Shown in pieces: positions 1 through 64,000 of a DNA stretch of 64,000 nt; position 1 is the first letter of the stretch; each line of letters begins with the position of its first letter. The notes beneath the pieces were generated by a model that was not told where the DNA came from, ran no database searches, and saw nothing but the letters and a program-made list of their open reading frames with translations. The stretch comes from an uncultured virus (IMG/VR IMGVR_UViG_3300044641_008909). Lineage: Duplodnaviria; Heunggongvirae; Uroviricota; Caudoviricetes. The stretch lies in IMG/VR virus record IMGVR_UViG_3300044641_008909. One strand, written 5' to 3'. Made by a program: the position numbers and the translations under genes.

Positions 1-960
1 AGCAACACCAGCAACACCAGCAACACCAGCAACACCAGCAACACCAGCAACACCAGCAACACCAGCAACACCAGCAACACCAGCAACACCAGCAACACCG
101 CATACGCCGCAGGCTGCTCCGTATACACCAGCAACACCAGCAACACCAGCAACACCAGCAACACCAGCAACACCAGCAACACCAGCAGGACCAGCAACAC
201 CAGCAACACCAGCAGGACCAGCAACGCCAAGCTTTACACCAGCAGGACCAGCAACACCAAGCTTTACACCAGCAGGACCAGCAACACCAAGCTTTACACC
301 AGCAGGACCAGCAACACCAAGCTTTACACCATCAACACCATCAACACCAGCAACACCAGCAACACCATCAACACCAGCAACACCATCAACACCAGCAACA
401 CCAGCAACACCAGTATGTGGCAGTTGTTTTTGGCAGTGGTTTCAAGCGGGTGGTTTTTCTTATTGGCTATTGATAAACAACTCATGCACGACAGAATGCT
501 GGTGCGAGAATGCACAACCCACATATTCAGGCGATTATATAGGTCAGGAAGCAACAACTAGTTGCGTATCAAGAACAACACCTACACCATCAGCTACACC
601 AGCAACACCAAGCTTTACACCAGCAACACCAAGCTTTACACCAGCAGCAGGACCAACAACACCAAGCTTTACACCAGCAGCAGGACCAACAACACCAAGC
701 TTTACACCAGCAGCAGGACCAACAACACCAAGCTTTACACCAGCAGGACCAACAACACCAAGCTTTACACCAGCAGGACCAACAACACCAAGCTTTACAC
801 CAGCAACACCAAGCTTTACACCAGCTACACCAGCAGTAGGACCAGCAACACCAGCAGTAGGACCAGCAACACCAGCAGCAACACCAGCAGCAACACCAGC
901 AGTAGGACCAGCAACACCAGCAGTAGGACCAGCAACACCAGCAGTAGGACCAGCAACGCC
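1..960 (+). repeat. Coding tandem repeats (9-bp ACACCAGCA = TPA; 30-33-bp TPSFTPA(A)GPT; PAVGPAT), interrupted by a Cys-rich module at about 413-565
   Basis: Directly visible tandem units, all in frame. Confidence 0.95.
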
Positions 961-3259
961 TACAGTAACGCCAATTCCAGTTCCTGCACCTATTCCCGTT
1001 CCAACACCTGCACCGACACCGACTCCAATACCAAGTCCGATTGCACCTACGACACCAATAGCAGGACCAGCAACACCATTACCGCCTATTGTTCCTGTAG
1101 CACCAGTTGCTCCAGAAGTAAGTGCAGTTTTACCAGCTATTAACTTCCCAACACAATATGATAGCGATGCTAATCTTTATGCTACAAAAGATAGTTTGAG
1201 ATTAATGTTGGCGCAAGATTACAATCTTGGTGACATATCAGTTGTGGTTGAGAACAATCCAATTATGATGGCTTTGTTCCCTGATGCAGGGATTATAACT
1301 TTAACAGAAAACTGTAGTGAACCTGAATTTAGAGCAATTTCTTTCTATTACACATCAAAAACAAACACTACATTTGAAGGAATTAAACTTTTAGATGAAT
1401 TTGTTGATTCCTACAAACCTAAAAATGTAACCAATGTCACATTGAATGTTGTTGCTCAACACCATAATGCTGTTAAAAACGCATTAAAAACAATTCAGAA
1501 TTATGTTGGTGTTGCTAATCAAATTGCTACTAAACCTCTGGTTGGTACGATTGAACAGAGAATTAATTACATTAGAAGTATTGCTTATAATCCAAAACCT
1601 TGGTTTAACGCAAACGCAACAGTAGGAATTGTTCCTTTAGAAGTTTATTTTACAGATTTAAGTTTTAATTCTGGAAAAGAATTACGGGGAAATGATATAA
1701 CTTACACATGGGATTTTGGAGATGGTTCAACAAAAGTTATTAATTATTCCACCAAAAACTCTTCAGCTGATGTAACGCACACATATCAAAATCCGGGAAT
1801 TTATACTGTAACATTAACTGTTACCAATGAATTTGGCACAAATGTTTCAGAATTCCCAGATTATATCAATGCAAGATATGAAGCTCCAGATTTTGCAACA
1901 ATTGTTCCAGAATTAAACACTTATCAAATAGAAATAAATGGACAAGTAAAGACACCAAACAATATTAATCTTTACGTTGTAGTTACAGACAATGGAGAAA
2001 ACGCAATTGATCCAGTGACAGAATACAATTGGATACTAAGCGATGTTCTTTCTCACCCAAATAATTCTTACACAAATATAAGTTATCCTATTGGTGGAGT
2101 CTATGATCTAGTTCTTCAATGCTTGACAGAAAATGGTTCTTATAGAATAACACAAAAAGCAAATTATATTAATGTAATAGAATTAAAGAACTATTATTTG
2201 TTTACTTATGGAGCCAATTCAAATTATATTTACGCAAACGAATTTGGTCTTTTAAGTCACACATTTAAAACAACACAATCTACTGGTCAAGAAGTTTTCA
2301 TTAATGATAATTTCTTGCAAGGCACAGAAAATGACACTCAAGCAATTAGAGAATTTTCTAGAAATAGTTTTTCTACACTTAATAGTGTTTATTCAAGTGG
2401 TTATGGTGGCAGTCTTCTGTTGAATTATGCGACAGGTAGAGATGCCGTTGATCCTGTTAGTTTAGAAAAGATAATTTCTATAAATTATAATGCATTTAAT
2501 GAAACTTATAATGCATTTAATGCAACATACAGACCTTGGAACTGGATAGCTTATGGCTTTGAAAATAATATTTATTATCTATTTGGCAATCCATTAACTC
2601 AACCTGCTGGTCTTTCTTTGACAAATCAACAGATTCTTCAACATGATTTGATATCAAATTCATATTCAACATCAACAATATCAGGGATTCAGTACTTAGG
2701 TTCTTCTGGAGAATTGAAACAAAATCCATCACAATTTGATGATGGAACAAGTCTTTATGGTTATTTCTCAGTATACAGAACTGCATTTAATGGCAGAAAT
2801 GGTTATATTCTTAGGAACAGTGGTATTGGAGATTTCTTTAAAATAAATAGTTTCTATAAAACAAAAGAAGATGGTGTTAACCTTATTTATTACTTTGAAA
2901 AATTAGCTGATATTGCTGGACCAGAAAAATTAGAAGGCGGTCTTGTTAATCTTTCATCTGGTTTGTACTTCTTTAATAACACAGGAAGTGTTTCAGCTTA
3001 TAATCCAAACAATGCTGTTTGGCAAACTGGTGGTCCGGGTATCAATTCACTTGCATTCAAAGGAATGCAAGATACTACCAAGCCAGATTATAATAATCCA
3101 GCAAATACTCTTGTTGCATGTTCTGATAATGACCACATAGCATATGTTAGCTTTGACTACACAGACAATTCATTCATTCAGTTTAGTGATATAACTTTAA
3201 CATTCAGTAGATTGCCAAAAAGGGTAAATTCTTCTCAATGGCATAGTAATATATTTTAA
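2..3259 (+). CDS. Large putative virion surface protein (5'-partial): Thr/Pro/Ala repeats, Cys/Trp module, domain shared with next ORF, PKD domain(s)
   Basis: Frame of ORF 470..3259 is open back to base 2 (ATPATP...VCGSCFWQWFQAGG...), so the start lies upstream of the window; PKD motif YTWDFGDG...HTYQNPGIYTVTLTV. Confidence 0.75.
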   Translation, partial: ATPATPATPATPATPATPATPATPATPATPATPHTPQAAPYTPATPATPATPATPATPATPAGPATPATPAGPATPSFTPAGPATPSFTPAGPATPSFTPAGPATPSFTPSTPSTPATPATPSTPATPSTPATPATPVCGSCFWQWFQAGGFSYWLLINNSCTTECWCENAQPTYSGDYIGQEATTSCVSRTTPTPSATPATPSFTPATPSFTPAAGPTTPSFTPAAGPTTPSFTPAAGPTTPSFTPAGPTTPSFTPAGPTTPSFTPATPSFTPATPAVGPATPAVGPATPAATPAATPAVGPATPAVGPATPAVGPATPTVTPIPVPAPIPVPTPAPTPTPIPSPIAPTTPIAGPATPLPPIVPVAPVAPEVSAVLPAINFPTQYDSDANLYATKDSLRLMLAQDYNLGDISVVVENNPIMMALFPDAGIITLTENCSEPEFRAISFYYTSKTNTTFEGIKLLDEFVDSYKPKNVTNVTLNVVAQHHNAVKNALKTIQNYVGVANQIATKPLVGTIEQRINYIRSIAYNPKPWFNANATVGIVPLEVYFTDLSFNSGKELRGNDITYTWDFGDGSTKVINYSTKNSSADVTHTYQNPGIYTVTLTVTNEFGTNVSEFPDYINARYEAPDFATIVPELNTYQIEINGQVKTPNNINLYVVVTDNGENAIDPVTEYNWILSDVLSHPNNSYTNISYPIGGVYDLVLQCLTENGSYRITQKANYINVIELKNYYLFTYGANSNYIYANEFGLLSHTFKTTQSTGQEVFINDNFLQGTENDTQAIREFSRNSFSTLNSVYSSGYGGSLLLNYATGRDAVDPVSLEKIISINYNAFNETYNAFNATYRPWNWIAYGFENNIYYLFGNPLTQPAGLSLTNQQILQHDLISNSYSTSTISGIQYLGSSGELKQNPSQFDDGTSLYGYFSVYRTAFNGRNGYILRNSGIGDFFKINSFYKTKEDGVNLIYYFEKLADIAGPEKLEGGLVNLSSGLYFFNNTGSVSAYNPNNAVWQTGGPGINSLAFKGMQDTTKPDYNNPANTLVACSDNDHIAYVSFDYTDNSFIQFSDITLTFSRLPKRVNSSQWHSNIF

Positions 3260-3292
3260 ATTAAACTAAATATTAATAGGTAGGGCATAAAA

Positions 3293-6200
3293 TTGAAGCA
3301 AGTATTTCCGCCAACGTCACAATATCCTCAGAACTATGATTCTGATTATACACTCCTTAACGTATACAACACAACTGAAAGTATACTAACAAAATCAGCA
3401 GAACAATTTGATACAACATTGTATATCAAACCTGTTGATGCTGATAAACCAGAAGTTTGGGCAGATAATGGATACGCCACAATATCTGGTGAAGTTCTTT
3501 ATTACGAAAATGTAAGCAAAGACCAATATACAAGTAAAGTGAATGGTTTGTTGAATTGTTTGCGTAATATTGGTGGAAAGTCTTCCAAGTTTAATGCTGC
3601 TGGTACAGATATTCGTGGATTTGTGATGGCAGAACATCACAATCAGCTTGCCAGAGCGATTGTAAACACTGAAAATTTTATTGGTTATACGGAGAATCCA
3701 GATCAAGCTACTGTTGACTGGAGAGTTAGAAATTTAGCAGGTTTACCGCAAATAGGAGATGACTCTGGTTGTCCTGATGTAACATTTTATTATACTACTA
3801 TTTCTTCGAGTCCAGTTACTGGAACTGAAATATCATATGAAATTATAATCAATGGAAATATTAATAGTTTTATTTTAGATTTTGGTGATGGTACATCTGA
3901 TGCAAACAGTTTAATTGGCACTCATATTTATCCACCAAACTTTGTTGTTGATCCAGTTTTAACGGTAGTTAATCAAAATTGTTCTACAGTTGTATCTGGC
4001 ATAGTAAGAAACAATGTTGGTGGCGCTGGAAATTTAATTGATGCTAGAACTCCTGCAACTGTTCCTACTTTACCTATTCCAACTGCTTTGACTCCCGGTC
4101 CTTTTCCGATTGTTACGGCAAATTGTGATCCTGTTATTATTAACTTTCCTCCGATTGTATTTCCAAACTTTTTTGCTAATATTGGACCTATATTTATACC
4201 ATCAACTATTAATATAACTCCAGATCTTAATATTCCTTCAGTGATTACAGTAACTCCGTTTCCAAACATTCCTTCATTTATTTCTGTTAGTCCTTTCCCA
4301 AATATCCCAAGTTTGATAAGTGTTACGCCAATAACCATTGGTGGTAATGTTAATTTTGATTTTAATGATTGTTTTACAATAAGAACGGGTGGAATAAATA
4401 TTAGGTCAAATTGTACAGCAAATCCTTATCCAGCTAATTTTACTATTGCAGGATCTTTATGTAATGGAACGCCATCAATAAGTAAAATGACAGTGGAAAT
4501 TGAATCTTTAAAAATTTTCAAACCAAGTAAAAGATTAGGTGATGTAAGAATATTAGTGGTTGGACCAGACGGAACAGCTGTATTATTATTAGCAATTGGC
4601 GCAAACGCATATACTATTGCTGATTATGTTGATATAACATTTGATGATAGTAGTACAAATTATATATTACCTGTTAGTACTAACACTCCTTTGTTATCTG
4701 GAACTTATCATCCATCTCCAAATGGACATGAAAATATCAGTTTGCTTGCTCCTGCTCCACCTGCTCCATACAAAACAGGTTTATCTTCTTTTCAAAATAT
4801 TAATCCAGATGGACAATACGAGATGTATGTCCAAAAATTTAACAATGATACTGGATATGATACATGCGACCAAATTGGTATTATTGGTAGAGCTTTAATA
4901 AACATATGCGTTTCAGATAATATTTGTTTTGGTCCGACTGCTCCATCATCGCCAGCTTCTGCTCCGGTAGCTTCGCCATCATCGCCAATATTTAATCCCG
5001 GACCAGCGGCGGGACCGGCATCAGGACCAGCATCACCGGCATCAGGACCAATTCCACCGGGACCAGCTTTCCCACCAGTTCCAGCATCTCCCGGATTTTT
5101 ACCACCCGGACCTCCTAATCCAACAGCGCCATTAACTCCAAGTATTACACCAATATATCTTACTCCATCTTTTTATCCATATTATCCTTCAAACTGCAAA
5201 AATTGTATGTGTAGATACATTTTTGGAATTAATTCTTCAGGTATTGCTTCGTGGGCACAGGCAACTGGTAATAATGCTGGATGTAGGAAATATGGACAAC
5301 CTGCTGATGGTGCGTTTATTTATCAACCATGTGATGGAGATTGTGTATGTCGAGATGGATCGGAAATTCCAATTTCACCAATTCAATTTATTGGTGATAT
5401 AATCCATATTGGATGTAAATCTTATTGTGGTGAAAATTGTCTCTGGGAATGGAGTTCAATACTTGAAGAATGGATGCCTAAACAAATAGGCTGTTTTAAT
5501 GTTAGTTGTTCTTGCACACATCCAAAGAATCCCGGAACAACTGATGGTGAACTTGCTTCAACTGGTTGTTTTAAAGATCCCGGATGTCCTAACCAATGTG
5601 AATGGCAATATGATCCCGGACTTGGAACTCCTTGTCACCCAGATATACCAAATCCAAACTGGAGAAAAATTTCTAACTGTATTGGTAATTGTGAATGTTA
5701 TTGTTTAGAGGATTTACAAGCACCGACTCAACCGGGCGACTATCAAAGATTTACTGTATGTACTGAACATGATCCAACTAACGACTGCACTGATGTTCTA
5801 AGCGAAAAAAACGAGTGTTCTTGTCAGTGCCAATGGTCTGTACAAGACAATAGATGGTTTTCTATAAATACTTGTTGGAACTATGAAACTTTTGATAACG
5901 ACAAATGTATTTGTTGCGATGACTGTCCTGATGTTTGCATAACTTCTCCACCTCCTTCTAATAGAGGCATAAGTGGTCAGGTTGTTTACAGACCATGTAA
6001 AAAAGATCCTTCGTGTACACCAACTGCACCAACACCGCCTACACCTTCTGCTCCAGTAGGTAATTGTTTATCTTGTTTTTGTAGCAAAATATGTAGTGCT
6101 GGTATATGGGTTGCTACATCACCCTGTAATTTGTCACCACCCACTCCTTTAGGTTGTACTGCATCTTGTAATTGTCCCGGATTAGGTGAAGCGTGCCCGA

Positions 6201-6904
6201 CTGAGGGCGAAGAACAAAACGATATCAACTGTCAACCTGTACCATCCTTTGCATTCAACGCAACTGAAAGCAACATTTATTTTGCAGTAAAAGATCCTTT
6301 ATTAACCAACAACAAGTGTGAATGTTTGAGTATAAACATTGATAATGCTGGTCTTTATTTTGAAAACTTAGGATTATTTGACAATCTTAGAGATTGCAAT
6401 CGTTTTTGTGAAAAATCAAATTTACATTTGATAAAAGCTAAAGACAAAATGAAGAATGTTAATTTTGGAATCGAAGTTTACAATCAAAGCAAAAAAACAG
6501 AAATGAAATTTTTGAAATTGTCAGAATTGAATTCAAGTAAAGAAATTGAAAAAATTAATACTAATATAGAAGAAGCTACGCTCTTTACCCCAGTTGCTAA
6601 AGACAATGTTACAGAATCTGATTCTAAATCAATTAATATTGATAATATTCCTCAAATAGTAGAAATATATGAGGATTCTAAGAGTGAAAAAGAAGAAGTC
6701 AAAAACATAAATTTTGTTGAGAACGATTCAGTTACAGAAGAAATTAAGATAGAAAAAATTGATATTGAACCTGTTGTTAACCAAAGTGTAGTTAATATTG
6801 AGAACAATGTAACTCCAATAATTAATATGATTAAAGCAGAAACTGTATTTAACAAAATACAGGACTCAGAAAGGGAATCAACAGAATTCAATGATAGAAA
6901 ATAA
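3293..6904 (+). CDS. Large putative virion surface/adhesion protein: shared N-domain, PKD, proprotein-convertase P-domain-like, Pro linker, tandem Cys/Trp modules
   Basis: ILDFGDG PKD; GDVRILVVGPDGT...ITFDD...GTYHP...LSSFQNINPDGQYEMYV resembles a P-domain; repeated CxWxW...CxC...PG..C units; TAAATA at 3267-3272. Confidence 0.7.
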   Translation: MKQVFPPTSQYPQNYDSDYTLLNVYNTTESILTKSAEQFDTTLYIKPVDADKPEVWADNGYATISGEVLYYENVSKDQYTSKVNGLLNCLRNIGGKSSKFNAAGTDIRGFVMAEHHNQLARAIVNTENFIGYTENPDQATVDWRVRNLAGLPQIGDDSGCPDVTFYYTTISSSPVTGTEISYEIIINGNINSFILDFGDGTSDANSLIGTHIYPPNFVVDPVLTVVNQNCSTVVSGIVRNNVGGAGNLIDARTPATVPTLPIPTALTPGPFPIVTANCDPVIINFPPIVFPNFFANIGPIFIPSTINITPDLNIPSVITVTPFPNIPSFISVSPFPNIPSLISVTPITIGGNVNFDFNDCFTIRTGGINIRSNCTANPYPANFTIAGSLCNGTPSISKMTVEIESLKIFKPSKRLGDVRILVVGPDGTAVLLLAIGANAYTIADYVDITFDDSSTNYILPVSTNTPLLSGTYHPSPNGHENISLLAPAPPAPYKTGLSSFQNINPDGQYEMYVQKFNNDTGYDTCDQIGIIGRALINICVSDNICFGPTAPSSPASAPVASPSSPIFNPGPAAGPASGPASPASGPIPPGPAFPPVPASPGFLPPGPPNPTAPLTPSITPIYLTPSFYPYYPSNCKNCMCRYIFGINSSGIASWAQATGNNAGCRKYGQPADGAFIYQPCDGDCVCRDGSEIPISPIQFIGDIIHIGCKSYCGENCLWEWSSILEEWMPKQIGCFNVSCSCTHPKNPGTTDGELASTGCFKDPGCPNQCEWQYDPGLGTPCHPDIPNPNWRKISNCIGNCECYCLEDLQAPTQPGDYQRFTVCTEHDPTNDCTDVLSEKNECSCQCQWSVQDNRWFSINTCWNYETFDNDKCICCDDCPDVCITSPPPSNRGISGQVVYRPCKKDPSCTPTAPTPPTPSAPVGNCLSCFCSKICSAGIWVATSPCNLSPPTPLGCTASCNCPGLGEACPTEGEEQNDINCQPVPSFAFNATESNIYFAVKDPLLTNNKCECLSINIDNAGLYFENLGLFDNLRDCNRFCEKSNLHLIKAKDKMKNVNFGIEVYNQSKKTEMKFLKLSELNSSKEIEKINTNIEEATLFTPVAKDNVTESDSKSINIDNIPQIVEIYEDSKSEKEEVKNINFVENDSVTEEIKIEKIDIEPVVNQSVVNIENNVTPIINMIKAETVFNKIQDSERESTEFNDRK

Positions 6905-6905
6905 C

Positions 6906-7796
6906 ATGCAGAGTTACAAGAGTTTTAAAGTAAATCTGCCGAACAATAAAGAGAAAAATGTTACAATCAAATTGCATAAAAACAAGAATGATTATTATTT
7001 AACTGATGAAAACATTTGGGTAAGGAATTTTTTGAAACCAAATGTTGTGCCAAAAGACATTAATGGATTTTATGGCAAAGAAGAAGTGAAGACTCTTCTA
7101 GACAATGAAATGAAAAATCAAGAAATGCAAATGCTTGATTTTTTTAGTGAAACAATAATCCACAAAAAAATATTAATAATATCAGATGGATTTGGATTTT
7201 CTAATTCAACCGCATGGTTAGATCAATTGCCAAAAGATGTAAAAATTATCACAGTTTATGGTGCTAGCAGATTTTGGAAATCTAAAAGATTACCAGACTA
7301 TATGGTTTTTACTAATCCATTTGAAGATTCTTTAACCTGTCTGCCTGAAAGAATATTTCCATTCCTTATAGCAAGTTCAAGATCATGCAACAAATTTATT
7401 AAAAGATATCCAAACAAAATATTTAGATACAATACAACTCCAGATGAGAATTATGAAAGTCCAATTAGTCACAAAAGTGCTGATTATATTGATGAATACA
7501 GAAGTTCAATATCTGCTGCAATAATATTAGCATCTAAAATGAAATGTGAAAAATTATGCATTGCTTATCCAATAAATGCTTATGAAAAACAAAGACCGGG
7601 GACAGAGAAAATAGAAGATACAAATTTTCATTTCTATCCCCAACAGAAAATTGCAAAAAATATTATTGATGCAAATTTATTCTGGCAAAAACTTGGAAAT
7701 TCAAACACAAATATTTCTTACATTGGAATAAAAAATTCTTTGTTGTTTGCTAACTATATTGAACCAAACAATTTAGAAAAATTTTATGAACAATAA
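6906..7796 (+). CDS. DUF115/MAF-like (glycosyltransferase-associated) protein
   Basis: KKILIISDG...PDYMV...SSISAAIILASKMKCEKLCI resembles DUF115 motifs; start 6891 or 6906. Confidence 0.45.
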   Translation: MQSYKSFKVNLPNNKEKNVTIKLHKNKNDYYLTDENIWVRNFLKPNVVPKDINGFYGKEEVKTLLDNEMKNQEMQMLDFFSETIIHKKILIISDGFGFSNSTAWLDQLPKDVKIITVYGASRFWKSKRLPDYMVFTNPFEDSLTCLPERIFPFLIASSRSCNKFIKRYPNKIFRYNTTPDENYESPISHKSADYIDEYRSSISAAIILASKMKCEKLCIAYPINAYEKQRPGTEKIEDTNFHFYPQQKIAKNIIDANLFWQKLGNSNTNISYIGIKNSLLFANYIEPNNLEKFYEQ

Positions 7797-8064
7797 CAAA
7801 TTTGTTTACGATTTTAAGAAATGGCTAAAAGCTCAAAACGAGATCAATGAAAATAAAAAATTGATCGGTAATAGCGTTACAACAAATTTATCACTAAAAC
7901 ACTTTTGCGAAGTAGCAGATATCATAATTGGTAATTCATTAAAAATTGGAAAAGATTTTATCAAGAATGGTGGAACAGTAGAAGAGATTATCGAAAATCA
8001 AGTGTTAATTAAGTCTGCAAGAGGCAGATTTTATCTTAACATAAATGATATTATAGAAAACTAA
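7786..8064 (+). CDS. Hypothetical protein
   Basis: 92-aa ORF overlapping upstream stop, followed by hairpin. Confidence 0.7.
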   Translation: MNNNKFVYDFKKWLKAQNEINENKKLIGNSVTTNLSLKHFCEVADIIIGNSLKIGKDFIKNGGTVEEIIENQVLIKSARGRFYLNINDIIEN

Positions 8065-8065
8065 A

Positions 8066-8090
8066 CCACCTGCACTATTAGTGCAGGTGG
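8066..8090. terminator. Hairpin between convergent genes
   Basis: CCACCTGCACTA-T-TAGTGCAGGTGG inverted repeat. Confidence 0.6.
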
Positions 8091-8110
8091 CTACAAAATG
8101 AACAACACTT

Positions 8111-8638
8111 TTACTTCTGTGTAGTCATGTCTGAATTTGCTGGCTTCTTCTGCGGAGCAACTTCTGGTTTATTTTTAGCTTCAGCAGCTTTCTTAGCATC
8201 TACCTTAGCCGTGCATGCACCATCTTCTGTTGCTTTATGATATCCGTTTTCATAAGCAGCATCAACAAGTTGTTTGTGTGTTTCAGTGCCGTTATAATAT
8301 CCGGCATGCCAAATCTTGTTGTATTCGTTGTCTTCAGAAAGCTTAAGGTTATTGATAGCACTAATAATGCCATCAAGCCTGCCTTGCGATCTAGCACTTT
8401 CAATGTTTTGATCTCTTAAATCAGAAATCATTCTCATTGTGTTTTCTCTGAGCTGATCATCATTGATCCGTGCTCGTTCTCTTTCACATTCCATGAAAAA
8501 TTCTAATTTCCTGACATTGTTGTACTGATAAAAATTAACAGCACCCAAAGAGAAAATAACACCGAAAGCTACCAATGTCCAAACGTATCTAAGTCTCACA
8601 GCAACATCCTCCATGTGGGCGGCTTGAATCCAGTTCAT
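8111..8638 (-). CDS. Membrane-anchored hypothetical protein
   Basis: N-terminal hydrophobic helix, coiled coil, GY..G repeats. Confidence 0.7.
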   Translation of the reverse strand: MNWIQAAHMEDVAVRLRYVWTLVAFGVIFSLGAVNFYQYNNVRKLEFFMECERERARINDDQLRENTMRMISDLRDQNIESARSQGRLDGIISAINNLKLSEDNEYNKIWHAGYYNGTETHKQLVDAAYENGYHKATEDGACTAKVDAKKAAEAKNKPEVAPQKKPANSDMTTQK

Positions 8639-8821
8639 TACTGGTTAACTCATTTATAGCATGGATTATTAACAAATCAAGATCATTTTTTGCATAAAAC
8701 CTTAAAAAGTTCTTCAATCAAAATTTGACTGTAAATATCATTTGGTCCTAGACTTGCAGAAAACTTTTGCATAGCATCTAGAGAATCTTCAATTTTTGAC
8801 TTTTCATCTGGAGATGGATTT

Positions 8822-9142
8822 GTGACTGATTCTTCCACAATTAAAATCCTTTCAAAAATTACAAACAATTATTGCATATATCTATCTGTCTATAACTTAG
8901 AATATGCAATCCAATTAAATATATTACAAGAAAATATAAAAGAAAAATATCCTGAAATTAATTTTTACTTTGCTTTTACTAACAATGTAATAAAAGATTT
9001 AAAACTACCAAGTAATTTTATTAGTCTAGAAGAAATGGAAAAGAATAAAAATAATTTTGCCGTTTGTGAAGAAATTTATATCAACCCCAAAGGCAATGGA
9101 ATAAAAGATTATTTTGATAAAAATGATATAAAATTTAAATAA
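8822..9142 (+). CDS. Hypothetical protein
   Basis: 106-aa ORF, start uncertain. Confidence 0.5.
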   Translation: MTDSSTIKILSKITNNYCIYLSVYNLEYAIQLNILQENIKEKYPEINFYFAFTNNVIKDLKLPSNFISLEEMEKNKNNFAVCEEIYINPKGNGIKDYFDKNDIKFK

Positions 9143-9313
9143 TATAATAGTATTGTCAATTTTTTTAAGATACTAATAAAAATTTATTAGTATCTGCAAT
9201 AACTAATAATGGAAACTGTAGTGGATTATTTTTAAAAATGTTTCCAAAGCAGAAAAAAATATAGCTACGATTATATATATAGTAAGTAAATCTTCATATG
9301 AAGGAGTTTAAAA

Positions 9314-9922
9314 ATGAGTGTATTTCGAGTAAAATTAAATCAGGGAAATCAGGGCACTCTCGACATTGATCCAGCTACTGGTGTTGAGTTCTCCACTAGC
9401 GTTCAGCGCACTATGTTTGTAACTGGACCAAATGGCAAAATTCGTGAGATCGCTGACGGTACAACCTTCACCGATTGCAACTACTGGAAGCAATTTGCAG
9501 TTCCAGCTGTATCTGTTGATGATGCTTTCATCGAAGTTGTTACTGATGATGGTAGCGTTTACAGCGACATTGCTAGCGAAAATACCTATCCAGCAGTAAC
9601 AAACATCACCCTTACTTCTGGTAAGACTCTTGTTTCTTCTGGCAACATTATCGACATTGCTGGCGACACTGGCAGCTTTGCTTCCTTTATGCAGCTTACC
9701 AATGCTGGTGCTCTTGCTTCTGGTAACAATGCAATTGTTCAGCTTAACGGTAGTTCTGGCGCTATCTTTGTCCTTGAAGCTGGCAGCACTCAGGTATTCA
9801 ATGGTGGCGATATTTCTATCAATAGAGTCGCTGTTCAGCCTCAGATGTCTGGTGCAACAGGCGTATTTGGCACATTCAACATCGAAGCTCTTTATTCTGT
9901 TGTTTCTCAATGCAACAGCTAA
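9314..9922 (+). CDS. Probable highly expressed late/structural protein
   Basis: TATATA run at 9272-9281, AAGGAG SD, beta-rich sequence, own terminator. Confidence 0.65.
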   Translation: MSVFRVKLNQGNQGTLDIDPATGVEFSTSVQRTMFVTGPNGKIREIADGTTFTDCNYWKQFAVPAVSVDDAFIEVVTDDGSVYSDIASENTYPAVTNITLTSGKTLVSSGNIIDIAGDTGSFASFMQLTNAGALASGNNAIVQLNGSSGAIFVLEAGSTQVFNGGDISINRVAVQPQMSGATGVFGTFNIEALYSVVSQCNS

Positions 9923-9942
9923 CTTAATTATTAAAAATTAAT

Positions 9943-9985
9943 AAATAGTGCTTGCAATTTAAATTGCGAGCACTATTTTTATTTT
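9943..9985 (+). terminator. Intrinsic terminator
   Basis: AAATAGTGCTTGCAATTT/AAATTGCGAGCACTATTT stem followed by T-rich tract. Confidence 0.7.
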
Positions 9986-10945
9986 GTGAAACTAATTATT
10001 AAAATGCCTCCTAAAAAGGCACAAGGAATCAAACATTACAATAAAATAAAAAATAATATTTGCATTTTACGTTTATGTGGTGGATACGGCGACATTTTAA
10101 TGTCTAGAATGATATTTGAAGATCTAAAAAAGCAATATCCTGATTTTAAAATAACATATGCTCTACCTCAAGCTTATTTTCAAGTAATAAAAGATCATAA
10201 ATATATTGATGAAGTAATAGATCATAAAGACATTGATTATAATAATTATAGGCAAGTTTTTAATATAACACATCATTGCTCAAGACATGAAGCTTTCTAC
10301 AACAAAGAATGTGTTAAAAATCGCAGTGATATTTGGGCTGAATCATTTGGACTTACATTAGACAATCATAACATGCATTTACCTAGTTTAGAAAAAAATA
10401 GAGATTATATTTTTTCTTTATTTAAACAAGGTGGATATAAAGAAGGTCAAAAAATAATAGCATTTACACCATATAGCGCAGTCCCTACTAGACATATAAT
10501 GCAAAAACATCGTGAACTTGTAGAAAAAAGATTATTAGAAACTAATGCTTTCTGTTTTTATATGCATAATATTCCAACATTAGATCAATTAAAATTTCCA
10601 CTAATAGCATGTAGAAATTTTATTGAAGCAATGAGTATGATATATTTTTCAGACATGGTAATATCAACAGACACAGGTCATTTACATTGCGCTGGTGGAT
10701 ATAACAAACCTTTGCTAGGATTTTTTAATTACACAAATGGACATGTTGTTGGTAAACATTATAAAAACTTAACAGTTATTCAAAAAGATTCATCAAATGA
10801 TAAAAATTGGACATGCGGACCTTGTAATAACATGGGAAGATGTCCTTATCCTTTAATTGACAAACAATTAAAATGTTCAATAGAATTACCAATGGATATT
10901 GTAAACGATAAACTAAACTATTTTTTAAACAAATTTTGCGTTTAA
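9986..10945 (+). CDS. Glycosyltransferase family 9 (heptosyltransferase-like, GT-B)
   Basis: ICILRLCGGYGDILM and ISTDTGHLHCAGG motifs, C-terminal Cys cluster. Confidence 0.85.
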   Translation: MKLIIKMPPKKAQGIKHYNKIKNNICILRLCGGYGDILMSRMIFEDLKKQYPDFKITYALPQAYFQVIKDHKYIDEVIDHKDIDYNNYRQVFNITHHCSRHEAFYNKECVKNRSDIWAESFGLTLDNHNMHLPSLEKNRDYIFSLFKQGGYKEGQKIIAFTPYSAVPTRHIMQKHRELVEKRLLETNAFCFYMHNIPTLDQLKFPLIACRNFIEAMSMIYFSDMVISTDTGHLHCAGGYNKPLLGFFNYTNGHVVGKHYKNLTVIQKDSSNDKNWTCGPCNNMGRCPYPLIDKQLKCSIELPMDIVNDKLNYFLNKFCV

Positions 10946-10959
10946 AACTATGTTAATTT

Positions 10960-11193
10960 GTGGCACAATTAATAAAACCAACAGAAATTAGTGTTAAAAC
11001 CGTTAATGGCGAAGTTCTAGTCAATTTAAAACTAGATATTAATATTAATTTGACTCAAGGTGTTGTAAATACTACTGTTGAGTCGAAACAAGAAGAAAAA
11101 AAAGTAAAGCAAGAAGAAAAACAAACGCTTTGGGAAATACCCGAATTCAACAGTGTCCCAAAAATAAAATTTGGAAATAAGGAGCAGTCATGA
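10960..11193 (+). CDS. Small hypothetical protein coupled to actin-like gene
   Basis: ATGA overlap with 11190. Confidence 0.7.
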   Translation: MAQLIKPTEISVKTVNGEVLVNLKLDININLTQGVVNTTVESKQEEKKVKQEEKQTLWEIPEFNSVPKIKFGNKEQS

Positions 11194-12191
11194 GTCTCGG
11201 ATTTGATGTTGGTACGTTTTCTTTGATTTGCGCCAAAAGAAACAAGAAAGAAATTGAATTCAACAAGGGAATCAATTCATTTGTTGAAATTCCTTTAGAA
11301 AATCGTTTCTTATTTAACATGATGAAAAACTCTGGTGTTCCTTTGATTGAAAGGGACAATATGGGTTATGTTCTTGGTGAAGCTGCTGTAAATATGGCTT
11401 ACACATTAGCTTCTTTAGAACTAAAGCGTCCAATGTCAGAAGGATGCGTTAATCCAAAAGAAAAAAGTGCATTTGAAATCTTGCAGATCATGATTCATTC
11501 ATTGATTGGCGAAATTGATAAAGATGATGAAAAGATCTATTATTGTGTTCCTGCAAATGCCGTAAACACAGAAACAGATGCAGATTACCATCAAAAAATT
11601 CTTCACAGCATATTTAAGAGTTATAGAAGCGAAGCTGGTTATAAACTAAATCCAAGTCCAATCAATGAAGCTTTAGCTATCATCTATGCAGAAATGCAAA
11701 AGAAGGCTTATACAGGGATTGGAATATCTTGCGGAGGTGGAATGGTAAACGTCTGCTACGCAATGTATGGTAATCCAGTATTCCAATTTGCAATTGTAAA
11801 TTCAGGTGATTGGATTGACAAACAATCAGCCAAAGCAACTGGTGAAAGCACTACAGTTATCAATAAAGAAAAGATGAAAGTTGATTTGAGCAAAGAACCA
11901 ACAAACATGATTGAAAGGGCAATTGGCACCCAATATAGGATCATGATTGAAAAGACCGTCCAAGGCATCAAAAACGGGCTTGCAAACGCAAAAACAAATG
12001 TTAGGTCTGCTGGCGCAGTTGATGTTGTTGTTGCTGGTGGCACATCATGTATTGCTGGGTTTGATGTAATATTTAGAGATGCAATGAAGAGTGCTGGCTT
12101 AAGTATTGAACTTGGAGATATTACAAGAGCAGATAATGCAACTTACACAATTGCCAAAGGCTGTTTAATAGCAGCGGAGAATTCTAACTGA
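11190..12191 (+). CDS. Actin-like ATPase (MreB/MamK/ParM superfamily)
   Basis: Phosphate-1 GFDVGT, connect INEALA, phosphate-2-like ISCGGGMVNV, adenosine VVAGGTS motifs; AAGGAG SD. Confidence 0.85.
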   Translation: MSLGFDVGTFSLICAKRNKKEIEFNKGINSFVEIPLENRFLFNMMKNSGVPLIERDNMGYVLGEAAVNMAYTLASLELKRPMSEGCVNPKEKSAFEILQIMIHSLIGEIDKDDEKIYYCVPANAVNTETDADYHQKILHSIFKSYRSEAGYKLNPSPINEALAIIYAEMQKKAYTGIGISCGGGMVNVCYAMYGNPVFQFAIVNSGDWIDKQSAKATGESTTVINKEKMKVDLSKEPTNMIERAIGTQYRIMIEKTVQGIKNGLANAKTNVRSAGAVDVVVAGGTSCIAGFDVIFRDAMKSAGLSIELGDITRADNATYTIAKGCLIAAENSN

Positions 12192-12619
12192 TGTTAAAAG
12201 AAATTAGAGATATTGGAATTGCTGCTTATCTTGTTATGCATGAATACAAACTGCGTGATAAAAAAGATAAAAGTTTTTTGTTTGAAGTTGTTTCAGATGA
12301 AAATAAAAAGTTTGAAGATTTAAAAATAAGTTATTTATCAAGTGAATTTCATCATTTCGATTCATGTTTAATGAGTTTGAAGAAACTTGATGAATATCCA
12401 TTTGAAATTAAAAGCAATTGTTTTACAAACGATCTAGGTTGTGCAGCTTATATTTTGATGCACAAGTTTATTTTACTTGGAAAGAAAAATAGATTTTTTT
12501 ACTTTGATGTTTCATCAGAACTAGAAGAAACTCAATTTAGGGAAATCAACATGCAATACAGTGGAAGTGAATTCCACAATTTTGACAGCAAGCTAATGTC
12601 TCTCAAGAAGATTTTTTAG
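12191..12619 (+). CDS. Tandem-duplicated small domain protein (DUF5659-like)
   Basis: Two internal repeats DIGIAAYLVMH..SEFHHFDS.LMSLKK / DLGCAAYILMH..SEFHNFDS.LMSLKK. Confidence 0.7.
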   Translation: MLKEIRDIGIAAYLVMHEYKLRDKKDKSFLFEVVSDENKKFEDLKISYLSSEFHHFDSCLMSLKKLDEYPFEIKSNCFTNDLGCAAYILMHKFILLGKKNRFFYFDVSSELEETQFREINMQYSGSEFHNFDSKLMSLKKIF

Positions 12620-12914
12620 ACATCATTCTTTCTAAATCACTCAAATTATCTGGTGCTTTTTGTTGAGGTTGAGCTACTAGTTCTTCCTCACAAATAGAAA
12701 CAAGGTGATTAATGTTTATAAAATTCATTTTTTCTCCTTTATAGGATTTGTAGAAAATTCCATCTTGATTAATTTCTGTGGGGAAACCTATAAAATAAAC
12801 AATTTGTTGTTCATCTTTAAGATTTCTTTGATGCAAAGATGTAAAAAAACTACATGGTTTTCCAATAAAGTGTTGTAATCTTGTAATTGTTGTTCTGTTA
12901 TCCATGTTAACCAT
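12603..12914 (-). CDS. Hypothetical protein
   Basis: ORF overlapping primase end. Confidence 0.65.
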   Translation of the reverse strand: MVNMDNRTTITRLQHFIGKPCSFFTSLHQRNLKDEQQIVYFIGFPTEINQDGIFYKSYKGEKMNFININHLVSICEEELVAQPQQKAPDNLSDLERMMSKKSS

Positions 12915-13860
12915 CCATTTGAGTTTCAGCTAATTTAATATACTGATACAACATATTTTTGTCAAATTTAACAAGGAATTCATTCCAATCCTTGATATCT
13001 AAAGGTGGACAGACCTTGGTAACTTGACATCCAAAAGATTTTAATAATTTAAAAGAATTTTCTACAGAACTTTTTCCTGCTTCGTCGTTATCAAAAGCCA
13101 AGCATATTTCTTTATTAGCTAAGACAGTGGCTTGTTTTACTGAAATGTATTTGCCACCAACAGCACATGACATAATATTTGCTTCTGTTAAAGACATAGA
13201 ATCAAATTCACCTTCACATACATAAATTTTCTGATTATTTTCGTTCCACTTACGAAAGAATATGACATCTGCTTTGCCCACATTACATTCATCTTTATGA
13301 GGACCAAGATATCTTAGTTTGCTTTGAAACAATGCTCTACCATTGTAATAAATCAAATTGCCTTTTCTGTCATAATATGGGATTACAATTCTTGATTTCA
13401 TCCTGCCATCTATGCCAACAAAAAACAAATCACTATTAATATTTCTGTTGTTCAAGTAATTGTTTGCCATATCTTTCCACCATCTTGGTGCAGAGTTAAC
13501 TTTAACAGCGCCTTCTGGCATTTTTATAGTTTCAAATTCTTCCTTATTAAGCGAATCATAGTCTATTGAATTTTCATCTTGGAAAAATTCATCAGAGCTT
13601 TCTTTTCCAGTGATTCCTAGTATTTGCATTGCTTTGTTGAATTGACAATCTTCTACTTTCATTACAAGAGCAACGACAGTTCCTTTGTTGTTGCTTTTGA
13701 AACAATTAAAAACTCCTTTCCAAAACTTTTTAATATTGCAATAAAGATGATGTTTTGAGTCTTCGCAGAAAGGAGAATTGAATCTTATCTGATCTCCTTT
13801 GACAAGTGGTTGACCAAATTTTTTCTCAGCCCATTTAAAAAAAAGTTGATCATTAATCAT
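12907..13860 (-). CDS. DNA primase (T4 gp61/DnaG-like)
   Basis: N-terminal Zn finger (SPFC..H..C), RIVIPYY, TOPRIM CEGEFD and FDNDEAG, KDWNE. Confidence 0.92.
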   Translation of the reverse strand: MINDQLFFKWAEKKFGQPLVKGDQIRFNSPFCEDSKHHLYCNIKKFWKGVFNCFKSNNKGTVVALVMKVEDCQFNKAMQILGITGKESSDEFFQDENSIDYDSLNKEEFETIKMPEGAVKVNSAPRWWKDMANNYLNNRNINSDLFFVGIDGRMKSRIVIPYYDRKGNLIYYNGRALFQSKLRYLGPHKDECNVGKADVIFFRKWNENNQKIYVCEGEFDSMSLTEANIMSCAVGGKYISVKQATVLANKEICLAFDNDEAGKSSVENSFKLLKSFGCQVTKVCPPLDIKDWNEFLVKFDKNMLYQYIKLAETQMDG

Positions 13861-13926
13861 AATATTATTCCAAAAGCAGCTGGTTTTGCTATATTAATGG
13901 AGTAAGATAAAAAGTCAAGGTGCAAG

Positions 13927-14682
13927 TTGAAAATCAAACATATATCAATTTCTAGATCTGGTGTTTGGGAAGAATGTCAAGTAAAGTATCGTTATAAATA
14001 TCATTTAGAAGTATTACCAACAAAGCCAGAACCACCTTACTTTGCTTATGGTAAACTTGTACACAAAGCAGCAGAAATTTATGTTAAAGAAAAAGGCACA
14101 TTGCCAATTAGAAAAATAGCATCTGATTTGTTAACAGGTTTGCATACAGAAGAATTCAAGAATTTAAAATTAAGCAAAGAATATAAAGATAAGCTTCCGA
14201 TACATCTTGATAATATTGAAAAAATAACAACAAATATTGGGTATGAAGGTTTGCTTGAATATGAAATAAAGCTTGACATGTTGCCACCAAATGAAAAATA
14301 TTTGCTTGGATATGTTGATAGAATTATCTTCAAAGAAGATAAAACTATGATACTTGATTATAAAACAACTAAAGCTGGATTCTATCAGAAGAACAACACA
14401 ACTATAAAAGAAGATTTGCAACTTAGAACTTATGCTTATTATATTTGTAAGAAATTTAATTTAAAGCCAGAAAGTGTTTTTTGTTGCCTTTATTATTTGG
14501 AAAATAAAAAATTGGTTTGTACAAATTATACAGAAAAACAAATGGAAAGTGCTATTGAATTTTTAAGAGAAAACTATAACATAATAGAATCTACAGATGA
14601 AAGCCAAGCACGACCAAATATTGGCAATCATTGTAGAAGATGTGATTTCCAAAACATATGTCCTTATGGAAGAAATGCGTGA
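13927..14682 (+). CDS. PD-(D/E)XK RecB/Cas4-like exonuclease
   Basis: N-terminal Cys, GKLVH, VDRI..LDYKT..QL..Y, C-terminal CRRC....CP. Confidence 0.88.
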   Translation: MKIKHISISRSGVWEECQVKYRYKYHLEVLPTKPEPPYFAYGKLVHKAAEIYVKEKGTLPIRKIASDLLTGLHTEEFKNLKLSKEYKDKLPIHLDNIEKITTNIGYEGLLEYEIKLDMLPPNEKYLLGYVDRIIFKEDKTMILDYKTTKAGFYQKNNTTIKEDLQLRTYAYYICKKFNLKPESVFCCLYYLENKKLVCTNYTEKQMESAIEFLRENYNIIESTDESQARPNIGNHCRRCDFQNICPYGRNA

Positions 14683-15086
14683 TGAAGATTTATAATCACC
14701 AAATATTTGTTGACGCTAATGGAAGAAACGAACTTAACATAGGCAACAAAATTATGGCAGAAGGATTTCTCACAGAAATAAATCAAGATAAATTTAACAT
14801 AGAATTCTCATTCATAGAAGAACATGTCACATTGTATGAACTTGATTCAAATTCAAAAAAAACAGAAGTTGTTGATAAACTTGAACACATCAATATAAAT
14901 TTTAATCCAAAAAAAGTAAATGTCGATATTGATGACATTTTAGATAAAGAAAATGGTGGAAAAGAAAAATTAAAATTTATTATAAAAGGCAAAAAAGAAA
15001 TGCATTTTATTTGCATAACAGATAAATCTGTTTTAGAAAAAAATTATATTTTTGTTGATGAATTAGCAGTTTCTCAAAGCCATTGA
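14682..15086 (+). CDS. Hypothetical protein
   Basis: TGATG overlap suggests start at 14682. Confidence 0.65.
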   Translation: MKIYNHQIFVDANGRNELNIGNKIMAEGFLTEINQDKFNIEFSFIEEHVTLYELDSNSKKTEVVDKLEHININFNPKKVNVDIDDILDKENGGKEKLKFIIKGKKEMHFICITDKSVLEKNYIFVDELAVSQSH

Positions 15087-15581
15087 AAATCTTGCGCTTA
15101 CATTTTCTCCAGCACTGAGTACAATTGGTGCTGATAAAACTGCTGTGCTATACAGCTTGCCAGTTGTTCCAGAACTAGAATTTGTTAAAAATATATTGAC
15201 AACTGGACCCCATGATCCAGTTACAGCTGCAAAAATTACAACATTACTTCTAGCTTGATACACGCCACCATTGTTTATTATAGTAAATCCAGTAGTTGAG
15301 CTTACTGGCTGTCTACTATAACCATTACCGCTTGGTTCTCCTACAAGACTTGCAAGAGTTTGCCCTTCACTTATAGTTGCTCTATTGTCTAAGCCAAGAT
15401 AATAGTTAATAGGGATATATGCGTTATTGTTAGGACCACCTGCAAAAATAGCAGAAAGTATTGTTTCTTCTCCTTGACCATGTAAAATGTTATAAACATT
15501 TTCTTCTTTATAAAGTTCTTTGCCATTCGCATCACTGTGAATTATCTCTTCAATTTTCATTATGCCATGCCAATTTTTCAT
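15063..15581 (-). CDS. Putative virion structural protein
   Basis: GEPSGNGYSRQPV...F.A..GSWG.V pattern typical of small phage tail-associated beta proteins; similar to 26815..27219. Confidence 0.6.
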   Translation of the reverse strand: MKNWHGIMKIEEIIHSDANGKELYKEENVYNILHGQGEETILSAIFAGGPNNNAYIPINYYLGLDNRATISEGQTLASLVGEPSGNGYSRQPVSSTTGFTIINNGGVYQARSNVVIFAAVTGSWGPVVNIFLTNSSSGTTGKLYSTAVLSAPIVLSAGENVSARFSMALRNC

Positions 15582-15868
15582 AATTGTTCTCCAATACTTG
15601 CGTTTATCTGCATCTTGTCTTTTAAATCTTTTTTAACATTTTCATTTTTTATTTTTTCATCAATCAAATCATTTACAAACAACACAACAGGATTATCGTA
15701 TTTCTTAGGAATTTTTCCAACATGTTTATAATTATTATCTTGTTTGTACTCAAAAACATAAAGCATTTCTTTTCTGAATGCGAAATAACAAAAAGAACAT
15801 CCAAGTCGATGTTTTTCACTTATAAATGAATAATCTATATTACAACTTGGACATTTCTTATTTTTCAA
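15578..15868 (-). CDS. McsA-like (arginine kinase activator) Zn-finger fragment
   Basis: CPSC.IDY.......RLGCSFCY..F...HVGKIPK matches the McsA central region; no N-terminal CxxC pairs or UVR domain. Confidence 0.75.
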   Translation of the reverse strand: MKNKKCPSCNIDYSFISEKHRLGCSFCYFAFRKEMLYVFEYKQDNNYKHVGKIPKKYDNPVVLFVNDLIDEKIKNENVKKDLKDKMQINASIGEQL

Positions 15869-16668
15869 GTTATAACCTTTCCTGCAATCTTGAAAGTAAA
15901 TGTTTGATTATCGGATTTAGATGTTCCCGGTTCTATAGTTCTTTGCAACCAAACGGGAAATCCTTCAAAAGGTCTTAAGCTTCCCAAAGTTAATGGTTGT
16001 GTTTCTGCAAAACTAGCAAATTGTATATTTTCTGGTTTGATTAAAACAGTTGCTGTTTTAGGAGTAATAATATTTATAGGTGAACCATTTTGAGTTTTAC
16101 TAATAAAGAAATCAGTAGCTGGTGTTAAATTGTTGTCTACTAATTCAAGTAAAGGATGGTACTTGTAACCTGAATCGTCTTCAAATACTATTGTAACTGT
16201 GTAGTAACCTGTGTTTGCTTCTGCTACTGCCGTAACACCAAGCAAACCAATATTATTCAATGCTGAAACAAAATTATTTGCTAATGTGGTCATGTTCACA
16301 GAGAAGGCAACTGTAAAAGTCTGATCTTCATAACTAAGAACTAAGTTGCCACCTGTTGCAGGACCACTAAGCGTTATCTTCTGTGTGTCGTTTTGTTTGT
16401 TAACACCAATCAAACATGATGTAGCAGTGGTGTTTTGAACGTAAATTGATACATCATAAAGAGTTTCGGTGTCATTTTGATTAAATATATAAAAACAACG
16501 ATAGTCTACCAGCCCTGTTTTAAGTTGTGAGTCTGTGAGAGAGTTAAACAGGTTTTGAGAAATGTCGGCAATTTCTACGTTAGAAGGATCGCCACCCAAA
16601 CTTTCGAAAGGATCATAGTTGCCTGTACTGCCACTAAAAACAAAAACAATATCATTTGCTGTTATCAT
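15865..16668 (-). CDS. Putative virion structural protein
   Basis: SLGG..NLF..VDYRCFYIFN..VWLQR pattern seen in phage tail/baseplate proteins; upstream TATATA; start 16668 or 16680. Confidence 0.6.
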   Translation of the reverse strand: MITANDIVFVFSGSTGNYDPFESLGGDPSNVEIADISQNLFNSLTDSQLKTGLVDYRCFYIFNQNDTETLYDVSIYVQNTTATSCLIGVNKQNDTQKITLSGPATGGNLVLSYEDQTFTVAFSVNMTTLANNFVSALNNIGLLGVTAVAEANTGYYTVTIVFEDDSGYKYHPLLELVDNNLTPATDFFISKTQNGSPINIITPKTATVLIKPENIQFASFAETQPLTLGSLRPFEGFPVWLQRTIEPGTSKSDNQTFTFKIAGKVIT

Positions 16669-16789
16669 TATTTTTTCCAATCAAATTATACAATATATAG
16701 AGTTAAAACCAGCCTTTTCTAATTAATTAATTATTCAGAAACAAATGCTTGGAACGATAATATTATTAAACGCAGTCATAAATAGCATT

Positions 16790-17692
16790 ATGAATACATT
16801 TTATGATTGGCTAAACGAGCATTTGCACAAATATGACAACATGCGAGGTGATTTTGAACCTTTGAAAAGAGGAGACACTGTAAGAGTTTTCCATGGGTTT
16901 GACAATGTCACAGAAGCAATAATTGCAGCTAGATATGGCATTTCAGGACAGTTAAGACCCGCTAGGAAATATTCTTATGAAGCAAACACAAATCCTAAAG
17001 GACTATTTGTCACAATATCAGAAAAAACAGCTAGAGATTTTGCTCTTGATGGGTGCGTTGTAGAATTTATTGCAAAATACGAAGATCTAGAACCACCAGT
17101 TTGGGTACAGGGATCATATGGTACACAAGGTTCTTATATGCCAACATTTAGAAGCAAGGTTGAAAGATTGGCAACTAAAAAAAGATTTGAAAACGAAATA
17201 AGAAATGATCAAAACCAACCTGAATTTGTTAAATCTAGTGATAATCCCTATATGACTAAAGTGCTTTTTGATAGTTCTGAATATCAAGCTTTATTTACTG
17301 GAAATTTAAATCCAGATAAAATTATTTCATTTTCAGAAAGAGATAATAATTGGGAAAAAATTAATTTAGAAGAATTTCTTGAAAAGTATAAAGATATAGA
17401 TCTTAAAAGTGACAAAACATATCAAAACAGAAACAGTATGTTGAAGCATGAGGATAAATTGTTTTTGCCTGAAGACGATTTTGATGCTGATGAGTTTGTA
17501 AAAAGATTAGCTGAGAAAGTCACAAAATCTGCAATAAGGGCAACAAGTGCGTTGAAACAAATAACAAATCAAATTATTAGATCAGAAAGCATTGCACAAG
17601 AATTTATTAAAATATTCCATTATTATCTATATCCAAAACAATATGCTAGAGCATTGTCTTGGCTTTTAGAAACATATGGAAATGATGACTAG
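16790..17692 (+). CDS. Capsid-targeting-peptide protein with ADP-ribosyltransferase-like motifs
   Basis: MNTFYDWLNE start 5 nt after TAAATA; VFHGF..GLFVT..ARDFA..VVEF..EYQALF. Confidence 0.55.
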   Translation: MNTFYDWLNEHLHKYDNMRGDFEPLKRGDTVRVFHGFDNVTEAIIAARYGISGQLRPARKYSYEANTNPKGLFVTISEKTARDFALDGCVVEFIAKYEDLEPPVWVQGSYGTQGSYMPTFRSKVERLATKKRFENEIRNDQNQPEFVKSSDNPYMTKVLFDSSEYQALFTGNLNPDKIISFSERDNNWEKINLEEFLEKYKDIDLKSDKTYQNRNSMLKHEDKLFLPEDDFDADEFVKRLAEKVTKSAIRATSALKQITNQIIRSESIAQEFIKIFHYYLYPKQYARALSWLLETYGNDD

Positions 17693-17766
17693 TAATTATA
17701 TTTTCTTTAATTAATTATTCAATGATTCTAATTTATTAGTATCATCTATCATCAGAGGATTTTGTT

Positions 17767-18666
17767 GTGCAAATAGGATCAGATGTAGAGTGTTTCCTAC
17801 GCAATTCTTCTGATCAAGTAATTAATGCTGCAAAGCATATTACACATGACAAAGATAATCCTTACAAAAAACAAAAAATAAAAATATATTATGATAATAT
17901 TTTAGCAGAATTTAATATTCCTCCATGCAATAATGCACGAGAATTTATCACAAATATCACAAACGGCGTTTATCTGTTAGAAAAACTAGCATCTCCTTAT
18001 AAGGTCGATTTGACAGCTGCTGCTATCATTGAGCAAAGTGTGCTGCAAGATGCTAATGCAAAAGAAAGTGGCTGTGACGACGAATACAACGCATATACGT
18101 TGATGATAAACACAGAACCTAAAAACTTTATTAAAAATAGTTCTGTAAGGACTTCAGGTGGACATTTGCACATTGGATCTGTTGGAGATGAAATTCTGCT
18201 TGATCCGATTATTAAACCTTTGTTTGTTTACATGCTTGATTTATTTTTAGGTTTAACGTCTGTTGCTATAGACAATGATTTAAGTCAAATTGATAGAAGG
18301 AAGGTTTTTGGTAGAGCTGGATCTTTTAGACCAAAGAATTATGGAATTGAATATAGAGTTTTGAGTTCTTGGTGGATTGGCAAACCAGAATATACAGCAT
18401 TGGTTTATTCTTTAACTGATTTCGTTTACAATGAAATGATCGAAAAGATTTGGGAAAAATTCTGGACTGTTACAATTGGTGATAAGATTTCATATAATTG
18501 TTTTGGTTATGATGTGAATATTATCAAAGATGCAATTAATAATTGTAATAAATTTGAAGCTGATAGACTTCTTGGTTTTATTTTTAATTTTATGCCTAAT
18601 GATTTGGTTCAGCAAATCAATGATGCAAAAAAAATAGCCTCCCATGCAAACTGCATGGGAGGCTAA
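17767..18666 (+). CDS. phiEco32-like COOH-NH2 ligase type 2 (amidoligase)
   Basis: IGSDVE, DNILAEFNIPP, GCD.EYNAY, RTSGGHLHIG, RR..FG.AG.FRPK.YGIEYR.LS. Confidence 0.88.
   Translation: MQIGSDVECFLRNSSDQVINAAKHITHDKDNPYKKQKIKIYYDNILAEFNIPPCNNAREFITNITNGVYLLEKLASPYKVDLTAAAIIEQSVLQDANAKESGCDDEYNAYTLMINTEPKNFIKNSSVRTSGGHLHIGSVGDEILLDPIIKPLFVYMLDLFLGLTSVAIDNDLSQIDRRKVFGRAGSFRPKNYGIEYRVLSSWWIGKPEYTALVYSLTDFVYNEMIEKIWEKFWTVTIGDKISYNCFGYDVNIIKDAINNCNKFEADRLLGFIFNFMPNDLVQQINDAKKIASHANCMGG
18627..18665 (-). terminator. Intrinsic terminator for minus-strand gene, embedded in the ligase 3' end
   Basis: TAGCCTCCCATGCA-AAC-TGCATGGGAGGCTA with A-tract on left. Confidence 0.75.
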
Positions 18667-18682
18667 GTAGTTAAGTGCTACC

Positions 18683-19723
18683 TCATTTCTTTTTCATTTT
18701 TTTGCCAGCATACTTGCCTGATTTTGTTGGCATATTTTTGCCAGCATACTTGCCTGATTTTGCTGGCATAAATTTCATGCTAGTTGAACACTTCTTGCAT
18801 GGACCACTTTTCTTCTTGGAGACTCTACCCTTATACATTTTTTCTTCTGTTTCTTTTGGGTCACTCTTCACAATTGAACTTTTTTCCATTTTGATAAACT
18901 TCAAGAAGTCAGGAAGTTCAGCATCGGTAACCAAAGCGTTAACAACACTGGAAAGAATTGAATATCTTTGTCTATCAGTCATGCTGTCAATTTGACTTTC
19001 GACACCATCAAGGAAAGTTTTTAATTTAGACTTTACAGCACCAACAGAACCAACTTCACCATCTTTAATATCAATTTTAGCACCCTTGAATGATGCTTCA
19101 GTCAAAATCTTACCATTAAGCTTCTGTAAAATAACTGGATTAATCAAAGACTTAACACTAGCAGCCCACTCATCAATGCCACAATCATGATTTTCGTTAG
19201 CCATGTAAGAACCACAACGCTTGCACATCATCTCATTGCCAGCTTCTTCATCTGCATCATCGCTATATGCTTCTTTATTCTTATGACCATGGTAGTGGTG
19301 GTGATGATGATGAACAGCACCGTCATCAGAATCTTCTGATTCATCACCATCTTCTATTTCTTCAATTTCTCCAGCATCATCTTGAATTTCCATTTCTCCA
19401 TCATCTTCATCATCCATGTCTTCATCATCCATGTCTTCATCATCCATATCTTCATCATCCATATCTTCATCATCCATATCTTCATCTTCCATATCTTCAT
19501 CTTCCATATCTTCATCATCCATGTCTTCATCTTCCATATCTTCGTCTTCCATGTCTTCGTCTTCCATGTCTTCATCTTCCATGTCTTCATCTTCATCTCT
19601 GTCCATTTCGGCTTCAGAGAGAGGACTATAAGCAAGGAACCCATTGTTATGGGTAATGCCACCAATTGGTGATGACATCATAAAGCTCTCATTGAGTTTC
19701 TTCCACTTTTCATAATTGAGCAT
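18683..19723 (-). CDS. Acidic-repeat protein, possible prohead core/internal protein
   Basis: MLNYEKWKKLNE start with GGAG SD; (DEDME)n tract, His run, Lys-rich tail. Confidence 0.65.
   Translation of the reverse strand: MLNYEKWKKLNESFMMSSPIGGITHNNGFLAYSPLSEAEMDRDEDEDMEDEDMEDEDMEDEDMEDEDMDDEDMEDEDMEDEDMDDEDMDDEDMDDEDMDDEDMDDEDDGEMEIQDDAGEIEEIEDGDESEDSDDGAVHHHHHHYHGHKNKEAYSDDADEEAGNEMMCKRCGSYMANENHDCGIDEWAASVKSLINPVILQKLNGKILTEASFKGAKIDIKDGEVGSVGAVKSKLKTFLDGVESQIDSMTDRQRYSILSSVVNALVTDAELPDFLKFIKMEKSSIVKSDPKETEEKMYKGRVSKKKSGPCKKCSTSMKFMPAKSGKYAGKNMPTKSGKYAGKKMKKK
19401..19597 (-). repeat. 15-bp coding tandem repeat (DEDM[E/D])
   Basis: TCTTCATC(A/T)TCCAT(G/A) units. Confidence 0.9.
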
Positions 19724-19762
19724 GTTGGTTCTCCAAAAATACAATTTATTGTATATAGATAC

Positions 19763-19981
19763 TTAGATCATTTTTCCTAGAGACTTTTTAATAGCTTCTC
19801 TTCTTTTTTTTTCAACTTCTAAACGATTTTTGTCCATACCAACTGGTGTTGTTATTTGTTGATTTAAAGCTTCAGTAACTCCAGTTCCAATAGATCTGAC
19901 AATATTTTGTTGTATAGAAGTGTTTCTAACTACGTTTCTGTTGGGCATTGTGCCTTTTTTACCACCACATCCGCAACCCAT
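19763..19981 (-). CDS. Small protein starting MGCGCGGKK
   Basis: GGAGG SD, TATATA at 20000-20005. Confidence 0.75.
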   Translation of the reverse strand: MGCGCGGKKGTMPNRNVVRNTSIQQNIVRSIGTGVTEALNQQITTPVGMDKNRLEVEKKRREAIKKSLGKMI

Positions 19982-20037
19982 ATCGCCTCCATTTAATATT
20001 ATATATCAAGTAAGAATACAATTCATGAATAATAATA

Positions 20038-20087
20038 AAAAAACAAGACCTAATCATTAAAAATTACGATTAGGTCTTGTTTTTTTT
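20038..20087. terminator. Bidirectional terminator-like hairpin
   Basis: A-tract-CAAGACCTAATC...GATTAGGTCTTG-T-tract. Confidence 0.7.
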
Positions 20088-20101
20088 AAATTTAAATTAA
20101 C

Positions 20102-20464
20102 TTAAGAGCATGCGCCCGTTACTGGACAACCAGTTGAGCAGAAGGTAACAACCTTACCAGCCTTTGGTGCCTTTGCCTTCTTGCTAGGTGCAACAGTTGC
20201 AGAACCAAGATCAAAGATTGGAATACGCTTGAGGGAAGCTGCACGATCCTTGCAAGCCTTAGTAAGAGCGGAACGAGTAGTGAAGGCAGTAGTGCCATCC
20301 TGTCGGGTAACCTTTGTAGCCTTGAAGCCGGAAATTTCAGCCGTTGCTTCATAAACTTCGTTAACACCAGAAAGCTTCGTTACAATCTTGTAACGAATGG
20401 AATTTGCTGGCACTGAAGTCTTGGTGGTTGACTTTGTAGCACTCTTGGTCTTAGCTTCGCTCAT
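20102..20464 (-). CDS. Basic Lys/Thr/Ala-rich hypothetical protein
   Basis: AAGGAG SD before ATG 20464. Confidence 0.7.
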   Translation of the reverse strand: MSEAKTKSATKSTTKTSVPANSIRYKIVTKLSGVNEVYEATAEISGFKATKVTRQDGTTAFTTRSALTKACKDRAASLKRIPIFDLGSATVAPSKKAKAPKAGKVVTFCSTGCPVTGACS

Positions 20465-20531
20465 CTGACGCTCCTTTAACAAAAAACTTAACAACATCTG
20501 CATAATTAAAATAGCATACTTTTAAGAAAAA

Positions 20532-21083
20532 TCACAAGAAAATCCGCTCTTTATCAAAAAAACTTGCTGATAAATAATTGTCATCAGATAGTTCTGCAAA
20601 ATTAAATCCTATGCAAATAAATTTATTTTTATTAAAAAATAAACTTCTTGTTTTTTCAATATTTAGTTTATAGAAAGATTTGTCAAACAATCCTGTCTGT
20701 TTAAACAAATTGTACATTTCTTCAACTTTAGTAAACAATTCTTTCGGTTCTATATCTCTGTATACATACCAAATCATATTATTTGGACTGTATTCCATAT
20801 AATTCGTAAACAAACCAATATTCGTTTGTTCTGCTTCAATTTCTTCCATTATTGTTTTTTGAATGCCAATTTTCATAAAAAGATAATAACAAGGTTTAAA
20901 GTTAAAAACCTTGATGTTGTTAAATTGTTCTATTTTTTTAAAACAAAACGCACATAATCCAGAATCATTAACCATCCGAGAAATTGTTTTACAGCAATTA
21001 CATAAGATACTCGATTCAAATGCGTTTTCTTGGGATATTTCTTGAATTGATGTAACAATAATCGGTATTAATTTTTTGGTCAT
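20532..21083 (-). CDS. Hypothetical protein with CxxC pairs
   Basis: CNCC...CAFC. Confidence 0.6.
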   Translation of the reverse strand: MTKKLIPIIVTSIQEISQENAFESSILCNCCKTISRMVNDSGLCAFCFKKIEQFNNIKVFNFKPCYYLFMKIGIQKTIMEEIEAEQTNIGLFTNYMEYSPNNMIWYVYRDIEPKELFTKVEEMYNLFKQTGLFDKSFYKLNIEKTRSLFFNKNKFICIGFNFAELSDDNYLSASFFDKERIFL

Positions 21084-21157
21084 TTTTTAGTCATTTTAAT
21101 TAAAAAATGTGAGCACACATCTAAATAAGTAAAGGATGACTTTTTGTGAGGACATAA

Positions 21158-21358
21158 ATGAAAACATTTACCGATTGGGCAACTGAAAATAACTTGAAGG
21201 TTCCTACTGTTAACGAGAACGCCAAGCGAGGCGGTATCGCTACTTGGGCTTATCCTGATGCTTATGCAAGAGGTCAGTATCCTTCTAACTACTTTATGCC
21301 AATAGCAGCTGATGCGGCATTTAAGTTGGGAATTGGAAGAAAAGTTAATTCCAAGTAA
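21158..21358 (+). CDS. Small capsid-targeting-peptide protein
   Basis: MKTFTDWATE; TAAATA 21122-21127; GAGG SD. Confidence 0.75.
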   Translation: MKTFTDWATENNLKVPTVNENAKRGGIATWAYPDAYARGQYPSNYFMPIAADAAFKLGIGRKVNSK

Positions 21359-21497
21359 TGAAGTTTATGGAATATCTCGAATCAAGAGATAAAATATTTT
21401 TGAAAACATAAGAAGAACTGGTATAGCGCATTGGGTTTGTTCCGATGCCTATATCCGTTTTTATTATTATGAAAGTTGTTTTATACCAATGGCTTAA
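21358..21497 (+). pseudogene. Frameshifted tandem paralogue of 21158..21358
   Basis: MKFMEYLESRDKIF, then -1 frame ENIRRTGIAHWVCSDAYIRFYYYESCFIPMA, 15/31 identical to the upstream protein. Confidence 0.7.
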
Positions 21498-21829
21498 GGA
21501 TTTTTAGCTTTTTTAAGAATTTTTTTTCTTTCTTCTTCGATTACAGAAATTGGATCTTCTTTAACATCTTCTAAATTATTGTAATAGTAACCCCAGAACT
21601 CTGAGTTAGCGGGGCTTTGAATTATAAGTCCAATTTTATGGTATTTGAATATAATTTGTTCAATTTTTTCTTCTGTCAATCCTGATTCTTTTGAAATAGC
21701 AGACACGCTACGCCAATTTTTATATTTTTTATTCCTAATCAAAGATAAGAAAAATTTCTTTTCTTCTTCCCCTTCAGGTGTTCCTTGGGGATATATTTCA
21801 TACCAGTTTGGCATTTTTTTATTATTCAT
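21494..21829 (-). CDS. Hypothetical protein, possible winged HTH
   Basis: WRSVSAISKESGL..EKIEQII..Y.K.GLI; start uncertain. Confidence 0.6.
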   Translation of the reverse strand: MNNKKMPNWYEIYPQGTPEGEEEKKFFLSLIRNKKYKNWRSVSAISKESGLTEEKIEQIIFKYHKIGLIIQSPANSEFWGYYYNNLEDVKEDPISVIEEERKKILKKAKNP

Positions 21830-21844
21830 TACTATAATATAGTT

Positions 21845-22213
21845 ATGAATATCCCAGAACTGTTTCTTTTTGAAAATCATCACAACTATGATTTAAAACT
21901 TTCTAGACCTGCTTATAAGGGTCTGGAAATGATTAAGCCAAGAGGACAATTCTTGGCAGAAAAAGATTTTTTCGAATTTGTCAAAGTTGGTATGATTCGT
22001 TTTATTGGACCCTATAAGCAGAAAGAGGTAATCGTGGAAAGTAAGCTTATTCTTGACCAACCACCTATCGTAACAAATGAAGGCAAGGTTGAACACGTTG
22101 CAGCAGGTCAAACCAGCAAGAAGAAGATCCTTAAGGAAGGCGAACAAGAACATCTAGATGAAGTTCTTCTAGTCGAAAGTCCTTGCTCCAATATTAAAAT
22201 TATTAAAGATTGA
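21845..22213 (+). CDS. Hypothetical protein
   Basis: Likely start MNIPELF. Confidence 0.65.
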   Translation: MNIPELFLFENHHNYDLKLSRPAYKGLEMIKPRGQFLAEKDFFEFVKVGMIRFIGPYKQKEVIVESKLILDQPPIVTNEGKVEHVAAGQTSKKKILKEGEQEHLDEVLLVESPCSNIKIIKD

Positions 22214-22661
22214 TTCTTAATTTTCTAAATTCGGGGGCAAATCGATCCTTTTTGCCCTCTAAATCTTTCATTAAATCCCGTAATTTGTAAGATAATATCT
22301 TTGCATTTACGGGATCACTTATTGTACTAGTGTCTTGAACTGCAACTGTTTTCTTAAGTTTGTTATAAAAACCTTTTGATAAAGTGAAATGATCTTTTTC
22401 TTCATTGTAAGAAATCATCCCAACCCATTCCCCATCATCCCAATTTCTAGAAGCAACAATCAATCTTAATGGCTTATGTGAAAACACAAGCTTAACATGA
22501 TAATCCATCTTCTTCATTGCTGCACTAACATAACCAAGAACTATTTTTGCGTAAGAAACTAAACAATCTTCTTTAGGTGTATCGAAATTAACCTCAACAG
22601 AATATCTCATATTCTGTGAGCCTTCATTCAATGCTTTTATAAACTCATTATAATTGATCAT
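22203..22661 (-). CDS. Capsid-targeting-peptide protein
   Basis: MINYNEFIKALNE; TAAATA 5 nt upstream. Confidence 0.7.
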   Translation of the reverse strand: MINYNEFIKALNEGSQNMRYSVEVNFDTPKEDCLVSYAKIVLGYVSAAMKKMDYHVKLVFSHKPLRLIVASRNWDDGEWVGMISYNEEKDHFTLSKGFYNKLKKTVAVQDTSTISDPVNAKILSYKLRDLMKDLEGKKDRFAPEFRKLRINL

Positions 22662-22691
22662 ATTGTTATTTATCTTTAATGCTAAATATTT

Positions 22692-23324
22692 TTAACGACG
22701 AACAGCTTGACGTTGCTGTGGTTGTTGTGGTTGTTGTGGTGCAGCTTGACGTTGCTGTGGTTGTTGTGGTTGTTGTGGTGCAGCTTGACGTTGCTGTCCT
22801 TGTTGTGGTGCTGCTTGTTGTGGTTGTGGTGCAGCTTGACCTTGTTGTGGCGCTGCTTGTCCTTGTACAGGAACTATTTTAGATGTTGCTCTTGGTAATT
22901 TACCAATAACATACTTGTGAGCAAGCATGTCAGCAAAACTAGGTTTAGGCATCTGATTAGCTGCAATATATCTATCTAAATTTTTGTCAACAATATTTAT
23001 AATTTTATCTTGAGAGTCTTTATTAACTGTATTCCACAAAGTGTCAGAAACATCAAAAATATCTCCATTCTTTACAGATCCTCTACTATTATCTGGTAAA
23101 GATGCTGCTTTTCTAATTAATTCATTTACTTTTCCTTTTTGCTTCTTGACATTATATATTTGTGTAGCCATATCCACAGCTGCACTTGCTGCGTCTGCGC
23201 CCGGAATAAATGAAGCTGCAAATTTACCAGCAGATTTTACAAGTCCACCAAGCCAACCTTTTCCTTGCTGGAGCAAATTTGTTTTTGTTTCTCTTAATTC
23301 GACATATTCTTTGAATGTTTTCAT
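22692..23324 (-). CDS. Capsid-targeting-peptide protein with amphipathic Gly-rich helix and Gln/Pro tail
   Basis: MKTFKEYVELRE; QQRQAAPQQPQQP repeats. Confidence 0.75.
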   Translation of the reverse strand: MKTFKEYVELRETKTNLLQQGKGWLGGLVKSAGKFAASFIPGADAASAAVDMATQIYNVKKQKGKVNELIRKAASLPDNSRGSVKNGDIFDVSDTLWNTVNKDSQDKIINIVDKNLDRYIAANQMPKPSFADMLAHKYVIGKLPRATSKIVPVQGQAAPQQGQAAPQPQQAAPQQGQQRQAAPQQPQQPQQRQAAPQQPQQPQQRQAVRR

Positions 23325-23327
23325 GTA

Positions 23328-24215
23328 TTATCCCATTGAAATGAAAGGAATATCGCCATATCTGGTAATCAATCTTTCTTCCCAATCCTTCTTTTCTTGA
23401 ATCCCCTCTGTCAACAAAGTAGCTCCATCTAACTGAACTCCACCCTGAGCACCGGGCAATGTTGTATATTTGCCTCTAATTCTTCCTAACATAATCTTTG
23501 CATGCGCTAAAGCACCTTCTTGCATAGCCTGATTAACTCTCTGCCAATCATTGTTTTTTTGCAAATAATGAACAATAACAGCAGTTGGTGCTCTCGGAAT
23601 TGGATATAATTTAATATTTTGATAACCACCAAGCCATTCCCAACCACCTAAATTACTTGCACTACGAGCATAAGTTCTTTCATATTCTTTGTAAAGACTC
23701 CATTCTCCAACTCGACCCCAAATTGGAGTCACACTATCAATCATACCACCTGTAATAGAAGCATATGCTCCACCCGGATAAAAATATTCAATAGGAATAG
23801 CTCCACCAAGGTCAGAAGAACTAAAACTAAATGTTGCCATTTGTTTGTAAAAAACATTTCTTACATAACCAATATCTGGAGGCATTGTGTAAATGCTTTT
23901 ACCGGGAATTGTCTGGAACACATGGTATTTAAAGAATTCTCTTGGTGCATATTCTTCATAAATCTGAAGAGATAAATCAACAGCAGCATCAAGTTGTTGA
24001 CTATCTAATTCAATTGTAACTACTGGAGCACCAAGCATTAAAAGAATATAATCTCTAATTTGTGCTTTTACTTTTGTTCTGTTTGGTCTTGGTGATAATT
24101 GAGCAATATCAAGGGGATCAGAAACCCCAAGATTGAAATTATTAGTACTACAATTTTGCGACTCCGCACTTGGACGGGGAAAATACATAGTATTTGAAGC
24201 ACAAGAATATGACAT
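23328..24215 (-). CDS. Neck protein (T4 gp13-like)
   Basis: IRDYILLMLGAPVVTIELD..QL; LGRIRGKY..LPG..GGVQLDG. Confidence 0.85.
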   Translation of the reverse strand: MSYSCASNTMYFPRPSAESQNCSTNNFNLGVSDPLDIAQLSPRPNRTKVKAQIRDYILLMLGAPVVTIELDSQQLDAAVDLSLQIYEEYAPREFFKYHVFQTIPGKSIYTMPPDIGYVRNVFYKQMATFSFSSSDLGGAIPIEYFYPGGAYASITGGMIDSVTPIWGRVGEWSLYKEYERTYARSASNLGGWEWLGGYQNIKLYPIPRAPTAVIVHYLQKNNDWQRVNQAMQEGALAHAKIMLGRIRGKYTTLPGAQGGVQLDGATLLTEGIQEKKDWEERLITRYGDIPFISMG

Positions 24216-24255
24216 GTTTATATATATAAAGTAACAGTCAAATTGAGGAACATGA

Positions 24256-26181
24256 ATGAAACTTTTTAGTGAATACTTTTCTGGACATGTAAGTCACGAC
24301 TTTCATCTGTTCGGAAACGATGATATGGATTTTCTACATCAATTTCCACAATCTGTATGGGCAAGAGCCATTGAAGAGCGATATGGACTTGATTTACCCG
24401 CAGCACTTACGCAGAGAGAAGAAGCTAGAAAGAAAAAAATTAAAGGATTCAGTAAAGGTTATTACGAAACAATACAAGATGCAGCAGACGGAATATATCA
24501 AGGATTGACTTACAAAGGCAATCAGCCTGAAGAAGTAACAAGAATCAGAGAAAGTGCATATAATAATGCAAAAAACTTTATTGATAGTGAATTGGCACAA
24601 AGACCAGATGGTGGTGGAGCTTGGATGAACATCAATTATCCAAGAACAGAATATAGTTTCGTTATTAGAAAACGAGCAACATCTACAACAATAAAAAATA
24701 ATTATATTAGAGAATTAGTTGATAGACTGGAAGGACCAAGAGGAGCAAGTGCAGTTGGTTTTGATTTAAGCAAAATTAGAAATTTCGATCCTGAAAATCC
24801 AGTTGGTAACTGGTACACTATTGGTTTTACTTGTCCACAAGTAAAACAAATTTCAAACAATTTACAATCTTGGGTAACATATGCCTCACAAGGACTTTTA
24901 CATGCACCGAATACTATAGATCCAAAAACACACAGAGAAAGATCAAAAACTGAATATGCTGCAAACACTGAAGCTACAGAAGAAGAAATAGAAAGAGATA
25001 TCTATAGGACACCATTGTACAACAAGTATGCAAAATACATAAAAGAATTAGAAGAAAAATTTATTAAAAAAGCACTTACACAAAAAGATGTAACCATTTT
25101 AAATAAAAAATTTCAACTTAAGAAACCAAATACTGATATATATTCGTACTTATTAGCAAATCGAGCTAGATTTGCTGATGATTTAAGAAAGGAAGTCAAT
25201 ATAAGAAATCCACATAAAATGACATTTAACAATTTATCACATATTGTTCAACATGCTGAACACAGTGTTAAATTTGAAGAAAAATTAATTGATGCTTTAG
25301 TTGATATAGATTTAATCACATATCCAATACAAAATTATCATGGTGAAGACTTTGATACAATGTCTTTCTCAAAGTTAAGACATCCTACAGTAGCTAATCC
25401 TCATCATCCCGGTCAAACGATGCCAGAATTGCTTCCGGGTAAAATACTTTTTAACATTAATCAAACAATAGAAAAATTACAAAAAAAAGTTGCAGACGCA
25501 GAAGCAAAAGAAGATCCAGAAGAAGTTCAAAGATTAGGAGATCTGATCAGAAATTTGGAAGCAACTCGTAGAGTTGGACATCATTATGATCCAAGAGATA
25601 TAGAACAACCTGCTGCAAATCGAAAAAGAAAACCAATATTTTATCAATTTGATAATGAAAGAGATGTTCCAGAAGATTTAGACAAAAGAGATAGAACATT
25701 GGCGGGAGGTGTATACCCAAATAAATCATCTGAATATGAAGCAGGACCGGGCAGACAAGATTTAAATCAAAATTTAGAAAACCTTATGCTTGTAATGGGT
25801 GATGATGATTTATTTGATGAACTTGTTAAAAAATTCGTAAAAGAAAATTATGAGGGAAGATTTAATATTTTCTTGAAAACATTTTATGATCCTGAAGAAG
25901 GAATCATATCGCCAACAACATATTTAGCTTTTAAAAATCTAATAAAAGATAAAGCTTTAAGGAATTTAAGACTTTTTAATTTAACTCGTCCAATAGCGAC
26001 AAGACTTGCACAAACTGTCATTTCACAAACCTTGAGAAGTTTAATGAGTAGCCTAAGTTATGTATTATATAAAAAGAATTTAGGAGTTTCTGGAACAATG
26101 AGAAAAAGATTTGGCAAAGATGCTGATGCTGCTGCTGTTCGAGCAGCAATAGGTGAGATGATGGATAAAGCAATAACTTAA
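24256..26181 (+). CDS. Large hypothetical protein with capsid-targeting-like N-terminus
   Basis: 641-aa ORF, MKLFSEYF, GAGG SD. Confidence 0.75.
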   Translation: MKLFSEYFSGHVSHDFHLFGNDDMDFLHQFPQSVWARAIEERYGLDLPAALTQREEARKKKIKGFSKGYYETIQDAADGIYQGLTYKGNQPEEVTRIRESAYNNAKNFIDSELAQRPDGGGAWMNINYPRTEYSFVIRKRATSTTIKNNYIRELVDRLEGPRGASAVGFDLSKIRNFDPENPVGNWYTIGFTCPQVKQISNNLQSWVTYASQGLLHAPNTIDPKTHRERSKTEYAANTEATEEEIERDIYRTPLYNKYAKYIKELEEKFIKKALTQKDVTILNKKFQLKKPNTDIYSYLLANRARFADDLRKEVNIRNPHKMTFNNLSHIVQHAEHSVKFEEKLIDALVDIDLITYPIQNYHGEDFDTMSFSKLRHPTVANPHHPGQTMPELLPGKILFNINQTIEKLQKKVADAEAKEDPEEVQRLGDLIRNLEATRRVGHHYDPRDIEQPAANRKRKPIFYQFDNERDVPEDLDKRDRTLAGGVYPNKSSEYEAGPGRQDLNQNLENLMLVMGDDDLFDELVKKFVKENYEGRFNIFLKTFYDPEEGIISPTTYLAFKNLIKDKALRNLRLFNLTRPIATRLAQTVISQTLRSLMSSLSYVLYKKNLGVSGTMRKRFGKDADAAAVRAAIGEMMDKAIT

Positions 26182-26777
26182 AAAGCAGGGGTGTTTCTGG
26201 TGATACAACAAGTAATCTTGTGACCACCGGGAACATCCTCAATTTCTCTCACTTCCCACCATCTTTTTGAATCATCTTGTGGATATAACACAGATCCAAT
26301 TGTCAAATTATCTAGTTTTGTCCAAAATATAAGTACAAAATCATTTTTGTTCATAACTATAGATTCAAATGTAAATTTATCAATAAATTTTACCTTTAAT
26401 GCAGTTTCACCATACAAATCATCTTTCACTTCTATTTTCTTTGCTAAAGCACAATGCATAATAGTTTTTTTAAAATTATCAAATTCATTTGTTTTCTTTT
26501 TATCTTCAACAACTTCTTCAACGACAATTTCTTCAGGAGTTTCTTCAATAACAATTTCTTCTTCAACAATTTCTTCTTTAATTGGTTCAATTACCTTATT
26601 TTCTTCAACAATTTTCTTCTTTCCTAAAATAACATGAGGAATATTTGATTCCATTTTGCAATTTGATAAGTTTGATAAATTGTGTGTTTTGAAGGCACTC
26701 CACGATTCCTGTGTGAACATAATTTCATTAGGTCCATTTAATTTAAAAACACTTCCATCTTTTTTATGAATTACCAT
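26178..26777 (-). CDS. Hypothetical late protein
   Basis: TATATA 5 nt before ATG; Glu-rich linker. Confidence 0.7.
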   Translation of the reverse strand: MVIHKKDGSVFKLNGPNEIMFTQESWSAFKTHNLSNLSNCKMESNIPHVILGKKKIVEENKVIEPIKEEIVEEEIVIEETPEEIVVEEVVEDKKKTNEFDNFKKTIMHCALAKKIEVKDDLYGETALKVKFIDKFTFESIVMNKNDFVLIFWTKLDNLTIGSVLYPQDDSKRWWEVREIEDVPGGHKITCCITRNTPAF

Positions 26778-26814
26778 CTAAATATATATAGATCGAATTA
26801 ACTAGGAGTTTTTC

Positions 26815-27219
26815 ATGGCATTAGTAATTCCAGATGTTGGCGAAGTAGTTCTTTTAAGCAATATGCTTAATAAGGTAGCACCAACAAATACTGTGTTGCG
26901 TCTTTACTCAAATAATTTAACACCAAGCTCAACTACTGTGTTAGGTGATATAACACAAGTTACTGCTACTGGATATGCAGGCATCACTCTAACAGCAGCA
27001 ACTTGGACAGTTGCAACAACTTCTGGTGTTACCACTGCAAGCTATCCAGAACAAACATTTAATATTACAGCAGCTGCAACTGTTTTTGGATATTATATTA
27101 CAAATGTCGGTGGTGATTTACTATGGATTGAAAGATTTACCGCTGCTCCTTTTCAATTGCCCGGAAGTGGTGGACAGATCCTGATTACAGCACAAATTTC
27201 TCTTAACAGTTGTACTTAA
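26815..27219 (+). CDS. Putative virion structural protein
   Basis: LRLYSNN.TP...TGYAGITL..WTV; AGGAG SD. Confidence 0.65.
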   Translation: MALVIPDVGEVVLLSNMLNKVAPTNTVLRLYSNNLTPSSTTVLGDITQVTATGYAGITLTAATWTVATTSGVTTASYPEQTFNITAAATVFGYYITNVGGDLLWIERFTAAPFQLPGSGGQILITAQISLNSCT

Positions 27220-27226
27220 GGAAAAA

Positions 27227-27763
27227 ATGACAATATATAAACCAGATGGAAAACCATATTGTCCCACAGGAAGCTTGCAGCAATTCGATGATGGATTGCC
27301 AGAAAGAAGCTTGTTTGATCTTTATGATGAAGAAACAATCCGTCTGGGCGGATCACCATTGTTCTATTATGAACTTTTCATAGATGCAAATAATATTGAT
27401 CCTCTTTATGTTGAATCAAGAGCAAAAATTTATAGTCAAAATCCTATACAACTATGGTGTGTATACGAACCAATTCCTTCCCAAAATATGCAAACTGCTT
27501 TTGGTATAGATTCACCTGATGAAATGACATTTGATTTGAACTATCGTGCAGTTTTAAGGGATCTTGGTCACCCACCTAAAATAGGTAGTAGAGTCAAGAC
27601 TCCATTTTTAAATGAAGATTGGGTCATTATTGAAAGAAAATTAGGTGAGTTTAAACTATATAATGCATTGAGACTACAACTTATTTGTCAGAGATTCCAA
27701 GAAGATACTGTTAGTGGTTCATCTGTTGGAAAGACTGAAAACGCTGATTTTAAGATAGTTTAG
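27227..27763 (+). CDS. Neck/head completion protein (T4 gp14-like)
   Basis: E.IRLGG..Y..DPLY.E..FGI...DE..F pattern; neck/tail context. Confidence 0.65.
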   Translation: MTIYKPDGKPYCPTGSLQQFDDGLPERSLFDLYDEETIRLGGSPLFYYELFIDANNIDPLYVESRAKIYSQNPIQLWCVYEPIPSQNMQTAFGIDSPDEMTFDLNYRAVLRDLGHPPKIGSRVKTPFLNEDWVIIERKLGEFKLYNALRLQLICQRFQEDTVSGSSVGKTENADFKIV

Positions 27764-27771
27764 GAGTAAAT

Positions 27772-28470
27772 ATGAAGACTTTTTATGAGATGTACAGAAT
27801 TCTTGAAAACAAAAGGGTTTTTAGAGAACAAGATGCAGGTGGCATGCCGATGCCCGGTATGATGCAAAATCCTAACCCCATGGGTGGTGGCAATGCTGGC
27901 GCTCCTCCTGCTGGTGGTCAACCAGATTTTTCTGCACAAGCACAGATCCCACAAGATCAAATGAATACTTTCCAAAATCAACAAGGTCAACAAGGTGATG
28001 CGCCAGCAGACACCGATGAATCAAATGTTGCACCAAGCGAAGGTGGATCAGATACAGAAAGCACTAAGTCAGCTATTGAAACTCTTAAAAATCAAATTGA
28101 AAATTTCAAGAGTCAAGATGAAGACAAGGGTGGACAAATTGAAGATCTTTTAAATCAACTCGATAATCTTATCAAGAGTATTTCTGGAGAAGATGAAGAA
28201 GGAGAAGAGGGAGAAGAAGAGGGTGGAGAAGAAGAAGGTGGAGAAGAAGGTTCTCCTGAAGGCGCTCCAAATGTAAGCGCACCGCCAACAGGTGGTGATA
28301 TGAGTGGCGGCGCAGGAGCAGGTGGCGCAGATCAAGGCTCTGGTGATATGAGTGGCGGCTTTGGTGGTGGCATGGGCGGCATGGGCGGTGGTATGGGTGC
28401 TGGAATGGGTGGCGGCGGTCAAGGCGGCGGTAGCGGCACTGGAATGGGTGGCGGCTACGGCGGAATGTAA
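27772..28470 (+). CDS. Low-complexity (Gly/Met/Gln/Glu) protein with capsid-targeting peptide
   Basis: MKTFYEMYRILE; AGGAG SD. Confidence 0.75.
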   Translation: MKTFYEMYRILENKRVFREQDAGGMPMPGMMQNPNPMGGGNAGAPPAGGQPDFSAQAQIPQDQMNTFQNQQGQQGDAPADTDESNVAPSEGGSDTESTKSAIETLKNQIENFKSQDEDKGGQIEDLLNQLDNLIKSISGEDEEGEEGEEEGGEEEGGEEGSPEGAPNVSAPPTGGDMSGGAGAGGADQGSGDMSGGFGGGMGGMGGGMGAGMGGGGQGGGSGTGMGGGYGGM

Positions 28471-28487
28471 TTTGTAAATTTAATTAA

Positions 28488-29000
28488 TTATTGAACTCTT
28501 CCCGCCTCTCTACTGTAGGCGGGATCACTCATTCGATTAACAGGCGGCGGTGAATTTTTTAGTTCTTGTCTTTTTTGGTTCAACATATTTCTTAATATAG
28601 CAAAAGTTTGAACAGTCTGATTTTTGTAATCTATAAAATTCTTTGCGACATTATCTAAGTTTTTTGAAATATTGCTGATACCACCGGTAGCGGCTGACTG
28701 GTCATTGGGACTTAGACTATTAATCGATACACCAGCTTGTTTAAGTGATTGTACTATTAACGGAAAATTTGCAGACCATCTATTTTCGAATTCTTTGCTT
28801 ACATTCATTTGATTGTTAGCTTGTGGATTGCTTGGTGCTGCTCTTCTTACACTTGTGTCACGATTATCTGGGAAACCAGTTGTTTGTTGCTGATTAGGAG
28901 CAACAGGTGCTTTTTGCTGATTAGGATTAACAGGCATGCCTGTTCTTGTATCTTCAGTATAATATCTGTTACTTGCCATCCAATCAAAAAATGTTTTCAT
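28488..29000 (-). CDS. Capsid-targeting-peptide protein
   Basis: MKTFFDW; exact TATAAATA 6 nt upstream. Confidence 0.75.
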   Translation of the reverse strand: MKTFFDWMASNRYYTEDTRTGMPVNPNQQKAPVAPNQQQTTGFPDNRDTSVRRAAPSNPQANNQMNVSKEFENRWSANFPLIVQSLKQAGVSINSLSPNDQSAATGGISNISKNLDNVAKNFIDYKNQTVQTFAILRNMLNQKRQELKNSPPPVNRMSDPAYSREAGRVQ

Positions 29001-29006
29001 AATGTT

Positions 29007-29014
29007 TATTTATA
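29007..29014 (-). promoter_or_regulatory. T4-type late promoter TATAAATA
   Basis: Exact T4 late consensus 6 nt before ATG 29000. Confidence 0.7.
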
Positions 29015-29081
29015 CAAATAATTTAAATTTAATTTTATATTTATAAATATTTTGATATTTAACTAAGAGTATAAAGTAAAA

Positions 29082-29915
29082 TTACTTTTTCTTATTCAGT
29101 TTCTTAAAATTTACAAGTTTATATCGTAGCTTGCTCTTCACCACAGGGCAAGCTACAATTTTTTCTAGAAATTCATCAACACCTTCAATTCCTTTTTTCT
29201 CAAATATCATCTTAAGTTGTTTGTACTTATCATCAAATTCTTGATTTAAATTATCTTTCCATACATGTTTGGCAACTTTTCTTCTGTTATTAAAAACTAT
29301 ATCGTTTCTTTTCTCTCGCTTCTTTCTAATTTCAGGAGACATTTCTTCAACATTATATTCAACTTTTTTAGGAAGAATAAATATTTGTGCATAAGGCTTA
29401 CCCTTCTGAAATATTTGTTGCTGTCCTTCTAATGGTGATTTAAATACAACAAAGAAAATACTGCTCCAAAATTCTCCTTGAATATGACCCGGAACAGCAC
29501 ATGGAGTTGACCAAGTAGGATCTGTATAAAAACTTGGATGTGGTTCAACTCTGATTATATATCCCGGCGGCGGCTGAATGTCTAAACTTGATGTGAATCC
29601 ATAATGACCTTCTGCAAATAATCCAAACGGCGGAATTGTTGAATACTTTACATTTAATTTTTCTTTTGACCAATCACCATCAAATATAATCTTTCCACCA
29701 ACATTCTTTACTATCGTTGTCGTATCAAAGTGATATATTAATTCTAATGCGTATGTACTTGCATCTACAAATGGTAAACAATGAAATGGCTGTGCTTTAC
29801 TGCCATTGGTATGATCGTTAGACTCCCCAGCAAAACCGGGGATTTCTATCTTGATTTTACGGGGTCCAATACTGGAACCGTAATTTCGATAAAGCACTTT
29901 GAGTTTCTTGTCCAT
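29082..29915 (-). CDS. DUF6065-like / dUTPase-like beta-clip protein
   Basis: HCLPF; PPGY..VPGHI..KGKPYAQIF; upstream TTGATT-16-TATAAT. Confidence 0.5.
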   Translation of the reverse strand: MDKKLKVLYRNYGSSIGPRKIKIEIPGFAGESNDHTNGSKAQPFHCLPFVDASTYALELIYHFDTTTIVKNVGGKIIFDGDWSKEKLNVKYSTIPPFGLFAEGHYGFTSSLDIQPPPGYIIRVEPHPSFYTDPTWSTPCAVPGHIQGEFWSSIFFVVFKSPLEGQQQIFQKGKPYAQIFILPKKVEYNVEEMSPEIRKKREKRNDIVFNNRRKVAKHVWKDNLNQEFDDKYKQLKMIFEKKGIEGVDEFLEKIVACPVVKSKLRYKLVNFKKLNKKK

Positions 29916-29970
29916 GCAATTATTATAGTTAAAAACAAGGTAAAATCAAGAGAAACCACTATATAAAATT

Positions 29971-30969
29971 ATGCTTCCAATAGGTCCAAATCCAAATCAC
30001 TACGAGAACCAGATTAACCCCTGCCCAGATCTAAGCATTTTAGGCAGATCAAACAATACTGATCCACCTCCCGGTATGGATTGTCATGTTCCACCAGATA
30101 ATCAAAATAATATCGGCGAACAAGGCGCTGCCGATTGGCTTAATGATAACTTAGTTCAAAATCTTGGCAACGGCGCAGCAAATAACTGCGATCCAATGCA
30201 AGCTGGCAAAATTGTTAATGATCCAGCAGAACAAATAGATCAAAATATAGTATACAGATATTCAAAAGCATTAAGAGGAACTGACGAAGCTGTAATGGAT
30301 TTGTTCAGAAATATTGTCGTTATTGATGAAGAAGGAAAAGCTCATAATATTCCAATCATTTGGGCAACACAAGAAAGAGCAGTTGCTGCAATCCTTCAAC
30401 AAAATGTAAGAAAAGATGAAACACTTGTTGTTGATAGAATCAAACTTCCTATGCTTGCAATTAGTTCAACAGGATATGAATTAGATGCAACAAGATACAC
30501 ATATCATCAAGCAGTAAGATACATTGAAGCTTATACTGGATCTTCACCAATTAAAGCACCAAAATATCAAAACAGAGAAACATTATTTGGAGTTTCAAGA
30601 GGAATTCCAATCAATGTGTCTTACACAATGTATGCTTGGACAATGCAACTTGAAGATATGAATCAAATATTAGAACAAATTGTTACAAAATTTAGTCTTG
30701 TAGCATACATAAAAGTTAGAGGCGTTTTGCAAGAAGTCATTGTTAAATTGGATTCTATTGCTAATAACCTTGAAACCGAACCCGGAGATCAAGCTTTAAG
30801 AGTAATAAAATTTCAATTCGGACTAACTGCTCAAACATATGTGCCACTACCAGTTAAACAATACGATTCTTTGATTAAAGTGGTAAAGGCAGATCTTGTT
30901 GACTCAGTAGACGAAGCGACAATAACAGAGGTTCTAGCAAAAATAGAGGAAACGGCACCAATTTTATGA
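29971..30969 (+). CDS. Tail terminator/sheath stabiliser (T4 gp15-like)
   Basis: LFRNIVV..IPIIW..LPMLA..P.NVSY..EDMNQILEQI; upstream of sheath. Confidence 0.8.
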   Translation: MLPIGPNPNHYENQINPCPDLSILGRSNNTDPPPGMDCHVPPDNQNNIGEQGAADWLNDNLVQNLGNGAANNCDPMQAGKIVNDPAEQIDQNIVYRYSKALRGTDEAVMDLFRNIVVIDEEGKAHNIPIIWATQERAVAAILQQNVRKDETLVVDRIKLPMLAISSTGYELDATRYTYHQAVRYIEAYTGSSPIKAPKYQNRETLFGVSRGIPINVSYTMYAWTMQLEDMNQILEQIVTKFSLVAYIKVRGVLQEVIVKLDSIANNLETEPGDQALRVIKFQFGLTAQTYVPLPVKQYDSLIKVVKADLVDSVDEATITEVLAKIEETAPIL

Positions 30970-31193
30970 TTGAAATTACAAACTTGAAAAAGCATCCAGT
31001 TCAAATTATAATTAAGAGTAGGAAAAAGTCAAATTCTTTTACAACTCTTAACATTCCCGGATTGGGATCAAAAAAAAATATTTATAATTTAGAAGATGAG
31101 AGGTCTACTGCATATATAGAAAGAGTAGAAAAAATGGGTCTGATAAAGACTAGATATATATCGAATAATATTTTGATTGAAGGAGAAAAGTAA
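30966..31193 (+). CDS. Small hypothetical protein preceding the sheath gene
   Basis: Coupled ORF. Confidence 0.7.
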   Translation: MIEITNLKKHPVQIIIKSRKKSNSFTTLNIPGLGSKKNIYNLEDERSTAYIERVEKMGLIKTRYISNNILIEGEK

Positions 31194-31194
31194 A

Positions 31195-33528
31195 ATGGCA
31201 AACTTACGAGGATTCCCTGCTAGCAACACGATTAGCCCATCTGTAAGAATTACAGAGAATGATTTGACTTTCATTTCTCCAACCACAAGCTTCCATAGTA
31301 TTGGTCTTGTAGGTTTTGCGAGTAAAGGTCCAATCAATACACCAACCTCAGTAACCAGTCTTACCGACTTGGTTTTCAAGTTTGGCAATCCTCACCCAGA
31401 TACTGGTGATCCTTATCTAATCTATGCAGCACAACAGATTCTAAGAGTTTCTAGCGAACTCATCGTAACCAGAGTTGCTGATACCGATCCAACAAGTGCT
31501 TATCAGGCAAACACAGCAGCAGTTGTCGCTCCTGCAACTGGTGGCTTGATTGAAATCCTTGGATCAGCTACTGGTCCTTTTGTTTTTGCAGACGATCAGT
31601 ATTTCAGCTGGAAACTAAACGGCGTACTTGCAAGCAAAATTCTTGTAGTTGATGCAGACACATATGCTACTGCTGATGAACTTGTAGATTTTCTTAATAA
31701 TCAACTTGTTTCAGAAATTGACGGAATTATATTTGAAGCAACAGCTGGCGACAGTGTAACCCTCAAGTCTGTTTGGGCTTACGGAACAAGTTCAACAATT
31801 GAACTTGTTTCTCATCAGGATAGCATCTATGGCGGTGCAAGCAGCATCATTGGCATGGGAACATCCATGACACAAGCTGAACTTCTTGGTACTGAAGATA
31901 AATATCCTGACGATATCTACACTTCAGTTGGTGATTGGAATTTCTCTGGCGTATCATCAACTATTCTTTCAACAGCACTACAAGTTGTTATCAGCGGCAC
32001 AGGAAATGTTAATATCGATGATGTTGTTCAGGTTATTGACCTTTCAGCTCTTGCTGGTGGAACTTATACAACAGCTCAAGTTGTAACCGAAATTAACAAT
32101 CAAATCGCTTCTCCTCTCGGTGGCTTTGAAGCTGATGATGATGGCGCAGACCACATAATCCTTAGAACATTAGCTTACGGTTCAGGAAGTAAACTTGTTG
32201 TTAAAACCGACAGTACACTTGATGTTATCTTTGGATTGTCAAATGCTACAGCATCTGGCTTATCTCCTGTTCAAACAACTAATGATGGTATGACAGATGA
32301 AGCAGGCGTTGTAAGAGGAGCTTCTGCGGCATCTGGTGCTTATAGCTTTACCATTTATGCTGACAGCCCCGGCATTGAAGGAAATGAAACTGTTGTTCAA
32401 ATTTCCAACAATGTTAATGATGGCACATTCGCATTCAAAGTGTTTAATAATGGAGCACAAGTTGAAGCTTGGGGTAACTTGACCAAGAATCAGACCTCTT
32501 CTTTCTACGTTGCAACATATATCAACTCACAAAGTTCATTCATCAGAGTTACAGATAACACTGCATTGTCTGCTCCTCCTGCAAATACAGGTGCTGCTGG
32601 TATTCAATTATCAGGTGGTACTGATGGCATTCCAGTTGATCCAGATGCTCAGGATGATCTCATCAAGGGGAATGCAACCGCTGGAACTGGTCTTTATGCA
32701 TTCTCTGAACCAGAACAGGTTGTAATCGATCTCCTTGCAACACCCGGACGTAGCTCAACATCAGTTATTCAGACTCTAATTGATGTTTGTGAATTACGTC
32801 AAGACTGTTTAGCAATCATTGATCCTCCTTTCGGTCTTACTGTTAACGAAATTATTCAATGGCAGAACGGTGTTCATCCACTCAACAACACTCAGCTTAA
32901 TACAGACTTCGCTGCTCTTTATTATCCTTGGGTAGAACAAACTGATGTATTCAACAATATTCCTGTTTGGGTTCCACCATCTGGTTCAGTTATGGCAGCT
33001 TACTGCCAGAGTGATAATTTAGGTGGTCCTTGGTTTGCTCCAGCAGGTTTGAAGAGAGGTATTGTTCCTAATATCAATAACGTCTTCACCAGACCAAGTC
33101 TTGAAGAAAAAGATTTGATGTATGGTAACAGCAATGCTATCAATCCAATCATCACTTATCCTGATATCACTGGATTCGTAATCTGGGGTCAGAAGACGCT
33201 ACAGAGAACACCAACTGCTCTCGATAGAGTTAATGTTCGCAGAATGTTGTTCTATGTCGAGAAATCAATTAAAACAGCATCAAAATCATTGTTGTTTGAA
33301 CCAAACACAGCTTCAACAAGGAGCATTTTTATAAATACTTGTTCAACTATTCTTTCAAGAGTGCAGCTCAATTCTGGATTAACAAATTTTGTAATCAAAT
33401 GTGATGAAGAATTAAACACACCAGACGTAATTGCTAGAAATGAACTAAGAGCTAGAATTGGAATTGTTCCAACCTATGCCATTGAATTTATATTTATTGA
33501 ATTTAACTTGGTTAGAGAGTTAGCATAA
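31195..33528 (+). CDS. Contractile tail sheath protein (gp18-like)
   Basis: SPSVRITE, GFASKGP, YYPW, WFAPAG..RG, INPI, WGQKT, RVNVRR, IEFI. Confidence 0.97.
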   Translation: MANLRGFPASNTISPSVRITENDLTFISPTTSFHSIGLVGFASKGPINTPTSVTSLTDLVFKFGNPHPDTGDPYLIYAAQQILRVSSELIVTRVADTDPTSAYQANTAAVVAPATGGLIEILGSATGPFVFADDQYFSWKLNGVLASKILVVDADTYATADELVDFLNNQLVSEIDGIIFEATAGDSVTLKSVWAYGTSSTIELVSHQDSIYGGASSIIGMGTSMTQAELLGTEDKYPDDIYTSVGDWNFSGVSSTILSTALQVVISGTGNVNIDDVVQVIDLSALAGGTYTTAQVVTEINNQIASPLGGFEADDDGADHIILRTLAYGSGSKLVVKTDSTLDVIFGLSNATASGLSPVQTTNDGMTDEAGVVRGASAASGAYSFTIYADSPGIEGNETVVQISNNVNDGTFAFKVFNNGAQVEAWGNLTKNQTSSFYVATYINSQSSFIRVTDNTALSAPPANTGAAGIQLSGGTDGIPVDPDAQDDLIKGNATAGTGLYAFSEPEQVVIDLLATPGRSSTSVIQTLIDVCELRQDCLAIIDPPFGLTVNEIIQWQNGVHPLNNTQLNTDFAALYYPWVEQTDVFNNIPVWVPPSGSVMAAYCQSDNLGGPWFAPAGLKRGIVPNINNVFTRPSLEEKDLMYGNSNAINPIITYPDITGFVIWGQKTLQRTPTALDRVNVRRMLFYVEKSIKTASKSLLFEPNTASTRSIFINTCSTILSRVQLNSGLTNFVIKCDEELNTPDVIARNELRARIGIVPTYAIEFIFIEFNLVRELA

Positions 33529-33567
33529 TAATTAATTTGAAAAAATAAACTTTAGGAGGTAATTTAT

Positions 33568-34194
33568 ATGGCTACATCAACAGACAACAACATGGGCATT
33601 GGACCGCTTGGCACTGCGGCATTTAAAAGAAAATATCGATGGACATTCCAAGTGGAAAATGTCGGCGGCGCTGGTGGTTTTAACATCGGTGGACAGTATG
33701 TTAAATCTGGTAATAGACCGCAGATTGATATCGATGAAACAGAAATCAATTTTTTAAATGGGAAAACATTTATTCCCGGTAAAGCTACTTTTAATGAAAT
33801 TAGTTTTACTTATTACGATGTTGCTGTTCTAGAAGATGCAACTGTTAACAGTTTGCTCAGATGGATAAATAGAGTTTATAACTTCGAGCAAATTGGAGGA
33901 ACAAAGCAAATATACGCCACACAAGGAAGTTATCCTGATATAGGTTCAGGATATGCTGGCACAGGTGTGCTTACTTTGCTCGATGGTTGCGGATTTGCTG
34001 TAGAAAAGTGGCAGTTGATTAACTGTTGGCCTAAGAGTATCAATTTTGGTGATTTAGATTATTCATCTTCTGATGAATGTAATATTGAGTTATCACTTAG
34101 ATATGCTTATGCAATATATGAGAACTACTGTAATACTGGAGAAACAGATCCACCTTGCACAGGAATTTGTGGAACTACAGCGGGTTCTTACTAA
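33568..34194 (+). CDS. Tail tube protein (gp19-like)
   Basis: KRKYRW, PGKATF..ISFTYYD, W.L.NCWP..INFG.LDY. Confidence 0.88.
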   Translation: MATSTDNNMGIGPLGTAAFKRKYRWTFQVENVGGAGGFNIGGQYVKSGNRPQIDIDETEINFLNGKTFIPGKATFNEISFTYYDVAVLEDATVNSLLRWINRVYNFEQIGGTKQIYATQGSYPDIGSGYAGTGVLTLLDGCGFAVEKWQLINCWPKSINFGDLDYSSSDECNIELSLRYAYAIYENYCNTGETDPPCTGICGTTAGSY

Positions 34195-34204
34195 GAAGTA
34201 AAAT

Positions 34205-34795
34205 ATGGCTAATATGGGTATCGGTTTTGCCTCTCAAGTTTTATTCAAGAGGCAAAACCGTTTTATCATGTACATACCCGGAATCACTCATACAGTGACT
34301 GGGCAGAGAGCTATTAGTAAAGTTATGGTAGAAGAAAAATCTTCTAGACCTAATATTTCATTTAAAGAAATTGAAGTACCTCATTTAATAGAAACGATAT
34401 ATTTTGCTGGCAGACCTGATTGGAAGCCTTTAAAGGTAACTTTATATGATGTTGCTAATGATAATCCTGCATGGGATTGGGTTAAAGCAAATTATGCCGT
34501 AGATTCAAACAATAATCAAGTTTCTGTACAATACAAAGGTTCTTTAACAAATGTTGGTGCTGGTGGTTCTAACTTTAAAAGAACAATTCAGATATTCATG
34601 CTTGATGGATGTGGCAATGCGATAGAAGCATGGACATACATGAATGCTTTCCCCACTGACGTTGAATTTGGGGAAACAGACATGACCGGAAATGATGTAA
34701 TGAAGGTCAATCTTACTCTACGTTATGATAGAGCATATTGGGAAAAGTGCGACGATCAGATGAATTCACTTGTTCAATCTTACATGTTTCCTTAG
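34205..34795 (+). CDS. Second tail tube-like protein
   Basis: KRQNRF, AGRPDW..VTLYD, W....AFP..VEFG, LRYDRA. Confidence 0.85.
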   Translation: MANMGIGFASQVLFKRQNRFIMYIPGITHTVTGQRAISKVMVEEKSSRPNISFKEIEVPHLIETIYFAGRPDWKPLKVTLYDVANDNPAWDWVKANYAVDSNNNQVSVQYKGSLTNVGAGGSNFKRTIQIFMLDGCGNAIEAWTYMNAFPTDVEFGETDMTGNDVMKVNLTLRYDRAYWEKCDDQMNSLVQSYMFP

Positions 34796-35067
34796 TCTTC
34801 TGCATCTAGAGATGCATACTCATCGGGTTCGAGGAATTGATCTACTTCTAAAACTTTTCTACATTCTACTAAAAAAGTTTCGAGTTCTTTAGTTTTCATG
34901 TTTAAGATTCTACAAGCGCCAGATTTATTGAGGCGACCTTTTTTTGTATAAACTAAGTTTTCGTTTGAAAGTAGCAGACCAATTTTTTCTTTTAGATAGC
35001 TGCTTTCAAGAATTTGGAGCAATTCGGTATTTTCTATGCCTTCTAAGAATCTGTTCTTCATCGACAT
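34792..35067 (-). CDS. Small putative HTH protein
   Basis: LNKSGACRILNMKTKEL. Confidence 0.6.
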   Translation of the reverse strand: MSMKNRFLEGIENTELLQILESSYLKEKIGLLLSNENLVYTKKGRLNKSGACRILNMKTKELETFLVECRKVLEVDQFLEPDEYASLDAED

Positions 35068-35129
35068 TCTCCAAAAACAAAATATCCAACACTAATTGAG
35101 TAAGTGCTTTGGTATAAAAAATGAATTTA

Positions 35130-35621
35130 TTAAATTCTTCTGCTTGGCATTTCTCTATTCATTTTTGCTGTATAGTATTCTTGATATCTTTTCTTAAGTT
35201 CGTCGAAGTTTTTATTTGAACGATAAATTTGTCTTAGGTGATGTATTAGGCAAGTTGTCAGGAAGTTAAAAGCTTTGCTTCCTCTAGTTGGATCGAATCG
35301 TTCTATTTTAGAGAAGCAGATAAATACACCTTCTTGTACTGCGTCATCATAATCAATTTTCTGAAAATTTCTAAATCTAACAATATTTTCTGACAGTGTA
35401 AAAAATTCTTTTGCTAAATTATCTTGACTTTGTTTGAGCATTTTTTCATTTTCTATAATTTTATTTTCATCTAGACTGACAGTGGGATTGCCTTCTGTAT
35501 TATTTTTATTAAATTCTATATCTTCTTTTAAAAGTTCGTATTTTTTCTTTAGCTTCTTTGCTTTTTGAAACTCTATTATATTTGTTTCAAGATATTTGTT
35601 ATCAAGATAGTGATTACTCAT
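35130..35621 (-). CDS. Late transcription sigma factor (T4 gp55-like)
   Basis: HYLDN, DAVQEG..C....RFDP..GS.AFNFLT; no region 4. Confidence 0.85.
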   Translation of the reverse strand: MSNHYLDNKYLETNIIEFQKAKKLKKKYELLKEDIEFNKNNTEGNPTVSLDENKIIENEKMLKQSQDNLAKEFFTLSENIVRFRNFQKIDYDDAVQEGVFICFSKIERFDPTRGSKAFNFLTTCLIHHLRQIYRSNKNFDELKKRYQEYYTAKMNREMPSRRI

Positions 35622-35639
35622 ATTTAAAATATAGTCCGC

Positions 35640-36419
35640 ATGCTTAAAAAAATGAAAATTAATTGTGCTATAATTATTGATTCGATTGAAGAAAAGCAAA
35701 AAAGTATTTTAAAATTCCAGCAAATAGAAAATATTAATTTTTTTACTTTTGACAAAAATTTAAAATCAATAAATTTACTTAATAGCAGAAGAAACATTAA
35801 TACTGAATTGTCTATGTTTTTTGATCAAAAAAGTTTTTTTGTACTTTATCCAGATGAAGACATAGAGTTATGGGATGATGAAGAATCTTTTGGAAGTCAT
35901 TACAATCTTATTATAGATGATTGGATAATTAAGTCTAGAAGAACGAATACGAAAGAAGAAAAAGTTTCAAAAATATTTATTAGGTCAAATTACAAAAATG
36001 TTATTAAATATGATGATTTGTGGAATAATTTGTGGCAAGATGGTGGAAATTTTATTAATAGGTTAGAAGAATATTTATTTATTGTTGGTATAAATGAAGA
36101 AAATTTATTTCTTGTTTACAGATACATTTTTGAAAAATTAAAGAAAAAAATGTATGATGATACATTAAAGAATTTGTTTCCGAGTGTATTGAATAATTAT
36201 CCAAATTTTGTTGAATTATTGTGTCTTTGGGGCGACTTCTTATATGAATCTAATCGTATTGAAGAAGCGAAATTGTTCTACGCCAAAGCTCTGAAGTCAG
36301 CTTCAGAGCGTAGCATTTACGATAAGATGCCAATGATTCCCAGAATGCACAAAAGTCATCCTGAGAAAATGTTGGCAAATATTGAAGAGTTGATCAAAAA
36401 ATATGATCAAGTTCATTGA
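35640..36419 (+). CDS. Hypothetical protein with TPR-like C-terminus
   Basis: ELLCLWGDFLY..NRIEEAKLFYAKAL. Confidence 0.6.
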   Translation: MLKKMKINCAIIIDSIEEKQKSILKFQQIENINFFTFDKNLKSINLLNSRRNINTELSMFFDQKSFFVLYPDEDIELWDDEESFGSHYNLIIDDWIIKSRRTNTKEEKVSKIFIRSNYKNVIKYDDLWNNLWQDGGNFINRLEEYLFIVGINEENLFLVYRYIFEKLKKKMYDDTLKNLFPSVLNNYPNFVELLCLWGDFLYESNRIEEAKLFYAKALKSASERSIYDKMPMIPRMHKSHPEKMLANIEELIKKYDQVH

Positions 36420-36786
36420 TGATTACAGTTACTTGATCTTCAAATCTTGACATAGAGATTTGTTTACGTCCAGCAGGAAGCTTTTTCATTTCCTTTTCTA
36501 GATCGCCAATTGAACAGCTGACAACACGCCAGTTGTTCTTTGCTAGCTGTTCTGCTTCTTCCTCTTGAGACATTACAGTCTTGCCGGGGAAGTATTCAAG
36601 AACTTGATCTTTAGCTTCTTTAATAATCTTCTTGTAAAGTGGGACGTTACAAGAACAGCTAGGATTATTAATAAACTTTTGCACTTCTGGATTCAATGAC
36701 TCTGGTAGCTTACTACGAAAGGTTTCATCTTTCATAGCGGTCTTGATATCAAGAAGGCTTATAAAGTTCTTTGTTTGCTCGCTCAT
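36394..36786 (-). CDS. Hypothetical protein
   Basis: 130-aa ORF in minus-strand run. Confidence 0.7.
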   Translation of the reverse strand: MSEQTKNFISLLDIKTAMKDETFRSKLPESLNPEVQKFINNPSCSCNVPLYKKIIKEAKDQVLEYFPGKTVMSQEEEAEQLAKNNWRVVSCSIGDLEKEMKKLPAGRKQISMSRFEDQVTVIINELDHIF

Positions 36787-36973
36787 TGTTTTTAATCCTC
36801 AAAGTGAAGCCACAATGCTTACATCTATAAATAGATGGTTGAATTTTAAATTCTTCCCTATCATCTTCGGTTTTTTTGATAATGTTTTGCAAAGTAGATC
36901 GTTTAACTTCCACCAATTCTTTGATGGAAGTTTCTGTATATTTTGTTCCACAATTTTCACAAATAGAAAACAT
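36749..36973 (-). CDS. Small Zn-ribbon protein
   Basis: CENCG...CKHCG. Confidence 0.65.
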   Translation of the reverse strand: MFSICENCGTKYTETSIKELVEVKRSTLQNIIKKTEDDREEFKIQPSIYRCKHCGFTLRIKNNERANKELYKPS

Positions 36974-36975
36974 AA

Positions 36976-37290
36976 TTAGTCCGAAATCATGCTATTTGCT
37001 TCTAGGTAAGTTTGGAAGAATGCGAAGAATGTTGCCAAGAAGCTAGTGGCGCAACCTCCTAGAAAAATATAATGTAATTTATCTAGATTCCATCCGCAGA
37101 AGACATACATGAGTGTCGTGGTAAAGATTCCACACCAAAATCCAGAGCATTGGTAGCAGTTGAGCATTTTCATAAAAAATGTTGGAAGATATGGTTTGAT
37201 TCTATCTTTAACAGACTTTGAAATATCTGATTCAACAACAATGTTGGTCATTCCGATTGATCCGAAAAGCCAAAGTGTCAACTCAAGCAT
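36976..37290 (-). CDS. Membrane protein, DUF1360-like
   Basis: Hydrophobic segments, LNCYQCSGFW. Confidence 0.65.
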   Translation of the reverse strand: MLELTLWLFGSIGMTNIVVESDISKSVKDRIKPYLPTFFMKMLNCYQCSGFWCGIFTTTLMYVFCGWNLDKLHYIFLGGCATSFLATFFAFFQTYLEANSMISD

Positions 37291-37663
37291 TTTGATTCCC
37301 CGTGTTTATGAGTACAGAAACTTCTTCACCTTTACGATAAACGTGAAAATCCATTACATTATTAAAAAGAGGTAATTGAAATTCAAAATTTTCAATATTA
37401 CCTTTAATATTCCTGTATGCACTTAAATCTGTCTTCATAATATTAACTTCCATTTTGAATATGGAAGATATTTTTTCAACGTCTTCTTTTGTTACGCTGT
37501 TTAAAAAATCTACGACAGATCTTATTCCAAGACTTTTAAGGTGAGAAACTTTTTGTGCCATTGCCCAAGAATCAAACAAATGTTTAAATTTTGGGAATTC
37601 ATTTTTGATAAGTTGATTCTGAAAAAGCAATTCTGCTGCGTTATGGAAGCCTATCTGAATCAT
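37283..37663 (-). CDS. Hypothetical protein
   Basis: AGGAG SD. Confidence 0.7.
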   Translation of the reverse strand: MIQIGFHNAAELLFQNQLIKNEFPKFKHLFDSWAMAQKVSHLKSLGIRSVVDFLNSVTKEDVEKISSIFKMEVNIMKTDLSAYRNIKGNIENFEFQLPLFNNVMDFHVYRKGEEVSVLINTGNQNA

Positions 37664-37745
37664 AAAAAATCTCCTAAACTAATATAGTTTTTAATTATGA
37701 ATACTAATTTAAAATTAAGTTTCGTAATTTTTAAGGGGAAAAAAA

Positions 37746-38762
37746 ATGGCTGATGAAGTTTTTAGACCACAACGACCAGCGTCAAATGATTCACAAATTG
37801 ACATTCCTGAAAATCATCCAATGAGACAACAGGCAAATTCATTACCACCGGGAGTTGTTACAGGAAGAGTTCCTCCACAGTTTACGTCTTCAATTGCTGG
37901 AGATGATAATACTCAGTCATATCGTCAGCAAGCTGCTCCAATGAACGTAGGTGGCATGCAGATTAATACTGAGTTAGCAAATCTTATTAATAATTTGAAG
38001 CAGCATAGCACACACTATGAAGAAGTGCTTCTTCCAAGTAAGGGCAAGTTCTATGATGGAACAGATGGACCGACAAATGGAATTGTTAACATTCGTCCTA
38101 TGACAGGTGAAGAAGAGCAGATTCTTGCTACTCCACGATTTGTGAAAAAGGGCACTGCTATTAATATGATTTTTAGCAAGTGTATTAGAGAAAATATTAA
38201 GTCAGAAAATTTATTGTCTCAAGATAGAACTTATCTTTTGATTTATCTTCGTGGTATTAGTTATGGTACTGATTACGAAGTTCAGGTACGTTGTCCAGAT
38301 ACTGACAAGCAGTTTTCAACGACGATTGATTTGGACACATTAGTAATCAACAGGTGTCCTGATGATTACGCAGCAGACAATCTTTCTGGTGTTCTTCCAA
38401 AGAGTGGTTTGAAGTTCAGTTATCGTTTAAGCAAGGGCAAGGACGAAACTGATCTTCAGGAATACAGGGAAAGAAAGCTTAAGGCTTTTGGTGATAGTGC
38501 TTCTGATGATACTTTGCTTTATAGAACTGCTCAGTTGTTGAACAACATTGAGACTATTACATCAAAGGATGAACTCAAGGTTGTCATCAAGAATCTTCCT
38601 GTTCAAGATGTTAATTATTTAAGAAATCTTGTTAACGATCCACCTTTTGGAATCCAGACAAAGGTTAGCATTCTTTCACCCTTTTCAAATGAAGAGTTTG
38701 AGATTGATTTGCCACTTGATTCGGGTTTTTTCTTCCCCCGGAACAAGAAGGTGGGGGTATAA
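37746..38762 (+). CDS. Baseplate hub/tail assembly chaperone (T4 gp26-like)
   Basis: LPSKG.FY..IRPMT..EE.IL..D..YL.I.LR..SYG..CP; ends with FF motif. Confidence 0.8.
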   Translation: MADEVFRPQRPASNDSQIDIPENHPMRQQANSLPPGVVTGRVPPQFTSSIAGDDNTQSYRQQAAPMNVGGMQINTELANLINNLKQHSTHYEEVLLPSKGKFYDGTDGPTNGIVNIRPMTGEEEQILATPRFVKKGTAINMIFSKCIRENIKSENLLSQDRTYLLIYLRGISYGTDYEVQVRCPDTDKQFSTTIDLDTLVINRCPDDYAADNLSGVLPKSGLKFSYRLSKGKDETDLQEYRERKLKAFGDSASDDTLLYRTAQLLNNIETITSKDELKVVIKNLPVQDVNYLRNLVNDPPFGIQTKVSILSPFSNEEFEIDLPLDSGFFFPRNKKVGV

Positions 38763-38962
38763 GTCCAAGTTTAAAGCTATGGCAGGCTTTGATGGATGAG
38801 ATGTTCTTCTTTCTCTATCATCTTCATGTTGACAAATCGTCTTTCTTGCAATTAACGATTTCGGAACGTAGATACTTGATAGACAAGTTTGTTGAGCAGA
38901 AGAAGAAAGAGAAAGAAGAGCATGATAAGGAAATGAGGAAGGCTAAATCTAGGTCAAGGTAA
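38723..38962 (+). CDS. gp51-like ORF in -1 frame, probably reached by frameshift (first ATG 38792)
   Basis: Not in ORF track; MDEMFFFLYHLH...LTISERRYLIDKFVEQKKKE; frame open from slippery GGGTTTT. Confidence 0.7.
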   Translation, partial: GFFLPPEQEGGGISPSLKLWQALMDEMFFFLYHLHVDKSSFLQLTISERRYLIDKFVEQKKKEKEEHDKEMRKAKSRSR

Positions 38963-38967
38963 TAATT

Positions 38968-39705
38968 ATGTCTACTAAAGAGCGTTATCAAAATCCAACA
39001 ACAGATGATACTGTAATTTTAAGACTATTTGTTTACAATCAAAATAGTTTTTCTAATGTTGATTCAATTGAAAAAGTAGATATTTACAAAATTCCTGATA
39101 ATGCATCTGTTAGTGATTTATCAAATGCTACCTTGATTCAGACTGTGATTGATCCAGATATCAAGCAAGATGATACTGGAAAGTATTACATTGAAGTTTT
39201 AGCTGAGTATCCTCTTTATACAACAGGAAAGTATGTAGATGTATGGAGTATAGTCTTCAAATCAAGTGAAGGCACTAGTCAAGTAATCAATAATTTCCTG
39301 TTGTATCCTGATCTTTGGTATACGACACCAATTCCAGTTGTATATGACTTTAGCTTCGTGTTCAGACCTAATCGTTTTAGAAAAGGTTCAAAGCAATATT
39401 TAATTTGTCAAATTACGCCCAATGTGCCGAAAGGCACAGACTTGGGTAGATATTATGAAAACCTAATCATTAATTCTAATGTAAAAATAAGTTTGGAATT
39501 AAACTGTGGTAATTGTGTGCCAACGGAGGAAGACCTTCGTTTAGTGTTAGATCAAGTATCAATGGATTACAGGGAAAAGAATTTTGCTTATTACCAATTA
39601 GACACAACTGATTTGGATGTAGGTATTTACAACGCTTGGTTTACGCTTGAAATTGGTGACAATATTTATATTTCCGACCGGATGAATCTTCAAATCTTCT
39701 CTTGA
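38968..39705 (+). CDS. Hypothetical, probably structural beta-rich protein
   Basis: 245-aa ORF in tail assembly run. Confidence 0.65.
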   Translation: MSTKERYQNPTTDDTVILRLFVYNQNSFSNVDSIEKVDIYKIPDNASVSDLSNATLIQTVIDPDIKQDDTGKYYIEVLAEYPLYTTGKYVDVWSIVFKSSEGTSQVINNFLLYPDLWYTTPIPVVYDFSFVFRPNRFRKGSKQYLICQITPNVPKGTDLGRYYENLIINSNVKISLELNCGNCVPTEEDLRLVLDQVSMDYREKNFAYYQLDTTDLDVGIYNAWFTLEIGDNIYISDRMNLQIFS

Positions 39706-39757
39706 TGGGCTTGAAACAATGGTATAGTATGTCCTTGGTCATCAAGGAGGCTAGCCA

Positions 39758-40840
39758 ATGCGTCTTGTCGAAAAGCTTACAAAGTGTTATGAATGTGGTG
39801 TCAATGTTCTTCTAATTGGAGAACATGGTGTTGGTAAAACATCATTGATTAAAAGTGTGTTTGAATCTCAAGGATTAGTTCTTGGTGATTCATGGTTATA
39901 TTTTTCAGCTAGCACATTAGATCCTTGGGTTGATTTCATTGGTATTCCTAAAGAAAGGGAAAGCAATGGAACTCAATATATTGAATTAATCAGACCAAAA
40001 GCTTTTGCTGATGCTACAAAGATCAGGGCTTTGTTTATTGATGAATATAATAGATCACCAAAGAAAATAAGGAATGCAATTCTTGAACTTATTCAGTTCA
40101 AGAGTATTAATGGTATGAAGTTTCCTAATCTTCAAGTTGTTTGGGCAGCAATAAATCCAGAAGACGAGAATGAAACATATGATGTTGAAAAGTTAGATCC
40201 TGCTCAGAAAGATAGATTCCATGTACCTATCCAAGTTCCATATGCATGTGATGCAGAATATTTTAATAACAAATATGGTTGTGAAAAATCAACTATAGCA
40301 ATTGAATGGTGGAATGCTATTCCTGATGATATTAAGAAAAAGATATCTCCTAGAAGGCTTGACTATGCGTTGGAATTTATGGCAAAAGGAATTCCTTTGG
40401 AAGATATTCTTCCTCAAGAAAGTAATGTAAATAAACTTCGTCAAGCTTTAGCTAATGGTCCAATTGACAAAAAGTTAAGGAAAATGTTTGATGACAAAGA
40501 TATAAAAGATGCAAAGTTGTTTTTAGCTGTTGAAAACAACTTTGATAATGCTATCAAGTATATCAATGAAAGCAAAGAATATATTGAATTCTTTGTTCCT
40601 CTTTTCAAGAAAGAAAAGTTAAGTCTTATTATTTCTGAGGAAGATTCAAAAATTTCTTCTTATATAATTGAAAATTGGAAAATTAATCCAATTTTTAAAT
40701 CAGTGATTGAAAGTGTTTTAACCGCTGGAACTAATCCAAAAGTCATTAAAAAAATACGTTCTTTCTTTTATGAAGATGAATCTGTATGGAAGAATCAGAA
40801 AGCTTCAAATTCTTCAGAACGTGAAAGGATTTTCAAATGA
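39758..40840 (+). CDS. MoxR-like AAA+ ATPase
   Basis: Walker A GEHGVGKT, Walker B LFIDEYNR, AAIN, LDPA.KDRF. Confidence 0.9.
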   Translation: MRLVEKLTKCYECGVNVLLIGEHGVGKTSLIKSVFESQGLVLGDSWLYFSASTLDPWVDFIGIPKERESNGTQYIELIRPKAFADATKIRALFIDEYNRSPKKIRNAILELIQFKSINGMKFPNLQVVWAAINPEDENETYDVEKLDPAQKDRFHVPIQVPYACDAEYFNNKYGCEKSTIAIEWWNAIPDDIKKKISPRRLDYALEFMAKGIPLEDILPQESNVNKLRQALANGPIDKKLRKMFDDKDIKDAKLFLAVENNFDNAIKYINESKEYIEFFVPLFKKEKLSLIISEEDSKISSYIIENWKINPIFKSVIESVLTAGTNPKVIKKIRSFFYEDESVWKNQKASNSSERERIFK

Positions 40841-42075
40841 GCATTAAAGAAGAATGGAATCATATTTTAACTAAGATGGAAAACCATCATAGTATTTTTT
40901 ATAAAATAATTCAAATGGGTAAACCTGTATTTACCGATAAGATTCAAACTGCTGCTGTGCAGTTTGATAAAGAAGGTAATTACTTGATGTTCTTGTTCAA
41001 TGAAAATTTCTGGAATGAATGTGATGAATATAAAAAAATATTTGTCATATGTCATGAAGCGTTACACATTATCCTGAATCATGGTAAAAGATTTCAGGAA
41101 AAGGAAAATCCAAAAATATTCAACATTGCTGTTGATATTGTGGTCAATCATTCTCTTGTAAAAGATTTTGGTTTCATAAGAGAAGAAATTGATGCAAAAA
41201 ATGAATACTGTTGGATTGACACTATTTTTGGTGAGAAAAAACACAATGGTCTTAATTATCCAGACGATGAAACATCTGAGTTTTATTATAATGAAATAAA
41301 AAAAGATCCTGAAAATAATGGTGGATCTGGAAAATCTGGTGGAAATCAGAAGCTTGTTGATGAACATCAAGCATTAAGTGAAGAGGAAATCAAAGAGATA
41401 ATGGAAAAGGTAGGTGGAGAACTTACTGATGATGAGAAAACAGAAATTGATAATATTATTAGTAGTAAAATGGCTGGCAATGGCAGTGGATTTTGGGCAT
41501 CGTTAGGAACAAGAAAAATAATAAAAAATAAAAAATGGGAAAGCGTTATCCACAAATGGAAAATGAAAGTACTTAAAATTGCAGATGTCGATAAAGAACA
41601 ATGGTCACGCAAATCCAGAAGAATGAATGCTTATTATTCTGATATGATATTACCATCAGAAGCTGAAATAGAAGATTATGATAAAGAAACAAAAAAAATA
41701 GATGTATTTTTCTTTCTAGATACATCTGGAAGTTGTTATGGATTGAAAGATCGATTTTTTACAGCAGCTTCAAGTCTGCCAGAAGATCGTTTCAACGTAA
41801 GGTTGTTTTGTTTCGATACAAAGGCTGAAGAGACGACACTTGAGAGCAGAAGGGTGTATGGAGGGGGTGGAACATCATTTGCCTGTATAGAAGAAAAAAT
41901 AAGGGTAGAAACGGAAGGTAAGAAATATCCTTCTGCTGTATTTGTTATCACAGATGGTATGGGAAGCAAGGTTAATCCTATTCATCCTGAAAGATGGTAT
42001 TGGTTTTTATCAGAAGACAACAAAAAGTATATTCCTATTAAATCAAATGTTTACAATCTTGATGATTATGTTTGA
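40837..42075 (+). CDS. Metallopeptidase-vWA protein (DUF2201-like)
   Basis: HEALH; MIDAS DTSGS, GGGTSF, ITDG. Confidence 0.9.
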   Translation: MSIKEEWNHILTKMENHHSIFYKIIQMGKPVFTDKIQTAAVQFDKEGNYLMFLFNENFWNECDEYKKIFVICHEALHIILNHGKRFQEKENPKIFNIAVDIVVNHSLVKDFGFIREEIDAKNEYCWIDTIFGEKKHNGLNYPDDETSEFYYNEIKKDPENNGGSGKSGGNQKLVDEHQALSEEEIKEIMEKVGGELTDDEKTEIDNIISSKMAGNGSGFWASLGTRKIIKNKKWESVIHKWKMKVLKIADVDKEQWSRKSRRMNAYYSDMILPSEAEIEDYDKETKKIDVFFFLDTSGSCYGLKDRFFTAASSLPEDRFNVRLFCFDTKAEETTLESRRVYGGGGTSFACIEEKIRVETEGKKYPSAVFVITDGMGSKVNPIHPERWYWFLSEDNKKYIPIKSNVYNLDDYV

Positions 42076-42596
42076 TTTAAAAAAAAGTCGTCATTAAGTT
42101 TTAGAAGATGGTCTAGAGCTATTGCTGTCCATTCTTTATACTTTAATGAATATTCAAATTCATGACCAATTAATTCATTGGTCATGATGAAAGCAAGCCA
42201 AGGTTTTCGTGTTTTTTTCCAACACATCATTGGTTTTCTTCCACAACGATTACTATCAGCGGTTGCTTGCTTTAAGAATCCATTTAATTCACTATTTCCA
42301 TTTACAAAAACAGCACTCATGTCGATGCTGTCATATCCGCCTTTACTTTCGATAACAAATTTAAAGTTCTTTGGACATATTAAATCACCAGAGAAAACTT
42401 CAGAAGCGTGTTGTGGTAAATCCGCTTGACTCCATCGATTGCCGGACCCGACAGATCTGCTGAAAGGCATATTGAATCTTGTAGTAAGAATTTTAGTTAG
42501 TTCTAATTCTGTACGATTTCCTTTTTTCTTTCCATTGACTTTGTTAGGTCTTTTTGGTTGTATTTCATCGATATCTAGACCTTTAAAATCATCCAT
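42066..42596 (-). CDS. Holliday junction resolvase-like PD-(D/E)XK nuclease
   Basis: KKKGNRTE..SG..GDL..VIESK. Confidence 0.75.
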   Translation of the reverse strand: MDDFKGLDIDEIQPKRPNKVNGKKKGNRTELELTKILTTRFNMPFSRSVGSGNRWSQADLPQHASEVFSGDLICPKNFKFVIESKGGYDSIDMSAVFVNGNSELNGFLKQATADSNRCGRKPMMCWKKTRKPWLAFIMTNELIGHEFEYSLKYKEWTAIALDHLLKLNDDFFLNQT

Positions 42597-43383
42597 ATTC
42601 TATAATAACCTCTTTATGTAATTTAATTGAGTGGTATTTCCTTCTAATTTCTCCGTTTGAATATTTAAAATTGTAAAGCTTATAAGGCATTGTTCTATTA
42701 AATATACAGTCATTCATAATTTCTTGGCTTCTTTTAAACCTAGACAATGCTTGTACAAATATCTCAGTTGTTGAACAAAAAAATATTTGTCCTAATGTTT
42801 CAGTCAAATCAAAAACATATAAAGGTCTGGCTGCGTTTCTAATTAAATATAAATTTGTTTCATTTTCATTAAAATCTACATAAGAAATAGCAAATTGACT
42901 TTTGGCAGTAAGACCCATCAATTTTCCAAATGACTTAACAGTATTATCTTCATTCTTTTCCATGAATTTAAGTAAAACTTCTGAATCGCAAGTTGATTCA
43001 GTTGGAAACATGCTTATTAAATTTTTATATTCTTCTCTATCAACCATTCCGTTATGTGTTAATATTTTTTTTCCATCTTCACTGACAAAAGGATGGTTGT
43101 TAATATTGTCTTCTGGGTTACCACACATTGGTGTAGCTTGTCTAGCATGAAGTAAACACAGATGAAGATTTTTATCTTCTAAGCTTTTGAAAAAACTTGT
43201 ATTTACAAAATCAGATGAAATCATTGGTTTCTTATCAAAGTAAACTTTATTTTTATCATCTATTGCAAAAACACCAGAAGCATGGATGCCTCTGACTTCT
43301 AGTTTTTTAAAAATATTTTTCGTGAGATTATAAGTCAATCTTATATCTTTTGATTTGCCTATAAATCCTGCAATTCCACACAT
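42589..43383 (-). CDS. Class II glutamine amidotransferase domain protein
   Basis: MCGIAG, RG..ASG, HARQAT, NHPF, HNG, DSE. Confidence 0.9.
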   Translation of the reverse strand: MCGIAGFIGKSKDIRLTYNLTKNIFKKLEVRGIHASGVFAIDDKNKVYFDKKPMISSDFVNTSFFKSLEDKNLHLCLLHARQATPMCGNPEDNINNHPFVSEDGKKILTHNGMVDREEYKNLISMFPTESTCDSEVLLKFMEKNEDNTVKSFGKLMGLTAKSQFAISYVDFNENETNLYLIRNAARPLYVFDLTETLGQIFFCSTTEIFVQALSRFKRSQEIMNDCIFNRTMPYKLYNFKYSNGEIRRKYHSIKLHKEVIIEYG

Positions 43384-43389
43384 ATTTTA

Positions 43390-43872
43390 TTACTTTTGAG
43401 GCATTTGAGAAGTTGGTGCGGCTCCAGAAGTATCAAATCCGCTTGCTTGAGGCAATTCAGGAGCGATATCTTGTACAGCCACATCATTAGGTTTTTCATT
43501 CTTTTCAGGTTGTGGCGATATTTGGAAAGCATTAATAGGAATGCCCATCTTCTTAATTATTGCTTGTAAATTAGAAATTACCTTTTTAATTGTTGCTTCT
43601 AAGTCGTCACTTTCATCAATTGATTTAGCAAGAGCGACAGCACATCTTTGCAACACTTTCAAGAACTTTCTATTTTCATTACCCCAATGCCCTTGTAGTA
43701 TGCCTCTGCACTTATTAACTATAATTTGACTGTATCGAACTAAGTTCCTTGTTCCTATCTTGTTTACTTCATCAGATAGTTCTTGTGTTGAATTAAGGAC
43801 ATCGCCTATCTCTTTTGCAAGATAAACTTTGTTTTCATTTAACACATATTCTCGAAAATTAAAATCAGTCAT
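43390..43872 (-). CDS. Capsid-targeting-peptide-like protein
   Basis: MTDFNFREYVLNE; TAAATA 6 nt upstream. Confidence 0.7.
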   Translation of the reverse strand: MTDFNFREYVLNENKVYLAKEIGDVLNSTQELSDEVNKIGTRNLVRYSQIIVNKCRGILQGHWGNENRKFLKVLQRCAVALAKSIDESDDLEATIKKVISNLQAIIKKMGIPINAFQISPQPEKNEKPNDVAVQDIAPELPQASGFDTSGAAPTSQMPQK

Positions 43873-43891
43873 AATAGTTATTTAGGTTGAT

Positions 43892-44830
43892 TTACTCAAA
43901 AAATGAAACCCAATTTATTATAGCCATACCAATTTTTTTATAATAATCAATTTCTATATTTTTTAATTTTTTGCCTATGTCTGCCATACATTCTAAAATA
44001 TTTGAACCTTGAATTTTAATAGAATCGATTATTTGCCAAAATTTTTCATTTTCAATAACGCCGGGAGTTTCTTTTTCAAGGTTCTTAAATACATCACTTG
44101 CTCTACTATGAAATATAAAAGGTTTACCTACAGTTACATTAATGTCCAAATGATCCATTATTTTCTTAGATATGATTCCACACCATATGTCATCAAATCT
44201 TCTATATGGAGAACCTTCTCCCATAAGAGGAAACCACATTAATGGTGTTAAGTCTCTTTTAAAACACATATTCATTCCACACAATGGATAATACTGACCC
44301 TTTGGTATTATCCTTGTGTTTTCTGGCAATTTAATATTTTGATTAGAAAGTGTTTGTATGGCATCAAGATCTGGAACGCCTTCCCACAGACCAGCACTAA
44401 GTTTTACATTATCAAGAGTTCCTAGATTTTTGTAAGGAATACCTCTTGTCCTATATCCAATACAACTTTCTGTCCATTTTGGAAATTGTTCTAAATTGTT
44501 TATATGATCTGTAAAGAAATCAACACCATCAATTGGATAGCAATCATCATCTAGTGTGAATATGTAATCAAAATTCTGCTTATATGCCAAATAGAATCCA
44601 AAAGATCTAATTGCCGAATCTCTTCTTGAAATTATCCATGATTTTTTTCCAAATGTTCTGTCAATGTCTTCCCACGAATAATGCTGAATTCTACTATCTT
44701 TTTTAATCTTAAATGTTTTTTCAGGGTTATCTTCAATCAGGATAACAGTACATTCAAATTTCCATTTTTCTAGGAAGTCTGTAATGCATTTTTCTCTAAT
44801 AGTTGGAACAACAATACAGTAATTTCTCAT
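43892..44830 (-). CDS. Reversibly glycosylated polypeptide / UDP-arabinopyranose mutase-like (GT75)
   Basis: IVVPTIR, DSAIRSFG, TLDDDC, RGIPY, GLW..VPD.DA, P.CGMN..F, LMG.G.P..RFDDIW.G, DHL, HS.AS..F.NL. Confidence 0.88.
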   Translation of the reverse strand: MRNYCIVVPTIREKCITDFLEKWKFECTVILIEDNPEKTFKIKKDSRIQHYSWEDIDRTFGKKSWIISRRDSAIRSFGFYLAYKQNFDYIFTLDDDCYPIDGVDFFTDHINNLEQFPKWTESCIGYRTRGIPYKNLGTLDNVKLSAGLWEGVPDLDAIQTLSNQNIKLPENTRIIPKGQYYPLCGMNMCFKRDLTPLMWFPLMGEGSPYRRFDDIWCGIISKKIMDHLDINVTVGKPFIFHSRASDVFKNLEKETPGVIENEKFWQIIDSIKIQGSNILECMADIGKKLKNIEIDYYKKIGMAIINWVSFFE

Positions 44831-45714
44831 ATGAATTTTAATTCCTTGACTACTAGGCATTTATTTATGTCTAAATTAACTTTATTGCCAACTAAATCAT
44901 CAATAACATAAGAAGCATTTATTTTTTCTAAGAATTTTTTAATTTTTTGTTTAAAGAAGTCAATGCTTATAATGATTCTTCCTATTTTGCCGGGGGGTGT
45001 AATAGCTAAATGGATATTGTTTAAGTTGCCAACATGTTTACAATTATTCATTTTTTCTATATTTATAATTCCATTATTTTCAACACCTATATTATGAAAG
45101 ACTTTATTTGTAAAGTCTTTGTGTTTGTAAAATATATTTCTTGTTACTGTTTCTTCTTGAATGATTCTTCTTTCTCCATCAACAGGATAAGCAATCAGAG
45201 TATATTCAGATAAAACTTTGCTTTCATCAAGCATGTCATCAACTTCTTTTATAAACATTTCTCTGTATTCTTTGGTGTTTTCTTTTGTTGTATCAAATAT
45301 TAAAACACCTGTATTGACATTGTGATTATGTGTCCCGTATACTCCTACTTTATTCCAATTTATGTTTGTAAATTTTTTGATTATAAAAGCATCACTGTCG
45401 AGAAGAATAACTTTTTCTTTTTCTTCAAAAGACATTTCAAAACAATCTCTTAATTTCGATAAAAGGGGTGTATTAAATCTTTTTTTGGTATAATTTTTAT
45501 ACCATTGTTCAATATAAATGACTTTGTAATCAAGTAATGAAGAATAATCAAAAATTTCTTTTGGTGGTTTAGTATAACAAATAATTTTTATTTTATTTTT
45601 TGGATAAACACTTCTCAATGTTATTATTGAGAACAATAAATTGATCCACCATTTGTCTTTTATATTAGATTTATCACTCCAAGAAGCGTAATAAAATGTA
45701 ATATTTTCATCCAT
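44827..45714 (-). CDS. GT-A fold glycosyltransferase (GT8-like)
   Basis: SI.TLR, VILLDSDAF (DxD), NTGVLIF; ATGA-coupled to the mutase-like gene. Confidence 0.65.
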   Translation of the reverse strand: MDENITFYYASWSDKSNIKDKWWINLLFSIITLRSVYPKNKIKIICYTKPPKEIFDYSSLLDYKVIYIEQWYKNYTKKRFNTPLLSKLRDCFEMSFEEKEKVILLDSDAFIIKKFTNINWNKVGVYGTHNHNVNTGVLIFDTTKENTKEYREMFIKEVDDMLDESKVLSEYTLIAYPVDGERRIIQEETVTRNIFYKHKDFTNKVFHNIGVENNGIINIEKMNNCKHVGNLNNIHLAITPPGKIGRIIISIDFFKQKIKKFLEKINASYVIDDLVGNKVNLDINKCLVVKELKFI

Positions 45715-45736
45715 TTTAACCTATTTTCCATACAAA

Positions 45737-45778
45737 TAACAGTTAGTATCTTGATATTATTCAAGATACTAACTGTTA
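45737..45778. terminator. 18-bp inverted repeat downstream of RNR
   Basis: TAACAGTTAGTATCTTGA-TATTAT-TCAAGATACTAACTGTTA. Confidence 0.55.
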
Positions 45779-45785
45779 ATATATT

Positions 45786-48233
45786 TTATCCGCACTTTGA
45801 CCAACCACATGACTTACACAAAACGCAACCATCATTTCTTTCAACTTGATTGCCTTGGCAAGAAGGACATTCTTCACCATGAACCTTGGTGCCATCCTTA
45901 ATATACTTCTTAAGTGTTCTGGCAAGAACCTTGCTCAAACTAACAAGATCACCTTTGGTTTTCTCAAGCTGATGCACGACAAAGCTAATATCCGCACCAT
46001 GACGCAATGAAGTGCTTACCATCCTGCACAAAGCATCTCCGTTTTCATGATTGCTGATATTAATCAAGTTAAATGATTCATTACCAGCTTGGAACACATA
46101 CTTGCCCCTATTGAGCTTCTTAAGCAATCCTTTAGATTCTTTGCATTTGATTACTGGTTTACCATCTTCTGTGTTCAGACCAGCAAATACTTCATATGGC
46201 TCACCATCAAGAAGACCAACAACAACATAATAAGGGTCACCCTTTACTATCGGCAGATACAACTCTGCTTCAATATTAGCAGGACGTTTTGGAGCATCGT
46301 TCTTTTTAATCTTTTCTTCTACTTCTTTCTTAGCAGGCTTTTCTATCAGAACTCCAGTACGACAGTTTTTACGATAGACAGTCATACCTTTGCATTTGTA
46401 CTTCCATGCAGCTTCATAAATCTTAGCAACTTGTTCTTCTGTTACTTCTTCTGGCAAGTTAACAGTCTTAGAAATTGCATGATCAACATACTTCTGTGCT
46501 TCAGCTTGTAATTCTACAGCTGCAACCCAATCAATGTCTTCAGCACAGCAACCAAACCAAGGAGACTTTTTGAGATCCTTTTCACCTGTAATTTCCATCC
46601 ACATTTTAACTTTAGGATGATACACTTCAAATTCTTGCCAATGATCTCCATTAGGATCAACAAAGTCTACTCTTGCATTTTTATCATTTGGATTGATTTT
46701 CTTTCTTCTAGTATATGGGAAAAGCATGAACAGAGGTTCGACTCCAGAAGTTGTCTGTGTCATAATAGACACAGATCCTGTTGGAGCGATTGTTAAGTTA
46801 GCAATATTCCTTCTACCATACTTTTGCATGTTTTCATAAAGAGTTGCATCAAGATCTCGCAACATCAAAAGGAATTCAGAATCCTTCTCCTTGTTCCAAT
46901 CCCAAACAGGAAACGCACCTGTTTTCTTAGCCATATCAACACTAGATCTAAATGAAGACAAGCATAAAGCTCTACAAATTTTGCCAGTCATATCAATGCT
47001 TTGTCTGCTACCATAAGCAATACTCAAAGCTGCCATCGTATCACCCAAAGCAGTCAATCCAGTCCCAGTTCTTCTACCATTTTCACACTTTTTGTAAATA
47101 TCTTGCCAAAGTTCAATCTCATTAGCTTTAATAGTGCTAGATTCTGGATCTTTCTTAATTTTCTTAATAATTTCGCTTACTTTTTCAAGTTCAAGATCAA
47201 TCATGTCATCCATCAATCGCTGACAGATTACTGCATGTTCTTCAAACAATGCAAAATCAAAATATGCATCTTTGGTAAAAGGATTGACAACATAAGAGAA
47301 CAAATTAAGAACCATTAAGCGGCAACTGTCAAAAGCGCAAATTGGTAATTCGGCACAGGGATTTGTGGATATAGTTTTATATCCATCTTCTGCATAACAA
47401 TCAACAGCATTGTACTTAGTGATTTGATCCCAGAACAAAAGACCGGGTTCAGCTCTTAGCCATGCATTGTGGATGATCTTTTTCCATAATTCCTTAGCAT
47501 CGACATAGATGTCACTATCGCTAGGTGGAGCATCTACTGGGAAACGTAAACGGAACTTTTCACCCTTTTCAACAGCTTCCAAAAATTCATTACTAAGCAA
47601 AACAGAGATGTTTGCTCCTGTGACCTTTGAACTGTCGTTCTTAATGGTAATGAATGATTCAATGTCTTTATGAGAAACATGGATACTAAGCATTAGAGCG
47701 CCTCTGCGCCCCGCCTGACCGACTTCTCTGATTGTATTGCTGTATCGTTCCATCCATGAACCAATGCCCGTGCTGGTCCTAGCAGCGTTCTTAACAGGCT
47801 CTCCGGCAGGACGTAGAGTTGATATGTCTACACCAACTCCACCTCTTCTTTTAGAGATTTGAGCTAAATGTTCGTCAACCTTAAGAATACCGCCATAGCT
47901 GTCTTTTGGACTTTCAACTACATAACAATTTGAAAGTGAAATGATTTGGTGATCGTTTCCGATACCAAACATAGGACTTCCTTGAGGTACAATATACTTG
48001 AATTTATCGAATAAAGAAAAGATTTGTTCTTCTGAAAGAGGTTCTGTATACTTTTCTGCTTCGATTCTTGCGAATTCTTTCGCAAGACGATGATGCATGT
48101 CAACTGGTGTTTCTTCAAGCAAATTAGAGCTGTTGTCTTTAAGAGCGTATTTGTCCAAAAACACTTTAGCGGCTAGCTCATCTCCCTCAAAATATGTTAC
48201 ACATTTTTCAAATGCTGTGGCGTACTGATACAT
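45786..48233 (-). CDS. nrdJ: Class II (B12-dependent) ribonucleotide reductase
   Basis: SNCYV, GRRGALM, TNPCAE, IAPTG, ISKTVN, C-terminal Zn ribbon with GCVLCKSCGWSKC; no beta subunit nearby. Confidence 0.92.
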   Translation of the reverse strand: MYQYATAFEKCVTYFEGDELAAKVFLDKYALKDNSSNLLEETPVDMHHRLAKEFARIEAEKYTEPLSEEQIFSLFDKFKYIVPQGSPMFGIGNDHQIISLSNCYVVESPKDSYGGILKVDEHLAQISKRRGGVGVDISTLRPAGEPVKNAARTSTGIGSWMERYSNTIREVGQAGRRGALMLSIHVSHKDIESFITIKNDSSKVTGANISVLLSNEFLEAVEKGEKFRLRFPVDAPPSDSDIYVDAKELWKKIIHNAWLRAEPGLLFWDQITKYNAVDCYAEDGYKTISTNPCAELPICAFDSCRLMVLNLFSYVVNPFTKDAYFDFALFEEHAVICQRLMDDMIDLELEKVSEIIKKIKKDPESSTIKANEIELWQDIYKKCENGRRTGTGLTALGDTMAALSIAYGSRQSIDMTGKICRALCLSSFRSSVDMAKKTGAFPVWDWNKEKDSEFLLMLRDLDATLYENMQKYGRRNIANLTIAPTGSVSIMTQTTSGVEPLFMLFPYTRRKKINPNDKNARVDFVDPNGDHWQEFEVYHPKVKMWMEITGEKDLKKSPWFGCCAEDIDWVAAVELQAEAQKYVDHAISKTVNLPEEVTEEQVAKIYEAAWKYKCKGMTVYRKNCRTGVLIEKPAKKEVEEKIKKNDAPKRPANIEAELYLPIVKGDPYYVVVGLLDGEPYEVFAGLNTEDGKPVIKCKESKGLLKKLNRGKYVFQAGNESFNLINISNHENGDALCRMVSTSLRHGADISFVVHQLEKTKGDLVSLSKVLARTLKKYIKDGTKVHGEECPSCQGNQVERNDGCVLCKSCGWSKCG

Positions 48234-48269
48234 GAGAACCCCTTACTCAAAAGAAAATAGATATGTTTA

Positions 48270-48298
48270 ATCATAGCAATTTTTGACTGATAAATCAA
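48270..48298 (-). promoter_or_regulatory. Sigma70-type promoter for RNR
   Basis: TTGATT-17-TATGAT with extended TG. Confidence 0.55.
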
Positions 48299-48316
48299 AA
48301 ATAAAAATGTAAAAAC

Positions 48317-50317
48317 CTAACGATCAATAGAAGAGATTCCATTTTCCATTTTTAGATTTATTCTGCTAGAATCAGCTAATAAATCAGATAATTCTTGATC
48401 ATGAGTAGTAACAAAAACTATTTTATTTTTAGCCATTTCTTTTATCAATTTATATATGGAATTATTTCCTTGAGAATCCATATTGATAGAAACTTCATCT
48501 AAAAACAGGATATTAGGCATAGATCCTGTATTCAATTCTCTAACATGAGCAAATGCTTGTGAGATTGCCAGATTAATTCTTCTTTTTTGTCCATTAGATA
48601 GAAGATCATATATTATTGGTGTATCATCAGTAACACGTTTAATTGTTTCGTTAAATTCATTATCAAATGTTAAAATCAAATTGCTATCAACTAACAAATC
48701 AAGCATTTCTGCAACATGATCGTTTAGTATTGGTAGTATTTGATCTATTACAAACTTCCTAACACCTTTATCTCCAAAGGCATCTGCCCAAAAATTGAAG
48801 TAAGGAATTTTTTGCATCAGTTCAACCAACTTTTCTTTATTGTCTTTGCTCTTGGACAAAGCAGTTTCTAAATTATTTTTTGCTGTTATAATGAGATCGT
48901 AATAAGGAGAATTGCCTTCAATAGCATTTGTTTTCTCCATAATATTAATTTTTTGTAATGATATCTTACTTTCTATTCTTGATATAGTGTTTAATGTTTC
49001 TGGTTTTATTATTGTTTGCAAAGTGTTTATGTCTTGCTGAATGGTTTGAATTTTTGATTTATTAGCAGAAATAGATGTTACTATTTTTGATTTCATATCA
49101 ATCAAAGTTTGTAATTGTTTTTTAATTTCATTGATTTTGTCATTAATGACAGTGATTTTGTTTGATTCTATGTCTTTTAATTTTTGTAATTCTTCTATTT
49201 GACTTTTACAGTCATCTCTAACGACTTCATAGTTTTCTTTTTGTGTTATAGAGAAGCAATGTTTGCAAACAATACCTTCTTTGATGTTTTTAGTTTTTTC
49301 AATTGTGTTTTGATTTTGTGTAATTTCGTTACTGATTAAATCAATTTGATTCTTAATTTTTAAAAACTCTGAATTGTTTTCTAGTAAAATAGATTTTCCT
49401 TCTTCCATTTTTAAATCAATTTGATCTTTAGTTGATTCTGATTTTAATATTTTTTCTTCAAGAAGGTTTTGTTCTTCTCTTTTTAATTCAATTTCTTTTT
49501 GAGCGTTATTATATTTTTCAACTTGTGGGTCAAATTCTGCAAGATCTTTAACTTGTTTTTCAAGTAAAATTATTTCATTTTTAATTATTTCAATTTCATC
49601 ATTTATTGTTTTCTTCCATGTTTTTTCTTTATCGTTAAGTTGTTCGAGTTGTTTTTTAATATCATTAAGAGAATTATCAGCGTTATGGCTTTCTATTTCA
49701 GCAATAGCAATTGATGACTTTGTCTGTTTTATATTTTCCTTAACAATTTCGTTATATGTGCGATATTTCTCTAAACCTAAAAGATTTTCAATAATAATCC
49801 TTCTGTCGGAAGCATTGGATTCGAGATAGCTATCTGTGTTTGAGTCAGTGAATATGCAAGTAGATTTAAATGTTTCACAATTGAAGCCAAGAATTGATTC
49901 AATTAATTCTTGTGTTTGTTTAATTTCGCCTCTAGTCAATTCTGTAGATTCTTCAAAGTTTCCATCTTTTGATTGCCATAATTTTAATCCATCAGGCTTT
50001 CTTGTTCTTTGAATCTTAATATCATCAAAATATATCTCTATTACCATTTTCTTATTTGTTTTATTGTTAATGACATCTTTTACACCAATTTTTTTAGGAT
50101 TCTTTACAGTCTTACCGAATAAACCATAGAGCAAGGCATCTAGTATACTGCTTTTACCACTACCATTGCTTGAATTAAGATTATTGTCATTAACATCAAG
50201 ATTTTTTCCCTTGATTAGAACGACAGAATCATAATTTTTAAAATCTATTTCAATTCCATTTTCTCCAAAGCACAAAAAATTTTGTGCTTTGATTTTCTTG
50301 AAATCAATCTTACGCAT
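48317..50317 (-). CDS. Recombination exonuclease ATPase subunit (gp46/SbcC/Rad50)
   Basis: NGSGKS, CKHC hook, LSNGQ, LFLDE, TTH. Confidence 0.95.
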   Translation of the reverse strand: MRKIDFKKIKAQNFLCFGENGIEIDFKNYDSVVLIKGKNLDVNDNNLNSSNGSGKSSILDALLYGLFGKTVKNPKKIGVKDVINNKTNKKMVIEIYFDDIKIQRTRKPDGLKLWQSKDGNFEESTELTRGEIKQTQELIESILGFNCETFKSTCIFTDSNTDSYLESNASDRRIIIENLLGLEKYRTYNEIVKENIKQTKSSIAIAEIESHNADNSLNDIKKQLEQLNDKEKTWKKTINDEIEIIKNEIILLEKQVKDLAEFDPQVEKYNNAQKEIELKREEQNLLEEKILKSESTKDQIDLKMEEGKSILLENNSEFLKIKNQIDLISNEITQNQNTIEKTKNIKEGIVCKHCFSITQKENYEVVRDDCKSQIEELQKLKDIESNKITVINDKINEIKKQLQTLIDMKSKIVTSISANKSKIQTIQQDINTLQTIIKPETLNTISRIESKISLQKINIMEKTNAIEGNSPYYDLIITAKNNLETALSKSKDNKEKLVELMQKIPYFNFWADAFGDKGVRKFVIDQILPILNDHVAEMLDLLVDSNLILTFDNEFNETIKRVTDDTPIIYDLLSNGQKRRINLAISQAFAHVRELNTGSMPNILFLDEVSINMDSQGNNSIYKLIKEMAKNKIVFVTTHDQELSDLLADSSRINLKMENGISSIDR

Positions 50318-50320
50318 AAA

Positions 50321-51400
50321 CTATTCCTGTGCTTGGTTGATGACATCCATACCGAACTTAACCAGAATGTCTTTATCAAGACTTGTTTCAGACATTTCTA
50401 CAAATTTTTGAACCATTTTGTCTGACTGGCATAATATTTCTTTAGCTAAAATTATTTGTTCCTTTTCGTTGCTATCATCTTTAGCTGTTGTGTTCTTTTT
50501 AATCTTTACAAAAGAAATTCCTTTTTCTTCAAGGCACTTAACTTTATCGCTAATTTCTTTTTTATCGACGTTATCAACAAGAACAGAAACATAAGAGTTT
50601 TTTAAAACTCTTGGATCTATTTTTTGTAAATTTTCAAATGTATCTTCAAAATGTTGAGGACTAAAATTGTTTGAAACATAGGTACTTATGCAATCTTCAC
50701 CATCAAATTCTAGTATGATAATATTTTTTACTTCTTCCATTTCACCAAAAGATAACTGTAAAGGACTTCCAATATATTCAACATTTGAATCAATCATTTG
50801 AGCATTATGATAATGACCAAGATAAACATGTTTATAATCACGAAATATATTAGCGTTTACTTTTACCATTTCTCCATCATGTTCTATTTCAACATCAGCA
50901 ATTGATCCTTTAGAATTAAGTCGTGCTCCATCAATTGCCAAATGTCCTAAAAGATATGAGTTTTTAGGATCATATTGAGACAAATAATCTAAATCATCTG
51001 TTGGATTGTGTGTAAAAGGTATAAAATGCCAGCTTATATCGTCAATCATAATCCTCTTAGGACTACTGATTATGTGAACATTTGGCAATCCAGATATTGC
51101 TGTAACAGAGCTAATAGTTGTTTTCTCAAAATACAAAAGATCATGGTTGCCTAGAAGTATATAAAAGTTAATTGAACCATCAAGATATTTTTTAAGAATA
51201 TTAAATGTTTTGTGCAAAACTAAAGATTCAATTTTTGACCTGTCGTGGAAAAAATCTCCACCGAATAAAATATTTTTTATATTATTTTTTTTAGCTGTTT
51301 CAAAAACCCATATAAGGGCATCAAGACAATCATCAAGTCTTTTTTCGCTTTTTTTATGTGGATGAATGTGTGCATCAGAAAACAAAAGAATCTTAGTCAT
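50321..51400 (-). CDS. Recombination nuclease subunit (gp47/SbcD/Mre11)
   Basis: SDAH, GGDFFH, GNHD, GHYH, YIGSP. Confidence 0.95.
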   Translation of the reverse strand: MTKILLFSDAHIHPHKKSEKRLDDCLDALIWVFETAKKNNIKNILFGGDFFHDRSKIESLVLHKTFNILKKYLDGSINFYILLGNHDLLYFEKTTISSVTAISGLPNVHIISSPKRIMIDDISWHFIPFTHNPTDDLDYLSQYDPKNSYLLGHLAIDGARLNSKGSIADVEIEHDGEMVKVNANIFRDYKHVYLGHYHNAQMIDSNVEYIGSPLQLSFGEMEEVKNIIILEFDGEDCISTYVSNNFSPQHFEDTFENLQKIDPRVLKNSYVSVLVDNVDKKEISDKVKCLEEKGISFVKIKKNTTAKDDSNEKEQIILAKEILCQSDKMVQKFVEMSETSLDKDILVKFGMDVINQAQE

Positions 51401-51431
51401 AGATTGCTCCTGACTAAGATTCTACACAATA

Positions 51432-51800
51432 TCAGGTATACTTGTCCAGAGGATCTTTGTCTTCTTTAGGATCTTTCTTATCACGGAAAAACTTTTCCAA
51501 AAGATCCCAAGCATTTAATTTCTTAATATCTGTTATAGGAGTTGTTCCGCCACCTGCCGCACCACCAATTGCACCGCCTAAATCTGATCCGGGAGGAGGT
51601 GCTCCACCACCCATTCCTCCTCCTCCTAAGCCTCCTAGATCTCCACCAAGACTACCACCAAGACCGCCTGCATCGCCACCGGGAGGAGGAGCGCCACCAG
51701 CAGCAGGAGGTGCGCCACCGGCAGGAGGCGCTGCGCCAGCAGGAGGAGCATCAGCTTCTGTTAAAAATATTTTATGTTTGAATTCATGAATTGTGATCAT
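51432..51800 (-). CDS. Gly/Pro-rich protein with capsid-targeting-like N-terminus
   Basis: MITIHEFKHKIFLTEA. Confidence 0.7.
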   Translation of the reverse strand: MITIHEFKHKIFLTEADAPPAGAAPPAGGAPPAAGGAPPPGGDAGGLGGSLGGDLGGLGGGGMGGGAPPPGSDLGGAIGGAAGGGTTPITDIKKLNAWDLLEKFFRDKKDPKEDKDPLDKYT

Positions 51801-51806
51801 ACTAAG

Positions 51807-51812
51807 TATATA
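51807..51812. promoter_or_regulatory. Palindromic TATATA shared by two divergent leaderless genes
   Basis: Exactly 6 nt from ATG 51800(-) and 6 nt from ATG 51819(+). Confidence 0.65.
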
Positions 51813-51818
51813 TTAGCA

Positions 51819-52289
51819 ATGAAAACATTTTGGGAATATATCAATAAATTTGAAGAAGCATCTGAGCCTCAGATTGCTGCACAGCCAACTACATCTTCTT
51901 CTCCTGTTGCTAATGCGAGCAATGTTCCTGCACCAACTATGGGTTCTGTTCCACAACCAGAAGTTCAAGGATATCATCCAAAATTAAAACCTTGGAAGGC
52001 TAAGAAATCTGAAATTGTAAGATTTTGGAAAGCATTAGCTCCAAACATTCCTTTACAACTTGAACCTATCGATAGTTTTCATAAAGGAAGCACGGTACAA
52101 GAAGATACATTAAGAATTACTGGTAGTAAAGAATTTATAACAACTGTTTTATCAAGATTGAAAGATTTTGTTATCTATGAAAATCCTGATACAAAACTTG
52201 TATTAGATTATCGTCAAAATCAAAAGAGTCTTAGACCGGGGTCAAAAAATAGTTACTTGTTTTACATCAATGTGCGGAAGCGCAAATAA
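51819..52289 (+). CDS. Capsid-targeting-peptide protein
   Basis: MKTFWEYINKFEE. Confidence 0.75.
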   Translation: MKTFWEYINKFEEASEPQIAAQPTTSSSPVANASNVPAPTMGSVPQPEVQGYHPKLKPWKAKKSEIVRFWKALAPNIPLQLEPIDSFHKGSTVQEDTLRITGSKEFITTVLSRLKDFVIYENPDTKLVLDYRQNQKSLRPGSKNSYLFYINVRKRK

Positions 52290-52458
52290 CTATTGATTTT
52301 TCTTTAATTTTAGTTACATGTATCTTTTCTAGCTTTTTTTCCATGATTTTTTGCTTCTCACCAATCTCATGCAATCTTTTCTCAAGATTTTCTACAACAC
52401 TAATCGTTTGTTCTATCATTGAGTCAATCATGGAAAATTCTCCATTCTCTAGTTTCAT
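52267..52458 (-). CDS. Small coiled-coil hypothetical protein
   Basis: 63-aa ORF. Confidence 0.5.
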   Translation of the reverse strand: MKLENGEFSMIDSMIEQTISVVENLEKRLHEIGEKQKIMEKKLEKIHVTKIKEKSIVICASAH

Positions 52459-52473
52459 TATTTATCCGTATGC

Positions 52474-52502
52474 TTGACAAATTTTATAATAATAGATATA
52501 AT
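52474..52502 (+). promoter_or_regulatory. Consensus sigma70 promoter
   Basis: TTGACA-17-TATAAT upstream of helicase. Confidence 0.8.
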
Positions 52503-52528
52503 TAGTTCAACAGAAAGAAGAGGCGGAC

Positions 52529-53947
52529 ATGGCAGTGAAATTAATAATCAACAATGATTTTTCACAACTCCAAACAGACAACCAAGATGTGCATAAATAT
52601 TTATGTGAAAATTTAAGATTTAGACAGAAAGGTTATCAGTTTACACCTCTTTACAAATCAAGAAAATGGGATGGATACGTTAATTTCTTTTCTGCCAAAA
52701 CAGGAAAATTCCTTACTGGAATATTACCAGAAGTATATCTTGTTTCCAAAAGAATAGATGGGCAGATAGAAATAGAAGATAACAGAAATCAAATTAATTT
52801 TGATTATCAATCGATTGATAAAGATTTTTTACAAAGATTTAATCAAGATAAAAAAAATAAAATAGAACTTACTGATTATCAAGTTGATTTTGTAAATCAA
52901 TGTCTTAAACACAAGCGTGGAGTCGTTTGCGCTCCAACTGGTGCTGGTAAAACATTTTTAATGGCTGCATTGCTTAAAGCAATAGGTGAAGGTGTACCAA
53001 CATTGGTCTTGCAAAATAGAAAAACCTTAGCAGCTCAAAACTATGATGAAATTTCTCGTTGGGGATTTAAAAAAATAGGTTCGTGTTGGAGTGGCAAAGA
53101 TAAAAGCAGCATGATTACTGTTGCAACAGCACAAAGTATTCATCATATAGAAGACAAGTTAGATGATATCAAAGTTTTAATTGTTGATGAAGTTCATGAT
53201 ATGGTTAGTGATAGCACTAAAGATATATACAAAAAACTAAAAAATACTGTAATTAGGATTGGATTATCTGCAACACCATTTAAGAATGGTGGCAAAGATA
53301 TGGTTCATAAATATTTAGTAAAAGGATATTTTGGACCTCTTCTTAAGACTACCACAACCGATACTGGTAAAATAACAACAGCAAACCTACAAAAAGAAGG
53401 AAAGCTTTCTCAGGCAAAATGTATTTTTCATACAATTTCAGAACCAGAAATTCCATTAGCAATTTATAGTGAAGCAGTAGATCATGGTATTGTCACTAAT
53501 CAGACTTTACATAAAAAAGTAGTTGATATAGTAACAAGTCTGCAAGGTAGAACTTTGATTTTAGTTGACAGAATATCTCATGGAGATCAATTAAAAGCAT
53601 TTATCCCAACTGCTTATTGGATTACTGGTAAAGATGATGCTGATACACGAAGACAAGTTATAGATATGTTAAAAAATAGCAAGACAAGTTGTGTTGCTAT
53701 AGCAACACAACAGATTATGAATACTGGTATCAACGTAATGTTGCATAATTTAATAAATTGTGCAGGAGGACAAGCAGAACATTTAATCATTCAAAGATTT
53801 GGTCGTGGTCTTAGATTGGCAAATGATAAAGAACATGTGACATATTATGACTTCTATTTCACAAATAATCCTTATCTGAAAAAACATTCAGAAAGCAGAA
53901 TCAAAACCCTTGAAAAAGAAGGACATATTATTGAATTTGTTGATTAG
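52529..53947 (+). CDS. uvsW: SF2 DNA helicase (UvsW-like)
   Basis: WDGY..F, APTGAGKT, DEVH, SAT, QRFGRGLR. Confidence 0.9.
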   Translation: MAVKLIINNDFSQLQTDNQDVHKYLCENLRFRQKGYQFTPLYKSRKWDGYVNFFSAKTGKFLTGILPEVYLVSKRIDGQIEIEDNRNQINFDYQSIDKDFLQRFNQDKKNKIELTDYQVDFVNQCLKHKRGVVCAPTGAGKTFLMAALLKAIGEGVPTLVLQNRKTLAAQNYDEISRWGFKKIGSCWSGKDKSSMITVATAQSIHHIEDKLDDIKVLIVDEVHDMVSDSTKDIYKKLKNTVIRIGLSATPFKNGGKDMVHKYLVKGYFGPLLKTTTTDTGKITTANLQKEGKLSQAKCIFHTISEPEIPLAIYSEAVDHGIVTNQTLHKKVVDIVTSLQGRTLILVDRISHGDQLKAFIPTAYWITGKDDADTRRQVIDMLKNSKTSCVAIATQQIMNTGINVMLHNLINCAGGQAEHLIIQRFGRGLRLANDKEHVTYYDFYFTNNPYLKKHSESRIKTLEKEGHIIEFVD

Positions 53948-54212
53948 ATTTTGAATATAAAGCATTGAAAAAATCCAATAATTTTGATGACTTCTTATTA
54001 ATTATTGATTCTATATTGCTTTTATCAGCAGCAGACATCTTTTCGTATTTGCTCCAAGATTTCAATCGGTCTTTTAATTTTTCTTTATCAAATTCATTAA
54101 TATTGGCATAAAAGCCTTTGTCTTTATCTATGTTTAGCTGAAACTGATCAATGAAAGCATCTTTTTCGCTATCTTCTTCTACGTTTTCCATGAATTGAAT
54201 GAATGTAATCAT
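53928..54212 (-). CDS. Small capsid-targeting-peptide protein
   Basis: MITFIQFMENVEE; TATATA 5 nt upstream. Confidence 0.7.
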   Translation of the reverse strand: MITFIQFMENVEEDSEKDAFIDQFQLNIDKDKGFYANINEFDKEKLKDRLKSWSKYEKMSAADKSNIESIINKKSSKLLDFFNALYSKSNQQIQ

Positions 54213-54250
54213 GTTACTATATATGTTTAGAATACAAATAATGAGGCGAT

Positions 54251-55060
54251 ATGAAATTTAATGAGTGGGCTGGTAAAACTCCTGATGTTGTCTTTGGTTT
54301 TGACAAAGGTATATCTCAAACTAAAGAATTGAGATATAATGAAGAACCGCTTGAAGGCTTGGCAATAGAAACATGTTTAGATGAAATTATAAATCTTGGT
54401 CCAATTGGAACTAAAGATCCAGTAAAAGATTTTGGAAGCTTAGTTACCTATGGAGATTCTTCTCAAGTAGGTGCTATTCAAATTAAATTTAGTCCTCTTG
54501 GTTCTTGTAGAGCAACAATTTGTCGAAAAATAAAAGACTTAGAAGGTGAACCTGTTTGGATAACAAGGTATTCAGTACCAGTTGTAAATGATTATGAACA
54601 TTTAAACTCTGAAGATATTGCTGTAGAGAAAATGCTTGCAGTTAGATTACATGAGCTTGCTGAATATCTTGATAAGACAAACTTAGAATCACCTAAAGCT
54701 GAATTCAAAAATTTTCTAGAACTTGTTGTAATGATTGCAGCAAACATGAAATTGAAGCATCCAGATGTTATGGTTTATGAAGGAACATTGAGACAGGATG
54801 ATAACACATATATAGTTTATTTTTCTTATACAGGATTTGGTCTTGAAGCTCCCAGTCAAAGAAAAGTGAATCAATTTAATGTTTATTTAGTATTTTTGCC
54901 AAAATTAGGTTTGATAAGATGTTGGGGAGCAGAGCATTCATCTCAGCATCTTGGATATGACTATGAAGCCCAATCACCTGAATGGAATGAATATTTCACT
55001 CCTGATCAAAACAAAAGTGAAATTGTAACTATTCTTGAAAATATATTCAAGACTTATTGA
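54251..55060 (+). CDS. Hypothetical protein
   Basis: MKFNEW start; GAGG SD. Confidence 0.75.
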   Translation: MKFNEWAGKTPDVVFGFDKGISQTKELRYNEEPLEGLAIETCLDEIINLGPIGTKDPVKDFGSLVTYGDSSQVGAIQIKFSPLGSCRATICRKIKDLEGEPVWITRYSVPVVNDYEHLNSEDIAVEKMLAVRLHELAEYLDKTNLESPKAEFKNFLELVVMIAANMKLKHPDVMVYEGTLRQDDNTYIVYFSYTGFGLEAPSQRKVNQFNVYLVFLPKLGLIRCWGAEHSSQHLGYDYEAQSPEWNEYFTPDQNKSEIVTILENIFKTY

Positions 55061-55079
55061 TCAAGCATAAATAATCATT

Positions 55080-56522
55080 ATGATGTTTAAAGAATGGTTA
55101 TTGTTAGAAGCAATAAATGATATTAGAAATATGTATAAAAGTCTTCTTGATTTCCTTCGTGAAAGTCAAGAAGACTTGTATGTTAATTTTTCAGACAGAC
55201 CAAGAATTAACATGAAATTATCATTGAGACCATCTCACCATGACCCAATTGGAATTTATGCTTTCACAAAAAGGTATATGCTTCAAGAAAACCGTACAAA
55301 TGAAGGTTTTTGGAGTATGCCTTACATTTATGTTTTTAAATTATCAGAAAAAGCCAAAGTTCTTAATCTTTCAAAGATATCAATTGATGAAGCAAAAGAA
55401 TTGTTAGAAAAGATGGGAATATCTGATTATACTGATAAGCCATATTGGCGAAGCTTGCATGGTAAAAAAGGCGGACATTTGTTATGGTATACAATGGAAA
55501 AATATATTGCGACAAACGAATTAAGTAGAAATGTTACTTGGAATAAATTGTTTGCAATGGCTGGTAATTTCGATGCAATACTTGATGAAGGCGATAGTAT
55601 AATTCATTCGAATGAACCAGAACAAATCTGTGTTATTAATCCAAGTGTCATTAATGTTGTTAAAACAGTTGAATCTCCAATGGCAGAATATTCAAAAATA
55701 ATTTGGCGTAAAATGTATGATATTGCCAATTCTGTTGGGATGAAATATTTTAATAAATATTCTATACAAAGCAAAAAAACTGGTACGACAGAAACAGCAA
55801 GAGGATATAATTTCAAAAAAACATCAGATTTTGGAGCTACAAATAATTTTTCAATATATACAATATCAGAAGATCCAAAAGCAAGATATGTTTTTTCAAT
55901 AGGATATCATCTTGGAGACGGCAATATAAGTTGTTATGTAGACATGCCTGATAAAAAATATGTTAATGTGTATTCAAATCGTTTTGATCGACATGGTTAT
56001 GGAAAAGATTATGCATTAATTAATATGGATGATTGGGAAATTGCAAAGAAAGAAATTCATGAAAAGTTAGAAACAATAATTAAATTATCTAATACAGATC
56101 CCTTGGAACCATCTGTTGAATTACTAAATAAAATAATTAAAATTATGGGATTACCTAATGCAAAAATCACAATAACTTCAAGACCATCTTTTTGTGCTGC
56201 GTCTACAACTCAAATTAATATAAATAGATCTGAAATTAGAGGAAATTTGAAAATTAGCATTTGTCCAGATTTAATAAAGAATAGCACAACAATTTATTTG
56301 GTTGGAAAAGTTTCAGAATTTCTCAGATTAAGACCTTCAACACTTACACTTAGCAATATTACTGTGAATCAATTACCAGAAGAAATTGATTCACAGCAAA
56401 TTGTAAATCAAATGAAAGAAAAAATAAACGAACAAATTGCTAATATAGAAAAACATGAAGCGAGTTATATGTACACAAATATTAAGCGTTACTTAATAAA
56501 GATATTAGAAAATTATTTTTAG
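55080..56522 (+). CDS. Capsid-targeting-peptide protein with ART-like domain
   Basis: MMFKEWLLLE 6 nt after TAAATA; P.GIYAF..YIYVF..KVLNL..FDAILDEG..IIH.NEP.Q..VINP..I. Confidence 0.55.
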   Translation: MMFKEWLLLEAINDIRNMYKSLLDFLRESQEDLYVNFSDRPRINMKLSLRPSHHDPIGIYAFTKRYMLQENRTNEGFWSMPYIYVFKLSEKAKVLNLSKISIDEAKELLEKMGISDYTDKPYWRSLHGKKGGHLLWYTMEKYIATNELSRNVTWNKLFAMAGNFDAILDEGDSIIHSNEPEQICVINPSVINVVKTVESPMAEYSKIIWRKMYDIANSVGMKYFNKYSIQSKKTGTTETARGYNFKKTSDFGATNNFSIYTISEDPKARYVFSIGYHLGDGNISCYVDMPDKKYVNVYSNRFDRHGYGKDYALINMDDWEIAKKEIHEKLETIIKLSNTDPLEPSVELLNKIIKIMGLPNAKITITSRPSFCAASTTQININRSEIRGNLKISICPDLIKNSTTIYLVGKVSEFLRLRPSTLTLSNITVNQLPEEIDSQQIVNQMKEKINEQIANIEKHEASYMYTNIKRYLIKILENYF

Positions 56523-56535
56523 CATTTAAAAAATA

Positions 56536-56862
56536 TTATTCAATTTCTAAAAATTTAATATAACATTCTCCGTAGACTTCAATTTCTCCAACAATTTGTT
56601 GAAATTCTTTTTGAGTGTCTTTAATAAAATCTAATTCTCGAATGACTCTTTTAGTTTCACTTTTACAAAATTTAATAGCAGCCTTTAAACCATCATTTTT
56701 AAGCACTTGCATAACTTCACGATATGGCTTATCTTTTATTGCAAAGTGATAATATGAGAGTATAGCATCCCCGCCTTTTGCTTTAGCATCAGCAGCATTG
56801 TTTTGTGCTCCTTTACGTCTATTCTTTAAAAACTCTAAAGGATCTTCAGATTGTTGTTTCAT
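56536..56862 (-). CDS. Hypothetical late protein
   Basis: TATATA 5 nt before ATG. Confidence 0.7.
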   Translation of the reverse strand: MKQQSEDPLEFLKNRRKGAQNNAADAKAKGGDAILSYYHFAIKDKPYREVMQVLKNDGLKAAIKFCKSETKRVIRELDFIKDTQKEFQQIVGEIEVYGECYIKFLEIE

Positions 56863-56901
56863 AATTTTATATATGTATCATAAATAATTTAGAGGTACAA
56901 C

Positions 56902-57855
56902 ATGACAAATTTTTCAGCATTTGTTCTTAAAAGAGATAACGAAATTTTAGAAGAGTTCAATCGTCTTTTGGATAAAAATTATAAACTAGATCAAATTATT
57001 GAACATTTTAACAGAAAAGGAATCATGCTTAATGAAAGCATTCTTGGCAGCATTGGCAGTACTGCCAAGGGATTAGTTGCAGGATTGGGTCATGTTGGTG
57101 AGCAAAATATTAAAGGAATTTTAAATATCATTAGTGGAGCTGCTAAAGGTTCTGCTGGTGGAGCTTTTGGATTAACAAGAGCAGGATTAGGAGCAATCGA
57201 AACTGGCGTTGGTCTTCCAATAGGAGCAATAAGTAACGATTGGGCTTTGATAGATATGGGTTCAAGTGAAGTTAAAAAGGGATTGTATTCTGCTAGTAGT
57301 TCTTTATTAAGTGGTTTAAGTCAAATAGGAAAAGGTGCTGGTCAGATTGTAGCATCTCCAGTAACTGGTGCTATAAGAATGTTTCAAGCTGCTCGTCAGC
57401 CCGGATTTGGCAAACAACCGGGAAGTGAGTTGTCTCAATATTTTGGATTAGGAAGAAAGTCAAGACCCGGAGATATGGAAGAAGAATCTCCAGAAGAAAC
57501 AGAATCACCAATACCTGAAAGAGGCAGTCACAAAAAAGATCCAATTATTAGTAATGGCGTTGAAGCTTTAAGAGTTTTATTATCACAAGAAGAATTTGGA
57601 AATAATGCTTTAATATTATCTTACATTCCACCAGAAGATGGCGATAGGATATACTCATTCAGAGTAAATGAATTGATTGAAAAGATAAAAGAAATGGTAG
57701 ATAAAATTAATTCCATGGAAGGATCAAATAAAAAAGAACAAAAAAATAAGTATAAAAACTTAAAACCAGCTGTAGAACAGATGTTGAAACGTATTATAAA
57801 TACTTATGGAAGAGATTATTCATTGTATTTTAGGGAACACAGTTCTCAAATATAA
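56902..57855 (+). CDS. Gly-zipper-rich protein with capsid-targeting-like N-terminus
   Basis: TAAATA 56881-56886; long GxxxG-rich segment. Confidence 0.7.
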   Translation: MTNFSAFVLKRDNEILEEFNRLLDKNYKLDQIIEHFNRKGIMLNESILGSIGSTAKGLVAGLGHVGEQNIKGILNIISGAAKGSAGGAFGLTRAGLGAIETGVGLPIGAISNDWALIDMGSSEVKKGLYSASSSLLSGLSQIGKGAGQIVASPVTGAIRMFQAARQPGFGKQPGSELSQYFGLGRKSRPGDMEEESPEETESPIPERGSHKKDPIISNGVEALRVLLSQEEFGNNALILSYIPPEDGDRIYSFRVNELIEKIKEMVDKINSMEGSNKKEQKNKYKNLKPAVEQMLKRIINTYGRDYSLYFREHSSQI

Positions 57856-58534
57856 ATTTTTCTTGATATAATTTATTGATTTCTTCAGTGTTAAAATCTT
57901 TAAATTTATCACATTCACTGATGTTATAAATTTCATCACGAATTTCTTCTGGTAATTTTTTCACCCAATTGCTGCAAAAACACCAAATGGGATCTAGTTC
58001 TCTACATCTTACTTGAAGCAAGATTCTTTTTATATTTTTCACAAAAGTTTCATAATCTAAGTTATCACCAAGAGTTCTTTTGAGTGATTCTAATGATTTA
58101 TTAAGTCCTACGTTTATGCTAGACTGATCTAATGTTTTATCATTAGCTTTCAGAACCATTCTTTTTTCTTCAATTTTTTTACTCCAAACATAAAAACGGT
58201 TCATTGCTTTTATGCCATGTAACATTCCGGGATAAATGTATGGATTGTTTTTTTCAAGTATTTTAGCTATTTCAAATTGAGCTTTTATAAAAAGAAAATA
58301 GTTAGAAGATGTTTCAAATTCAGCTCTTCTATCTTTGACGAGTTTAAGCAAATGTTTGAAAACTGCTTGTTTTTTAACTGGCTTTAAGTCGTTAAATGGC
58401 GTGTGTTTATAGTCAGGAAAATAAAATCTCTCACAATTTAGGTAGTAGATTGTGAGATGGTATGCAAAAAGCATATCTGGTTCGCCAGATAGCTTGAACA
58501 TTTGCTCGTTGGATGCTTTGTAAAATTCTCGCAT
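57830..58534 (-). CDS. Hypothetical protein
   Basis: 234-aa ORF, AGGA SD. Confidence 0.7.
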   Translation of the reverse strand: MREFYKASNEQMFKLSGEPDMLFAYHLTIYYLNCERFYFPDYKHTPFNDLKPVKKQAVFKHLLKLVKDRRAEFETSSNYFLFIKAQFEIAKILEKNNPYIYPGMLHGIKAMNRFYVWSKKIEEKRMVLKANDKTLDQSSINVGLNKSLESLKRTLGDNLDYETFVKNIKRILLQVRCRELDPIWCFCSNWVKKLPEEIRDEIYNISECDKFKDFNTEEINKLYQEKFIFENCVP

Positions 58535-58759
58535 GTCTGAATCCTAACTGACGTTTCTGAGAAGTCAAATAGATTTTCTGGCATACCAAAACAGTTCTGG
58601 GCTGGAAATAAGAAAACCATGTTTAAATCTAATCTTTTGGGTCTAGGAGCGTTCAATATTTGAAAATTGCATTCTGACTCATCTAAATGAGATCGTGGCT
58701 TTAAGAGGCTTTTTTGTAAAGATTATGATTTACATAATTTTTTTTATTTTTCTGTTTGA

Positions 58760-58775
58760 TTGGCACGGTATTTGT
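58760..58775 (+). promoter_or_regulatory. Sigma54-like -24/-12 motif (imperfect)
   Basis: TTGGCACGGTATTTGT; GT instead of GC at -12. Confidence 0.45.
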
Positions 58776-58844
58776 TTCGTGCGTGTGCGTGTGCGCCTGC
58801 GTTTAAGTATTTAATTATATTATGTATTTGTAAGTAAGTTAATT

Positions 58845-58935
58845 TAGCAGTAGTATTTTATTACTCTGAGCGTAGCGAAGAGTAATAAATATACTACTGC
58901 TATAGAGTAGAATTACGAAGTAATTCTACTCTATA
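58845..58935. repeat. Two abutting long inverted repeats
   Basis: 23-bp stem with one bulge (58845-58902) and perfect 16-bp stem with GAA loop (58901-58935). Confidence 0.92.
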
Positions 58936-58969
58936 TTAATTTAACTTAAATATATTAATTTAACTTTAG

Positions 58970-58987
58970 TTGCAAAAATCATGCCAA
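58970..58987 (-). promoter_or_regulatory. Sigma54 -24/-12 motif
   Basis: TTGGCATGATTTTTGCAA on minus strand, correct GG-N10-GC spacing. Confidence 0.6.
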
Positions 58988-59040
58988 AAAAAATGATTTA
59001 ACAATTTGCTTTTTGAAAAATTCTGCGTAAAGTTGTTTTT

Positions 59041-60360
59041 GTGAACCAAGACTTTCTTACCTTTGAAAAAATGTTCGACGCTTTTAGCGTTGAGCCATAT
59101 GTTTTTTTACAAAATTTAAATGAACCCGATTTGACTGACAGAAAAAATCTCTTATTAAATTTACAGTTTTCTGGACCCAAAGGGTCTAAATTTGAAATAA
59201 AATTACATAAAGATAATGCGTGTTCATTTGTACACCGATTTAATTCATGTTTGGAGAAATTTAATCGTCCAATTGTTTGTTTGGATGCAAAATTATTTCA
59301 TTCTTTTTGTATTAAAGTTGGTTGTAATATCTTGCCAGATAGAACTAAGTTTTTCGACTTAAATTGGTTTGTTGATTATTCAGACATAAAAAGTAGTTTT
59401 TCTACTTTCTCTGAAGTTCATTCAATCTTTATGAAGTTCATTAAGTCAGATTTAATGGAAGTTTATAGAAATGTATATCAACAATTGATTTGCTCAACTG
59501 TTCCGCTGATGGAGAATGAAGGCATCATTCTTGATGATTCAGCTAGTTTTATTTTTCCTTATTATTCATCCAAATTTCAGGAAAACGGAAGACTTAATTC
59601 AAGTCTAGCTTCAGATAGGAATTTTAATCCTCATGGGATGACTAATGAAATAAAGAATAACCTTATCTTGCCTAATGATGATGAAGTTTTTGTTGCGTTT
59701 GACTTTAAAGCACTTGAGTTATATGTACTTGCATTTTTATGCAAAGACAGTAATCTGAATACATTACTTTATAACACATGCCATCCTTATGAGCAGATAG
59801 CACAATATGTCTTAAATTTAAGCAATTTTGCAGATGAAAATTTGAAGGAACTAGGGAAAAAGATATTTTTGCCAGCAATTTATGGAATTTCTGCTAATAA
59901 ATTGTCAGAACTTTTAAATTGTTCAGCTATTGAGGCTAGTGATTACTTAAAGAAAATGAAGTCTATATTTAGTAAATCTTTTGATTACGTCAGTGGTTTT
60001 ATGGGTCAAGCTACCAACTTTGGTCATTGTATTGATTATTTTAATAGAAAGAAAAGTTTTAATGTAGAAGAATCTTATAAAGCAATGAATTTTTGTATTC
60101 ATTCACCAGCAGCTACATTGTGCTTTATCAAGATGAATGAACTTAGTAATATAAAAACAAATGATTTCAGACTATTGTTTTCAATTCATGACTGTTTCGT
60201 TTTTGCTGTTAAAGAAAAAAACGTCAATGAATCAATCAGTGTTATAAAAACAAAATTGGAAGAAGAATTTAAGGAACAAAAGGGTCTTAAGTTATTTGTT
60301 GATATAAAAGTTGGTAATAATCTATCCAACTTGAAAAATTTTAATTTAAATTTGACTTAA
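59041..60360 (+). CDS. Short, divergent family A DNA polymerase
   Basis: ENGRL, motif A AFDFKALELYVLA, motif B GKKIFLPAIYG, motif C IHD. Confidence 0.8.
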   Translation: MNQDFLTFEKMFDAFSVEPYVFLQNLNEPDLTDRKNLLLNLQFSGPKGSKFEIKLHKDNACSFVHRFNSCLEKFNRPIVCLDAKLFHSFCIKVGCNILPDRTKFFDLNWFVDYSDIKSSFSTFSEVHSIFMKFIKSDLMEVYRNVYQQLICSTVPLMENEGIILDDSASFIFPYYSSKFQENGRLNSSLASDRNFNPHGMTNEIKNNLILPNDDEVFVAFDFKALELYVLAFLCKDSNLNTLLYNTCHPYEQIAQYVLNLSNFADENLKELGKKIFLPAIYGISANKLSELLNCSAIEASDYLKKMKSIFSKSFDYVSGFMGQATNFGHCIDYFNRKKSFNVEESYKAMNFCIHSPAATLCFIKMNELSNIKTNDFRLLFSIHDCFVFAVKEKNVNESISVIKTKLEEEFKEQKGLKLFVDIKVGNNLSNLKNFNLNLT

Positions 60361-60408
60361 TTAAAAATCAAGCTAAGGTTCAGCTATTAGTAATTCAGGA
60401 GGCATATT

Positions 60409-60963
60409 ATGAAGATATTTGACCTTTTCAGGATTGATGCGGAAGAATTTTTAGCTTTAGAAGAGAAATTTGGTCAGTTGTGTTTGTTTGCTAGCTGGCA
60501 AATGATGCAAAATAACTCTCGTAATAACCATCAGTTGGATGTAGAAGACATCAAACAAGAACTTCTTATGGCTGTTCTTAGAGCTGGAAGTTATTACAAG
60601 AGACAAACTTATATCGAATCAAGTTTTGAGATATTAGATAAAAATGTTCCTCAAGAAGGAATATTTCGTAAAGTGTTTGATTCTTTGAAGGATCTATGGA
60701 AGAATAAGACGCATCATGGTGCTTACCGAAGGAAATTTGGTGATCCCCAAGAAGAAATTTTAGAGAAATTAGTTAAAAAATTTGTTCCCAAGGAAGACAG
60801 ACCAGATATTAAGTTGAGGCTTGATATTAACACAAAATTTATCATTTACACCAAGCAGATCATATGGAATGCTGCTAGACATATCGGTAAGAAGATTACC
60901 AAAGAAAAACATATCCGCTTTGGTCAAGTTTCACTTTCAGAACACGAACATCTTTACCTCTAA
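60409..60963 (+). CDS. Hypothetical protein, possible divergent sigma region 2
   Basis: EDIKQELLMAVLRA...KFIIYTKQIIWN; AGGAGG SD. Confidence 0.5.
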   Translation: MKIFDLFRIDAEEFLALEEKFGQLCLFASWQMMQNNSRNNHQLDVEDIKQELLMAVLRAGSYYKRQTYIESSFEILDKNVPQEGIFRKVFDSLKDLWKNKTHHGAYRRKFGDPQEEILEKLVKKFVPKEDRPDIKLRLDINTKFIIYTKQIIWNAARHIGKKITKEKHIRFGQVSLSEHEHLYL

Positions 60964-60969
60964 CGGAAG

Positions 60970-62502
60970 GTGCCAATGGACGGCAAACTTACTGAAGATC
61001 AAGAGAAACTTCTTGAAGCTATGCTTCAGAAGCAAAACTATCAAGCAAAATTCCGTTGGGATGAAAATTTCCAGCGGCGCATGCTTGGTATTCTGCTAAC
61101 AGATAGAAACTTTCTTATTCAAGGTAAAGCATTAGTTATCCCTCAATACTTCTCAAATGAAGTACACATAGAAATATGCAAAATACTTTTTGATTTATTT
61201 GATGAAACAAAAAATATCCCTGAAAAATTTATTATGGAAAATGAATTACTTGAAAAAGTGCGTGAAAAACCTGATGCAATTAAAATTTATTATAAATCTG
61301 AACTTGAATCATTATACGAATATTTTATTCCAAACCAATCTTCCAGAGATATATTACTTACAAAATTGCTAAACTTTTCTAAGATTCAAAGTCTTAGATT
61401 GGCTATGGAAGAATCGCAAAGAGACCTTAAAAAGAATCCTGATTCCGAGGAAACATGGGCAAAAGTTTATGAAAGATTTCGTAATTGCATGATGGTTTCC
61501 AAGACGTTTGATGCAGGGTTTGAATACTTCACACAAATTGATAATATGTTTCTAGAACTTAATAAAGATGACGAAAAAATAGATAAATTTACTTCTGGCT
61601 TTTTGTCTATAGACTTTGAATTATCTGGTGGTGGTTGTCGTCGAGGTGAAATTTATGCTTTTATTGCTCTTCCCGGTGTTGGTAAATCACTTGCTTTAGT
61701 AAAAGCTGCTGTTGAAAATGTCAAGAAAGGATACAAAGTAGTATTCGTTTCTGTCGAAATGGATTGGGTTTCAATCTCTAAAAGATTTACTTCAGCTTAT
61801 GCATGCGTTCCATATTCTAAACTGATGAGCAAAAAAGATGAAATTAAACAGATGATAGAATATGATATCATGAATTTCTCTGATAAGAATCGATTGGTTG
61901 TCAAGCAGTTTCCGGCAGGAACGATTGATGTAAATGATATTCGTGCTTATTTGAATCAACTTGAGTTGCATGGATTTGTGCCAGATATGTTGATAGTTGA
62001 TTATCCGGGCGAAATGAAAGATGCACCGGGGGTTCCTGTTTGGGAAAGCAAGTATAGAATCATAAGGGATCTTAGGGGTCTTGCTTGCGAGAAGAAAATG
62101 GTTGTATTTACAGCTATGCAACCAAACAAGAGTGCTTCAGAACTTTCCAGTTCTGAATTTATTGAGGAGGGTAACATTGGCGCTTCATTTGACATGTTCA
62201 AACCTTTGGATGGTTTATGGAGTATTAATAGAACTACTGATGAGGCTGGTGCCCAAGTTGGTAGAGTATTTGTTGTCAAGCATAGAAATGGGAAAAGTAG
62301 ATATCATTTTCCTATTGAATATAACAATGAATTCTTAACAATCACAGAAATAGATTTTGAAAAATACAAAACTAAGATGCATAATAAGTCTCAGCAAGAT
62401 GCTAACACTTACAGTGTGGCAAGTGATGCATCGCATCTTATTGATGATAAGAAAAAGAAGAACAAGAAAAAACAGAACGACCCTTCTAATCCAATTGACT
62501 GA
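60970..62502 (+). CDS. Replicative DnaB-like helicase (T4 gp41-like)
   Basis: ALPGVGKS, SVEM, VKQFP, IVDY, TAMQ, KHRNG. Confidence 0.93.
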   Translation: MPMDGKLTEDQEKLLEAMLQKQNYQAKFRWDENFQRRMLGILLTDRNFLIQGKALVIPQYFSNEVHIEICKILFDLFDETKNIPEKFIMENELLEKVREKPDAIKIYYKSELESLYEYFIPNQSSRDILLTKLLNFSKIQSLRLAMEESQRDLKKNPDSEETWAKVYERFRNCMMVSKTFDAGFEYFTQIDNMFLELNKDDEKIDKFTSGFLSIDFELSGGGCRRGEIYAFIALPGVGKSLALVKAAVENVKKGYKVVFVSVEMDWVSISKRFTSAYACVPYSKLMSKKDEIKQMIEYDIMNFSDKNRLVVKQFPAGTIDVNDIRAYLNQLELHGFVPDMLIVDYPGEMKDAPGVPVWESKYRIIRDLRGLACEKKMVVFTAMQPNKSASELSSSEFIEEGNIGASFDMFKPLDGLWSINRTTDEAGAQVGRVFVVKHRNGKSRYHFPIEYNNEFLTITEIDFEKYKTKMHNKSQQDANTYSVASDASHLIDDKKKKNKKKQNDPSNPID

Positions 62503-62542
62503 TTCTGTTTCTAGTGGTAAGTTAATTTAACAGGAGGACTTT

Positions 62543-62971
62543 ATGGTTGAACGCATTTCGTTTCTAGGAAAAGAATGGACGATTGACAACAAAGATCTCG
62601 TATTTACTGATGCTACATTGAACCAATTCTTTGAAAAGATTGGTGGAATTATTGATTATGTTGGTGCCGCTCATGCAAATAGCATGAGATATAGTTCAGC
62701 TTGTGAACTTGCATACAAGAAAACATTTATTGAAAAGTTTAAACTTCAAAAAGATGCTGGAAAGTCTGATAAAACAGCAGAGTTATATGCTGAAGGTGAA
62801 CAAGAATGTATTGATGCTAAAGAAGTATGTATTACTGCTAAGTATTATAAAGATAGGTTGTATGCACATCTTCAAGCATTAAATGCTGCTCGTGAGGATG
62901 GACACAATCGTGGACACATGTTGCGTAAGGAAATGGATAGATTAAACATTGATTATGCTGAGAGATCATAA
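62543..62971 (+). CDS. UvsY-like recombination mediator
   Basis: Helical 142-aa protein after the helicase, UvsY-like size and pattern. Confidence 0.5.
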   Translation: MVERISFLGKEWTIDNKDLVFTDATLNQFFEKIGGIIDYVGAAHANSMRYSSACELAYKKTFIEKFKLQKDAGKSDKTAELYAEGEQECIDAKEVCITAKYYKDRLYAHLQALNAAREDGHNRGHMLRKEMDRLNIDYAERS

Positions 62972-63570
62972 TGTTTAACATGGAATTCGTCAAAAAGTAT
63001 ATGTTGACTGCCAAATTATTTGGCGAATTAAAAAATCCATGTTATTCAAGGAAGATTGGCGTTGTTATACTTAACGCCAATCTTACCAAGGTGGTTGGCA
63101 TGGGGTACAATGGTCCTCCAAGAGGTGCGCCACATTGTGATAGCCCAGAACATTTAAAAAATATATTTCTTCCTCAATTGACAGATGAAGATAAAAATTG
63201 CATTGCGAAAAATAAAAATTACGAAAGCTTTGATGAGGATAAATTTGTTAGAGATTTTGCTTATGAAAAAGTATGTCCAAGAAAGATTCTTGGATGTCCT
63301 TCAGGTAAAAGATTAGAATTGTGTTCTTGTGTTCACGCAGAAACAAATGCAATTGTAAATGCATCATGTGATTTACAAGATGCTCATATGTTTGCATGGT
63401 GTACTTTGCCATGCATAGAATGTACTAAATTAATTATCAATTCTGGAATAAAGAAACTTTTTTGTTTAAAAGATAATGAACCTGACTATTCTGTTGGTAG
63501 CAGGTTCTTAATTAAACAATGTAACGTAGATCTTGTTGAAATGGAAAAAGATTTTTTTAAGGATAACTAA
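62971..63570 (+). CDS. dCMP deaminase
   Basis: GYNGPP.G, HAETNAI, PCIEC. Confidence 0.93.
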   Translation: MFNMEFVKKYMLTAKLFGELKNPCYSRKIGVVILNANLTKVVGMGYNGPPRGAPHCDSPEHLKNIFLPQLTDEDKNCIAKNKNYESFDEDKFVRDFAYEKVCPRKILGCPSGKRLELCSCVHAETNAIVNASCDLQDAHMFAWCTLPCIECTKLIINSGIKKLFCLKDNEPDYSVGSRFLIKQCNVDLVEMEKDFFKDN

Positions 63571-63578
63571 TTTACATC

Positions 63579-64000
63579 ATGTATGAGATCATATTTAAAT
63601 ATTATAAACACAAAGACAATCTTGATTATGACCGAAACGAAAGTCTAATCTTAAAGAAAAAATTCGGTCAAATTGAAGAAGAATATCCACTTGACAAGAT
63701 AGCATGTTATATCATGTCACAGCTTGCTAGAAGAGATATATTTATACATGATGTAGAAATATATTCTTATGTTAAAAAGAATGTTAGTTTTAAGATTAGT
63801 AAGAATGGATTTTCTATAAATGGTCATAAGTTTGGACATAATGATACGGTTACAGAATTTAATTTAATTGAATCAACGCCTGAAAAGCCTCCACAACCTG
63901 CTTGTGAAGCTATCACGCATAAAGATTTTACACCAAAGTCTGATTTTGCACAACTTCAAAAAAAAGTTGAAAGTAATAAAGAACGAAGAATAATTAAGAA
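63579..64000 (+). CDS. Hypothetical protein (3'-partial)
   Basis: ATG 63579, frame MYEIIFKYYKHKD... appears open to window end. Confidence 0.65.
   Translation, partial: MYEIIFKYYKHKDNLDYDRNESLILKKKFGQIEEEYPLDKIACYIMSQLARRDIFIHDVEIYSYVKKNVSFKISKNGFSINGHKFGHNDTVTEFNLIESTPEKPPQPACEAITHKDFTPKSDFAQLQKKVESNKERRIIK

Follow-up and report, generated by a model that had tools for sequence, protein, structure and literature searches.

Two inward-facing sigma-54-type promoter motifs enclosing a pair of hairpins lie in the 506-bp gap between two diverging genes of an uncultured, low-GC tailed phage from lake water, represented here by a 64,000-nt stretch of DNA (the window). Our tentative proposal, held with a probability of roughly 40%, is that this element controls the phage replication module at the DNA level, as an origin-type site that sigma-54 RNA polymerase gates or primes. 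It most likely marks a start or control point of replication, of a kind that has no description so far. All items reported in the initial sequence-only reading were confirmed in place, and its inference of a replication origin or a sigma-54-controlled switch stands in part: covariation, the hairpin tips and the presence of one tip sequence in initiator genes support a DNA-level link to replication, but GC skew and A+T content do not. Should phages gate replication or a switch by sigma-54 polymerase, phage development would be tied in a new way to host physiology, through nitrogen, stress and envelope signals, and the sigma-54 site pairs and arrays of uncultured phages would acquire a function.

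The locus and its facing sites

The left neighbour of the element is a 234-aa gene and the right neighbour is a PolA-like gene, both transcribed outward. The features of the locus are as follows (coordinates in the window).

57830..58534, minus strand: conserved 234-aa gene (ORF) without an assigned function, directed away from the element
58541..58568, minus strand: sigma-70-like promoter (TTGACT, 16 nt, TAGGAT) immediately upstream of the start codon of the left gene
58761..58776, plus strand: left sigma-54-type −24/−12 site TGGCACGGTATTTGTT, facing right, with GT instead of GC in the −12 element
58778..58796, no strand: alternating pyrimidine-purine run CGTGCGTGTGCGTGTGCGC, (CG/TG)n, 19 nt, in the expected start zone of transcription from the left site (near 58787, about 12 nt downstream of the −12 element)
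58836..58846, no strand: inverted partial copy AAGTTAATTTA of the direct-repeat core, abutting hairpin 1
58845..58902, plus strand: hairpin 1, 22 bp with a single bulged base and a structured, purine-rich top (folding, covariation)
58864..58882, plus strand: 19-mer CTCTGAGCGTAGCGAAGAG, forming the tip of hairpin 1; only the middle base of its loop varies
58901..58935, plus strand: hairpin 2, 16 bp without mismatch, capped by a C-GAA-G triloop, 2 nt in common with hairpin 1
58932..58966, no strand: two direct repeats of TATATTAATTTAACTT (58932–58947 and 58951–58966), starts 19 bp apart, iteron-like
58971..58986, minus strand: right sigma-54-type −24/−12 site TGGCATGATTTTTGCA, facing left
59005..59033, plus strand: sigma-70-like promoter (TTTGCT, 17 nt, TAAAGT) of the PolA-like gene, read from the alignment
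59041..60360, plus strand: PolA-like polymerase gene, 439 aa (Pfam DNA_pol_A, E-value 7e-27), opening the polymerase-helicase run
59073..59095, plus strand: small hairpin or palindrome inside codons 11–18 of the polymerase gene, with co-changing arms
60970..62502: DnaB-like helicase (Pfam/PHROG searches), downstream of the PolA-like gene

The replication run downstream of the element comprises the PolA-like gene, a 184-aa ORF and the DnaB-like helicase, in agreement with the initial placement of the element ahead of a PolA-helicase run. In addition, a UvsW-like helicase and an SbcCD-like (gp46/47-type) nuclease are encoded at most 10 kb from the element. A phage primase is encoded at 12907–13860. 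The virus is contractile-tailed and is not a schitovirus. A blastn search with region 58000–61000 found nothing similar among 50,697 phage records; the relatives compared here are the nearest record, G001, and related contigs. A metagenome scan with the PolA profile returned only six loci, all of them from close relatives.

The 234-aa gene is present alongside the element in every relative, its homologues adjoining the element at nine loci with E-values from 1e-45 to 1e-92. Searches of Pfam, PHROG and PDB sequences with its product found no match. The AF2 model is all-helical (pLDDT 73.6); Foldseek retrieved nothing for it at an E-value of 0.001 or better, and the best VIA-align score, Z 7.2 to helical proteins, is within the background for helical models.

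Both neighbours have promoters of their own. The box of the left-gene promoter (AAGTCAA on the plus strand) is kept in relatives. The PolA-side promoter, which ends 7 nt 5′ of the GTG start codon, reads TTGACT, 17 nt, TAGATT in relatives, and a promoter scan recovers the copy in L005. Since each gene thus has its own sigma-70-like promoter at the start codon, the sigma-54-type sites appear to be dispensable for the neighbouring genes. The small hairpin inside the polymerase gene lies about 124 bp upstream of the start predicted, near 58960, for the right sigma-54-type site, and its arms change in step, from GACGCT/AGCGTT in the window to GACACA/TGTGTC in relatives.

The sigma-54-like motifs noted earlier as facing each other are indeed present, at 58761–58776 (+) and 58986–58971 (−). 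Pattern TGGCAYGNNNNTTGYW has only two matches in the 64 kb, both at the element and inward-facing, with 0.09 expected; two matches were obtained in 2 of 100 shuffles. Across five related contigs (423 kb), all eight strict matches are located at the element, and the reversed control pattern has none. All 18 sites in nine sequences fit the sigma-54 consensus down to the W that follows TTGC, with the extended consensus TGGCAYG-N4-TTGCW and the GG and GC elements at exact spacing, and we infer that sigma-54 polymerase binds them. The left site of the window, with its TTGT, resembles sites bound in ChIP-seq in E. coli, among them pspA and pspG (PMC4591121).

Of the sigma-54 control proposed initially, the conservation of both sites stood, and searches of phage fragments recovered no regulator: no sigma-54 gene (Sigma54_DBD) was found in 10 phage contigs, and no true enhancer-binding activator in five phage fragments, contigs that represent 10–23% of the estimated genome. 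Matches to PF00158 cover only the Walker A part and belong to MoxR-type AAA proteins; the control was matched in 14 of 14 genomes, archaea included. Upstream of the two sigma-54-type promoters, where binding sites of an AAA+ activator would be expected some 80–150 bp away, there is no palindrome or repeated enhancer-like site common to both. Of the 24 sequencing runs listed with the sequence, none is recorded as RNA.

Hairpins, repeats and the 19-mer

As single-stranded DNA, segment 58840–58940 folds with −29.8 kcal/mol on the plus strand (z = −9.7) and −29.7 kcal/mol on the minus strand (z = −10.6), and in neither case was any of 200 shuffles as stable. The hairpin initially counted as 23 bp is present with 22 pairs and a one-base bulge, and the 13 nt at its top, TGAGCGTAGCGAA, form in turn a GC-GTA-GC mini-hairpin. 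The abutting perfect 16-bp hairpin with the C-GAA-G loop was recovered as well; among the 14 perfect triloop hairpins of the window it is the longest and the only C-GAA-G one whose stem reaches 7 bp.

Covariation in relatives, proposed earlier as a check, revealed that both stems change only in Watson-Crick fashion. For hairpin 2 (eight sequences, 13 common pairs), 104 of 104 cells are Watson-Crick, with two-sided changes at 9 of the 13 pairs and no wobble. Hairpin 1 is paired in 150 of 152 cells, with two-sided substitutions at 8 of 19 pairs and one-sided ones at none. The 32 pairs counted across both hairpins show zero one-sided (wobble) changes. The C-GAA-G tips are invariant and on one strand, which together with the Watson-Crick-only covariation points to DNA hairpins. 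Judging from these substitutions, the hairpins are under selection as structures and offer a clear natural example of GNA-tipped DNA hairpins. A stable, strand-specific DNA hairpin with a GNA mini-hairpin tip, as found here, is the form expected of a single-strand initiation hairpin. Mini-hairpins of the GCGAAGC type are exceptionally stable as DNA, the GNA triloop being a DNA stabiliser, and are reported from the G4 complementary-strand origin, RSF1010 ssiA and the N4 early promoters (PMC13037366).

Covariation restricted to Watson-Crick pairs may also come from RNAs of both strands, each of which has to fold.

The order of site, AT-rich repeats, hairpin, hairpin, repeats and facing site is kept in nine distinct relatives, and a second family (L210/L233), whose PolA is 35% identical, has the same architecture. 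Structure and motifs are therefore conserved, with compensatory changes, the opposite of the outcome that the sequence-only reading had named as its refutation. In L210, C-GAA-G occurs in both hairpins, on the polymerase-sense strand, and the architecture is retained without the 19-mer, so mere insertion of a repeat does not account for the hairpins. Moreover, constant position and orientation down to 35% PolA identity argue for a function tied to the locus.

The combination of a sigma-54 pair and a hairpin is not supported as a general phage design: only 6 of 44 distinct facing-pair modules have a C-GNA-G hairpin. Four of these six belong to the element's own family, L229 represents the motif's own palindrome, and L217 is the sole independent case.

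The alternating run noted initially is present at 58778–58796 but is not a fixed part of the element: most relatives have there instead a palindrome, AATACTAAGTATT, at a constant short distance after the left site, and family L210 has a similar run beside the right site. The two direct repeats were found as described. Together with the inverted copy they make up the repeats of the element in the window, 11–16 nt long and AT-rich; relatives have different short AT-rich repeats at the corresponding place, flanking the hairpins.

The 19-mer could fold through CTCT/AGAG, tandem G.A pairs and GC/GC into a GNA triloop, which is GTA in the window and GAA in relatives. Exact matches were found in 34 viral stretches and in at least 123 stretches of bacterial and archaeal genomes. 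Of the viral matches, 24 are in contigs of 47–69% GC without sigma-54 sites. In these high-GC phages, the 19-mer is on the non-coding strand in 11 of 11 ORFs examined, always in the same frame, and corresponds to SSLRSE in a linker, spelled with codons that these ORFs seldom use (TCT 9%, CTT 6%, TCA 11%). For 9 of the 11 ORFs the PHROGs label is replication initiation or primosomal protein. In cellular genomes, 80 loci from many phyla contain 82 copies, 47 of them with fixed flanks GTCA and TC. The phage 19-mer is single-copy and has no such flanks. Rfam has no family for the 19-mer repeat, and literature searches returned only antibody papers, nothing of relevance, for SSLRSE and only unrelated material for the 14-mer TGAGCGAAGCGAAG. 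The 19-mer joins three settings never connected before, namely, a large lake phage, high-GC phages with the sequence in their initiator genes and a hairpin repeat of many bacterial phyla, and what reads the hairpin becomes a directly testable question.

The origin-type reading and its rivals

If the element is an origin-type control site, its central inverted repeats would be extruded as DNA hairpins upon unwinding of the region, caused either by negative supercoiling behind the two outward sigma-70-type promoters or by an R-loop from inward transcription. On the polymerase-sense strand, C-GAA-G and the 19-mer, both of them purine-rich tips of extra stability, could then act as a single-strand initiation signal, in priming or helicase loading on that strand or in keeping the R-loop open, and the flanking short AT-rich repeats may be binding places for an initiator. 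Docked at the inward-facing sites, one on either side, would be host sigma-54 RNA polymerase. This is, to our knowledge, the sole bacterial polymerase that binds DNA and then waits for an ATP-driven signal; because it stays closed until the ATP-driven activator fires, the sites could gate the event or supply bidirectional primer transcripts. The location, in the replication module and next to promoters, is the one expected of a transcription-activated or R-loop origin, and we infer from the features described above the extrusion of the hairpins and any role in replication.

Several observations speak against an origin. Cumulative GC skew, the analysis of which had been proposed as a check, shows a steady rise between 52.5 and 64 kb and does not turn at 58.8 kb; where it does turn, the direction of the genes changes too. 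With 28–30% GC, against 27–30% for the locus and 28–30% for the genome, the element is not richer in A+T than its surroundings, as an unwinding element would be. An initiator candidate is wanting as well, the conserved neighbour gene having no recognisable family or fold in the searches performed.

A more specific form of the origin-type reading would have closed sigma-54 polymerase flanking the twin hairpins and activator-fired converging transcripts forming R-loops that prime in both directions. Hairpins of the displaced strand would hold these R-loops, and the 19-mer would be a portable initiation signal, common to in-gene origins of unrelated phages and to the bacterial repeat. Taken together, these propositions are unlikely.

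The main rival, doubtful in our estimation, is a face-to-face promoter switch resembling the pR/pL arrangement of coliphage 186, in which both sites are real activator-dependent sigma-54 promoters. The left site would produce a second transcript of the polymerase-helicase operon, with a structured leader of about 250 nt, and the right site likewise one of the 234-aa gene. With an overlap of about 175 nt, the transcripts would control one another by polymerase collision or antisense pairing, and the hairpins would be RNA structures for pausing, processing or termination. Such a switch would agree with the fit of 18 of 18 sites to the consensus and with their resemblance to E. coli-bound sites (PMC4591121). 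In other phages, sigma-54-type arrays adjoin terminase or GP88-family genes, not replication genes, which favours a transcriptional role for the motif. There is also a phage precedent: the YuA record has three '-24/-12 consensus' promoters with high promoter-trap activity, and YuA is described as dependent on both sigma factors (PMC10914365). Furthermore, the AATACTAAGTATT palindrome of relatives is placed like an operator after the left site, hairpin 2 with a T-rich tail scores as a leftward terminator in L005 and L009, and Watson-Crick-only covariation suits a structure needed in both transcripts. However, both genes already have sigma-70-like promoters, neither an activator gene nor a common enhancer-like site was found, and the terminator-like tail is missing in the window, where the two hairpins abut. 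No RNA role is known for the invariant one-strand GAA tips or for the purine-rich 19-mer, and the GNA triloop is described as stabilising DNA (PMC13037366). Likewise, Rfam 15 has no family at the element at E-values up to 1 (window's element, L030, and L019, L023 and L044), and high-GC phages carry the 19-mer on the strand absent from mRNA.

It is improbable that the facing sites hold inactive host sigma-54 polymerase, or a phage protein of like specificity, as a barrier or sink, and that hairpin 1 is a widespread selfish or Ssn-type nuclease-target hairpin, neither part directly starting replication. The motif occurs as facing pairs or arrays in about 40 other viral contigs among 49 pattern matches, many of these pairs being tight palindromes with no room for both polymerases to fire, and sigma-54 polymerase sits on promoters in an inactive state (PMC4591121). 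On the side of the hairpin, the multi-copy nature of the 19-mer in bacteria, with 47 of 82 copies flanked by GTCA and TC, suggests that it may be no origin part but a selfish hairpin or a nuclease target. Ssn nucleases (GIY-YIG, acting on ssDNA) and hairpin repeats have been described (Chenal et al. 2025; PMC11893778), and in five such genomes family-related repeats adjoin 2 of 6 small GIY-YIG frames. Yet the phage copy is single and unflanked, no GIY-YIG gene was found in five related phage contigs, and a GIY-YIG pattern (regex) was absent within 400 nt of the genome repeat at all 80 loci. By eye, the consensus of the genome repeat misses the published degenerate search sequence of Ssn-related motifs, the misfit coming after GTCAY. 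The architecture kept by L210 without the 19-mer speaks against a borrowed hairpin, and the constant position and orientation at 35% PolA identity point to a locus-bound function.

Still less probable is a bidirectional terminator or RNase III-type processing site between two transcription units. The hairpins are long, perfect and equally stable on both strands, and hairpin 2 receives terminator-like calls, on the plus strand with its tail in the window and on the minus strand in L005 and L009 (relatives' tail, CTTTAGTTTA). However, the flanking genes diverge, so there is nothing to terminate except transcripts from the inward sites; the U-run or T-rich tails expected of intrinsic terminators are not conserved across relatives on either side, and the invariant tips and the sigma-54-type sites would be left unexplained.

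Finally, a miniature mobile element of about 230 bp, with the sites and some 40 bp of similar downstream sequence as terminal inverted repeats, is very improbable, for although the arms are alike in inverted orientation and have apparently exchanged sequence (the left arm of the window is close to the right arm of relatives, and both L210 arms are of one type), no target-site duplication is visible at the borders, each contig has a single copy, always at the same locus, and the arm ends equal the sigma-54 consensus.

Comparison with known systems

The facing sites share exact GG/GC spacing and the extended consensus with the YuA/RpoN promoters, a phage precedent for working sigma-54-type promoters. 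Unlike in YuA, where the sites are unpaired and head late structural genes, those of the element form an inward-facing pair, separated by about 195 bp that contain the DNA hairpins. The element also differs from classic sigma-54 promoters, in that its neighbours have their own sigma-70-like promoters and an activator gene or enhancer site was not found. A literature search on sigma-54 and phage, its scope being journals outside subscription, returned nothing on facing sites or hairpins, and no account of the element came to light.

Transcription-activated or R-loop origins are represented by T4 oriF/oriG, the T7 primary origin and ColE1. Like these, the element combines host-polymerase promoters beside a candidate unwinding region with a replication cluster, and a UvsW-like helicase is encoded nearby. 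By contrast, its converging promoters are of the sigma-54 type, and its centre is a hairpin pair and not a plain AT-rich unwinding element.

In RSF1010, ssiA and ssiB are on opposite strands, whereas both hairpins of the element are on one strand and their stems are 13–23 bp long. With these sites and the G4 origin, the element has in common a GNA-type mini-hairpin tip on one defined strand in a replication region (PMC13037366).

Like the candidate hairpins of the element, the extruded DNA hairpins in the promoters of the N4 virion RNA polymerase have a GAA triloop closed by C-G. The stems of N4 hairpin promoters are 5–7 bp long. The N4 P1 hairpin promoter, for example, is GTTGC-GAA-GCAAC (PMC13434306). 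A search for a T7/N4-type RNA polymerase (PF00940) in five contigs gave no match, with the controls silent too, the N4 polymerase being very divergent.

As to Ssn-related motifs, the 19-mer is the core of a multi-copy hairpin repeat, GTCA-...-TC, of many phyla, a repeat that has their general shape, namely, GTCA, a short stem, a structured top and GAxTC. It differs from them in being single-copy and unflanked in the phage, with no GIY-YIG gene nearby, and in the misfit, by eye, to the search sequence.

Lambda ori is located inside gene O. The 19-mer of the window is, unlike lambda ori, intergenic, and the element has no lambda-type array of four iterons; in the high-GC phages, however, the 19-mer is found, like lambda ori, within replication-initiator genes, in the part that encodes a linker.

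Flanking genes and facing sigma-54-type sites

The window comes from the contig of an uncultured tailed phage of low GC content (~31%); the sequencing runs containing its sequence are lake-water metagenomes, and G001, the record nearest to it, is 91 kb long and rated 16% complete. Structural genes include those for tail sheath, tube and baseplate hub. A gene for a MoxR-type AAA ATPase followed by one for a DUF2201 putative metallopeptidase (39758-42075) adjoins the tail/baseplate genes. A large PKD-domain protein is encoded at positions 1-3259, where the initial 2 kb differ from the remainder of the window in their GC content of 43% and strong AT skew. The replication and nucleotide genes encode a DnaG-type primase, an exonuclease, ribonucleotide reductase, SbcCD-like and UvsW-like proteins, a PolA-like polymerase, a DnaB-like helicase and dCMP deaminase. 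The element occupies most of a 506-bp gap between two genes and, as the sequence-only reading stated, lies ahead of the PolA-helicase run.

Features of the element and its surroundings (window positions)
57830-58534, leftward: left gene, 234 aa, function unassigned
58541-58568, minus strand: sigma-70-like promoter (TTGACT-type) of the left gene
58761-58776, plus strand: left sigma-54-type site, TGGCACGGTATTTGTT
58845-58902, plus strand: hairpin 1, with the 19-mer as its top (58864-58882)
58901-58935, plus strand: hairpin 2
58986-58971, minus strand: right sigma-54-type site, TGGCATGATTTTTGCA
59005-59033, plus strand: sigma-70-like promoter (TTGACT-type) of the PolA-like gene
59041-60360, rightward: PolA-like gene

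The sigma-70-like promoters of both flanking genes end ~7 nt ahead of the start codons (GTG for the polymerase), a placement suggesting that the mRNAs have little or no leader and that the host uses classic -35/-10 promoters. Since both genes have promoters of their own, the inward sigma-54-type sites are not required for their expression. At 59073-59095, within codons 11-18 of the PolA-like gene, a hairpin or palindrome differs between the window and its relatives in both arms together, even though amino acids change as a result; it may act as a translational operator, or else as an upstream site serving the right sigma-54-type site. Two more long perfect G+C-rich hairpins, of 14 bp and 11 bp, lie at gene ends (18635-18665 and 8066-8090) and are probably terminators.

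The facing motifs recognized from the sequence are indeed there, and they are the only matches to the TGGCAYGNNNNTTGYW pattern in 64 kb (0.09 expected). The full sigma-54 consensus with two mismatches allowed has 8 matches in the window, against 5.2 expected; with a single mismatch, only the two element sites and one intragenic site are left. The sites resemble in sequence the sigma-54-bound sites of E. coli described in PMC4591121, where the ChIP-seq sites of pspA and pspG also have TTGT. According to the same source, sigma-54 polymerase stays bound but inactive until an activator acts. Neither a sigma-54 gene nor a true sigma-54 activator gene was found in the phage fragments searched.

Conservation and covariation of the hairpins

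A search with the PolA-like protein yielded 8 viral and 6 metagenome loci. With the viral contigs found through the 19-mer added, nine distinct versions of the element were obtained, at PolA identities of 59-63%. Each locus has exactly two sigma-54-type sites, facing each other and spanning 215-236 bp, and the 18 sites of the nine versions read YTGGCAYG-N4-TTGCW throughout, except for TTGT at the left site of the window. In five related contigs, 423 kb in all, the strict pattern matched 8 times, always at the element, against 0 matches of the reversed control. A second family (L210/L233), whose PolA shows 35% identity and whose left gene matches at E = 1e-45, has the parts in the same succession, from a site through two direct AT-rich repeats, the two hairpins, an AT-rich stretch and a purine-pyrimidine run to the facing site. 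Structure and motifs are thus conserved in the nine versions and in L210/L233.

The sequence-only reading placed the alternating run, the twin hairpins and the direct repeats correctly. The run does not keep its position: it adjoins the left site in the window but the right one in L210, and in most relatives the palindrome AATACTAAGTATT replaces it. The two arms of the element are alike in inverted orientation and seem, from the alignments, to exchange sequence. Both hairpins of L210/L233 are plain C-GAA-G, of 10 and 14 bp. By this comparison the 19-mer top of hairpin 1 is dispensable, but having two GAA-tipped hairpins on the polymerase-sense strand is not. A third conserved hairpin, CCGTTTA...TAAACGG, lies between the start of the left gene and the left sigma-54-type site (2571-2592 in the relative locus L009, same place in other relatives); it has compensatory changes in L023, and its window counterpart (~58609-58640) is poorly formed.

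Folded as single-stranded DNA, the hairpin pair reaches ~-30 kcal/mol whichever strand is taken (z near -10), and the 64-kb window has no further C-GAA-G hairpin whose stem is at least 7 bp. Both stems covary in the relatives. Hairpin 2 is Watson-Crick in 104/104 cells, and both partners differ in 9 of 13 pairs; shuffles never equalled the observed covariation, and slid alignments were 30-40% paired. Hairpin 1 is paired in 150/152 cells, and both partners differ in 8 of its 19 pairs. Among the 32 counted pairs none shows a one-sided change and hence there is no G.T intermediate; one G.T pair seen by eye in L005 falls in a column of unreliable alignment, which was excluded from the count. The tip of hairpin 2 (AC-GAA-GT) is invariant, as is that of hairpin 1 except for the middle triloop base (GTA in the window, GAA elsewhere, both GNA). 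GCGAAGC-type sequences are described as exceptionally stable DNA mini-hairpins located at the G4 origin, RSF1010 ssiA and N4 early promoters (PMC13037366); the N4 P1 promoter hairpin is given as GTTGC-GAA-GCAAC (PMC13434306). Selection acts on the hairpins as structures, probably in DNA form. Watson-Crick-only covariation combined with strand-specific purine tips is best matched by a DNA hairpin or cruciform; such covariation would also be produced if RNAs of both strands had to fold.

The 19-mer in other genomes

Viral contigs match the 19-mer, CTCTGAGCG[A/T]AGCGAAGAG, exactly in 34 cases, 10 of them in the phage family of the window and 24 in contigs of 47-69% GC, none of which has sigma-54-type sites. 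From the non-family contigs we examined 11 ORFs, selected as long ORFs covering the motif (~position 1501 of each locus among L017-L048, from unrelated high-GC phages). In 11/11 the 19-mer is on the non-coding strand and in the identical frame, reading SSLRSE within a low-complexity linker, in codons rare in those same ORFs; the search demanded exact spelling, and other spellings of SSLRSE may exist. By PHROGs, 9/11 are replication initiation or primosomal proteins of several families, and 5/11 have DUF1376, DnaT or HTH_36 domains in Pfam. One unrelated 19-mer-bearing contig (L022, 2046-2281) has a Pistol ribozyme match (51.8 bits) beside a short tmRNA-model match (60.5 bits).

In bacterial and archaeal contigs, taken at one genome per species, at least 123 stretches contain the 19-mer; among the matches listed, taxa include Chloroflexota, Acidobacteriota, Planctomycetota, Caldisericota, Firmicutes and Bacteroidota. 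The 80 fetched genome loci (L051-L130) hold 82 copies, 47 with flanks GTCA and TC. There the 19-mer is the core of a repeat that is multi-copy in many phyla, usually TGTCA-19mer-TCTC, with many copies in one assembly; in L072 and L116 a copy is nested inside a related repeat's loop. The repeat has no match in Rfam. A link to Ssn, GIY-YIG single-strand nucleases that cut repeats (PMC11893778), is weakly suggested, and the five related phage contigs searched contain no GIY-YIG gene. The replication-gene setting in phages and the multi-phylum repeat together suggest that the 19-mer is a portable hairpin read by something widespread; in phages it lies at replication genes.

Possible roles of the element

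We favour, with a probability of roughly 0.4, a DNA hairpin element of origin type that sigma-54 polymerase gates or primes. Its place within the replication module, the flanking repeats, the DNA-type hairpins, the company of the 19-mer elsewhere (phage replication genes) and the independence of the flanking genes from the sigma-54-type sites all speak for it. Against it, the cumulative GC skew, a check proposed for an origin, makes no turn at the element, the AT content is no higher than that of the genome, no initiator is recognised, and the motif in other phages looks transcriptional.

The main rival, which we regard as somewhat less likely, is a face-to-face sigma-54 promoter switch; the flanking genes' own promoters count against it. 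A site, N180-210 and a facing site occur in 49 viral stretches (44 distinct modules), only 4 from the family of the window. Most of the other modules hold arrays: about 40 unrelated phage contigs (among L194-L242) have several sigma-54-type sites in series, in many cases as tight palindromes of 33-38 bp, each made of two facing sites, that repeat every 43-57 bp; two DnaA-box-like TTATCCACA words lie between motifs in L222, L227, L231 and L241. The genes beside these modules are mixed, with terminase genes in 5 loci and Pfam GP88-family genes in 5, and the two helicase-linked matches are single pairs whose loci include a gene for a DnaB-like helicase. Among unrelated modules, L217 alone combines a C-GAA-G hairpin with a sigma-54-type site, so the hairpin form is particular to the family of the window. 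Lesser candidates are polymerase parked at the sites in combination with a borrowed hairpin, a site of termination or processing, and a miniature mobile element.

Sigma-54-type promoters have a precedent in phage YuA, whose record annotates three with '-24/-12 consensus sequence, high activity'. Our literature search found no description of facing sigma-54 sites around GNA-tipped hairpins; the novelty is that known parts, sigma-54 sites and GNA-tipped hairpins, stand here in a new combination.
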